A stretch of 45,153 nucleotides of DNA. Source: a virus (lineage: Duplodnaviria; Caudoviricetes). Within the stretch, counting starts at the first letter, position 1. Each line of letters starts with the position of its first letter. The translations under genes and the position numbers were made by a program. Below the pieces are notes generated by a model. It was not told where the DNA came from. It saw only the letters and a list, made by a program, of their open reading frames with translations, and made no database searches. The DNA lies in IMG/VR virus record IMGVR_UViG_3300037851_000618, positions 1 to 45,153 of that record; one strand, given 5' to 3'. Positions 1 to 45,153 of the stretch are shown piece by piece.

Positions 1-127
1 ACGACTCTATATTTTATCAATTCTCTTACCACATCTGAATTCCCTTCTATACTTATATTCTCATTTACTCTTGTTGAAGGAGTTGTAGTTGTTAAGCTAT
101 ATCCAGACCAATTTCCGGATGAGTAAT
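1..127. repeat. Terminal direct repeat, copy 1 (circular assembly overlap)
   Basis: 1-127 is identical to 45027-45153; one ORF reads in frame across the junction. Confidence 0.97.
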
Positions 128-2024
128 TATAAATTTGCAAAGAAGCACCCGTTGAACCAGTGTACCATATATTAAATGTCATGTTTTTAACTAAAAGTGA
201 AGGTGTAGATGTTTCTTTAGTGACTACACTCCAATAAATACTGGACGGATTCAACATACACGCGTAGGTAGTAATATCATCATCCATAGCTTGAGATTCA
301 TTTATAACACCACCTGCATAAGGTCCATATGTTCCGAGTGGTTCACCACCTGTAGCTGATCTGTATTGTTGTGTATAGTATGTGTTATAGTCATTGATAT
401 ATTCAGACCATTGTTCACCTGAAGGATTAAAATTCATATTAAATGTTGCATTTTTGACCGTTTGATTGACTGCATTTATGTAAAATGTATTAGATGTATT
501 TCCAAAAGAGAATGTCATATAGTATGTTTCATTATTGGTGGTGGTTCGATTATTATAAAAGTCATTACCTGTAAGATACATACCTGTAAGATTTTTAGTG
601 GTGAATAGTCTAGTATTATTAATATAAACAGTCACATTGAGAGCCTTATTTAAACCATTCAACATTAGATGTGCATAGTTTATCTCATCGAAAGTGTGAA
701 AAGTTAGATTTATTGTTCTATTGAATGAGGTAGCGAGAGATGATTTATTCCATAGCATAGCTTCCTCATATATCCATGACGTGCAACTACCACCAACACA
801 ACTCCCAATATTTTTCCACTCCGTTGAATTCCAACAATCCCATGTTATAGTACCGACACCAATAGCTACAGGCTGAGCTACTATTCTAAATGATAAAAAT
901 GTATCACTAAAACTCCAGCATAAAGAGTCGATATTTAAATATGATGTCTGTCCGAAATCGGGAGATGACTTAACTTTCCATAAAGATGTCGGTTCTGCAG
1001 CTGGAGGTTTTGTATAATTTATATAAATAAACGAATTTACTCCATACCCACCTGTAGCAAAGCCAAAAGTATCAAAATTACCATCATAAATATTCGGTGT
1101 ACCATCCCACGAACCGGATGTCAAATAACTACCATTATATATTAACTCTTCACCGTCATTTCCGCCTTGATTGGTAACATTTGCAGATTCTTGATAAACA
1201 AACCCGTAAGTGGATGAGAAATTCATCAATCCTAAAGTCGAATTTTCTGATACCATAAGATAAGTAATATTTAAAATGCCTGTCGAGCAAGTATAATTAA
1301 TTCCTTCGTAGGGTTGGTTTGTATCTAAACATACTGTAACAGGAACAGTAACACCACTATCTGTAACGTTAATAAAGATGGTGACATTATAACCATGCTC
1401 GAAACTTCTGTTGGTGAGTAATTGATCAATAGTAAATGCTGTATTCAATGAGGTGGTTACAGGATCGAATAATCTATTATTTAATAGAAAATAATCCGAA
1501 GCTATAGGATATTTTACCGTTAAAGTTCCTGTTGAAGATAATGTGGCACTGCTATAGCCTGTATCCCAAATAACGGTAACTTTGCCTAAGCTAAATTTAT
1601 TGCCTGTAAGCGTTTTAGCAGTGCCACTATAATTAAGCTTTACTACATATCTATATTCCAAGCCTTTTGCTCCGAATATTTCTATTCTATGGTTTATAGG
1701 AAAATTCTCTAATTCGTTATTCAAAGCATCAAATGTATATGTATCCTTAATATATGGTTTACCATACGAGCTATTTCTAGTTATAATAGTTGTATTGCCT
1801 ACAATAGTTTGTATATTACTGCTGATTCTGCTTACGGATTTACTTTTATTGTATAGGTAATTATACTCCGTTGCACCCAATATCCATTTACCTGATTCAT
1901 TATAATATAAGGCAGTAGAACCGGCATTTACCTGTATTTTGACTTCTGTGCCTAATTGAACATAGACATAACTAGCCATGACTACTACCATTAAAAATCC
2001 TATTAAATAGGTTTTCTTCGCCAT
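1..2024 (-). CDS. 5' part of a 1127-aa signal-anchored, sequon-rich tail-region protein; continues across the circular junction into 45026..43667
   Basis: ATG at 2024 preceded by GGTGA RBS. N-terminus MAKKTYLIGFLMVVVMASYVYV is hydrophobic. I read the frame from 2024 to 1 and found no stop; it is in frame with ORF 43667..45058. Confidence 0.9.
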   Translation of the reverse strand, partial: MAKKTYLIGFLMVVVMASYVYVQLGTEVKIQVNAGSTALYYNESGKWILGATEYNYLYNKSKSVSRISSNIQTIVGNTTIITRNSSYGKPYIKDTYTFDALNNELENFPINHRIEIFGAKGLEYRYVVKLNYSGTAKTLTGNKFSLGKVTVIWDTGYSSATLSSTGTLTVKYPIASDYFLLNNRLFDPVTTSLNTAFTIDQLLTNRSFEHGYNVTIFINVTDSGVTVPVTVCLDTNQPYEGINYTCSTGILNITYLMVSENSTLGLMNFSSTYGFVYQESANVTNQGGNDGEELIYNGSYLTSGSWDGTPNIYDGNFDTFGFATGGYGVNSFIYINYTKPPAAEPTSLWKVKSSPDFGQTSYLNIDSLCWSFSDTFLSFRIVAQPVAIGVGTITWDCWNSTEWKNIGSCVGGSCTSWIYEEAMLWNKSSLATSFNRTINLTFHTFDEINYAHLMLNGLNKALNVTVYINNTRLFTTKNLTGMYLTGNDFYNNRTTTNNETYYMTFSFGNTSNTFYINAVNQTVKNATFNMNFNPSGEQWSEYINDYNTYYTQQYRSATGGEPLGTYGPYAGGVINESQAMDDDITTYACMLNPSSIYWSVVTKETSTPSLLVKNMTFNIWYTGSTGASLQIYNYSSGNWSGYSLTTTTPSTRVNENISIEGNSDVVRELIKYRV

Positions 2025-2032
2025 TATTTCAC

Positions 2033-2803
2033 CTAAGTTAAATTAACACCCGGAGTTAAAGAAACCTGTATCTTCATAACTTCAGGAATAATACTATCTT
2101 CAGCTACCTCATCTATTTTAATTCTATCTGTATTAACTACCTTCACCAAAGCATTTGGAACAAGTGCCTGTAAAGTAGCTTCCGATTTACATTTATAGGC
2201 ATTTCCTAATAGATCGAATGAATTAGCCAATGTAAATATAGAAGCATCTGTAGAAGTACCTCTTACCATTATAAATGTACCACCTGCTTCTATAAGATAC
2301 CTAATCATTTCGGCATAGTGCCATGCCGGATGAATAACATCCACACCCGAAGTATGTGAAGCTGCTGTCGTTCCTAAACATCCACGAACACAACCAGTTA
2401 TAGTATTGGAAGATTTACCTGTGTATTTAATCAATTCTTCGTCTATTTTTATATAAGATGGCTTACTTGTGCTTGCGTTATCAAGTGTTGTTCCATCGGT
2501 AACCACTATGGAAGTTGCCGAAGCATTTATAGTGCCATTTAGAGTTGTTTTAGTAAAATCTGTAAGGTTGCCTTGAACATCATAATAAGGTAAAACTCTC
2601 AATAAATCCAATATTCTGACATCTCTAGGTCCAGAAGCCTGTTTTTGAGAAGATTGTGGTATGACTATTGTATTAATCTTCTTATTTTCTATATATGAAA
2701 CTGATGTAGTTTCTATCTCTACTCTACGAATATTGGCTGTAGAAATAGAGCCACTACTAGTCGATTCCACTATTGCATGAATTAAAAATACATTTGAACC
2801 CAT
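2033..2803 (-). CDS. Putative distal tail protein with inserted beta-rich module
   Basis: Immediately downstream of the tape-measure gene; ATG 2803 after AGGTGA; carries the 'IDxExIxYTG...TGCxRG.LGT.AASH' module also in 6800..7801. Confidence 0.5.
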   Translation of the reverse strand: MGSNVFLIHAIVESTSSGSISTANIRRVEIETTSVSYIENKKINTIVIPQSSQKQASGPRDVRILDLLRVLPYYDVQGNLTDFTKTTLNGTINASATSIVVTDGTTLDNASTSKPSYIKIDEELIKYTGKSSNTITGCVRGCLGTTAASHTSGVDVIHPAWHYAEMIRYLIEAGGTFIMVRGTSTDASIFTLANSFDLLGNAYKCKSEATLQALVPNALVKVVNTDRIKIDEVAEDSIIPEVMKIQVSLTPGVNLT

Positions 2804-2812
2804 TTTAATCAC

Positions 2813-3757
2813 CTATGAAAATTTACTTTGTCTTACCGATGAAACTAATTTATCATTGGATTCACTTACAACCCTCTTTAGATCATCTGTCGTATAACCA
2901 TTATAATAATTATTCTGAATTATAGGTTCTGCTTGTTTTGGTGATGGTGTATATGTAGAGGGTGCTGAAGCAAAAACTTGTCCAGAGGATGGAACTGATG
3001 TCGATGTAATAGGTCCACTAATAGGACTAAATCCGGGTGGAATAATTGCCAAAGGCAAACCGAATGGTAAAGCTCCACCGCCTATTAAATTCATAAAAGG
3101 TCCGAATATACTATTAAAAAGATTTAATATCCTTTGTCCGAATGGAACTAAAAGAGCCCATATTTTATCCAGAACAGGCGTGACCATATCCTTTAATTGA
3201 ATAATTAATTCATAGGGTTTTCGTACCAACATATCAATAAAATTCATCATTTTTGAAAATTGTGTAGTTATAACCGCGAAAGCGGATTGAGCAGCACTAG
3301 CCAATGATTGAAAAATAGGAGATAAACTAATATTGACACCCAACTGTTTCAACGCGAACAACACTAATCCAATCTGTCCTATCCATACTGCAACTTGTCC
3401 TGCTAAACGACCTATACCTGCTAGAGAGCCGAGAAATGCTTGAGTGCCTTCATCGGCATCTAAAATAGCCAAGCCTAAATCATTATAAAATGTTGTCAAA
3501 GGATCAAACCCTTCTACAGCTAAAATTTGAGCAGCAGCATTGAGTATATCTGTTGTTCCTGTTAATTCCATTGACGCATCAGTAACAGCCTGTAATTGTC
3601 TTTGAAGAGCCATACCAGCGAACATTACAGAGAGTAATTCTCCATGAAATCTTCGGAGCCCTTTAGTATTCTTATCTATATTTTTTACTGATTTTTGTAA
3701 ATCCTTATCATCTACCTTTACCTTTACTCTTACTACATGCTCTTTACTTTCTGCCAT
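2813..3757 (-). CDS. Putative short tape measure protein (314 aa)
   Basis: Follows tail tube and chaperone-like genes; basic N-terminus (VRVKVKVDDK), Ala/Gly/Leu-rich helical and hydrophobic core, C-terminal IIQNNYY motif. Confidence 0.65.
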   Translation of the reverse strand: MAESKEHVVRVKVKVDDKDLQKSVKNIDKNTKGLRRFHGELLSVMFAGMALQRQLQAVTDASMELTGTTDILNAAAQILAVEGFDPLTTFYNDLGLAILDADEGTQAFLGSLAGIGRLAGQVAVWIGQIGLVLFALKQLGVNISLSPIFQSLASAAQSAFAVITTQFSKMMNFIDMLVRKPYELIIQLKDMVTPVLDKIWALLVPFGQRILNLFNSIFGPFMNLIGGGALPFGLPLAIIPPGFSPISGPITSTSVPSSGQVFASAPSTYTPSPKQAEPIIQNNYYNGYTTDDLKRVVSESNDKLVSSVRQSKFS

Positions 3758-3962
3758 ATTTACCCCTCATCTTTTCTGTGGCTTTTTCCTTAGCTTCAAA
3801 ATCCTTATTTATCTGCTCAAGAAGGTTATTCACAGTTGAAATAGGTAGTTTTTTGTATTCTTCAAAAGGAATCCAACCATACTGTAACATTAATATATGG
3901 TGTTTTCTTATGACATACTCAGCATCTATAGATTTTTTTTTGAATTTATCTACAAATTTCAT
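3744..3962 (-). CDS. Tail assembly chaperone-like protein (gpT-like)
   Basis: Small gene directly before the TMP; 'YGWIPFEEYKKLP' resembles the G-W-x-EE-x-x-LP pattern of such chaperones. Confidence 0.5.
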   Translation of the reverse strand: MKFVDKFKKKSIDAEYVIRKHHILMLQYGWIPFEEYKKLPISTVNNLLEQINKDFEAKEKATEKMRGKYGRK

Positions 3963-3967
3963 TTAAA

Positions 3968-4327
3968 CTACCTTTTAATCTTCTTAGCCCCCATATCATT
4001 TATTCCAAACATAGCCATAATTATTGGATATAAATTATCTTCTACAAATGTTTGCTTCTCTCTATCAGACAATTCACTGAAATCTTCTGTATCAGTGGTC
4101 ATTAAACCTAAATGTATTGCAGATTCTAAAGACTCCTGACTTAATTTTGGTGTACCGTTTGTTCCCAATTCATTTGCTAATCTCAAAAGCTCGGGTTCTT
4201 TCTCTATTGGTAACTGTTTTATCTTGAATGTATCTATAGAGCCATCTGCATTCTCTAACTCCAAAAATCCTCCATGGTTGAAATGTCGTTTTATCTTTTC
4301 ATATTGTTCGCTATTCATACTATTCAC
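3968..4327 (-). CDS. Tail assembly chaperone-like protein (gpG-like)
   Basis: Position between tube and TMP; size; 'FKIKQLP' motif. Confidence 0.45.
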   Translation of the reverse strand: MNSMNSEQYEKIKRHFNHGGFLELENADGSIDTFKIKQLPIEKEPELLRLANELGTNGTPKLSQESLESAIHLGLMTTDTEDFSELSDREKQTFVEDNLYPIIMAMFGINDMGAKKIKR

Positions 4328-4629
4328 CCTCTAAAATCGTTCAAAGCTGGATTGTTTGCAAGTGCCCGGAGAGCTATTCTTGCATCATCTCCATAGAACG
4401 AATCATTATCATATATCATAATAAGTATATTTCGGAGAGTCCTATAAAAATTATATAATCGGGTATCGTTAAAATGCTGATATTTAGCTATAATAGGGTC
4501 AAGAGATGAAGCAAATATCTTGGACTCCTTATATTGGGGTATGACATCATTCTCGAATTGTTCGCCTATTTCTGCCATAATTTCTAATATAAGCGGTTTT
4601 ATGTCATTATCCATTACTTGTCTGTCCAT
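4324..4629 (-). CDS. Hypothetical protein
   Basis: 101-aa ORF overlapping both neighbours in the tail operon. Confidence 0.6.
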   Translation of the reverse strand: MDRQVMDNDIKPLILEIMAEIGEQFENDVIPQYKESKIFASSLDPIIAKYQHFNDTRLYNFYRTLRNILIMIYDNDSFYGDDARIALRALANNPALNDFRG

Positions 4630-4921
4630 TTTTAATCAACTCTTTTCCTGATAATAACCTGATTGTGACTGGTTTATCTTCGGATATTGGCTGTTCCAAT
4701 GCTTGAATTCTTTTTTCATGATCTAAAACTACTTCTGTCATAAGCTGTTTCAGTAGTTTCCACTCGTGAAATATATGAGTAAAAGCCATGCCATAATCAT
4801 CGGAAAACTCATTAAGAGCTATCTCTATAAATTCTCGCTTAGTTGGCTGAGGAATTCTGCTAAAATATATAGTTTCTGAATTCTTCTGCAACTGCTCTTT
4901 CGCCTTCTCGATGACTGACAT
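4607..4921 (-). CDS. Hypothetical protein with coiled coil
   Basis: GGTGA RBS; LDHEKRIQALE coiled coil. Confidence 0.65.
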   Translation of the reverse strand: MSVIEKAKEQLQKNSETIYFSRIPQPTKREFIEIALNEFSDDYGMAFTHIFHEWKLLKQLMTEVVLDHEKRIQALEQPISEDKPVTIRLLSGKELIKNGQTSNG

Positions 4922-4930
4922 AGTTTCACC

Positions 4931-5521
4931 TTAACTGGCTGTATAAGTTGTCAAAGCACTTAGAGCCGTGTTTTCTGCTTCGATTGATACTATATTGCCT
5001 GTTCCTGCCTTGTTGAATGGTGCAACCTTGAATTTGAAGGTACATTTTAAAATACCATCCGTAAAGCTTCTTTTCATAGACACAAGATCAGCATTTATGC
5101 AATACCATCTAAATGAGTTTGTTGAAGCTGCTGTTGAACCATCTCCTGTTGTAGCCGATGTATCATCTGTCCACGTTATAGCCACTCTGAATCGCAGTCT
5201 GGCTCGACTTGATGTTACACTAAATGGTTCTGAAACTGCTGTTGCATCACCATAGAAATACTGATCAAGACCTGTAGCTTGATTTGTATTTGCCGGAGTA
5301 TTGCCGACTGGGTATCCTTCAAAGGTTATTACTGTTTCTGCTTGTGGTATCTTTTTTCTTATTCTTCCGCCTGTTACACTTGCAATATATTCAACATCCT
5401 TATCTCCTTCATCTATGTCAATAGTTTCTATCATAGTATGGAAGGTTAATGATGCTGCTCCTGATTTTGCTATGGACACGAGTGCGGTCTCGGACCACGA
5501 ATCTGGGAATGTTATAGCCAT
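4931..5521 (-). CDS. Major tail tube protein (putative)
   Basis: 196 aa, beta-rich and Thr/Ser-rich, GAGGTG RBS, typical position after neck genes; no sheath gene recognised. Confidence 0.65.
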   Translation of the reverse strand: MAITFPDSWSETALVSIAKSGAASLTFHTMIETIDIDEGDKDVEYIASVTGGRIRKKIPQAETVITFEGYPVGNTPANTNQATGLDQYFYGDATAVSEPFSVTSSRARLRFRVAITWTDDTSATTGDGSTAASTNSFRWYCINADLVSMKRSFTDGILKCTFKFKVAPFNKAGTGNIVSIEAENTALSALTTYTAS

Positions 5522-5523
5522 AT

Positions 5524-5760
5524 TTATACACCTCGTTTATTTTTTGGCTCTTCTATCTTTTCTACTTTAAATCTGGGTTCACTGGAAGGGTAATCACAAC
5601 TTACAACGCTTTCACCCGGCTTTAAAACATGACAACGATTTGTAATCGTAGTTATATAGGTATCTATACCTGTTATTATTTTTGATTTAGTTTCAGTCTT
5701 ACCATCACTAGCTTCAAAGCTCAATGTTTGATCTTTAGTCATATTTGTTATCTTATACAT
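5524..5760 (-). CDS. Hypothetical small virion-module protein
   Basis: TAATG-coupled ORF in the tail operon. Confidence 0.6.
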   Translation of the reverse strand: MYKITNMTKDQTLSFEASDGKTETKSKIITGIDTYITTITNRCHVLKPGESVVSCDYPSSEPRFKVEKIEEPKNKRGV

Positions 5761-6236
5761 TATGAATTCCTCACTACACTACCGATATTTTCATCTATTA
5801 TAGAAAATATCTTTGGAAAAGATGCTTCTATACCTCTTTCTATAAAGTCATTTGGATTAGTTCCCTTCAACATGACTGTCCGTATAGCTGCCAAAGGGTT
5901 TCTTGATTTTTGCATAGCCCATAACCATAATCTTGTATCTTCAGATTTCTCCCATTTTTTAAGTGACCAACTTGGATCGTGTGGAGGAGTTCCATAAGCT
6001 ATTGCCCTCGCATAACCCATCATAGATATTAATATATCGTCATCAACGGTATTTACTCTCATATTACTTTTTAATTCTCCTCTCCAAAAAGGTGTTTGAC
6101 CACGAATATTTCTTTTGAGTATGATACCCGATTGATTTCTACCCTTTCTCATAGCTTTAGGTATTCCTTGTATTGATAATCCTCTATAAGATTTCTCCAA
6201 ATTATACATTCCAGATACGTTAATAGTTACTTTCAT
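5760..6236 (-). CDS. HK97 gp10-like neck/tail completion protein
   Basis: 'TPFWRGELKSNM', 'YARAIAYGTPPH' and 'GTNPNDFIERG' match the gp10-like pattern (P..TG.L..S, YA..VE.GT, G....PF...A). Confidence 0.75.
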   Translation of the reverse strand: MKVTINVSGMYNLEKSYRGLSIQGIPKAMRKGRNQSGIILKRNIRGQTPFWRGELKSNMRVNTVDDDILISMMGYARAIAYGTPPHDPSWSLKKWEKSEDTRLWLWAMQKSRNPLAAIRTVMLKGTNPNDFIERGIEASFPKIFSIIDENIGSVVRNS

Positions 6237-6715
6237 TATGCTCCACCTGTGAATTCATGCACTACATCCAAGTCCATTGTATATATAGGCACATTATTAC
6301 TATCCAATATGAAATTAAGATTGGCGGTTTCTATACGACACCACACTAAATGAGCTCCTACAAAGTTAGAAGTTCTCTCATTGGTAATTATAACTTTCCT
6401 CACTAAATCGGTAATTTGCCGGATATTAGCTTCTCTCCGACTAACTATCTCCACAGAGCTATGTATCTCAACCCTTCGTTTAGTTATGGTTAAACGCCTT
6501 TCATGAACCTCTCCAGAGTGAACTATGACATAATTCTCGGCTGTGCCTTTTTGTATCTCTTTGGGTATGCCATCAACGATCTTTAAATCTGCTAAAGTAG
6601 TTACAACAGTTTCGCCTGCCTTAGACCTAATGCTTACAGAAGTAGTATCAGCCCTTAATAGTGCAACTATCCTCGATTGCACCTCATCTATTAACGTTCC
6701 GTATGTTATTGCCAT
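6236..6715 (-). CDS. Putative tail terminator / neck protein
   Basis: Position between adaptor and gp10-like genes; likely ATG at 6715 (MAITYG). Confidence 0.5.
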   Translation of the reverse strand: MAITYGTLIDEVQSRIVALLRADTTSVSIRSKAGETVVTTLADLKIVDGIPKEIQKGTAENYVIVHSGEVHERRLTITKRRVEIHSSVEIVSRREANIRQITDLVRKVIITNERTSNFVGAHLVWCRIETANLNFILDSNNVPIYTMDLDVVHEFTGGA

Positions 6716-6785
6716 TGTTCCACCCAAAAGGGATTCTCGCTACAACTAAAGCTATAGCATTGGTATTTATAGTATCTCAAAGGCT

Positions 6786-6795
6786 GTATTTAAAG
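6786..6795 (-). promoter_or_regulatory. Putative late-arm TATA box CTTTAAATAC
   Basis: Same 10-mer (C/G at the last base) recurs at gene boundaries at 20349, 21821, 41641 and 42206. Confidence 0.6.
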
Positions 6796-6799
6796 AAAA

Positions 6800-7801
6800 T
6801 CAAACTACTAACGGTCCTTCATACTCTATTTCACCGAACAATCTTCTTATCTCATCATTTCTCGTATTATCTTTATTGATATTCTGGGCCATCAACAGAA
6901 TACATAAATGTCTTACATTTTCTGGAGGAGCTTGATAAACGGAAGCTGCACTGTTGTGAGAAGCTGCACTTGTGCCTAGAGCTCCACGAGTACAACCGGT
7001 GAAAGTGGTTGAAGTAAGACCTGTATATTCAATCCACTCTCCATCTATGATTATTGTTCCCCTAGACTTGAAGCCTGTTGTGGAAGTGACTGCTATGGTA
7101 GTGGCAGAATCGGATATGCCTGAACTTAGAGCATTTGATTGAGAAGCACCTGTTACATAAGTTATTTTAACCGTAGCAGCACCGGCTGTAAATAGGTTTA
7201 CCGCTGCATCGGTATATAACATAATATATCCATCGGAATATACCTGTATAGTTGAAGTGGAAACTGTTGAATATGTTGCTGTTGAATCACTGGGAGTTTC
7301 TCGTATAGATAAAGCAGATACGCTTTGTATATCTACATTTCTAAGAAACAATAGATCGGTTCCATCACCATCATATAATTCATCAGTATAGGTAACTGGT
7401 ACTCCCCATGTTCGTGTGGCTATTTTATCTATCTGTTGGCTAGCTCTTTTTATATGTTGAAGTAGTCCTTGGGTACTTATTTCGTTTATGGATACACCAA
7501 GAAAGTTTCTTGCTTCCTGAACAGTAGTATAGTAATTAACCGGTACATAGGTTGAATCTGCCGGAACGGAAGTAGTAGTAACCGTATAAATAACTGATAT
7601 TAATTGAGTATTCCATACAGGAACAACGAAAGTTATAGTAGTTACAGTAGTATCGGCTGCTGTATATTGAGTTGTATATGTATATAATACACCATCTACA
7701 TAGACCTCCAAATTCTCACCAATAGCTGTAAGAGCTAAAGTTCTATTTGCTGTACCATCTGTTCCTGTGCAACTTGATCCTAAAACGTCATATCTTGTCA
7801 T
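6800..7801 (-). CDS. Head-tail adaptor (gp6/gp15-like) with extra beta domains
   Basis: 'YTTVQEARNFLG...IKRASQQIDKIATR', 'KITYVTG' and 'PENVRHLCILL' are adaptor motifs; N-terminal 'LEVYVDGV' domain; internal inserted module. Confidence 0.75.
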   Translation of the reverse strand: MTRYDVLGSSCTGTDGTANRTLALTAIGENLEVYVDGVLYTYTTQYTAADTTVTTITFVVPVWNTQLISVIYTVTTTSVPADSTYVPVNYYTTVQEARNFLGVSINEISTQGLLQHIKRASQQIDKIATRTWGVPVTYTDELYDGDGTDLLFLRNVDIQSVSALSIRETPSDSTATYSTVSTSTIQVYSDGYIMLYTDAAVNLFTAGAATVKITYVTGASQSNALSSGISDSATTIAVTSTTGFKSRGTIIIDGEWIEYTGLTSTTFTGCTRGALGTSAASHNSAASVYQAPPENVRHLCILLMAQNINKDNTRNDEIRRLFGEIEYEGPLVV

Positions 7802-7843
7802 CCTGACACCTCTTTATAATATATTTATAGTTGTATTTAATGA

Positions 7844-10800
7844 TTATGTAGGTCTTAATCTTGGTGCGTATATTGAATCCAAGGACTTCCATACACCACA
7901 ATATTGAGCCCTGTTCTCAAAATCATAAGTTATATTTGAATGGGTAAATGTGATATTCCCTGCTCCGTTATAGGTTATATTCTTGACATCGTAAACTTCT
8001 CCTACTATGCTACAATTATCTGAACATTGTATAAGCCAATTCTGGTTGGCTGTTGGAGTGCAAGTATCGGCAGGTGGAGCTGGAGCTTCAACATTTGAAT
8101 AAAAATCAACTATATGTGTGGTCGCTGTTCCTGTATATGCAGGGTCTGCTTGTAAAATTGTTGTTTGTAAAATAGTTGGTGATGTAAAATTAATTACTCT
8201 TTCTGTTGCGTAATTTATAGTATCTTCTTTATGTATGAAAAACGGTACAGCTCTTGATAAATTAATCTGTGATATTGTGGTATTTATTTGACCTACATTA
8301 CCTGTTAAAGTGTAATCATACCTTGTAACATTACTTTCTGCAGTATCCATTTCCATTATCCAGAATGCGATTTCATACGAACCTGTCGATGCTTGATGTA
8401 TTTTCATATAATCTCGTGATAAGTTTAATTGTACTGCAAATGAATTGCCTGTCGTATTTCCGTTCATAATGACAAAAGCTCGGGATAAATTCTTTAAAGG
8501 CTCTATTGGAACTTCTAAATATGTTAATCCTGTAGTTCTTACTGTTTTTTGTTGAATAGATGTATTATCTTTAAATTCCACCAACTGCCAATGTATATTA
8601 GTTGGTCCATTACAAGCTGTTGTTCCTCTTGAGAAATGTATTCTTGTAGAATTTGTCATATTAGCAAAAACGAACTGACAAGTCGCTGTTAGAGCATCTT
8701 GCTCACTTGATGATACCAAAATAACACTTCTATCTGGGTTAAAGCTACCATAACCACCTATATCCAATGATATATCTCTACCAGATGAAATGGATGTAGT
8801 GCCTCTTACTACATTAACACCTGTATCAAAATCAGCCACCCAATATGATATATAAGACCAATTTATTCCTGCACCACCCAAAGCATCTTTATCTATTTGA
8901 ATTGTCGTGGCAGATGATAAATTCAATCTATATTTCAAATCTTGTGAATCTGCTGTGTATGAGAAAAGAACAGCTTTATTCGGATTTACTGAAGATATAC
9001 TATCAGTTCTCGAAACTATACTTTCTCTTGTAAAACTATGTTGTAAGGATGATAGATTAATATTTTCTGTTCCTTCTGTTACTGTGAAATTCATTTCTTG
9101 CATAAATAAAATATCTGTTGTATTGGAGTAAATACGAATCTTATTAGCTCCTATATTTGCTAAAAATGTGACATTTATATTAGGTGTGAATGAAACGTTT
9201 GGTTGGTTATTTAATTCATAGAAATATGTTGCTGTCAAACCTGTTGTAGATGAGATATATAAGCTTCTGTTTATAGTAGGATACGTTCTATTCAGTGGTG
9301 TTATTACTTGAAAATCTGCATATTGATATATGGTTCCACCTAATGTGTTCCAATTTTCTGTAGCATACATCCAAACAGCATCTACTTCTACTTGTTCAGC
9401 ATAACCCATTAGATGTATAGTTCCTTTTCTCAATGTATTGGTATCTAAACTACCACCACACCCATAATCTTTTATAAAAGTATTATTTTGCCTAAAATGT
9501 ATCGAACTATTAAGCAGTTGAAGAAATTGTGCATTTTGGTATGTTTTTAGAGTAAGAGTATAAGCACTATTTCCACAATTTACTGCTTCATTATTAATCA
9601 AATGCCTCATTGTAGGAGAGGCTGGATATGTATCCATTCCTACCCATCCAGAAGCTGCACCTCCATAAGTTTTATTTGTATATTGCCTATAGAAAAATCC
9701 TGTAGTCGAACCTGTAATACTATAAGTTCTCCATCTAACCCATGATGTATAGTTATTCCATGTAGTATAAGGAGCATTTGAATTATTTGAAATAGTATAT
9801 TCTGTTGCTGTTGTAATTGAGAGATTACAAGCACCACTATTACAAGTATTAGCATAAGATTGACTAAAACGAGTCCAATTATAGTTACCCGATTCTGTTC
9901 TGTTATCATACATATTGTTATCTGTAAAGTTGTCTAGGAATATATACATATTTCTATGACCTAAATCTAATACCCTTGGTGTTATTTTACTATTATTGTT
10001 ATAATATATGTATCCTATTGTAGCATTACTATTAGCCGTTATATTTTCAACCTTTATTCTAACAATACATTGTGTTGTGCCACTGGGTGTTACATTGAAA
10101 AATAAAGCACCGTTATCAGAAGCATTAGATACATCTATACCTGAACAATCTCTGCCATAGTTTCCATTGTGAGTTAAATTTACAACTATTAAATCAGTAG
10201 ACCTAAAAACACCTATATTCTCTGAAAATTGAACCATGACTTTATTTAGATAAGAAACATTCCACCATACGAAATATTTTTCCAAGTCAATACCGCCTAT
10301 TAGTGGGGATATATCAGCACTGAATAAACCCAAATTTCCCTTTTTATTAGACTTTACTATTATTGTATAATTCCGATTAGCCTCATAAGTATATTTGTTA
10401 AAGGTTAAAGGCGAATCTGCATTATATTCAACATTATAGTAATCAGTAACATAAGTTTCATTACAGGATTGAATAGGTGAGCCATTTATGACTGATATTA
10501 ATTCTGTATAACTTTTACACCCATAATTAGGATAGGAAACATTAACTTTATTTCTCATATAAACGGTTGTATTTATAGAGATATTAGTAAATACTTTACT
10601 TAACCAATTATAGTTATCATCATTATTCAGTGTTATTTTCTTATATGTTAAAAACCTAAATTCTGCATCAAAATTAGTAACACCCTGTTCTAAATTTACT
10701 AATTGTAATTCTGCAACCTTTCCCTGATTGTTGCTTATACTAACTGTCTTTGTAGTTTTATCATAATCGATAACAGATTCAAATACAGGGTCTAATACTA

Positions 10801-11227
10801 CCTGATTAGAGAATAAAGACCATTTAACTGTTTTATCTGCCGGTTTGGTTACGTTAATCTTAAGATATACACAAGTTTCGTTTGGTATATTTAACTTAGA
10901 TAGATTATAGACACGCATCCTGCCTAGAGAATCCCTTTTGGTTATTTTTACAGAAACGTCTTTCGATTCATTCAATTCTACTCGTAAATCTTTACCAGCC
11001 ACTAAAGCCCATTCGTGAGTACAAATCTTAATGTCTTGAATACAGGGGTCTAAAGAATTACCTGCACATATAATTTTATCAGGTATAGTCTGGTTATCCC
11101 ATGTAGTAATTGTGATGCCATAATTAGGTAGATAAATAGCGAAAAATGATAAAAGAGCTAGAACAGTGCCAGAGCCATATATAAATATCTTTTTAGTCTT
11201 ACTATATGCTCTTTTTGTATAAGCCAT
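7844..11227 (-). CDS. Large membrane-anchored glycoprotein-like protein (1127 aa) with DUF2341-like and beta-sandwich domains
   Basis: N-terminal TM (IFIYGSGTVLALLSFFAIYL); 'WWNVSYLNKVMVQF' DUF2341-like start; many NxS/T; Pro linker then Cys-containing C-terminal module. Confidence 0.75.
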   Translation of the reverse strand: MAYTKRAYSKTKKIFIYGSGTVLALLSFFAIYLPNYGITITTWDNQTIPDKIICAGNSLDPCIQDIKICTHEWALVAGKDLRVELNESKDVSVKITKRDSLGRMRVYNLSKLNIPNETCVYLKINVTKPADKTVKWSLFSNQVVLDPVFESVIDYDKTTKTVSISNNQGKVAELQLVNLEQGVTNFDAEFRFLTYKKITLNNDDNYNWLSKVFTNISINTTVYMRNKVNVSYPNYGCKSYTELISVINGSPIQSCNETYVTDYYNVEYNADSPLTFNKYTYEANRNYTIIVKSNKKGNLGLFSADISPLIGGIDLEKYFVWWNVSYLNKVMVQFSENIGVFRSTDLIVVNLTHNGNYGRDCSGIDVSNASDNGALFFNVTPSGTTQCIVRIKVENITANSNATIGYIYYNNNSKITPRVLDLGHRNMYIFLDNFTDNNMYDNRTESGNYNWTRFSQSYANTCNSGACNLSITTATEYTISNNSNAPYTTWNNYTSWVRWRTYSITGSTTGFFYRQYTNKTYGGAASGWVGMDTYPASPTMRHLINNEAVNCGNSAYTLTLKTYQNAQFLQLLNSSIHFRQNNTFIKDYGCGGSLDTNTLRKGTIHLMGYAEQVEVDAVWMYATENWNTLGGTIYQYADFQVITPLNRTYPTINRSLYISSTTGLTATYFYELNNQPNVSFTPNINVTFLANIGANKIRIYSNTTDILFMQEMNFTVTEGTENINLSSLQHSFTRESIVSRTDSISSVNPNKAVLFSYTADSQDLKYRLNLSSATTIQIDKDALGGAGINWSYISYWVADFDTGVNVVRGTTSISSGRDISLDIGGYGSFNPDRSVILVSSSEQDALTATCQFVFANMTNSTRIHFSRGTTACNGPTNIHWQLVEFKDNTSIQQKTVRTTGLTYLEVPIEPLKNLSRAFVIMNGNTTGNSFAVQLNLSRDYMKIHQASTGSYEIAFWIMEMDTAESNVTRYDYTLTGNVGQINTTISQINLSRAVPFFIHKEDTINYATERVINFTSPTILQTTILQADPAYTGTATTHIVDFYSNVEAPAPPADTCTPTANQNWLIQCSDNCSIVGEVYDVKNITYNGAGNITFTHSNITYDFENRAQYCGVWKSLDSIYAPRLRPT

Positions 11228-11236
11228 GAAATCACC

Positions 11237-14200
11237 TTAGCATGGCCCACTATATAGATGAGTTCCGTTCCATGCGTTTATTTTAGCTACGCAGATACCA
11301 GACGAATCAAATATAAACATAGCAGAATTATTAGCTGCATTACTTGATTGTTTCATTGTTATGTTTGCTGTAGTATTGAAATAACCTGTTACTATTCCAC
11401 CTGTTAGATTTAGCTTCTGCCCTAGACTTGCATATACTGTATTATTATTTCCTGTTATTAATCCGGTTAAGGTTGTATTCATACTATTCATGTCTGTTAA
11501 GTTTGCTTTAGTTTTATTTAAGAACTGCAAAAAGTTCGATGTTGTTGTGTTGTCTGCACTTTGTTTTGTTTCCAGAGTACCGATTCTTGTATCCAGAGCT
11601 GTTAGATTTATCTGTATGCTATTATTATTTCCTGTTACTCTCGTATAAAGTAGTGTTAAATTATTCCATATCGAATTGTTGTCTGCTGTTTGCCTAGCAT
11701 ACAGAGTTTCTATTCTAGTAGCATTATTAAATAAATCTGTCTGATTAGCCTTTAGATTTAGTGAGTTTAAAACATCTGTTAAATTGGCTTTAGTGCCTAG
11801 TTGTGCTATGGTAGCATAAGTATTTCCTATTGTTGTATTCTCGGATGTCCATGAACTTATCTTGAAATAAGTTGCACCTATGGTTGTGTTTTCCGAGAGC
11901 CATGAACTTACAGAAAGTTTGGTATTTGTTATAGTAACATTATTAGACGATATTAATGTTGATAATGTTGTATTATCGGCTATTTGGTTACCTGTAACGT
12001 TTACACCTCTAACAAATAAGTCACCTGTAATATTAACATATGGAGCATTAATGAATATAGTTGAGCCGTTTTGTGAAATAAGTGATGTAGCCAAAGAGAT
12101 TGCCGAAGCAAAGTAGCCAAAAAATCCTACTTCTGTATCTCCTGTTACGTTACCTGCCCCTGCTACTATTCTATTAGCCAAAGCAGTAAGATTATTTGCT
12201 ATCGTTGTATTGTCACTTGATTGCCTTGAATAAAGACTTATATTTTGTATGAAAACATCGCCTGTGAAATTGCCTGCACCTACTACTGTTAATCTTTCTA
12301 AAGGTGAAAAAGTGCCTATTCCTACATTACCATTTGAAACTAATATTGCATAGTTATTTGTTGCACCTTCTGAGTTGAATAAAGCACCTACATTTGTTGT
12401 TGCTGTGCTGTCCGTTGTAACATTTAAAGCGTAAACTGTTCCACTATTTTCATGTTGATGTATGGTCATAGTTGTTGGTATTGTAGAAGTTGAAGAATCC
12501 ACTGTTAGTCTTACATTCGTGTTTGTTGCTACACCTAAACCGAATGTGTTACTCCCATACGCCAAATTAGTGTCACCCAATGTATCACTATCTGCCCAAT
12601 ATGGAACATAAGGATTGCTTCCACTACCATCTAAATACGTATCAGCTATGGTTGTATTATCAGAAGATTGCCTTATCCATAATAGAGATAGGTTATTCCA
12701 TACTGTTGTGTTGTCAGATGATTGTCTAACTTCCAAATTGCCTATCCTTGTACCTATAAGAGTAAGGTTTTCGGCTATGGTATTATTATTACTAGATATT
12801 GTTCCATTGACTATAACTATATCTATATTGTAGGCAAAGCCTGTATGTCCTGCTGTAGTATAATCTAAATTAGTCAAAAGCGAATGGTCTGTTACTGCAG
12901 GTGTTGGAGCAGAGCCACCAGATGATACAGTTCCACCAAGGAATCTGATATATGTAGTGCCTGTCCATGCTATGAAGGTAGGAACAGAAGGTCTGACTAT
13001 TGTTCTTGCTATTGGAACAAAGACTTGTTTAATTTCTGAATTTGGTGGGAAGTATGTTGTAGCTTCGTAGGCATCTTGTCTAGCTGTGGCATCTGTTGTA
13101 TATCTATTACCTGTTCCTGGGTCTGCCTGTAATACTGCCATTAAACGAGCCTGTGTTTCGCCTGTTCCTAGAGAAGCATTAACTGGTACAATACCCCATA
13201 CTATATTCTGTCTTTCCGTAGCACCAAGAACTACACCATTGGAATATTGATTAAGTGCCGAAAGGCTTGTGGCTTGAACAAAATGACCTGTTCCGTTAAT
13301 AAAGTAAAAGCCTGTAGATGTAGAGTTAAGTGTATTGGTTGTTTCCAGCTCATATATGCCATTGAAAAATGTGCCTACTGATATATTTATGTCCGTAGCA
13401 TTTGAAGTTGCATCAAAGCCACTTAAATAGAGAGTTCCTGATTCTTCAAATCTTTCAAGTATCCTATGTATAAATTCATTATTCTCGTATCTGTTTCTCG
13501 ACCATGCGAATATAACTGCCCTTGTACCTTGTATCTCACCTACCACTATAGTATCTATATCAATATGTGTATAAGATGGATATGATGGTGTAGAAGTTAA
13601 TTCTGGTATATTTCCATTCAATTTAAAGTGAACAAAATGAGTTACTGGTGTTGAATTAGTACCATTAGTTATATTAATCGAGTAGCTTGAAGTTCTATTT
13701 AATCCGTAACTTGTTCCATTAAAGTTGAGTTCGATATTATTCCCTGCGGAAACTGTATAATTCATCCAACTGTTTTGTACTGTATAACTGCTTAGTACAT
13801 CATCAAGAACTGTCTGTTTGAGTAAAGAATCTGTATGGCTCATATCATTAGAAAGGAAATGCCATTCATTTGTATCATCTTTAATCCATACATCTCCATT
13901 AATCTGTATATCATCACCGACTAAAAGGTCTGCACCTGTGGTTGTAGTATTACAATCTACCTTAAGAGATTCGTTTACAAAGGTCGAATACCCTACGCAG
14001 CTTGTAAGGTTTTCCGAGTTCTGAACATTAGGTATTTCATTAACTATCATAAAGCTTCTTGATATACCAGAAGCACTTGTTCCTTGACCATTCTGTATCC
14101 AGAAGTGAGGCATTACAGTTCCACTTGTTCCGTTACCCATTACAGCAAATAATAGCATGTTTGGTTGAAGTGAATTATTAGCATAAACCGAAAGAGAGCC

Positions 14201-15343
14201 ATTCCAAAGACCATTATCAGATTGGTTAGTTAAACGGACATTACCTATATAGAATGTTCCGTAATTGTTTACAGCACCTATGTTATTAATAAGATTTTTT
14301 TGTGTCGTGTTATCTGCTTCTAGCGTAGTTATCCTAGCTGATACTGTTACATTATTAGCATTGATTTTGTTGTCTTGTGTGGCATTATTTGAATTATGTG
14401 TATTATTAACGACCTGAATAGTGTTACTTAGTGTGGTGTTATCTGCTGATTGCCTTATTTCAAGATTTCCTATTCGTAGTCCCAGAGCCGATAAATTAAG
14501 ACTTATAGTTATGTTATCGCTTGATTGTTGAATTTCTAATGTACCTATTCTAAGCCCTAATGCCGAAAGATTAACCGATATGGTATTATTGTCTGAGGAT
14601 TGCCTAGCGTAAAGTTGCTCTATTCTGGTAGCGTTGTTGAACAAATCTGTTTGGTTAGCTTTGGTATTAAGAGTATTCGTAAGGGTAATATTATCACTAT
14701 ACGCTGTCACATTTATAGCATAAATCCAATCGTTCTGGGTATTATTGTCTACGTTTATTCTATTAGTAAGGGTTGTATTATCAGCTTCCTGTTGAGTTTC
14801 TATCGAGGTTATCCAATTATTTTGTGTGGTATTATCGGAATTTATCCTATTTGTCAAAGTTGTGTTACCAGATAAAAAATTAGCTATTGTCAAGTATGTA
14901 TTTTGGATTGTGCTGTTTTCTGATAGCCATGAAGACACTAGAAAATAAAGGTTTGATATTGTAGTATTGTCGGCATTAATCCGATTAGTGAGCGTGTTAT
15001 TATTAGCTGTAATCTTATTATTCTGGGTAGTGTTATCGGAAACAGATGATGAACTGCCAGATGAAATAGCATTAGCTAAAGTGGTATTATCTGAAATGTG
15101 TGCATTGTTTTGAGTAGTATTATCACTATTCATTCGTGTAAGTATATTTGTACCACCTAAAAATAGTGTACCGGTGAAGTTAGCGGTTTCATTAACGGAC
15201 AGAGTTTTAGTTATAACTGTAGTAGAATTATAAACACCATAAACCCATTGAAGAATAATATCTCCGGGAGGAGTCCATGCATAAGTAACGGTAGCTGTAA
15301 ATAAAAGTGCCACTATTAAGATTGGTATAACCTTTTTATTCAT
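11237..15343 (-). CDS. Secreted fibre/adhesin-like glycoprotein (1368 aa)
   Basis: Sec-type signal peptide MNKKVIPILIVALLFTATVTYA; repeated [SA]DN[TNI]T coiled-coil units; GNVGIGT fibre motif; more than 50 NxS/T sequons by manual count. Confidence 0.8.
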   Translation of the reverse strand: MNKKVIPILIVALLFTATVTYAWTPPGDIILQWVYGVYNSTTVITKTLSVNETANFTGTLFLGGTNILTRMNSDNTTQNNAHISDNTTLANAISSGSSSSVSDNTTQNNKITANNNTLTNRINADNTTISNLYFLVSSWLSENSTIQNTYLTIANFLSGNTTLTNRINSDNTTQNNWITSIETQQEADNTTLTNRINVDNNTQNDWIYAINVTAYSDNITLTNTLNTKANQTDLFNNATRIEQLYARQSSDNNTISVNLSALGLRIGTLEIQQSSDNITISLNLSALGLRIGNLEIRQSADNTTLSNTIQVVNNTHNSNNATQDNKINANNVTVSARITTLEADNTTQKNLINNIGAVNNYGTFYIGNVRLTNQSDNGLWNGSLSVYANNSLQPNMLLFAVMGNGTSGTVMPHFWIQNGQGTSASGISRSFMIVNEIPNVQNSENLTSCVGYSTFVNESLKVDCNTTTTGADLLVGDDIQINGDVWIKDDTNEWHFLSNDMSHTDSLLKQTVLDDVLSSYTVQNSWMNYTVSAGNNIELNFNGTSYGLNRTSSYSINITNGTNSTPVTHFVHFKLNGNIPELTSTPSYPSYTHIDIDTIVVGEIQGTRAVIFAWSRNRYENNEFIHRILERFEESGTLYLSGFDATSNATDINISVGTFFNGIYELETTNTLNSTSTGFYFINGTGHFVQATSLSALNQYSNGVVLGATERQNIVWGIVPVNASLGTGETQARLMAVLQADPGTGNRYTTDATARQDAYEATTYFPPNSEIKQVFVPIARTIVRPSVPTFIAWTGTTYIRFLGGTVSSGGSAPTPAVTDHSLLTNLDYTTAGHTGFAYNIDIVIVNGTISSNNNTIAENLTLIGTRIGNLEVRQSSDNTTVWNNLSLLWIRQSSDNTTIADTYLDGSGSNPYVPYWADSDTLGDTNLAYGSNTFGLGVATNTNVRLTVDSSTSTIPTTMTIHQHENSGTVYALNVTTDSTATTNVGALFNSEGATNNYAILVSNGNVGIGTFSPLERLTVVGAGNFTGDVFIQNISLYSRQSSDNTTIANNLTALANRIVAGAGNVTGDTEVGFFGYFASAISLATSLISQNGSTIFINAPYVNITGDLFVRGVNVTGNQIADNTTLSTLISSNNVTITNTKLSVSSWLSENTTIGATYFKISSWTSENTTIGNTYATIAQLGTKANLTDVLNSLNLKANQTDLFNNATRIETLYARQTADNNSIWNNLTLLYTRVTGNNNSIQINLTALDTRIGTLETKQSADNTTTSNFLQFLNKTKANLTDMNSMNTTLTGLITGNNNTVYASLGQKLNLTGGIVTGYFNTTANITMKQSSNAANNSAMFIFDSSGICVAKINAWNGTHLYSGPC

Positions 15344-15349
15344 TTCCCC

Positions 15350-15745
15350 CTACCTCCTTATTATTAAAAGAACTCTAACTTGCCTAGTATCCCCTAAATT
15401 AGCACCAGTCAAAGTCAAACTACCTAAAATCGGAACTTCACAGTTTTCATTTGAAGCACTTGTAACTGCCGAAGCATCCTGTTTCACCACTTGAGCTCTT
15501 GGAAAAGCAAATGTGTTAGCAGAATTGGATAAAGCTGTATTGGAATATACTCTGTGTGATCCATACGCAGCAGGTGTATCCAAAAATATATCGAAACTTG
15601 CACTGGGTTGTATATCAGGAGTCTCACCCGAAGCACCCGGTATTATAATAACTTCATGTAACAATCCAAAGATTTGAGTAAATGTATGTGTAGCATCTCC
15701 TGAAGCATCTGATGTCAATATTTTTTCCTTCATTTCATAATACAT
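15350..15745 (-). CDS. Small beta-sandwich virion protein, paralog A
   Basis: High similarity to 15750..16133; GAGGTGA RBS. Confidence 0.75.
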   Translation of the reverse strand: MYYEMKEKILTSDASGDATHTFTQIFGLLHEVIIIPGASGETPDIQPSASFDIFLDTPAAYGSHRVYSNTALSNSANTFAFPRAQVVKQDASAVTSASNENCEVPILGSLTLTGANLGDTRQVRVLLIIRR

Positions 15746-15749
15746 ATAC

Positions 15750-16133
15750 TCACCTCATAAAGATTAGGATTATAGTAACCTGTTTACCGGTTGCACCTAA
15801 GTTTGCTCCTGTTATAGTTATATCCCCCACTACAGGTGCTTCTACATTTTCATTTGAAGCACTTGTAACTGCGGTTGAATCCAACTTGATTACTTGAGCT
15901 CTTGGAAAAGCAAATGTGTTAGCTGTGTTGGATAGAGCTGTGTTAGTGTATAATGTTTGTGTTCCATGTCCTGCTTGTGAAGCTATTGTTATATCAAAGT
16001 TATTATCTGGTTGCACAGTTGCTGTTCCGGGTATGACTATAACTTCATATAAAAGACCAAAACACTGGCTAAATGTGGCTGTTGCAGAGCCACTTGCTGA
16101 GGTTATTGTTGTTTCTTTTGATTCAAAATACAT
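15750..16133 (-). CDS. Small beta-sandwich virion protein, paralog B
   Basis: Shares 'TALSNxANTFAFPRAQV..D..AVTSASNEN' with paralog A; AGGTGA RBS. Confidence 0.75.
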   Translation of the reverse strand: MYFESKETTITSASGSATATFSQCFGLLYEVIVIPGTATVQPDNNFDITIASQAGHGTQTLYTNTALSNTANTFAFPRAQVIKLDSTAVTSASNENVEAPVVGDITITGANLGATGKQVTIILIFMR

Positions 16134-16141
16134 CTAATCAC

Positions 16142-16324
16142 CTATTTTTTGGGCTTCGGTTTTACCGGTTTTGGAGATGGTTTTACTTCAGGTTTTGGTT
16201 CGGCTTCTGGTTTTGTATCAGGTTTCTTGAATATGGTACTGCCTACGAGCATCATATCTTTACCAGAACTGAAGCCACCTACTATAGTATATGTTCCATC
16301 TTTATTCTTTTTTAATTCAGCCAT
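16142..16324 (-). CDS. Small Lys/Pro-rich protein
   Basis: KP repeats at C-terminus; AGGTGA RBS before MAEL. Confidence 0.6.
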   Translation of the reverse strand: MAELKKNKDGTYTIVGGFSSGKDMMLVGSTIFKKPDTKPEAEPKPEVKPSPKPVKPKPKK

Positions 16325-16634
16325 TGCTATCACCTACGAATTTTTCGTAAAGACTAAAATGTTGTTGTGTTAATTTTTTGTCTTCACTCATCTTCTTCAA
16401 CTGTTCTGCGATTAATTCTTTCGCCTTTTCGCCAATATCAATTTCTGTGTCATGTGATTTTTCCGTATCCCATTTAACAAGGTTATCTTCCTGACGAATA
16501 TTCCATGCCTTTATTTCCTGATCTGTGAAACCTACCTTATCTATTGTCTGTCTTGTCACTTTTAAAGTAACATAACTACCTTCAGGCGGTAGCAAATCCA
16601 ATATCATTAATCTTTCCATCATACTCAATTCCAT
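16317..16634 (-). CDS. Hypothetical helical protein, possible fibre chaperone
   Basis: GGAGGAG RBS; follows the fibre-like gene. Confidence 0.6.
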   Translation of the reverse strand: MELSMMERLMILDLLPPEGSYVTLKVTRQTIDKVGFTDQEIKAWNIRQEDNLVKWDTEKSHDTEIDIGEKAKELIAEQLKKMSEDKKLTQQHFSLYEKFVGDSNG

Positions 16635-16687
16635 TCTCTACTCCTCCTATTCTAAGTTATATTAAAAGAAAATAAAAATCTTCTAAT

Positions 16688-17500
16688 TTACGCTATTCCT
16701 GATGCAAGTGGTATGTAAACTGTGCCTACACCGGCTATTGTACAAGCCAATTTATGTGAAGTCGTTATTGTACCTGAAGCTGTACTCAAGAAACCTGCTA
16801 CATCCTCGAAGTTGAATAGCACTGGCATTCTTCCACCATTGTATATAGTGAAACAACCATCGTTTGCTACAGTTCCGTTGTGTGACATTCTACATAGGTA
16901 ACTCGAACCAGAAGCCTTGACTTGCATGTGGGTATCTATCCACGTGGACCAGTCATAACCTGCGGAACTTCCACCAGACGTTCTGTCTATACAAGAATAT
17001 AGACCTACTGTGTATGGTGTTCCTGAGTTGGTATATGCGTTGGGTTGTGCATATCCCTGTACTGCATACAAATCTCCATGGTTATTTGCTCCACCGGAAG
17101 CTGAAAAGTTACCACATACGGTTGCTCCGGCTGCATCTGCCCTAGCTCGTACTCTCAGTGTTGCGTAATCTCCTGTTGTGGCTGCATTAGCACAAAGGAA
17201 TTTTACTGCACATTGACCTGCTGTTGAATGGCTAATCCATGTCGAACCAGTACTAATCAAAGTTCCGTCTGTCGCTGAATTAACAGTATTTGAGAATTTT
17301 ATTGTATTCGCAACGGAAGTACCTGTAAAGGTCATATTTCCACCTACGGAGAGATTGTCTGTTGCTGCATCTCCGAATGTGAATGTACCATTACATCTGA
17401 AATTTCCTTCTACTGTTAGATGACAATCTGAACTAAGTGTGTATGTTCCGGCTACTGAAAATGGTGAAGCCACTACACCTCTGCTGTGTGTCATAGTCAT
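16688..17500 (-). CDS. Putative head fibre/spike protein
   Basis: Gly/Ala/Thr/Ser-rich beta repeats; 'TFGDAATD' and C-terminal 'GTVYIPL'; downstream of capsid and decoration genes. Confidence 0.5.
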   Translation of the reverse strand: MTMTHSRGVVASPFSVAGTYTLSSDCHLTVEGNFRCNGTFTFGDAATDNLSVGGNMTFTGTSVANTIKFSNTVNSATDGTLISTGSTWISHSTAGQCAVKFLCANAATTGDYATLRVRARADAAGATVCGNFSASGGANNHGDLYAVQGYAQPNAYTNSGTPYTVGLYSCIDRTSGGSSAGYDWSTWIDTHMQVKASGSSYLCRMSHNGTVANDGCFTIYNGGRMPVLFNFEDVAGFLSTASGTITTSHKLACTIAGVGTVYIPLASGIA

Positions 17501-17554
17501 ATTTTTCCTTACTCCTGCCCGCTAAAGGGTCTTTTTATCCTGAAAAGGATAATG

Positions 17555-17580
17555 AAAAAAGAAAAGGGCAAAATGCCCCT
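17555..17580 (-). terminator. Putative terminator after capsid/decoration genes
   Basis: GGGCA-TTT-TGCCC hairpin followed by TTTTCTTTTTT on the minus strand. Confidence 0.55.
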
Positions 17581-17586
17581 CTTAGT

Positions 17587-17859
17587 TTATTTCTTCAGTA
17601 AACTACCTACCACAAATACTAAATATGTGTGATCTGTAGTTCCACCGGCAGCATCTATTGTTATAGTTGTTGTACTCACTGTTGCAGTTACACTATCTCC
17701 GGTTGTGAAATCGAAGGCGAATGCACCTGTCACTGTGGAGAACTCATTTGCTACACTGAAGGAATCTCCTGAATCGGCAGTAGCTGCTGTCAAATAGCCG
17801 ACTATTGTCAATTCGAGATTCGGTATCACTCTATATACTGTTGGGGTTATTGTTGCCAT
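17587..17859 (-). CDS. Putative capsid decoration protein
   Basis: 90 aa, Thr/Ala-rich beta protein directly after the MCP; AGGTGA RBS. Confidence 0.55.
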   Translation of the reverse strand: MATITPTVYRVIPNLELTIVGYLTAATADSGDSFSVANEFSTVTGAFAFDFTTGDSVTATVSTTTITIDAAGGTTDHTYLVFVVGSLLKK

Positions 17860-17868
17860 TTATATCAC

Positions 17869-18963
17869 CTATGCCAATCCGTATATACGATAACACCATG
17901 CTTCCTGTGCTATAACGAGTGTTATGTATTCCTTTATAGTGAATTTGTAGGAGTCACCGGTCTTTGCTAGTTCTTCAAGAGTTGCATCCTGAAGGACTCT
18001 TATCTGAATGTTGTTCTGAGTCACTGTATCCAAGACATACATTTCTCGGCTGCTTGCAGTTGTGCTCATGAATAGGTCAGGAATCATTGGAATTCCCTCG
18101 AATTCAATAGCCTGTATTCCCCAAGCAATCTGTACACCGGGATTTGGATAACGAAGCTGATCCTGTATCAAAGCCTTCACATCGTCAAGGGTTTTGTAGT
18201 CCGTAACGATAAGGTTTGGATGACCTTTTGCTTCTCTAATTGTTCGGATAGCATCTCTGATGTTTGCTAGTGTTATTGTTGCTGCTGATTTATTCAGCGT
18301 GTTCGTGGTTATTAATGCAACAAAGCCACTGAATGCGTTTTCATCGGTTACGCCACCGTCCACTGTACTACTTGTTGGGTTTCCATTTATTATACAGTTT
18401 TCTTCCATCTCTTTCAAAGCTCTGAAGTGAGCTTCGGTTTCGAGCTGGAGAGCTGACTGCCAAACCTGTGAAGCTATTATCATTGGACCTGAAACTTCAC
18501 CGGTTGCATACAGGAAACTCATTTTTCTTGCTGCTCTTGTATATGTTGCTACATCACTTGTCAATGCCGAACCTTCTGGCTTGAATTTTGCTGTTGGTAG
18601 AACAGTTCTTTTTACAATATCTGCAAATATTCCTCTGTTGGTTACTCTTGCGAGCAAACCGCTTGCCAGTGGAGTATCTCTCCTCGTCAAATCGTAAAGT
18701 TGTGAATCTACGAATGTTGGCAAGAGGACTGGAATGCTTCCAGATGTTGCTGAATACTGTGTACCGGTTGCCATTAGTGGGCTTGTGGATGTTAGCACTG
18801 ATTTTATTTCTTCAGTTCCCCATGGGGTAACTGTTCTCGCTTTTGCTTCTTCGACAGGTACTGCAGGAACGTGCATATAGACTGTTCCATTTGGTAGATT
18901 ACCAAAGGAGTTCATATATACAAGGTCTGTGTTTACGCCATCGGATGAGCCTATTTGTGCCAT
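17869..18963 (-). CDS. Major capsid protein (HK97 fold)
   Basis: Follows protease; 'RRDTPL', 'PEG', 'EMEENCIING', 'FSGF', 'GHPNLIVT' and 'FEGIPMIPD' HK97-type motifs; likely ATG 18963 after GAGGTG. Confidence 0.88.
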   Translation of the reverse strand: MAQIGSSDGVNTDLVYMNSFGNLPNGTVYMHVPAVPVEEAKARTVTPWGTEEIKSVLTSTSPLMATGTQYSATSGSIPVLLPTFVDSQLYDLTRRDTPLASGLLARVTNRGIFADIVKRTVLPTAKFKPEGSALTSDVATYTRAARKMSFLYATGEVSGPMIIASQVWQSALQLETEAHFRALKEMEENCIINGNPTSSTVDGGVTDENAFSGFVALITTNTLNKSAATITLANIRDAIRTIREAKGHPNLIVTDYKTLDDVKALIQDQLRYPNPGVQIAWGIQAIEFEGIPMIPDLFMSTTASSREMYVLDTVTQNNIQIRVLQDATLEELAKTGDSYKFTIKEYITLVIAQEAWCYRIYGLA

Positions 18964-18974
18964 ATTTATACACC

Positions 18975-20303
18975 TCATTTACCGAATCGCTTTTGTATCT
19001 GCGATTTAATTGAAAAGTCACTTTCGTTTATAGGCTTTTCAAATTTGTCTTTATCTTCGACAAGGGATTTTATCTCCGGCTGGAAATTCATCAACGCTTC
19101 TTTTACATAGCCTTTAAATTCTTCAGCTAGTTTCTTATCATGTTCCATCGAAGTAATTTTTTCCAATTTAGATTTCATCTCCTCGAATTCTGTTTTCGAG
19201 ATTGAGATCATCTCATCAGTATTTTTTATTTCCTCGGATTTTACTTCCTCGGTTTTAACTTCTTCGGACTTGACCTCGTCTATCTTTTCTTCGATTTGTT
19301 CTGTCATACGTTCACCTTCCGAAATTTCTGATTTGCCCTGTTCCATTTTTTCCAATTTATCATAGTAAATCGGGTCTTCTTTGATATGGGCAAGGGCAAT
19401 CTTCAGTATAAGCTCGTCATCACCATTGGTTACATCCATGTGCTCCTTTTTCTCCACCATGTAACCTTTATGGAGTTGGTGTATGTCACCAGAGAAGCCT
19501 AATTGAGATGCAATTACTTCTAGTTTTTCTTCATCGGACATTTCACCAGTTTCTATCTCACCATCAAGTTTGAATTGATTGTCATTGACAGACTTCCATT
19601 CGTCATACATTTGCTGTGATTTTACAAAGAAGTCCAAAATCTTGGCTGCCTTATTTATTGGTCGTCCTGTAAAAGTAACACCCTTTAGAAGTATTTTATT
19701 GAGCAGGCGAACAGATTTTCCTGCTATATTTTTAAATTCAAAATCCACAGGCTTATATTCTATGGAAGTAGCATCAAGAAAACCATCCTTAATGCTACCC
19801 CATAGATTTTCAAAATTGGGGTGGTGTTTATTGAGCATAGCTGTTGCTTTAATACGAGATTTTCCATCTTCTTTAGTTTTTTGGACTTCGATAATCTTTG
19901 CATGAGGTAAAAGTCTTTTATCCCCTGCAACATAAACATCATGTTCTAAGCCCATCTTTACCATGACCGGAGCATCTTTCAGCTGTCCTATAATATCCTG
20001 TTGGCACGACTCCGTAACAAGATCATTAACGTCATCTATGTCATCAGTAGTTAGATAGAAATTTACAAAATGGTTTCCGTCTTCAGATTTAAGATATGTC
20101 ATCTCATCAGAAACAACAGAAATGGATTGAGCAAATTCACTAAAATCGGTTTTTTTATCTTCCTGTTTTCTCATTATAGTAGCACATATTTTTTGAGCAG
20201 ACTCTTTATTATACATTTCTTCGGTTTTAGGGTTCTTCTTGTTTTGAAAATGTCCTACACATTCATCAAAATGACCAGATTTACCATCGAATTTAAAAGG
20301 CAT
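18975..20303 (-). CDS. Prohead protease fused to a DUF5661-like domain and scaffold-like coiled coil
   Basis: 'DIDDVNDLV', 'EH', 'WGSIKDGFLDATSIEY' and 'GVTFTGRPINKAA' HK97 protease motifs; 'EH...KIALAHIKEDPIYYDKL'; acidic EVKSEE repeats. Confidence 0.85.
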   Translation of the reverse strand: MPFKFDGKSGHFDECVGHFQNKKNPKTEEMYNKESAQKICATIMRKQEDKKTDFSEFAQSISVVSDEMTYLKSEDGNHFVNFYLTTDDIDDVNDLVTESCQQDIIGQLKDAPVMVKMGLEHDVYVAGDKRLLPHAKIIEVQKTKEDGKSRIKATAMLNKHHPNFENLWGSIKDGFLDATSIEYKPVDFEFKNIAGKSVRLLNKILLKGVTFTGRPINKAAKILDFFVKSQQMYDEWKSVNDNQFKLDGEIETGEMSDEEKLEVIASQLGFSGDIHQLHKGYMVEKKEHMDVTNGDDELILKIALAHIKEDPIYYDKLEKMEQGKSEISEGERMTEQIEEKIDEVKSEEVKTEEVKSEEIKNTDEMISISKTEFEEMKSKLEKITSMEHDKKLAEEFKGYVKEALMNFQPEIKSLVEDKDKFEKPINESDFSIKSQIQKRFGK

Positions 20304-20348
20304 AGCTAATTGCTCCTAATCTACTTATAATATGTTATATGAGAAGCA

Positions 20349-20358
20349 GTATTTAAAG
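20349..20358 (-). promoter_or_regulatory. Putative late-arm TATA box CTTTAAATAC
   Basis: In the portal-protease gap; recurring motif. Confidence 0.6.
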
Positions 20359-20363
20359 AAAAA

Positions 20364-21788
20364 TTAAACCTTTTCTAATTGTGTTTGCTTTCTTTTTTTA
20401 TTATTTTCTACCTTATTTTCTGGTGACATCATAGAAGGATTATTCATTTGTCCTTGCCTGTCGTTTGGAAATTGTGAATTCTCTAAAATCTTATCCTGAA
20501 CTTCATCTTCATTTAGTCCGATTTCCCTTAAAAGTGCTTCCTCAGTCATCGCTTTTCCATAACCCTGCAAAAGTGCTTGTTTCTTAGAAGCTGTATCGGC
20601 AGCAAACATGCTTATCTGTGCTTCTCTTATTTCGTCCTGCTTGTATGTTCTGTTAAATCGTAGATCGACACCGAATTCACTGAGCAAATTCTCGTTTATT
20701 AAATCCTCGAATAAATCTTGATAGTGAGAAATTTTCCTGTAGTACCCTTCCAGAGAAGTGTCCGAACCTTTTATGCCTTTGGTCTGTAAAAAGTCTGATA
20801 AACGTGAAGATGGTATTCCCCACGCCATTACTATTGTCTGGGCTGTAAATCTAGCCAAGTCAGAAAATTGCATATCCTTTACATTATTTAACTCCTTCAC
20901 ATCGACCTTGCCTGTTAATATCATGGATTTCCATTTCTGCTGGATTTGCATATAAATCTGCAACTGTTTTTTGAATAATTTAACAGTAGGGGAATCCGGA
21001 GTTTCCTCTGGTAGTATAAACATATATGGTGGTACTCCACCCTTTTCAAACAGGTTTTTCTCGTAATCCTTTACGTTATAGAGTATATCCAATTCTCTGA
21101 ATAAAGCTGATAGTGGTGTGAAGCCATAAACTTGACCATCTATAATTGTTGGTGCGAAATGCACTACTTCCCATGGTTCTAATTCAACTATTCTCGAACC
21201 AACTCTCTGTACATATTTTAGAATGCTTCCATGCCTGTCATAACGAATCTTTATTGTAGAACTAGGTAGCAATCTAACATTTCGTGTCTGATAAAGAGAA
21301 TCACCTTCAGCTTTCAGTTCTTCTTCAATACTTGAAATAAGATATTCAGAAGCATAACTTTTTACCTCGAAGGGTAACTTTTTGATTATGGAATTTAACA
21401 TAGTTTTAATTTGTTCTTTGGAAGCCTTTACTTTGTATAAATAACCATCACCAGTTACAAGTGTATCAAATAAGAATGAAGTGAATAATTGTTTAGCCAA
21501 ATTTCGTGAGAGAAAAGCATTTGCCTTATTTATTTTTTGTTTTCCTGATCCCTTTTCTCTTGGTTGTAAATACCAACCATCAGAAAGAATATCCTCCACA
21601 ATAGCTGTTACACAGGCGACAACTTCAGGAGATTTTTTGAAATATGACCAAAGAGTTACATGGTCTGTTGGTGGAACTATACCAAAAGGTTGAGGAAAGA
21701 AAGCAACTGTATCATTAACGAGGTTTTCCGTTTCATTGGCAATCTTAATGCTCTCATTATATTTGCTATCTAAATAAATCATGACCAT
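20364..21788 (-). CDS. Portal protein (HK97 family)
   Basis: 'PEVVACV..I', 'TGDGYL', 'EVVHF', 'YGFTPL', 'FEKGGVP', 'DMQF' and 'AWGIP' portal motifs. Confidence 0.92.
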   Translation of the reverse strand: MVMIYLDSKYNESIKIANETENLVNDTVAFFPQPFGIVPPTDHVTLWSYFKKSPEVVACVTAIVEDILSDGWYLQPREKGSGKQKINKANAFLSRNLAKQLFTSFLFDTLVTGDGYLYKVKASKEQIKTMLNSIIKKLPFEVKSYASEYLISSIEEELKAEGDSLYQTRNVRLLPSSTIKIRYDRHGSILKYVQRVGSRIVELEPWEVVHFAPTIIDGQVYGFTPLSALFRELDILYNVKDYEKNLFEKGGVPPYMFILPEETPDSPTVKLFKKQLQIYMQIQQKWKSMILTGKVDVKELNNVKDMQFSDLARFTAQTIVMAWGIPSSRLSDFLQTKGIKGSDTSLEGYYRKISHYQDLFEDLINENLLSEFGVDLRFNRTYKQDEIREAQISMFAADTASKKQALLQGYGKAMTEEALLREIGLNEDEVQDKILENSQFPNDRQGQMNNPSMMSPENKVENNKKRKQTQLEKV

Positions 21789-21820
21789 ATAGCTACCTCT
21801 TTTATTATTATCTCAATCCT

Positions 21821-21934
21821 CTATTTAAAGCATTTTGTACCGCATATTGGACAAAATAGCTCTTTTTTCTCATGACACTTGTCAAATTTCCCTCTCTTCC
21901 GTTTCAAAGCATAACCGCATACTATACATGGCAT
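21821..21934 (-). CDS. 37-aa zinc-ribbon microprotein (CIVC...CPIC)
   Basis: Read manually: MPCIVCGYALKRKRGKFDKCHEKKELFCPICGTKCFK; TAATG overlap with the terL stop. Confidence 0.6.
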   Translation of the reverse strand: MPCIVCGYALKRKRGKFDKCHEKKELFCPICGTKCFK

Positions 21935-23496
21935 TATAAATTACTGAATTCTGTATTACATACATCACAAAACCAACTCTTTTCATTTTGTGCCAAATCA
22001 GAACCACAATAGGGGCATGGTCTGACTTTCTCAAATTTGTCATCATACTCCATTGGTTCATTTTCCATCAAAGTTGAAAAACCAGCATTACCGCTACCAG
22101 AACTTAGGGCAGCTTCTATGGCTAGACCAAGAGCTATAACAGTATCATCATGACCACCCAGAGCTTCGTAGGTTGTCTTGCCGGATTTATCTTTTTTAAT
22201 ACCGAAGTTTCTTAATTCAGAAACTCTAACAGGGTTGTCAAGTATTTTTAATTGCTTTGAGGAAAGGGTAGTTTCTATCCAGCTTATCAATAATTCTTTA
22301 CCCTTACGACTTGTATCGAAACCTTCCGTAATCATTTTCAATTCAGGATGATTCAGCATATCCTTGACCATACCAAGACTTAGACCTCTTGATTCAATTA
22401 AAATTTTTCTGAAGTTGAAAGCACTATTTAATTGCTCAATTCTTTTAATCTGCCAGCTTGTGCCTTTACCTTGATAACGTTCTACTTTGACTTCCTGAAT
22501 ATGTTTCTCCTTATCCATCTCCAAAACAACATAACTAGACCAGTCAGCAGTGTTGTTTTCTGAAATAGCAATATCACAACCACAATAATAATAGTATCCC
22601 TGCCGAGCATGATTCAATTCCATAGTATGTCTATTCTTCAACATCTCCTCAGTAAAGATGGAACTGCCTCCTGCGTGAGGGTTGCACATATATTCTCTGT
22701 CAAACCTCAAACCACCAATTAATCCTCTCATAGCTCGCAATTCATCAAGATTGAAATTCTCCTTCCATAATGGCTCTACCCAATTTCCTGTCTTATCAGT
22801 TATAACTGCTTCGTGTTTTGAAATTATAGGTAACAAACCAGATTTCAAACATAAATTATGAAGCTCATAGAGGGCATCTCCTTCTTTGGCTGTAGCTAAA
22901 TTGGATAAATCAGATAGAAGATCATCGGTAGTCATGGGCGTTCCGACAACAATCAACTGAGCCTTCCTCGTGTTAATCGTTGGAAATATCAAGGACCAGA
23001 AAGCATCTTTAGCCTGTTCCTGTGTAATATCTTCATTACGAAGTATATCATCGCATATATATATATCAGGATGTGTTCCTCTAATAGTTTCATTGAATGG
23101 TTTTATGAAATACCTATTTCCATTGGTGGTATTAATCTGTGATTTATTCCACGTTTCAGATGTGGTTTGGGGTTTCAACCATTTTAATTTTGGATTGGTT
23201 TCTATGGTATTTTGTATTAGCTCCATAAATTTCCAACTCTGATCCAAAGCACTACTTGTAAGACATATATCAAGATTAGAGAATGAGTAAAGATTATAGA
23301 TAGCCCAGTCGTGAGTTAATATCGTAGTTTTGAGATGACCTCTGGGCCATATAAAAACAGGAAACCTGTGACGTAGATTTTTAATATCATCACGATGCCA
23401 TGAAGACAGTTTTCGATTCATTATGGTATCTTCAAATTCTACAAAACTTAGTGGTTTAAAGTCCTGCGATCTCTGGTCTTCGTTTGATTCGTTCAT
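21934..23496 (-). CDS. terL: Terminase large subunit with C-terminal Zn ribbon
   Basis: Walker A-like PRGHLKTT, 'IRG', Walker B YICDD, VVGTP, 'FDREYMCNP', nuclease GCD and HDDTVIA; C-terminal CPYC...CDVC. Confidence 0.93.
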   Translation of the reverse strand: MNESNEDQRSQDFKPLSFVEFEDTIMNRKLSSWHRDDIKNLRHRFPVFIWPRGHLKTTILTHDWAIYNLYSFSNLDICLTSSALDQSWKFMELIQNTIETNPKLKWLKPQTTSETWNKSQINTTNGNRYFIKPFNETIRGTHPDIYICDDILRNEDITQEQAKDAFWSLIFPTINTRKAQLIVVGTPMTTDDLLSDLSNLATAKEGDALYELHNLCLKSGLLPIISKHEAVITDKTGNWVEPLWKENFNLDELRAMRGLIGGLRFDREYMCNPHAGGSSIFTEEMLKNRHTMELNHARQGYYYYCGCDIAISENNTADWSSYVVLEMDKEKHIQEVKVERYQGKGTSWQIKRIEQLNSAFNFRKILIESRGLSLGMVKDMLNHPELKMITEGFDTSRKGKELLISWIETTLSSKQLKILDNPVRVSELRNFGIKKDKSGKTTYEALGGHDDTVIALGLAIEAALSSGSGNAGFSTLMENEPMEYDDKFEKVRPCPYCGSDLAQNEKSWFCDVCNTEFSNL

Positions 23497-24028
23497 AGGT
23501 TGCCTTCAGCTCCTCATCAAGAATTTTAACCTTACCGGCTTCCACAAGTTCTATTAACATTTTATAAAATGCTGAATTGACCTGTGTTACGTTCATTGTT
23601 TTGTTTTCAGTGATATAAGTATTGCCTGAACCCTGTTTTAGTTCTCCTGTTAGTTTGGCAAAATCCATCACCATTTTATTCAGAGTAGCCTGTGCTTTTA
23701 GGAACAAATCTATATTCATTTTCAGTTCTCTTTTGTTCTCAGTTTCTAAATCTAGCTTTTCCATCACAGCCTTTACCTGTTCTACCTGCTTGTATAGTTC
23801 GGTAAGAGAATCCATGAACATTAAACTAATTGAAGTGCCCTGATAATCAACTGCCTTCTCCTTAGCCTTCTTTATGAAATCTATGATATTATCTATAGTT
23901 ACACCATCGTAACCCAATTTTTTAAGTTCATTATATATTTGTTTTATAGTCATACCTTTCTTTAGGTATAACTCTATAATTATATCTGCTATACTGTTAA
24001 TATCTTCGACATAAATTGTTTCACTCAT
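23456..24028 (-). CDS. Putative terminase small subunit
   Basis: Directly upstream of terL; N-terminal HTH-like 'LYLKKGMTIKQIYNEL' and helical oligomerisation region. Confidence 0.65.
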   Translation of the reverse strand: MSETIYVEDINSIADIIIELYLKKGMTIKQIYNELKKLGYDGVTIDNIIDFIKKAKEKAVDYQGTSISLMFMDSLTELYKQVEQVKAVMEKLDLETENKRELKMNIDLFLKAQATLNKMVMDFAKLTGELKQGSGNTYITENKTMNVTQVNSAFYKMLIELVEAGKVKILDEELKATYERIKRRPEIAGL

Positions 24029-24227
24029 ATTTAGCCTTCCTTATTTCTTCTGCGACTATCTGTCTTATCCTATAATAGTCCACAGGGTCTTTTTTAGTTA
24101 CGTTATCTATTTTCATTAATTGCCTTATATATCTTGTTCTTCTCATCTTCGGTATGGATTTCCATATCCTCATACTTTCTTCATCTAAATTAAGGCTTAT
24201 AAGGTATTTATCCATTATACTCACCAA
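24021..24227 (-). CDS. Small DNA-binding (RHH-like) protein
   Basis: 'ISLNLDEESMRIW...RTRYIRQL' ribbon-helix-helix-like pattern. Confidence 0.45.
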   Translation of the reverse strand: MVSIMDKYLISLNLDEESMRIWKSIPKMRRTRYIRQLMKIDNVTKKDPVDYYRIRQIVAEEIRKAKYE

Positions 24228-24230
24228 AAT

Positions 24231-24437
24231 TTAAAGTTTTGATACCTTTTCTGCCATAATCTTTGAAAAGGTGGCAGAATCTATGTAAATGTCCACATCT
24301 ACTCCAACCAATTCTTTAGGTAGATATATAATACCTATATTTGTTCCCTTGCTTATCTTTTTCTTAATTACGATTTTCGTGTTTGTTTCTGAAGCCACAT
24401 CTTCTGCAGTGACTATATGCATGTCTTCCATCTTCAC
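24231..24437 (-). CDS. DUF2080/AbrB-like small DNA-binding protein
   Basis: 'KKISKGTNIGIIYLPKELVGVDVDI' matches the archaeal DUF2080 pattern. Confidence 0.6.
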   Translation of the reverse strand: MKMEDMHIVTAEDVASETNTKIVIKKKISKGTNIGIIYLPKELVGVDVDIYIDSATFSKIMAEKVSKL

Positions 24438-24469
24438 CCACCACCATTTTTCTCTTACAATTTGGACAA

Positions 24470-24691
24470 TTAATCAATGTAGTCCAGCTCCTCTTTAATC
24501 TGCTTGGCTTCCCTTATAGATTCCTGCTCAATCTGTTTTAGCTCTTTTCCAAGTACCCATTTTAAAGCCGATAGGAAACCCTCATTAACCAAATAGCCTT
24601 TCGGATCACCAGCTTGAAGTTGTTGGGCGTAAATTATTCTTTGCTTTTCTGACATCTTGACCGTCTTCTCGATTTCATTTCTAGTTCTCAT
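24470..24691 (-). CDS. Hypothetical protein
   Basis: GAGGAGG RBS; 'ALKWVLG' motif. Confidence 0.65.
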   Translation of the reverse strand: MRTRNEIEKTVKMSEKQRIIYAQQLQAGDPKGYLVNEGFLSALKWVLGKELKQIEQESIREAKQIKEELDYID

Positions 24692-24783
24692 TTTTTCTTC
24701 CTCCTCTTAGAAGCTAAAACACCCAAAACTAAAGTAAATACTATACCGGCTATAAAATATACGACCGGATCAGGGATTATCAT
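24688..24783 (-). CDS. 31-aa single-TM microprotein
   Basis: Read manually: MIIPDPVVYFIAGIVFTLVLGVLASKRRKKK; ATGA overlaps on both sides. Confidence 0.55.
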   Translation of the reverse strand: MIIPDPVVYFIAGIVFTLVLGVLASKRRKKK

Positions 24784-25028
24784 TTTTTCACCGTTTTAAG
24801 CTCGAAAACCATTGTTTCGTCTGCTTTTATTGAATCTTGAGGAACATAGCGGAATAGTACATAGTCTGGCGATTTTTCTCCTTTCTTGAATTTGTCTTTG
24901 GACATAACCAAGAGGATAGGCTTTTCCCCATTAAGTGAGATGCCTATATTTCCATTTGGCTTAATCCAACCTGCTCCCATCTTTATCATTCGGTCTTTTT
25001 CCATTCTCTCATCTCCTTGTTTATACAA
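24780..25028 (-). CDS. Small beta protein, possible SSB-like
   Basis: 'GAGW...KKGEKSPDYVL' resembles the DUF736-like pattern. Confidence 0.45.
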   Translation of the reverse strand: MYKQGDERMEKDRMIKMGAGWIKPNGNIGISLNGEKPILLVMSKDKFKKGEKSPDYVLFRYVPQDSIKADETMVFELKTVKK

Positions 25029-25198
25029 CTAACTTTAATATCACTGTTTATTACAATAAATCTAGCATTCGCGTCTTCTTCAATTTCTTTAAAGCCCTTA
25101 GCCAATGCAATAGCTTCCGCTTTCGTAGTTCCTGCCGGAATAGTGACTACGAATACTTCCTTTTTGCGTTTTAAAATTTTTTTTAGTTTGTTTAACAT
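24986..25198 (-). CDS. Hypothetical protein
   Basis: GGTGA RBS; part of the operon. Confidence 0.55.
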   Translation of the reverse strand: MLNKLKKILKRKKEVFVVTIPAGTTKAEAIALAKGFKEIEEDANARFIVINSDIKVSCINKEMREWKKTE

Positions 25199-25320
25199 TT
25201 CTTCACCCGATACGCCTTACAGGAACAGATGTTACAGTCATAGTATGCTTTCGGTATGCCGAGTGTTCTGCTTCCATACTTGTTGTGTTCTAACCTGTCA
25301 TGACCGCAGTGACACTTCAT
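25192..25320 (-). CDS. 42-aa Cys/His microprotein (family copy 1)
   Basis: MKCHCGHDRLEHNKYGSRTLGIPKAYYDCNICSCKAYRVKKC; GAGGTGA RBS; paralog of 36659..36811. Confidence 0.7.
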   Translation of the reverse strand: MKCHCGHDRLEHNKYGSRTLGIPKAYYDCNICSCKAYRVKKC

Positions 25321-25466
25321 ACTTTCACCTCATCTCTAAAGGTGGCGGTGAAGCCACAAGCCTGACAAGAGTACATATTAATGTACCCCACGTCTAAATT
25401 GAAATGTTCCGCCACTTCAATCATTCGTCCTTTACAAAAAGGACATACTAAATCAAATTTTCTCAT
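25317..25466 (-). CDS. 49-aa zinc-ribbon microprotein (CPFC...CQAC)
   Basis: Read manually; ATGA-coupled to the next gene. Confidence 0.6.
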   Translation of the reverse strand: MRKFDLVCPFCKGRMIEVAEHFNLDVGYINMYSCQACGFTATFRDEVKV

Positions 25467-25611
25467 AGGGTAACACCGGAACTGCGGTATCGTTTATAAA
25501 GGGGTACACTTTTTTGTACTTATTATAATGCTTCATGCACAGGAATCGTTGGTGCTTGGACAGATCGTAATACATTATGCCTGCCACACGCTTACAACGT
25601 AAACACCGCAT
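25453..25611 (-). CDS. 52-aa Cys-containing protein, first gene of the late arm
   Basis: MRCLRCKR...LCMKH; TTTATATA box 30 nt upstream (leaderless). Confidence 0.5.
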   Translation of the reverse strand: MRCLRCKRVAGIMYYDLSKHQRFLCMKHYNKYKKVYPFINDTAVPVLPYEKI

Positions 25612-25631
25612 ACGTTTTATTATATCTTGGA

Positions 25632-25646
25632 TATATATAAAGATTT
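25632..25646 (-). promoter_or_regulatory. Archaeal BRE/TATA promoter AAATCTTTATATATA
   Basis: Identical 15-mer at 25808-25822 (-) and 36173-36187 (+); two of the three lie ~30 nt before an ATG. Confidence 0.65.
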
Positions 25647-26090
25647 ATATGCTCGGACATATACATTATTATATGTAATTGTATAGGAAAAATTTATATA
25701 AAAAAATATATATAAAATAGAGAGAGTGGATAGTTCTAACCCTGCCTCTCGTGTTTTTCACTACTACCCCGTTATATATGTTATAAAATATATGTTACAT
25801 AATGGATTATATATAAAGATTTCTATACTATATACTATAATATGTCTTTATATACCTACTAAAGTAAGTAAGTAATAGAGTAAGGAAATAAGATGATTAT
25901 GTTGTAATGGCATAATATCAAACACAACAAACAAAAATAAACTTAATGACCAAGAGTATAGCGATATACTGAATACCAAAGGGGAAATACAGCGAGGGTA
26001 TATTTTTGTTGTGCCTGAATTTTACCTTTTTATTTATATTTAGTCTATATGTAAACTATATGTAGACGTATAAAATAAGATGGTGGTAAT

Positions 26091-26258
26091 ATGGTAATAA
26101 AATATAGTATAACTGTATATACAAACGAAAACGGACAGCGTATAAATACATATTATACGCATACTAAAAAAGAAGCTCTTGCTTTAGCTCAAGAAATACT
26201 TAACGATAGTAAGGCATATATAGAAATAGCCCATATAATAGCTAAAATCAAAGAATAG
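26091..26258 (+). CDS. 55-aa hypothetical early protein
   Basis: GGTGGT RBS; read manually. Confidence 0.55.
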   Translation: MVIKYSITVYTNENGQRINTYYTHTKKEALALAQEILNDSKAYIEIAHIIAKIKE

Positions 26259-26501
26259 ATCTTTACGCTAATGATTATACGATAGTATATGAAGCGTGTA
26301 TATTTATAGTATATTAAAAAGTATGCAAAAACCCCGAGCTATAATTGAATTAAGGCACAAAAGAACGCATTATAAAATGTATTTAATAGCCAATTTGCAC
26401 ATGAATTATGCATTTTATAGAAATATAATAGAATAGATTGAACAGTTGAACAGTTTATTTTTAATATATACAGATGATAGTATAATAAAGAGGTGGTATA
26501 A

Positions 26502-26660
26502 ATGAAAGAAGATGAACTCTTTAAAGCACATATAATACAACTAATTAAAGAACATAAACAACATTGTAATAAGCCTTGTAATATATCTACTTTTTGGTTA
26601 CTCTTATATTTACAGAATAATAGATATACATTTACAGCAGAAGAAAATATTTTCATATAG
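26502..26660 (+). CDS. 52-aa hypothetical early protein
   Basis: GAGGTGG RBS; read manually. Confidence 0.55.
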   Translation: MKEDELFKAHIIQLIKEHKQHCNKPCNISTFWLLLYLQNNRYTFTAEENIFI

Positions 26661-26760
26661 TTATTTTACTTATAATAATCTATATGTTGTAAATAGAATC
26701 AATATAGATACAATATAGATTATAATAAAGAAATATAGATATAAAAAAGAGGTGCTTGAA

Positions 26761-27156
26761 ATGAAATATAAAGAATGGCTTAAGAGTAAAAACATAACCA
26801 TACATACAATACGTTTAAGAGAAGAATTTAAAGAGAATGGCGTTAATTGGTTATATAGAGTTTTAATACAGAGAGTTATAAATTTTGAAACCTTTAAAAT
26901 AAGTTTCCTTTTCCATGACTCTATAAATAACCATAATACGAATAAGAGAGTAACCATAGAGGATATACTATACTGTATAATACAAGATTATCCTAACCCA
27001 GAGAGTTTTAAAGATTTTTGTGCCGAATTTGGATATAATACAGATAGTATAAAAGACTTTAAACTATATAAGTTATGTCTAAAGCAATCCGAGAAGCTAC
27101 ATAAAATATTTACAGAAGAGGAAATAAACGAATTGAATAAAATAATGAATGAGTAA
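26761..27156 (+). CDS. Conserved-looking viral early protein
   Basis: GAGGTG RBS; 'FKDFCAEFGYNTDS' motif recalled from phage early genes. Confidence 0.7.
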   Translation: MKYKEWLKSKNITIHTIRLREEFKENGVNWLYRVLIQRVINFETFKISFLFHDSINNHNTNKRVTIEDILYCIIQDYPNPESFKDFCAEFGYNTDSIKDFKLYKLCLKQSEKLHKIFTEEEINELNKIMNE

Positions 27157-27205
27157 TTTTATTTTTTTATTTTTTACTTATAATAATATATATGTTACAG
27201 CATAT

Positions 27206-27219
27206 AAAAGTATATAAGT
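27206..27219 (+). promoter_or_regulatory. Early BRE/TATA promoter AAAAGTATATAAGT
   Basis: TATA 29 nt before ATG 27240; similar boxes near 32574 and 36130. Confidence 0.55.
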
Positions 27220-27239
27220 AATGTGAGGTAATTAAGATT

Positions 27240-27551
27240 ATGAAATTAACCGATTTTGAAACAAGAGGTAAGACAGCAACCTTATTAACAGCTAAGGTTT
27301 TAAGTATTAAAGATAAACCTAAATATATAATAGAATATACTTATGACTTTAAAGGATTTTATACTAAATCAAAATGGACTAAAAGTTTAATAGCTACATT
27401 TAAGGAAAAACCCAAAGGTTTAACTATATTTCAAGTAAATCTTATAGGTTGTATAGTATTTCTTAATAAATTGCCTACCAATTACGCAAATTACTTTAAA
27501 ACAGAAGTTGGTAAGCAATTTATAGAAAATTTAGAGATAGAGGTGGTATAA
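27240..27551 (+). CDS. Hypothetical protein
   Basis: ORF with GAGGT RBS. Confidence 0.65.
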   Translation: MKLTDFETRGKTATLLTAKVLSIKDKPKYIIEYTYDFKGFYTKSKWTKSLIATFKEKPKGLTIFQVNLIGCIVFLNKLPTNYANYFKTEVGKQFIENLEIEVV

Positions 27552-27769
27552 TGGGATATTATAAAAACTTTATGACAGAGTGGGAGAATGAGATAATCGT
27601 AGATGACTTTAAGGTTATATCTGAAGTAGAACGGATAGTTTCAGATGTAGTTTCAGACATAAATAGTCTATGTGATTCAGATATTAAAAAAGAACACGCT
27701 ATTGAAGATTTCCTTTTTCACATAGACCAAGCTAAAAAGCAATTTTTTAAGGATATGTCAGAAATATAG
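27551..27769 (+). CDS. Small acidic hypothetical protein
   Basis: GAGGTGG RBS; TAATG coupling. Confidence 0.65.
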   Translation: MGYYKNFMTEWENEIIVDDFKVISEVERIVSDVVSDINSLCDSDIKKEHAIEDFLFHIDQAKKQFFKDMSEI

Positions 27770-27777
27770 GCGATACC

Positions 27778-28071
27778 ATGAAATTTATTATAATAGCTAA
27801 GAGATGGTTTGCTAAAACTTACGGAAATACTTATCATAGTGTGAGTATTTATACCGATACTAAAAAAGGTAGCGATTTAGTTTTTTGTAGTGGTGAAACC
27901 TACGGTTATGGTGAAGCATACATGACAACAGCTAAAGATTTTTTAATTAAAAAAGGACATCTTAAAGAAGCCGATAGGCATAACCATGAATTAATAAGAA
28001 AGATGTGTTTTTTTAATGTTTCAGATGTGGAAAGAAGAAAGGATTTAGATTTAGAGAAGGTGAGTATATGA
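27778..28071 (+). CDS. Conserved-looking viral early protein
   Basis: 'RWFAKTYGNTYHS...YGYG...DVERRKDL' pattern. Confidence 0.7.
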   Translation: MKFIIIAKRWFAKTYGNTYHSVSIYTDTKKGSDLVFCSGETYGYGEAYMTTAKDFLIKKGHLKEADRHNHELIRKMCFFNVSDVERRKDLDLEKVSI

Positions 28072-28241
28072 AACATATATGCGTATTTTGTAACGAAGTA
28101 ATAAATAGAATAAATGACGATCCTGAACTAAATTTAATTTGGATAGAATTAGATTTAAAAGGAAATACCGAGCCATGTCATAGAATATGCTATGAAGAAG
28201 CATATAATAAAGCGAGGGATTTTAATGAGAAAATGTTATAA
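28068..28241 (+). CDS. 57-aa Zn-finger protein (CVFC...HRIC)
   Basis: Read manually; AGGTGA RBS; ATGA overlap. Confidence 0.55.
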   Translation: MKHICVFCNEVINRINDDPELNLIWIELDLKGNTEPCHRICYEEAYNKARDFNEKML

Positions 28242-28488
28242 ATGTGGTGGTAGTTTAGATAAGGAAGCCGACTATGTAGATAAGGAAACTATATACTATG
28301 ATGTATGCCCAAATTGTATAGATAAAATAAACCACGATATTAAAATGCTTCAAGATGGAATAAATGCTTTAAAAGAAATTGAATATGAGATATATAAATC
28401 AAATCAAAAGGGTGAAGTAATGGATTTAAATATAGAAAAAGAAGCCACAATAGATACTTTAATAGATATTTTGGAGAGAATGAGATAA
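28225..28488 (+). CDS. Zn-finger (CYKC...CPNC) plus coiled-coil protein
   Basis: Likely start at ATG 28225 after GAGGG. Confidence 0.6.
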   Translation: MRKCYKCGGSLDKEADYVDKETIYYDVCPNCIDKINHDIKMLQDGINALKEIEYEIYKSNQKGEVMDLNIEKEATIDTLIDILERMR

Positions 28489-28516
28489 CTTAATCCTATT
28501 AAGACAAATAAATAAT

Positions 28517-28891
28517 ATGTTTAATGAAAAAGAATATATGAAAGAATATTACAAAAGAAATAAAGATAAAATTAAAGCAAGAACTAAAAATTGGAAATTA
28601 AATAATAGAGAAAGAAAAACAGAACTAAATAAAATTCATATAAGGAAACATAAAGAATATTATAGTAAGAAAGTGAGAGAATGGCAAAAAAATCACATAG
28701 AGATATACAAAGCACAAAAACAGGTATATTATGCAATAAGGCGAGGACAGATACCAAAAGCAAAAACCTTAATTTGTGTAAAATGTGGACAACAAGCAAA
28801 AGAATACCACCACTACAAAGGTTATTTAAAAGAGAATTGGTTAGATGTTATACCTTTATGCAAAAAATGTCATTTCTTTATAGACAAATAG
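28517..28891 (+). CDS. HNH-like zinc endonuclease
   Basis: CVKC...EYHHYKGY...LDVIPLCKKCH with a basic helical N-terminus. Confidence 0.7.
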   Translation: MFNEKEYMKEYYKRNKDKIKARTKNWKLNNRERKTELNKIHIRKHKEYYSKKVREWQKNHIEIYKAQKQVYYAIRRGQIPKAKTLICVKCGQQAKEYHHYKGYLKENWLDVIPLCKKCHFFIDK

Positions 28892-28903
28892 GAGAGGATT
28901 TTT

Positions 28904-29548
28904 ATCGGATTTTCTGGATTTAAAGCTAAATTAAGTTATCAGACCGAGAATTTTGCAATAAGCACAGATATACGCTTTAAAAAAATGGAAATCGTAGATT
29001 TAAGCAAAGAAGTAGAAATAGTAACACGCAACAAAGATAACGGACTTATAGCTAAAAAACAAAGTGTGGACTCTCTATCTGGTGAGAAGGTTGCCTTTAA
29101 TTACCGATATATAGATGAAGAAGGAAACGAAGTAAGCAAAGAAAGAATAGGGTTTTTCTTGAAAAAGAATGGTCGAGAGATAGAAGTTAAACCTTATGCA
29201 AGATCAACAGAATTGGTAATTAAAGGAGAAATACCTATGGATAGGGAAACAGATTTTAGTATAGAGTCTATATACGAATTATGGGCAGATGACTCTAATA
29301 CGCTATGGAAATTAGCTAAAAAACTACATGAAAACAATAGTTTAGCTGTATCTAAATATACATTTGGGAATGGATTTAAACAAAGTATTGTATTACTAAA
29401 ACCTATAATACAAGAAGATAAATTCGTGTTCCAGATGTTATTAACACAGAAAAAGAAAGAATATACGAAGCTTATGCCTATTCTGAAAGCAGAAAAAATA
29501 AAAGAATCTGTGCCGACATTAGAAAACTTAATGGAAGCTATAATATAA
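28904..29548 (+). CDS. ku: Divergent Ku-like DNA end-binding protein (ATG at 28985; possible ATC start at 28904)
   Basis: Collinear by-eye match to prokaryotic Ku core: YRYIDEEGNEVSKERI, STELVIKGEIP...IESIYELWAD, LWKLAKKLHENNSLAVSKYTF...IVLLKP; adjacent to a ligase. Confidence 0.68.
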   Translation: MGFSGFKAKLSYQTENFAISTDIRFKKMEIVDLSKEVEIVTRNKDNGLIAKKQSVDSLSGEKVAFNYRYIDEEGNEVSKERIGFFLKKNGREIEVKPYARSTELVIKGEIPMDRETDFSIESIYELWADDSNTLWKLAKKLHENNSLAVSKYTFGNGFKQSIVLLKPIIQEDKFVFQMLLTQKKKEYTKLMPILKAEKIKESVPTLENLMEAII

Positions 29549-29564
29549 ATTTTTGGTGAGGGGA

Positions 29565-30305
29565 ATGTATAATCCGAGTCTATGTGTAGAGTTTAAAATA
29601 TCTGAAATAGATAAACTAAAAAATCATATATTTCAGAATAAAGAAGATGGTATGAGAGTTTTAGCCGAGATTAAAGATACTGTAACTCTATATAATAGAC
29701 ATAACGAGGTTATACATTTTCCCTTAATTCAAGAAGCATTAAAAGAGTTTCCTAATTGTGTTTTAGATGGTGAACTAATTAGTGATGATTTTAGTAAATT
29801 AGTCAGTATTGCACATAGTAATAATAAAGATGAGAGTAGTTTAAAGTTTATAGTATTTGATATTTTAGAAATTGAAGGTAAATATATAGGTAACCGACCA
29901 TATACTACTCGTAGGTTGAACTTATCTCTTTTACCTTTTAATGATAAAATACAATTAATACAAGATTATACAGATTATAAACATATATGGGAAACATCTA
30001 AAGAAGGCATTATAGCCAAGCGTAGAAATTCAATATATCAACATAAGAGAACTACGGATTGGATTAAAATCAAACATTTTAAAGAGAAAATATTAAAATT
30101 TGATAAATATGAACTTCATAGTAATGAAGCAGGGATTACTCTCGATAACGGCAAGGATAGAGTTTCGGTAGGTAGTCAAGAGATCAGTAACCAAATAATA
30201 GAATACCTTAAAGGTCATACTTTTATATCGGTAGAAGTGCAATATCTGGAAGATAACGAACACTTGAGGTTTCCGAGTTTTAAAAGAATAGTGGGGGGAG
30301 AATAA
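29565..30305 (+). CDS. lig: Minimal ATP-dependent DNA ligase
   Basis: Motif I KEDGMR, III VLDGEL, IIIa FIVFDIL, IV EGIIAK, V WIKIK, VI LRFPSF; GGTGAGG RBS before ATG 29565. Confidence 0.92.
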   Translation: MYNPSLCVEFKISEIDKLKNHIFQNKEDGMRVLAEIKDTVTLYNRHNEVIHFPLIQEALKEFPNCVLDGELISDDFSKLVSIAHSNNKDESSLKFIVFDILEIEGKYIGNRPYTTRRLNLSLLPFNDKIQLIQDYTDYKHIWETSKEGIIAKRRNSIYQHKRTTDWIKIKHFKEKILKFDKYELHSNEAGITLDNGKDRVSVGSQEISNQIIEYLKGHTFISVEVQYLEDNEHLRFPSFKRIVGGE

Positions 30306-30463
30306 TGTGCAAAAAATGTAAATTAATAGATGAATGGAACAAAATTTGTCAAGAATTTGAAACTATAATATCCGAGTATGAAGATAAGAGAACACTTTAC
30401 AGAGCTAAAATATTAGAAATTGAAGAAAAAATTTTAAAGGTAAAGTCATGTGGGAGAGGGTAA
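30305..30463 (+). CDS. 52-aa hypothetical protein
   Basis: Read manually; TAATG-coupled to the ligase stop. Confidence 0.5.
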   Translation: MCKKCKLIDEWNKICQEFETIISEYEDKRTLYRAKILEIEEKILKVKSCGRG

Positions 30464-30464
30464 A

Positions 30465-31589
30465 ATGGTTAAATTGTATGAAGCAACAGAAAAGCAGATT
30501 AAAAAGAGTTTAAAACTTAATGACTCAATAGATTTAAAGGCTCTATGGGATAGCAAATTAACTAAAAAAGAGAATATAACTAACCTATGTGAACAGCTTA
30601 ATATTTCTCTCGTAAAGCATACTAAAGCTCAAGATAAGGACAACCAAGCACAAGCAGAAGAATACTTACAACAAGAACTCAATAGAATTATAGAGGAAAC
30701 CGAGCAATTAGAAAAAGAAGCATTAAAAGAAATCCGTAATTCTTCACCAAATATAGAAAAGCACTTCTATATACCTATAAACTATATAAAAAATGTAACT
30801 CAAGCACAAGAAGATGATGGGCTTTATTCTTTTATCTGGTTAGGTAATGCAGGATTGGGTAAAACACATACGACTATACAAGAACTCAATAAGATAGGTG
30901 AGAAGGGGAAGGATTGGGAAATATTAAGTGGTTACGCTACCCCGTTGGAACTCTATACTTTCCTATATGAGAATAAAGATAAGATAGTAGTTTTAGATGA
31001 TATACCAAGCTTATTTGATAATCCGATTAGTTATCATATACTTCTCTCTATACTATGGAATGTAAGTAAGGTAAGAACAGTATCCTACTTAAGCAGTAGT
31101 CAGAAACTAAAAGTGCCTTCAAAATTTGATTTTAGAGGTAAGGTTATTTTCTTGACAAACATAATGCCTAAAGAAGCCGAATCTCTAAAATCAAGATGTT
31201 TATTTTACGAAACTAAATTTAGTTATGCCGACAAGATTGCAGTAATGCAGGAGATAGCTAAAATACGAGAAATACCCAATGAAATTATAGACTATGTAGT
31301 AGATAACACAGATGAAACTACTAACAACCTTAATTTTAGGTTACTTATTAAGATATATGGATTATACAAGATGGATAAAACTAATTGGAAACAGTTAGCT
31401 GATGAGCAGTTAAACAAAGATGAGTATATGTCTTTAGTAAAAACACTCACAAAAACCATAAATAAGGTATCGGAACAGGTATCCAAATGGACAGATGAAA
31501 CAGGTATGTCCAGAAGAAGCTTCTTTTATTATAAGAAACGAATGGAAAAGGATTGGGAACAAAGAAGTGCAAAAGTGCAAAGGATTTGA
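30465..31589 (+). CDS. AAA+ ATPase with C-terminal HTH (possible replication initiator/loader)
   Basis: Walker A GNAGLGKT, Walker B IVVLDD, sensor IFLTN, Arg finger LKSR, C-terminal 'TGMSRRSFFYYK'. Confidence 0.82.
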   Translation: MVKLYEATEKQIKKSLKLNDSIDLKALWDSKLTKKENITNLCEQLNISLVKHTKAQDKDNQAQAEEYLQQELNRIIEETEQLEKEALKEIRNSSPNIEKHFYIPINYIKNVTQAQEDDGLYSFIWLGNAGLGKTHTTIQELNKIGEKGKDWEILSGYATPLELYTFLYENKDKIVVLDDIPSLFDNPISYHILLSILWNVSKVRTVSYLSSSQKLKVPSKFDFRGKVIFLTNIMPKEAESLKSRCLFYETKFSYADKIAVMQEIAKIREIPNEIIDYVVDNTDETTNNLNFRLLIKIYGLYKMDKTNWKQLADEQLNKDEYMSLVKTLTKTINKVSEQVSKWTDETGMSRRSFFYYKKRMEKDWEQRSAKVQRI

Positions 31590-31648
31590 GAATATATGTG
31601 TATTTGGGAACAAAGAACAGGGCATTTTGGGAACAAAGAACAGGGCAT
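31553..31648. repeat. 23-bp tandem direct repeat plus one partial copy
   Basis: TTTGGGAACAAAGAACAGGGCAT at 31603-31625 and 31626-31648; TTGGGAACAAAGAA at 31553-31566. Confidence 0.9.
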
Positions 31649-32057
31649 AGCTGTTATAGAAATGTTAAAAGACTTCAAAGGGAATGGTATAAACGCTTTC
31701 AAAAAGAATCCTGATTTAATACGACATTATAGAATTATGTCAGAGGTAACTTTCCATATAAAGCTAAACATGAACAACTCCAAGATTTTAAAAAAGAAAA
31801 AGAAGCTAATTATAACAGATTAATGCGTATGTTTGTGAGGCGTTATAAATGATGAAATTGGTAGTAGTGTGGGATCAGCAGGAAGTCAGTATTGATTTAT
31901 TGCTTAAACGTATAAGAGAGGAAATACGAGAAGGTTATACTAATGGAAGTAATCCAGATTGGTATATGATACCTCAATGAGATAGGTAGGTTTTTAAAAG
32001 TGCATTTCGCACTCCCTCCCGAAGTAAAATTGGCTTGTCCGATTTCCTGCCCTCAAT

Positions 32058-32360
32058 ATGAGATACATAATTTGCGTAATTGTATTGGTATTGATATTAG
32101 TCGGCACAATACAATTAGATACAATTCAACATGAACAGATACATGAACAGATATGTAAATATTTTAATGGTAAACCAACTGTGCATATAGGTTTCCTTTC
32201 GGGCCATATAACCTGCGATAACCATATTCAAGAAGGATATTGGGAAACACAATCACAAGTAGAAATTGCAAGTTACCAAAATACGGTGCTACTTCTATTT
32301 ATATTTTTTATAGTTTTATTTTTTATAAGTATAAAATTTCTCATGGAAGATAATTTTTAA
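32058..32360 (+). CDS. Two-TM membrane protein with HExxH
   Basis: Hydrophobic N- and C-termini; HEQIH. Confidence 0.6.
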   Translation: MRYIICVIVLVLILVGTIQLDTIQHEQIHEQICKYFNGKPTVHIGFLSGHITCDNHIQEGYWETQSQVEIASYQNTVLLLFIFFIVLFFISIKFLMEDNF

Positions 32361-32613
32361 TTTAACGTTTTAAAGTATTATAGAGTATAAATTGAACAGA
32401 CACCCATCTATTTCTCATGGAACTGTATATAAAATATATTTCTATGTATATAAATATAACAGACTTATGATAATCAATGAACATTCAAAAAATAAATTAT
32501 TCTACAGGAAATCATGGGGGGAGGTCATTTTTAAAGTATTTTAAAGGGATACTTATATAACTGCACAGTAAACTATATAAGTAAGGACATATATATAATT
32601 ATAAGTGATAAAC

Positions 32614-32754
32614 ATGTTAGCAATCTATGAGAACATCGTAAATGAATTAAGTATGCTTAGAAGGGAAGCTATATTTAATGGAGATTATAGCCAAGCTGAA
32701 GAAATTAAAGCTCAGATTAATAGTATAAATAATATTATAAGAAGAATGGATTAA
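32614..32754 (+). CDS. 46-aa UVR-motif-like helical hairpin protein
   Basis: REAIFNGDYSQAEEIKAQI resembles the UvrB/UvrC motif; TATA box upstream. Confidence 0.45.
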   Translation: MLAIYENIVNELSMLRREAIFNGDYSQAEEIKAQINSINNIIRRMD

Positions 32755-32841
32755 GCTTCATGAGATTCGAACTCGCATGTCCGCGAAGACTCTTAAGCAT
32801 CTGCTTAAGACTGGTGAGGTTCCGATTCCTCAACGGCAGCA
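32755..32841. ncRNA. Multi-hairpin tRNA-like element / tRNA remnant
   Basis: Minus strand has GAG-TTCGAAT-CTC T-arm and GTC-TTCGCG-GAC arm; plus strand has TGAGG-TTCCGATT-CCTCA; central TCTTAAGCA/TGCTTAAGA palindrome; no canonical acceptor stem. Confidence 0.45.
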
Positions 32842-33081
32842 TGCAGAATAATGCATAGGGAAAACTACAATACTTTCGAAATGAAGTATGTCTGTGCAAT
32901 CTCCATACCTCTTTGTTTTCTTATTTCATTTTCGGTTTCTATTGTTTGCATTATGTATCACCTACTATGTTATTAGTTAATCATATATTTGATAGTAAAG
33001 TATTTAAGCTTCATTAACTAATATATCAGTATGAAATACATAAACAACAAATATATACCGAGCAAATCCAATACATTACTA

Positions 33082-33219
33082 ATGGCGAAAGTTCAGATTC
33101 TTGTTGATGGCTTCAAGTGTGAAAGATGTAGTCACGAATGGGCACCACGCATGAAAGGCAATCCCCGTGTATGTCCTCACTGCCATTCTCCTTATTGGGA
33201 TAAACCTAAAAAGAAGTGA
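33082..33219 (+). CDS. Small zinc-ribbon protein (CERC...CPHC...W)
   Basis: MAKVQILVDGFKCERCSHEWAPR...CPHCHSPYWD; directly upstream of the methyltransferase. Confidence 0.7.
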   Translation: MAKVQILVDGFKCERCSHEWAPRMKGNPRVCPHCHSPYWDKPKKK

Positions 33220-33226
33220 TTAATTA

Positions 33227-34873
33227 GTGTTACTTATGCAAATGGCTTCGAAGCAGAAACTACGAGGAGGCTTCTATACGCCTGAGGCTATAGCTTCATT
33301 TATTCTAAAATGGGCAGTAAACGGCAACAAATATTATGATGTTCTGGAACCAAGTTGCGGAGACGGGGTATTTTTAGAGCAGATAAGAGAAAATGATTTC
33401 GAGTGTAATTCAGTTACAGCCGTAGAAATAGACAAGGTAGAAGCCGACAAAGCCAGAAAAATCAATCTTCCACATTCAAAAGTATTGAATGAAGACTTTT
33501 ACAAATTTTGCAATAACACAGAAAACAGATTTGATTTGGTTATAGGAAATCCTCCATATATTCGCTATCAATATTTTGACAAAGACCAAAGAGCGGGAGC
33601 CGAAAGAATTTTTGAACGTGCAGAAATCAAGTATTCCAAACTTATGAATTCTTGGGTTTCTTTTGTGATTGGTTCGAGTTTATTACTCAAGGAAAAAGGA
33701 AAAATAGGATTTGTTCTTCCAGCAGAAATACTCCAAGTATCATATGCAAAGCAGTTGAGAACTTTTCTTGCCCGTTATTATAACAAAATAAATATAGTAT
33801 CGTTCAGAAAACTTGTATTTCCACACATACAACAAGAAGTTGTTTTGCTTCTTTGCGAAAAGAACGGGACAGACTCTCATTTAATTGAGCATCTTGAACT
33901 TGAAGACGCATCAGAGCTTGAAAGACTTGATGTCAGAAAACTAAAAAGTCCAAAGAAGCACATAGATTTCAAATCGAATAAGTGGACATTCTATTTCTTG
34001 GAACAGGAGGAAATAGATTTCATAGAAACCTTGCTAAATCAAAACACAATAAAACCAATACGTCATTATGCCAAAGTGGAAGTTGGTATGACAACAGGTT
34101 TCAATAAATTCTTCACTGTGCCATCCGAAATAGTAGAGGAATATAACTTACATGATTACGTCAGACCTATGGTTGGAAGGAGCGTTCAGGTTTCAAGCGT
34201 CATATTCAATAAAACGGATTGGAAAGATAATGTCAAGGCTGGAGCAAGAGCCTACTTTATTCATTTTCCTTCATTGAAGGAATTGAAAAACAACAAGAGA
34301 GCATTAGACTACATCAAAGAAGGAGAAAAAGCTGGTATTCACAAACTCTATAAGACAAGTATTCGTGATGAATGGCATACCATGCCTTCGGTTTGGATTT
34401 CCGAGGCTTTGTTCATCAGAAGAAATAACATCTATCCAAGATTCATAATAAATGAGGCAAAAGCCTACACTACTGATACGATGCACAGGGTTATGATTAG
34501 GAAGGACGCTAATCTTATCACAGGAAAGCCCATTAACATTAAGGCACTTGTAGCGAGTTACTATAATTCTCTTTCATTCGCTTTCGCTGAGATATGTGGC
34601 AGAAGTCATGGAGGTGGAGTTTTGGAACTGATGCCTAATGAAGTTGAGAACGTACTGCTTCCATACAATGACAAGAATGCCGAAATACTTGACAAGATAG
34701 ATAGAATGCTAAGGTCGGGTAAAAATATAGATGATGTCCTCAAAATCACTGATAAAATAATACTAAAGCAAAATTACGGATTCTCAGATTATCAGATTAA
34801 ACTTGCTAATCGTATCTGGAAAAAGCTACTCAAAAGGCGACTTGAAAGAAACACTCCTAAATTATCTCAATAA
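33227..34873 (+). CDS. Adenine DNA methyltransferase, gamma class (Eco57I/BsuBI-like), orphan
   Basis: GGFYTP, LEPSCGDG (motif I), NPPY (motif IV), C-terminal target-recognition region. Confidence 0.92.
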   Translation: MLLMQMASKQKLRGGFYTPEAIASFILKWAVNGNKYYDVLEPSCGDGVFLEQIRENDFECNSVTAVEIDKVEADKARKINLPHSKVLNEDFYKFCNNTENRFDLVIGNPPYIRYQYFDKDQRAGAERIFERAEIKYSKLMNSWVSFVIGSSLLLKEKGKIGFVLPAEILQVSYAKQLRTFLARYYNKINIVSFRKLVFPHIQQEVVLLLCEKNGTDSHLIEHLELEDASELERLDVRKLKSPKKHIDFKSNKWTFYFLEQEEIDFIETLLNQNTIKPIRHYAKVEVGMTTGFNKFFTVPSEIVEEYNLHDYVRPMVGRSVQVSSVIFNKTDWKDNVKAGARAYFIHFPSLKELKNNKRALDYIKEGEKAGIHKLYKTSIRDEWHTMPSVWISEALFIRRNNIYPRFIINEAKAYTTDTMHRVMIRKDANLITGKPINIKALVASYYNSLSFAFAEICGRSHGGGVLELMPNEVENVLLPYNDKNAEILDKIDRMLRSGKNIDDVLKITDKIILKQNYGFSDYQIKLANRIWKKLLKRRLERNTPKLSQ

Positions 34874-35078
34874 AAAATGGTTCTCTTCGTGGCATGTAAG
34901 TGTCTTCTAATATCTTTTGAAGATGTGGCGTAATTCTTCCAAGAGTACAACCATTTGAAACATTATGAGAAGATAGCATAAACATAAACTCTTTAGCTTT
35001 TGTTGTAGGCTCATAATGTTTGTCTATTGTATGTGACCATATAGACAAATCTATAACAAAAATAGGAGAATCGGGCAT
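34857..35078 (-). pseudogene. Possible truncated PIN-domain protein
   Basis: N-terminal 'FVIDLSIW' resembles PIN strand 1; ends antisense within the methyltransferase 3' end. Confidence 0.3.
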
Positions 35079-35091
35079 TGGTTACACCAGT

Positions 35092-35316
35092 TTAATGTGT
35101 TATTATCTTTTCAAACACATCCTTTGTATAAGGTTCTGCCGCTTTAACGGTAAGTGTAGGAGAATTATTTGTTAACGTCAGAACCAGTAAGTCGTTATCT
35201 GTAGCTTTATCTATTGCAATTCTTGCAGACGATTCGACCTTTATAAAATTGGATTCGTTAAACTCGCTCTTTTTAATAAGTTTGAATCTTTCAAATTTTT
35301 CTTCCATTTTCAACAC
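35092..35316 (-). CDS. Hypothetical protein
   Basis: AGGTG RBS before MEEK. Confidence 0.55.
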   Translation of the reverse strand: MLKMEEKFERFKLIKKSEFNESNFIKVESSARIAIDKATDNDLLVLTLTNNSPTLTVKAAEPYTKDVFEKIITH

Positions 35317-35423
35317 CTACATACCACTAAGTACTTGTTATATATAACATAGCAAGAATAAAAAGATTTGGTAAGTACTACAAAAACATTACAAGTAAGT
35401 CTTATTTACTCGTAACTCATATT

Positions 35424-35561
35424 TCACTTGTTCAACGCTTCCTTGATTATCTTCTCTACCTGGCATAAATCGGTATCGTAAACGGTAATACTTCTACTCT
35501 TATTGCTATTTCTGTCTCTTATTGTGATTGTAATACTGGCTGGTTTCTTTGTAGTTACCAT
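35424..35561 (-). CDS. 45-aa protein divergent from the transposase remnant
   Basis: Read manually: MVTTKKPASITITIRDRNSNKSRSITVYDTDLCQVEKIIKEALNK. Confidence 0.5.
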   Translation of the reverse strand: MVTTKKPASITITIRDRNSNKSRSITVYDTDLCQVEKIIKEALNK

Positions 35562-35604
35562 ATTTGGTATATGATTTGTTAACTTTAAGTAGTTTTGTAT
35601 TATC

Positions 35605-35636
35605 TGTTACACAGAATGTTAACAAAATGTGTAACA
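35605..35636. promoter_or_regulatory. 32-bp interrupted palindrome, putative operator
   Basis: TGTTACACA-GAA-TGTTAACA-AAA-TGTGTAACA between divergent genes. Confidence 0.6.
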
Positions 35637-35650
35637 TAAAAGTGATAACT

Positions 35651-35797
35651 ATGCAGCAAACATATCAAAACCGTAACTGGTCTCTCTATAATCATGCCAT
35701 GACAAAGGAAAAATTCATAGCTTTCAGGCTGATCTCCGATGCAGTAAATGCTATGCAAATTCCTTACTGCTACAAAGGCAATGGGCGGTCACTTTAG
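35651..35797 (+). pseudogene. N-terminal fragment of an archaeal IS5/ISNCY-like transposase
   Basis: 'TYQNRNWSLYNHAMTKEK...GNGR' resembles the W..YN.AQT.EK...GRP N-terminus; stops after 48 aa. Confidence 0.55.
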
Positions 35798-35831
35798 GAG
35801 CAAAGCTTCCAGGATTAGCTTTGCTCCTAAA
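35793..35831. repeat. Perfect 15-bp inverted repeat with 9-nt loop
   Basis: TTTAGGAGCAAAGCT / AGCTTTGCTCCTAAA; extra partial copy TGCTCCTAAAG at 35840-35850. Confidence 0.9.
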
Positions 35832-36208
35832 CCCTGTCCTGCTCCTAAAGTCCAAAAGGGTATTGCATCCAAAAATTACTGGTCAAAATAAGGCATATTA
35901 AATGAACACAAAAATCCAATACTCTGAATAAATTGAATAAATTTTGTATATAATTATAAATTTATGCGTAACTTTCTATAAACTTCTTGAGATATTAAAG
36001 AAAAATGAATCGACAAGACAGATAAACAAAAGTAAAAAAGAATAAAATTATAAGGAAATTATAACTTACTACAACGTAAGCGTAACCTTGGTATAGGGTA
36101 CGCTGTAATAGTTAATTATATGAGTAAAGTATATAAGCATTTACATTAAAGGAAGTATATTTTAAAGACTACAAATCTTTATATATAGTTAAATATTATA
36201 GAGAGAAT

Positions 36209-36631
36209 ATGTCCGAGATAAAAGGTATTATAGATAAAATCAATAAGCCTAAGAAATTCGGGCAATCTTTCGGGTGTGGTCTAGCCATTTCTGGCGTATG
36301 GTACAATTTCTTTGGAAAAGAAGAAGACTGTAAAAATATGTTCCAGGGTTTAAAGCAGGGTGACGAGGTATCCGTTACCTATGATAAAGGAGATAAATAT
36401 AATATTATAAAAGAGATAGAAATCCGTGCTGAAGTGGAATCCGAAAAGTCGGAGCAGGGGTTCAGAGGTCCGGCTGACCTTAATGCTCTGGCTTTACTTG
36501 AGAGAGCTATTCAGATCGCTGATAAAGATTATTTTAGTGATTTCAAAAAAGATGGCAATTACTATGATACTGTTATACTATATTGGAAGAAACTAATAGA
36601 AGAATTTAAGGCGATTAGGCAAGAAGTATGA
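36209..36631 (+). CDS. Putative OB-fold ssDNA-binding protein
   Basis: 'IKGIIDKI...WYNFF...LKQGDEVSVTY...YNII' OB-like strand pattern; leaderless promoter 31 nt upstream. Confidence 0.5.
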   Translation: MSEIKGIIDKINKPKKFGQSFGCGLAISGVWYNFFGKEEDCKNMFQGLKQGDEVSVTYDKGDKYNIIKEIEIRAEVESEKSEQGFRGPADLNALALLERAIQIADKDYFSDFKKDGNYYDTVILYWKKLIEEFKAIRQEV

Positions 36632-36658
36632 ATTTCAGAATCATAGGAGTGAACAGGA

Positions 36659-36811
36659 ATGAAAACAAGAGAAATTTGTCAATGTGGTCATGAGAAGTTA
36701 GAACATAACCACTATGGAAGTAGGACACTTGGTATTTCAAAAACGTTTTATGAGTGTAATATATGTTCATGTAAAAGATGTTATATAGCTTTGAAGGAGG
36801 CTAGAGCATGA
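36659..36811 (+). CDS. 50-aa Cys/His microprotein (family copy 2)
   Basis: MKTREICQCGHEKLEHNHYGSRTLGISKTFYECNICSCKRC... Confidence 0.7.
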   Translation: MKTREICQCGHEKLEHNHYGSRTLGISKTFYECNICSCKRCYIALKEARA

Positions 36812-36966
36812 AAAGATTAGTAACTGTAAATATTCAATGTCCAATCTGCGGTTATAGTGAACAGTGCAGAGGTTGGAAACAGATAAAAGAAACTATGCAA
36901 AATCAACGTGACCACTTTAGAGAAGAACATATGACTCCTTTAGGAGTGATTATACCAAACTTGTAA
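36808..36966 (+). CDS. 52-aa C2H2-like Zn-finger protein
   Basis: CPIC...HFREEH; GGAGG RBS; ATGA overlap. Confidence 0.6.
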   Translation: MKRLVTVNIQCPICGYSEQCRGWKQIKETMQNQRDHFREEHMTPLGVIIPNL

Positions 36967-37027
36967 AAAAGGTTATGATTGTTTTTGTGGGAAATTAAAG
37001 GAGAAATCCAAGAGAGGTGTTTAGAAA

Positions 37028-37441
37028 ATGAAAATACAAATAAAACGTTGGGATAATAGAAAAGTAATCTTTGAATGTGAAGCAGAAAATATTAAACAAG
37101 CTGTAGAACTTGCTGTATCTAAAAAGATTGACTTATGTGGTTGTGACTTGAGTTTTGCTAACTTGAGTTTTGTTGACTTGAGTTCTATTAACTTGAATTC
37201 TGCTAACTTGAGTTCTACTAATTTGAGTTCTGCTAACTTACATTCTGCTAATTTGAGTTCTGCTGACTTGCGTTTTTCTGACTTACATTCTGCTAATTTG
37301 AGTTCTGCTAACTTGAATTCTGCTGACTTGAGTTCTGCTAACTTGAATTCTACTGACTTGAGGTCTGTTAAGGGAACATTTACATACAATTATGGTATTA
37401 AACTCAAAGTTGTAAAGGAGAAATCCAAGAGAGGAATATAG
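37028..37441 (+). CDS. Pentapeptide repeat protein
   Basis: Tandem S-A-N/D-L-x repeats encoded by a 15-bp DNA period; 'IFECEAENIKQAVELAV' N-terminus. Confidence 0.9.
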   Translation: MKIQIKRWDNRKVIFECEAENIKQAVELAVSKKIDLCGCDLSFANLSFVDLSSINLNSANLSSTNLSSANLHSANLSSADLRFSDLHSANLSSANLNSADLSSANLNSTDLRSVKGTFTYNYGIKLKVVKEKSKRGI

Positions 37442-37747
37442 ATGAATCAGCAAGAAGTAACTTTAGACCTAAAAGAATATGGTGCAATAGGGTATGTTAT
37501 AGTAAAAGATAATACAATTTATTGTCCTGCTATAATGATTTTAGACGGGTTTAAAATGCGTGAAATATTTGATAGACTTGTAAAAGAAACAGGAATTAAC
37601 AAAGTAATTTTTACAGCAGTATGTTCACCGTTTCTAAAGCAAAAATTACATAACATAAAAAGAGAATATGATATATGGTTTGAAGAAATAGGTGACTATA
37701 GTCATTGTATAGAAGTTGAATGGATTATACAAAAAGAAGTAAGATGA
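37442..37747 (+). CDS. Hypothetical protein
   Basis: RBS supplied by repeat copy 2. Confidence 0.65.
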   Translation: MNQQEVTLDLKEYGAIGYVIVKDNTIYCPAIMILDGFKMREIFDRLVKETGINKVIFTAVCSPFLKQKLHNIKREYDIWFEEIGDYSHCIEVEWIIQKEVR

Positions 37748-37787
37748 ATTGGTATGTACGAAATCTTCGCCAAGAGAGGTGTTTAGA

Positions 37788-38012
37788 ATGTTTAGAGGGG
37801 ATAAAGACTCAAGATTTGATAAATTGGTAGATGAAGCTCTGACTAAAATGGAAGATTTTAAAGATGATGAGGGATATTTTTCAGCTCAGGATATAGCTAT
37901 CCGTTCTCTTGAACTATATGAAGAAAAAATATTAAAAGCGATAGAGAATCTGGATTTTTTAAACCTAACTAAACAAAATATAAGGAGAGTGATTAGCGAT
38001 GCTGTCGATTAA
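37788..38012 (+). CDS. Hypothetical acidic protein
   Basis: Likely start ATG 37788 after GAGGTG in repeat copy 3. Confidence 0.65.
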   Translation: MFRGDKDSRFDKLVDEALTKMEDFKDDEGYFSAQDIAIRSLELYEEKILKAIENLDFLNLTKQNIRRVISDAVD

Positions 38013-38187
38013 ATCAGCCGAGGATATGGAAACTCTACAAAATAAAAGAGTCCGTAAATATCCAAAAATAGATCATACTTACCAAGTGTGTGGGAAATGT
38101 TATTTTAAATCATACTATAAATGGATAAGATGTCCGAGTTGTGATAATAATGGGATTAACCAAGACACAGATAGCAGTTCTGAGTGA
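37999..38187 (+). CDS. Zn-ribbon protein (CGKC...CPSC)
   Basis: Two CxxC motifs. Confidence 0.6.
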   Translation: MLSIKSAEDMETLQNKRVRKYPKIDHTYQVCGKCYFKSYYKWIRCPSCDNNGINQDTDSSSE

Positions 38188-38359
38188 ACTCGTGAAGAAT
38201 CGTTGTGAGATATGTGGTGCTGAACATATTTTACTTATACCACATAGAATTCGTAGAGGTAATCAGGGTGGTCAATATATACCCCGAAACATAGAAATGC
38301 TGTGTGAATTGTGTCATAAGAAAGTTCATTATAAAGAAGAAGGTTGTAGAAAAAGATGA
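38150..38359 (+). CDS. Small HNH endonuclease
   Basis: CEICG...HRIRRGNQGG...NIEMLCELCHKKVH. Confidence 0.8.
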   Translation: MGLTKTQIAVLSELVKNRCEICGAEHILLIPHRIRRGNQGGQYIPRNIEMLCELCHKKVHYKEEGCRKR

Positions 38360-38559
38360 GAAAAACATATAGGTCAATTTTAGGTGGAATAGGTGGCTTT
38401 TTAATAGGTTGGTCTTTACCAATGGATATAATTCATACTTTAGCATTTGTTAGGTTTAGTTATACTTTTAGGCATGGATTGGAATTTTTGGGGTGATTGA
38501 AATGATAAGTCAATATATACTATGGAAGATTTTTAATAAAAATATAAGGAGGAGTATAA

Positions 38560-38976
38560 ATGATAACGAAACGAAATTTTAGAATAGATGAAAGGAGAGG
38601 TGGTGTGGTAGTAACTACGGAAGAAAAAACAGAGCATAGCAGTCTAATAGCCGAGAACTTCTATACATACGAGAAGTTTCACGACATATTCACGAATACT
38701 TCACAAAATCTAAAAAAGATGCAAAATGATCTTGAGGAAACTAATCTAATGATAAAACAAGTTCCAAAAGAGTATAATTTAGAGCCACGTTTAGTTAAAT
38801 TAAAGGAAGACATGGAGAAAGTAGGCAAATTCATAGATGCCGAGAACAACAAAAACAAATGGAAAGGCTTAGAAGAGCAGAAATCTATACTTGAAACAGC
38901 CGTGGCTCTTGCCCAACAGGACATAAAAGACATTAAAAACATAATGGAACAGCTGAAGGCAAAAGGAGTGATTTAA
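38560..38976 (+). CDS. Coiled-coil protein
   Basis: GGAGGAG RBS; heptad pattern. Confidence 0.7.
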   Translation: MITKRNFRIDERRGGVVVTTEEKTEHSSLIAENFYTYEKFHDIFTNTSQNLKKMQNDLEETNLMIKQVPKEYNLEPRLVKLKEDMEKVGKFIDAENNKNKWKGLEEQKSILETAVALAQQDIKDIKNIMEQLKAKGVI

Positions 38977-39228
38977 ATGAAAGACAAAGAAAATATAACT
39001 AAAGAAGAAATAAAAACTATTTATGATTCGTCTGAAAGAATAGCTAGAGAAATACGAATGATAAGTCGTGCCTTTAAAAAAATATCAGAAGCTGGATTAA
39101 AGGAAGAGACAATAGTAGTTTTATTACATGATTCAACAAATATGAGCAAACGTGAAATAAGAAGTATATTATTATCTATAAAAAATTTAGAACAAACATA
39201 TTTAAAACCAAGCAAGGAGGTAATTTAA
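38977..39228 (+). CDS. Hypothetical helical protein
   Basis: GGAGTGA RBS. Confidence 0.7.
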   Translation: MKDKENITKEEIKTIYDSSERIAREIRMISRAFKKISEAGLKEETIVVLLHDSTNMSKREIRSILLSIKNLEQTYLKPSKEVI

Positions 39229-39384
39229 ATGACAACAGCATTCTGTGTAAAATGTAGGAAGACAGTTGAGATTCTAAATGAATTTCAAGATGTAAGTCAT
39301 GGTATCCGAGGTGCAAGAATACTCATAAAGGGTAAGTGTGCCTGTGGACAAAATGTATGCAGAATAGGTAAATCCAAAGGATAA
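39229..39384 (+). CDS. DUF5679-like zinc-ribbon protein
   Basis: AFCVKCRK...KGKCACGQNVCRI; GGAGGT RBS; read manually. Confidence 0.65.
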   Translation: MTTAFCVKCRKTVEILNEFQDVSHGIRGARILIKGKCACGQNVCRIGKSKG

Positions 39385-39398
39385 AACAGTGATAAAAG

Positions 39399-39725
39399 AT
39401 GTTCAAACAATTCGGAAGCCAAACAGTAGAAGTCAGTGAGTTCAGCCTAATAACCCATATAAACGAGCCATTTATGATTGCAGGTAAAGTATTTGGGTGG
39501 AAAGGTCGAACTCCCGGCATCGGCTTACAAGATAACATAGTGAATTTCGCTGCGGAACATGATTTAGTTATAATATTTACAGTAGGAGAAAACAAGAAAC
39601 GATATAGGTATCTAGGCAAGGATTGGAAGCAAATATGTGAAGATAATAAGTGGCTATATACTGTATCCAATGGAACTATTGTATATGTATTACCTTGGGA
39701 TAAAGTAACAGTTTTAGAGGGATAG
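39399..39725 (+). CDS. Hypothetical protein
   Basis: ORF in the early operon. Confidence 0.65.
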   Translation: MFKQFGSQTVEVSEFSLITHINEPFMIAGKVFGWKGRTPGIGLQDNIVNFAAEHDLVIIFTVGENKKRYRYLGKDWKQICEDNKWLYTVSNGTIVYVLPWDKVTVLEG

Positions 39726-39726
39726 T

Positions 39727-39948
39727 ATGGACGTAGTATTTACAGATATACAGAATACAAGCAATAGGATATATGCTAAAATAGAGTATTCTATATGGTT
39801 TGATAAGACTACACGACAGTATAATTGCACCTGTCAGGGCTATTCTCAATTCAATAAGGAATGTAAGCATATTAAAGATTTCAAGAAAGTTGTTGAACGT
39901 ATAGAATGGGAAGAAGAAGTTTTTAATGAATCAGACACCAAAGAATAG
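39727..39948 (+). CDS. SWIM zinc-finger protein
   Basis: YNCTCQGY...CKHI. Confidence 0.75.
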   Translation: MDVVFTDIQNTSNRIYAKIEYSIWFDKTTRQYNCTCQGYSQFNKECKHIKDFKKVVERIEWEEEVFNESDTKE

Positions 39949-40053
39949 CTCCACCTATTATACAACTAAAACAGTTCCATTCTCCATAAGGTAGCAAGTT
40001 CCTGTTTATTGTTATTCTGAAAAATGGAAAATTTGTTCTATATTCAAAAGGTA

Positions 40054-40368
40054 TCATCTTTCATCCATCCTATCTACACCAAAAAGAGCCTGATAAACTA
40101 TTTCTTCTTCCTTGTAAACCTGACTATGCCTTATTCTTTCGTGGTGTTCCATATGGTAAGCATGGAGAAATTCATGTATAACAGTTCTTCTTCTTTCTTC
40201 CGTAGATTTGTCATCGGCTATCCAGATGCACTTTTTCTCAGAATCAGTTAAACCATAATAGCCGGAAGACTCCGTAGGTAAGCTTTCTGTATGTCTTACT
40301 GAATAATCAACGAGTAAATCTATTAGCTCTTTGGCTGTGAGCATCGCCTTCAATGGCTTTTTGGTCAT
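40054..40368 (-). CDS. Minimal zincin (IrrE/ImmA-like) metallopeptidase-domain protein
   Basis: 'YGLT...IWI...ERRRTVIHEFLHA...EE'. Confidence 0.7.
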   Translation of the reverse strand: MTKKPLKAMLTAKELIDLLVDYSVRHTESLPTESSGYYGLTDSEKKCIWIADDKSTEERRRTVIHEFLHAYHMEHHERIRHSQVYKEEEIVYQALFGVDRMDER

Positions 40369-40534
40369 CTAATCGCCTCAAATGTCTTGCATGAAGGTAG
40401 GTCGAATAAGCTACCAAATTGACAAAATAAACTACATCTGAATTAGTATTGCCTGCACACATATCGCACCATTCTTTGGCGTAATCTTGCATGACTTTTA
40501 AAGCATCATTATAACCTTGGTCGTATTCTTTCAT
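40307..40534 (-). CDS. Hypothetical protein
   Basis: AGGTGG RBS; 'YDQGYNDAL' motif. Confidence 0.55.
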   Translation of the reverse strand: MKEYDQGYNDALKVMQDYAKEWCDMCAGNTNSDVVYFVNLVAYSTYLHARHLRRLDDQKAIEGDAHSQRANRFTR

Positions 40535-40535
40535 C

Positions 40536-40616
40536 TTACCACCTTACACATTGGCAAATTATACATTCGCCATAGGGGTGATTTTGCATATCATGTCCGC
40601 AGTCCTTACATTTCAT
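40536..40616 (-). CDS. 26-aa Cys/His microprotein (family copy 3)
   Basis: MKCKDCGHDMQNHPYGECIICQCVRW; ATGA overlap with the phosphoesterase stop. Confidence 0.55.
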   Translation of the reverse strand: MKCKDCGHDMQNHPYGECIICQCVRW

Positions 40617-41617
40617 CTATAAGACCTCGTTGTCTTGGCAAATTCCTTACCTTTTTCCTTCATGTCCGGCTGAACATAGGTTGCTTTGAAATGTTCTATT
40701 TCCCTGCCTCTCGTATCTAATTCTACAAGAAATAATCCATTAGGACCTGTAAGTCCACGTCTTACGCAGTATTCATTCTTTCCGTCTTGAAAACTACCAG
40801 ACTGGAGAACATGAATTCCGTGGTCTTTGCCCGAATAAAGAGTATGATAATGTCCTAATAGAATTATGTGGGGTACTTCTGGTAACTCACGCCTTTCCAG
40901 ACCTTTAAAATAATCCCTTAGATAAGTCTGGCTTGGGTAGGATATGGCATAAGTCCTTCCAGAAGCTCCATGTAGCAGTCGGATACGAATACCCTTATAA
41001 ATTACATCAGCCTGCAAATCACCAAGATTCTTGAAATTATCCACTTTAGCCTCTAATATAGCTAAAGGTTTAGCTCCATTCTGTTTGGTGAAAGAGTAAT
41101 CGTGATTTCCGGCTATACCCCAAAATTCTAAGTTTGGGTGTCTTATTAAAGCTTCTGCTACCACATCGGTTTGGTCTTCTATACCTACTTCGGATAGGTT
41201 TTCAATTTGTCCAGAATAAACATGGTCACCATCCATTAAATCTCCTGCTACATAAACTTTATTTATACCAGAATCTTCAGCTCTTTTCATGCATTCATGC
41301 CATGTTTTAGGCAGAAAGAACTTAGAGCCGAAATGCCAATCGCTTGAGGAAGCAAAACGAATATTGCTTCTCCCATCAGAGCCTGATATATAGAAAACAT
41401 TATCCCTATCTGGTAAAACATTGACATGGTACAGCATATCTGTTCCATCTCTGGCTTGGGTAATATCTACAGTAGTTCCAATCTTTCGGAATTCTTCAAT
41501 ATACTTCTGAATATCGGCTTCAGGTAAGCCGGTAGAAGCAGTGAGTTCAGACATAGGTAGCTTGTGGTTTCGTAAAGTAGTCAATAACTTTCTGTGTTTT
41601 TTATCCATAAATACCAC
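40613..41617 (-). CDS. HTH + calcineurin-like metallophosphoesterase
   Basis: DWH, GDLMDG, GNHD, LHG and GHYH motifs; N-terminal winged-HTH-like segment. Confidence 0.88.
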   Translation of the reverse strand: MVFMDKKHRKLLTTLRNHKLPMSELTASTGLPEADIQKYIEEFRKIGTTVDITQARDGTDMLYHVNVLPDRDNVFYISGSDGRSNIRFASSSDWHFGSKFFLPKTWHECMKRAEDSGINKVYVAGDLMDGDHVYSGQIENLSEVGIEDQTDVVAEALIRHPNLEFWGIAGNHDYSFTKQNGAKPLAILEAKVDNFKNLGDLQADVIYKGIRIRLLHGASGRTYAISYPSQTYLRDYFKGLERRELPEVPHIILLGHYHTLYSGKDHGIHVLQSGSFQDGKNEYCVRRGLTGPNGLFLVELDTRGREIEHFKATYVQPDMKEKGKEFAKTTRSYR

Positions 41618-41653
41618 AGTAAGTATAATTTATTTTTTCTGTATTTAAAGAAA

Positions 41654-41908
41654 CTACATAAAAACCCTAAACATTACTGTCAAAGCAATAGAAATAATTA
41701 TGCCTGTAACTATATACCAAGTTCGTGAATCTGCCTTCTCTGTATTCTTTTCTATTTTTTCTACAGAAGTTTTAATCCAACATATATCATTCTCGACTTT
41801 GGAAACCTTATTATTAAGAGAGGTTACTTGATCTCTGGTTTCTCCCATTTCCCGATTCAATATTTCGATATGCTTCGCATTTTCCTTGTCTAATGAATAT
41901 CTAGTCAT
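41654..41908 (-). CDS. Coiled coil + C-terminal TM protein (XhlA/holin-like)
   Basis: Heptads followed by WYIVTGIIISIALTVMF. Confidence 0.6.
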   Translation of the reverse strand: MTRYSLDKENAKHIEILNREMGETRDQVTSLNNKVSKVENDICWIKTSVEKIEKNTEKADSRTWYIVTGIIISIALTVMFRVFM

Positions 41909-41929
41909 AATTACACCAAAAAAGTATCA

Positions 41930-41977
41930 TTGGGGTAGATATTACTTCTACCCCAAGGATTGTGGCATTGCCACAAT
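41930..41977. terminator. Two adjacent inverted repeats between holin-like genes
   Basis: TTGGGGTAGA-7nt-TCTACCCCAA (41930-41956) and ATTGTGGCA-T-TGCCACAAT (41959-41977); T-run downstream on the minus strand. Confidence 0.6.
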
Positions 41978-41996
41978 TTTTGAGATATGATATTAT

Positions 41997-42170
41997 TTAC
42001 TTGTTTTCATACCAGTTCTTTAGGAAATAGGTTACCATACCCAATAGTGGTGCATAAGCAAGTTTCCACTCTTCGGGTAAGTTAGCCAAGAATGCAAGAA
42101 TGGATGGTGCAAGTACTATTACCCAATTCTTGATTGATTTCCAAATACCTGTTTTTACACTATATGCCAT
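41997..42170 (-). CDS. 57-aa two-TM holin-like protein
   Basis: MAYSVKTGIWKSIKNWVIVLAPSILAFLANLPEEWKLAYAPLLGMVTYFLKNWYENK; GAGGTG RBS and own TATA box (42206-42215). Confidence 0.65.
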   Translation of the reverse strand: MAYSVKTGIWKSIKNWVIVLAPSILAFLANLPEEWKLAYAPLLGMVTYFLKNWYENK

Positions 42171-42218
42171 GTCATGACACCTCTTTTATAATTTTATTTT
42201 TCCTTCTATTTAAAGAAT

Positions 42219-43676
42219 TTATTTATACAAAACTACAACCGAATCCATTTCCATTGAAATAGAATTTAAAGTTATCTTAATTTTTAGAGTATTTCCTGTT
42301 ATATTAAATTGAGTGTTTGGCTGTATTTGTTGCCATGTTACTCCACCATTTCCAGATACTTCATATACAGCATCTAAATTATTACCCACTACCTTTAACT
42401 CGCCTGAAGTCATATCTATGGTACTATAAGGTAGGCTAGTCCATATACCTCCGATTGCACCTGTTCTTAAAACTCCGTTAGTTATATATGTATTACTATG
42501 TGATTCTGTTAAACTATCATCATCAAAAGGTATATTATATGAGTAATTCATAGAAAATTGGTTGGTTATATTGCCTAGATTCTGTTCTGCTTCTATTCTA
42601 CCTTTCATTAATCTAGCCAAGGATATGGGTAATCTATTAAGTTGGACTTCTGTTGTAAATACGAATTCGTCATTAAAATCTATATTATGTGTATATTGTA
42701 TAAATGGATAGTCTGCAGGAGATATGTTATTGTAGGGATCGGAAATTCGTATTTTTTGCCCGGGTTGAATTGTTGCTAACCCAACAGAAGTTCTTGAGCC
42801 AAGCTGCTTTTCCTGTATTAAATATGCCAATTCATTAGTGGCTCGTTCTCTTACATCGTCCTGTGTTTTAAGGTTAGAATCTGTTATTATAACTTCTTGA
42901 ACCCTATTCATAGAAGTTTGAAGGGAAGTATCTTCAGCTGTCCATACATTAGGTAATCCGCCTATTTCAGCACCATATACTATAACTCGGTTGCGTATCT
43001 CTGCTTTATCTGTTCCGAAGTCAGGCGGAGCGGATATGATATTATAGTCGTGAACCATAGCATCTGTCGTATTTAATCGGCTTCCTATTAAAAAGAAGTT
43101 AAAATCCCTGTTTACATCTATATAACAATCATAGCCGGAAGCATGACATAGGTCTCTGATACAATCCCAAAAGGGCTTCTGTGTCCATGAAACAGTTACA
43201 TTTGTTGTAGTCACGGATACATTGGTGGTAGTGAATTTAGAATCTCCATACTTGCTTACCAAATCAGTTAGTATAGTTGAAACTTCTTGATTCGTATAAT
43301 TTTGAGTAACTGTCTTACCAAAAACAAGCAATGCTTCAGACCTACCAGTAATTACAATATTTGTTTCTCCGTAAGCAACTTTTTCAATTATACCTGAAAA
43401 TCTAAGTGTAGTAGCAGTAAGGTCGTAATCACAATAGAATTTAAAAGATTCATTTCCTGTATAGCGACCAGTATAACTTTCATCCCCATTAAGAAGGGTT
43501 AATCTAAAACTGCCTATAATATCAGTTGCTCCATCAGTTACAGAAGCCTTTATTATATCATCCGTTACGTCATCCACAGTTCCATCGTTGCGTGTAATGG
43601 TTATTTTGTACAAAGGTGAATATATTGGTGGTATCCAAACCCAAATAGGCTTAGTTTTTAATGAAGTTACTGGCAT
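42219..43676 (-). CDS. Tail hub / baseplate protein (gpD/Tal-like)
   Basis: 'RFSGIIEKV', 'ITGRS', 'WDCIRDLCHASGYDCYID', 'IRNRVIVYG' and 'IQPGQKIRI' hub motifs. Confidence 0.78.
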   Translation of the reverse strand: MPVTSLKTKPIWVWIPPIYSPLYKITITRNDGTVDDVTDDIIKASVTDGATDIIGSFRLTLLNGDESYTGRYTGNESFKFYCDYDLTATTLRFSGIIEKVAYGETNIVITGRSEALLVFGKTVTQNYTNQEVSTILTDLVSKYGDSKFTTTNVSVTTTNVTVSWTQKPFWDCIRDLCHASGYDCYIDVNRDFNFFLIGSRLNTTDAMVHDYNIISAPPDFGTDKAEIRNRVIVYGAEIGGLPNVWTAEDTSLQTSMNRVQEVIITDSNLKTQDDVRERATNELAYLIQEKQLGSRTSVGLATIQPGQKIRISDPYNNISPADYPFIQYTHNIDFNDEFVFTTEVQLNRLPISLARLMKGRIEAEQNLGNITNQFSMNYSYNIPFDDDSLTESHSNTYITNGVLRTGAIGGIWTSLPYSTIDMTSGELKVVGNNLDAVYEVSGNGGVTWQQIQPNTQFNITGNTLKIKITLNSISMEMDSVVVLYK

Positions 43677-45026
43677 ATACTTCCCACCGCACAACCTCTA
43701 AACTGTAATACAGGATTCCATAATTGCCAACTTGTTCCTGAACAATTATAGTTAGCCCATAGATAGAGGGAAACATTACTTTCTTTAGCTAGATTAGTCC
43801 AGCTGGTTAAAGATATGTAACTTGTATTAAGCACGATTGCATTACTTGGATCATATAATGAATTGGCTAGTATATTTACACAACTATATGTTTCGTTTAA
43901 ACCGATAGATAAATTCATATTTTTAATTACATTATGAGTTGTGAAATTAAGTATGGGATTTAAAGGAGATTGTCCAAAGGCTGATACATTCTTACTATAT
44001 GGTGTATTGGGTATAAATTCTATATATTCTATATTTTTTGGGAGAGTTAAATTATAGGGCGAATAATAAACTTCAGCATACATAGTTGCATTGGAAGGAT
44101 TGTATTTTTGATATGTTCCATTTAATGTCATCTGATAATCACTATTTGCTATAGCAGCATCATTTAAAAGTGCTTCACCATTTGCATAAGAATTTGCATC
44201 ATTTAAGTTCCAACGAGCTGTTACTGCAGTTGTAGTTTGTTCAGTATAGTTCACTATCTGAAGTCTATACTGTGTATTTGGTATTACAGAGTATTTCATA
44301 GATATATTTGCTGTTATGTTGGCTAAACCAGATGTTGGATTGCCGAATGAAAGATTTACTTCCTTTAAAAGAACTTTATTACTAGTTCTTAGTTGAAATC
44401 CCAATTCAGAACCTGCCGCCGGAATGGAAATATTTGTAGTAATTATATCTATAAATAACATATTTTCTGTAAATGTTTGTGTAACGTTACCTGTTATAGG
44501 ATAATTTATATACGAATATGTTGAACCAGCAGGTGTTATGTTAATTATATTACTATCTTCTGTCGTGCCATCAAAGTGTGCAAAGAAGGTTATATTATCA
44601 TTTCCTTTATACGATACATTATAAGTAAAATTAATTAGAGACTTATTTACAGCTTCTATAGTTACCGGTATATTTACATAACCAGTATTGTTGGCTAGTA
44701 TATCATTGAAATAAGAGCCATTGACAAAAATAGTAGAATCTTGTGTCAGATTAATATTAGTTATATTCATTGTGAACAGAGTACCACTTATTATAGATAC
44801 TGGAACATTACAAATACTGGAACACCTTTTAGTTACATGATTCTGGAAAGCTGTTAGATTGTTATAATATATATTTGTAGACATATTTTCATAGGAGAAA
44901 TCAACTACACCATCAGAGCCTATATCTACTCTCACTAAACCTGTCTGATTAGAACTATAATTGAATGAAACAAAAGACTCATAATACCTTGCCTGTGAAC
45001 AATCGCCTGTAGCAGCCGAGCCAAAA
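43667..45026 (-). CDS. 3' part of the 1127-aa junction-spanning glycoprotein-like protein
   Basis: In frame with 2024..1 through the terminal overlap; many NxS/T sequons. Confidence 0.88.
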
Positions 45027-45153
45027 ACGACTCTATATTTTATCAATTCTCTTACCACATCTGAATTCCCTTCTATACTTATATTCTCATTTACTCTTGT
45101 TGAAGGAGTTGTAGTTGTTAAGCTATATCCAGACCAATTTCCGGATGAGTAAT
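45027..45153. repeat. Terminal direct repeat, copy 2
   Basis: Identical to 1-127. Confidence 0.97.

Follow-up and report, generated by a model that had tools for sequence, protein, structure and literature searches.

The window analysed here is the whole 45,153-base IMG/VR record IMGVR_UViG_3300037851_000618, of the direct-terminal-repeat class, in which a gene for a divergent Ku is directly followed by a gene for a small ATP-dependent DNA ligase. Both lie within a run of closely packed plus-strand genes (about 26.1–33.2 kb), whose label as an "early" operon is read purely from gene layout. The features on which the analysis turns are as follows.

17869..23496, minus strand: head module (major capsid protein, portal and large terminase), which marks the record as a tailed virus
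28517..28891, plus strand: HNH-type endonuclease (phrog_2340 endonuclease, E = 1.2e-11), directly upstream of Ku
28891..28897, plus strand: motif GGAGAGG resembling a ribosome-binding site, 6 nt upstream of the ATC at 28904 and overlapping the HNH stop
28904..29548, plus strand: divergent, C-terminally short Ku, 214 aa (family profile, hhalign, AlphaFold2, Foldseek, homodimer model)
29565..30305, plus strand: minimal ATP-dependent DNA ligase, 246 aa, ATG start (PF01068, phrog_114, motifs)
30305..30463, plus strand: 52-codon ORF overlapping the ligase stop, with weak coiled-coil-type Pfam matches (E = 0.011–0.035)
30465..31589, plus strand: AAA+-type ATPase from a family common in viruses (phrog_1250, E = 2.9e-25; Atlas AAA clusters 0.95–0.98)

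Viral genome and host

The first 127 bases of the record are identical to its last 127, presumably the assembly overlap of a circular contig, and the 45-kb genome is likely complete. The head module comprises a major capsid protein (Pfam SU10_MCP, E = 1.6e-17), a portal (Pfam Phage_portal, E = 2.6e-24) and a large terminase (phrog_38, E = 3.1e-36); with these three on the same record, the viral location of the Ku–ligase pair given in a preliminary description of this DNA stands. The archaeal nature of the virus, also claimed there, we retain as probable only: the capsid protein matched solely the haloarchaeal viruses HHTV-2 and HCTV-2 (4 of 50,697 phage records, 23–27% identity), whereas the terminase matched only bacterial phages (12 records, 21–28% identity), and the portal had no match in the phage-record search. 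Among 20 Ku relatives looked up, the sole one with a taxon is assigned to Candidatus Bathyarchaeia, the Atlas cluster nearest to Ku is 71% archaeal, and GAGGTG or GGTGA precedes the start in many genes of the genome. We consider an archaeal host quite likely. Neither a DNA polymerase nor a primase, helicase or integrase was matched among the 42 larger ORFs (Pfam, PHROGs), and replication seems to be left to the host.

Identity and fold of the Ku protein

As a single sequence, the Ku protein matched Pfam Ku at E = 0.0026 (18.1 bits, below the cut-off of 25), with no Ku match in PHROGs or NCBIfam, no notable match among PDB sequences, and no pairwise similarity to the Ku of phage Corndog (E = 1.4). 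A profile of 21 canonical Ku proteins scored it at −0.2 bits, the same as its reversed sequence, and hhalign of the single sequence against canonical Ku returned a probability of 0.08, within the range of 60 shuffles. In the Atlas, Ku clusters ranked first for this protein both by features (0.90) and by structure. A phmmer search of 1.84 billion representatives yielded 126 non-self matches at E ≤ 0.001, one of which (P0163) was rejected as a false match. Pfam Ku was detected in 21/126 of these relatives at E ≤ 0.003 and above its cut-off in 6/126, and no other Pfam family recurred across them. Judged by sequence similarity, the family appears to comprise about 125 distantly related proteins, most of which Pfam does not detect.

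Of the 126 relatives, 104 were aligned with the window protein to give the family alignment; the other 22 were excluded as fragments, long fusions or the false match. Its profile had two matches among PDB sequences at E ≤ 1, both of them prokaryotic Ku (8v53 and 9i91, E = 2e-6), and aligned with the canonical Ku profile over 150 columns at 97% hhalign probability (E = 8e-11), while none of 26 control alignments (one reversed, 25 shuffled) exceeded 0.43%. It also recovered 20 of the 21 canonical Ku proteins, missing that of Corndog (E = 0.78). AlphaFold2, supplied with the family alignment, modelled the monomer with a pLDDT of 93.9 and a pTM of 0.81, and in each of the 35 matches listed by Foldseek for this model the structure contained Ku, of human, M. 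tuberculosis or B. subtilis origin (best E = 6.5e-10). The TM-scores by query were 0.44–0.54. The rmsd, at 4.9–11.6 Å, is high, perhaps owing to the bridge arm of a monomer modelled alone. Together, the family profile, the AlphaFold2 model and the Foldseek matches settle the identity of the protein: as the preliminary description had suggested, ORF 28904–29548 encodes a true but highly diverged Ku of the PF02735 superfamily.

The protein is also predicted to form a homodimer, of which the preliminary description had proposed an AlphaFold model as a check for a DNA-threading ring. The dimer model scored 0.72, against 0.00 for the best of three controls, and passed a mark that 20/30 solved homodimers and 1/23 single chains reach; its runs shared at least 86% of contacts with a pLDDT of at least 79. 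This pass may stem from likeness to solved Ku dimers. Profile comparisons match its bridge region to the one in bacterial Ku; residues 30–100, which would include the bridge over the DNA in a putative closed ring, are absent from the confident dimer contacts.

Distance from canonical Ku

Members of the family end a median of 49 residues after P167 (10–90% range 44–56), while the bacterial Ku template has 107 or more residues beyond the corresponding column, a difference of roughly 60 residues. In B. subtilis Ku, a minimal C-terminal region is described as needed for the interaction with LigD (PMC8656161). With so short a tail, this LigD-docking region is largely missing, and any contact between Ku and ligase here would either differ from the bacterial one or not exist. 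In a quick tree of 41 rows, which held no archaeal or eukaryotic reference Ku, 30 family members stood apart from 11 canonical Ku proteins with a support of 100. The canonical profile had no match to the window protein, no NCBIfam Ku model recognized it, and its tail is short; it belongs to the Ku superfamily but lies outside the canonical prokaryotic Ku of the M. tuberculosis and B. subtilis type. Three relatives (P0137, P0151 and P0161; 891, 627 and 816 aa) carry an N-terminal part of this Ku type followed by N-P-punctuated repeats without a Pfam match; they form a single clade on the Ku tree and look like polyprotein-type or multi-domain fusions.

The start of the Ku gene

The open frame around Ku spans 28892–29548, and the codon at 28904, which had been described as the start, is ATC and not ATG. 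The position itself is likely right. GGAGAGG lies at the spacing found before most other genes in the genome, residues 2–27 are filled in 85% of alignment rows with the same mean identity as the rest (0.27 vs 0.27), residues 8–29 take part in contacts of the homodimer model, and Met occupies the alignment column of this ATC in the two best relatives with a full start (P0055 and P0058). The first ATG, at 28985, gives the 187-aa database protein, has no ribosome-binding motif before it, and drops 27 conserved Ku residues. Such truncation of window-type Ku by gene callers keeps the family hidden.

An ATC start is rare, and the Met that relatives carry at its column could be read as a lost ATG in a decaying or mis-assembled gene that makes little product or a truncated one of 187 aa, with the ligase working alone; one related locus (L100) does hold a frameshifted Ku. 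The frame is, however, open and conserved throughout, its first residues are as conserved as the remainder, and the ribosome-binding-site-like motif sits at normal spacing, so that we regard this reading as very improbable. The reading of the ligase would be unaffected even then.

A minimal ligase beside Ku

The ligase starts at the ATG at 29565, 16 nt past the Ku stop at 29548, exactly the gap first described, with a ribosome-binding-site-like GGTGAGG just before it. It matched Pfam DNA_ligase_A_M (PF01068, E = 3.4e-14, above the cut-off) and phrog_114 (E = 3.6e-29). Its best NCBIfam model was the NHEJ ligase TIGR02779 (E = 3.7e-26, 92 bits, below the cut-off of 228), and it scored 72 bits against TIGR02776 (cut-off 373). 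All core nucleotidyltransferase motifs, as claimed for it earlier, are in place (residues counted from the TTG at 29553). Aligned with 15 relatives, these are motifs I (K30-E-D-G, R35), Ia (R49), III (D72-G-E), IIIa (F102-D), IV (E151-G..K156) and V (W170-x-K172); R239-x-P241 of motif VI is invariant in a three-row alignment. The nucleotidyltransferase domain is followed, after motif V, by a putatively OB-like C-terminal part of about 70 residues that ends in R-x-P and aligns with relatives, with no match to PF04679. The enzyme has no POL, PE or N-terminal DNA-binding domain. Given its 246 aa, the lack of POL and PE domains, and scores below the TIGR02776 and TIGR02779 cut-offs, the ligase is not a LigD. 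It has no close relative, the 47 non-self matches reaching at most 37% identity.

The scan of 42 ORFs with Pfam and PHROGs turned up no polymerase or phosphoesterase of the LigD type. A calcineurin-like metallophosphoesterase with an N-terminal extension lies at 40613–41617 on the minus strand; its best NCBIfam match is the small subunit of archaeal DNA polymerase II, far below the cut-off, and it could be a candidate supplier of end processing.

Recurrence of the Ku–ligase pair

We scanned JGI metagenomes with a seven-sequence Ku sub-alignment drawn from outside the window's own subgroup, and obtained 14 Ku loci, which may or may not be viral and whose Ku proteins are only 28–37% identical to the window Ku. 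Merging near-duplicates by reading left 10 distinct elements. A PF01068 ligase follows on the same strand within 1 kb downstream at 7/14 loci, equivalent to 4/10 elements (L088; L092/L095, with one small ORF between the genes; L097–L099; L101), and in two of them the gap is below 10 nt or the genes overlap (L097/L099 and L101). The synteny search proposed in the preliminary description thus finds the same gene order elsewhere, in metagenome loci. Within the DNA at hand, a ligase is absent from L091 (774 nt downstream), from L093/L094 (up to 1.8 kb), where a DUF932 gene follows Ku, and from L100 with its frameshifted Ku; in L089, L090 and L096 the sequence stops within 400 nt of Ku. In L098 (656–1672), Ku and the ligase start share one open frame, whereas the near-identical L097 and L099 have two overlapping genes, so this frame is either a sequencing error or a natural fusion. 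Further neighbours of family members include a weakly matching PCNA-like gene (L099, 2632–3450), an ASCH-domain gene (L096, 78–909) and the DUF932 gene (L093, 1690–2880).

In two trees, the Ku-adjacent ligases of the four elements group into a single clade (support 98 and 94, the second tree computed minus two poorly placed rows). The window ligase fell outside this clade in both trees, and forcing it inside was not rejected (p-AU 0.126); the pairing may have been inherited, or re-formed with another small ligase. Pfam Ku was absent from 21 of 25 viral records carrying a relative of the ligase, many of them fragments, and small stand-alone ligases are common in phages without Ku.

These observations bear on another role, in which Ku only protects DNA ends, as Mu Gam does, the ligase seals nicks of replication or recombination, and the two are neighbours as early DNA-metabolism genes. 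The short C-terminus, in which the LigD-docking region is largely missing, would suit such a protector, as would the three of 10 elements with no nearby ligase and the placement of the window ligase outside the Ku-adjacent clade; the chief role of Gam itself is described as end protection (PMC8987985). A neighbourhood of this kind fits less well with a Ku-then-ligase order in four distant elements, two of them with a gap below 10 nt or an overlap, or with NHEJ-type models as the best matches of the ligase. On this evidence we judge the protector role rather unlikely, though well above the other alternatives considered here.

Flanking genes

The preliminary description had placed an HNH nuclease and an AAA+ ATPase at the flanks of the pair. 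The HNH gene does lie directly upstream, but the ATPase is not adjacent, as the 52-codon ORF at 30305–30463 intervenes. Neither gene is supported as part of a module: no window protein besides Ku and the ligase was matched at the 14 related Ku loci, the HNH and AAA+ proteins included, and Pfam Ku was found in 0/4 viral fragments that carry a relative of the ATPase.

The HNH nuclease enters into another reading, in which the target is host DNA or host defence instead of repair of the viral genome: Ku would block host end processing or the capture of CRISPR spacers, or the two proteins would promote integration or rearrangement. Competition between Ku and Csn2 for DNA ends is considered possible in PMC12848934, and a nuclease gene directly upstream would accord with such a function. 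With the HNH gene not seen at related Ku loci and no integrase found among the 42 ORFs scanned, we give this reading hardly any weight.

Comparison with known systems

The bacterial NHEJ core is described as Ku plus an ATP-dependent ligase (PMC8656161, PMC11936186). The window pair resembles the Ku homodimer and LigD of M. tuberculosis and B. subtilis in its Ku core fold, predicted homodimer, adjacent genes and a ligase nearest to NHEJ ligase models. It differs in a Ku of 214 aa that has about 60 fewer C-terminal residues and stands apart on the tree (support 100), and in a virus-borne, stand-alone ligase of 246 aa that, unlike LigD, lacks POL and PE domains.

Among phages, Corndog (cluster O) and Omega (cluster J) likewise encode Ku, with a proposed role at viral genome ends, and both are reported to circularize with host LigD (PMC12848934; bioRxiv 10.1101/2023.06.07.543977, both citing the original work). 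The 12 kb of the Corndog genome examined carry no ligase annotation. The window Ku is unlike that of Corndog, with which it has no similarity pairwise (E = 1.4) or by family profile (E = 0.78). Corndog-type Ku occurs in 88 of 50,697 GenBank phage records, 87 of them mycobacteriophages, whereas a member of the window-type family used as query had 0 matches there. Gam of phage Mu is another viral protein of DNA ends, described as shielding them and as able to promote their joining (PMC8987985); the window Ku has no Gam match in Pfam, PHROGs or NCBIfam, and its fold is that of Ku proper. The list of viral Ku proteins in PMC11936186 holds 11 sequences, all from actinobacterial phages, and that source counts archaeal Ku as rare, with 19 sequences.

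Pairs with a canonical Ku exist in records classed as viral. Canonical Ku lies directly upstream of the ligase in 4/25 IMG/VR records with a ligase relative, and the loci L008–L010, L012, L013 and L020 share the order of the window, with ordinary bacterial Ku (Pfam E about 1e-56) in place of the diverged one. Although these records are short (12–42% complete for four) and viral by classification only, such bacterial-type pairs limit the novelty of a virus-borne Ku and ligase. In the open-access literature searched, no paper described a virus that encodes Ku together with a ligase, or described this Ku family.

In the archaeon Methanocella paludicola, NHEJ is carried out by separate Ku, ligase, polymerase and phosphoesterase proteins encoded on the chromosome. 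By description, the window is similar in its stand-alone ligase beside Ku and its probable archaeal setting; it is set apart, again by description and not by sequence, in being virus-borne and in having no polymerase or PE gene found here. We regard the pair as a variant of prokaryotic Ku–ligase end joining on a probable archaeal virus.

Proposed mechanism

We favour, with some reserve, the interpretation that the shortened Ku and the minimal ligase are a two-part end-joining kit for the DNA of the virus itself. In this scheme end binding, the cooperation of Ku with the ligase and the substrate are inferred. Free double-stranded ends of the viral genome, on entry or after a cut, would be occupied by a Ku dimer, which would guard them from resection by the host and tether them to each other. 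Ends that are clean and either compatible or blunt would then be sealed by the ligase; the genome would be closed into a circle, or cuts by restriction or CRISPR systems mended. As no LigD-type polymerase or phosphoesterase was found, damaged ends would need enzymes of the host or other viral enzymes.

For this kit we count the identity of Ku, the dimer model, the NHEJ-type models nearest to the ligase with its intact motifs, the 16-nt gap between adjacent genes, the recurrence of the pairing and the clade of Ku-adjacent ligases. Against it we count the short tail, the three of 10 elements with no ligase, the position of the window ligase outside the clade, residues 30–100 outside confident contacts, the rmsd of 4.9–11.6 Å, and the ATC start; to these is added the frequency of small ligases in phages that lack Ku.

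With both Ku and a ligase of its own, a virus would no longer depend on the end joining of its host and could repair breaks inflicted by host defences. The roughly 125 relatives add breadth to the Ku tree and bear on the origin of Ku. A two-protein system of 460 residues also lets one ask what Ku-stimulated ligation requires at the least, a question made apt by the near absence of the known LigD-docking tail. More speculatively, and with more doubt than conviction, we suggest that the short-tailed Ku proteins might be a lineage of their own in archaeal viruses and mobile elements, largely unseen by Pfam, which together with ligases of 250–300 aa would be the smallest self-sufficient end-joining system, closing and repairing viral genomes in hosts that lack NHEJ through a non-bacterial Ku–ligase contact and tuned here by a non-AUG start.

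Other features of the genome

An Eco57I-type adenine methyltransferase (33227–34873, plus strand; Pfam) suggests pressure from host restriction. Just past the AAA+ gene lies an exact 23-nt tandem duplication (31603–31648). A 25-nt AT-rich repeat (26664–26688 and 27172–27196, 96% identical) precedes two genes of the plus-strand cluster, with a similar copy at 25772, and is possibly a viral promoter or operator. Repeated segments of 19–30 nt (36996–37026, 37413–37443 and 37770–37788) overlap ribosome-binding sites around a pentapeptide-repeat gene (37028–37441), and are possible sites of gene shuffling.
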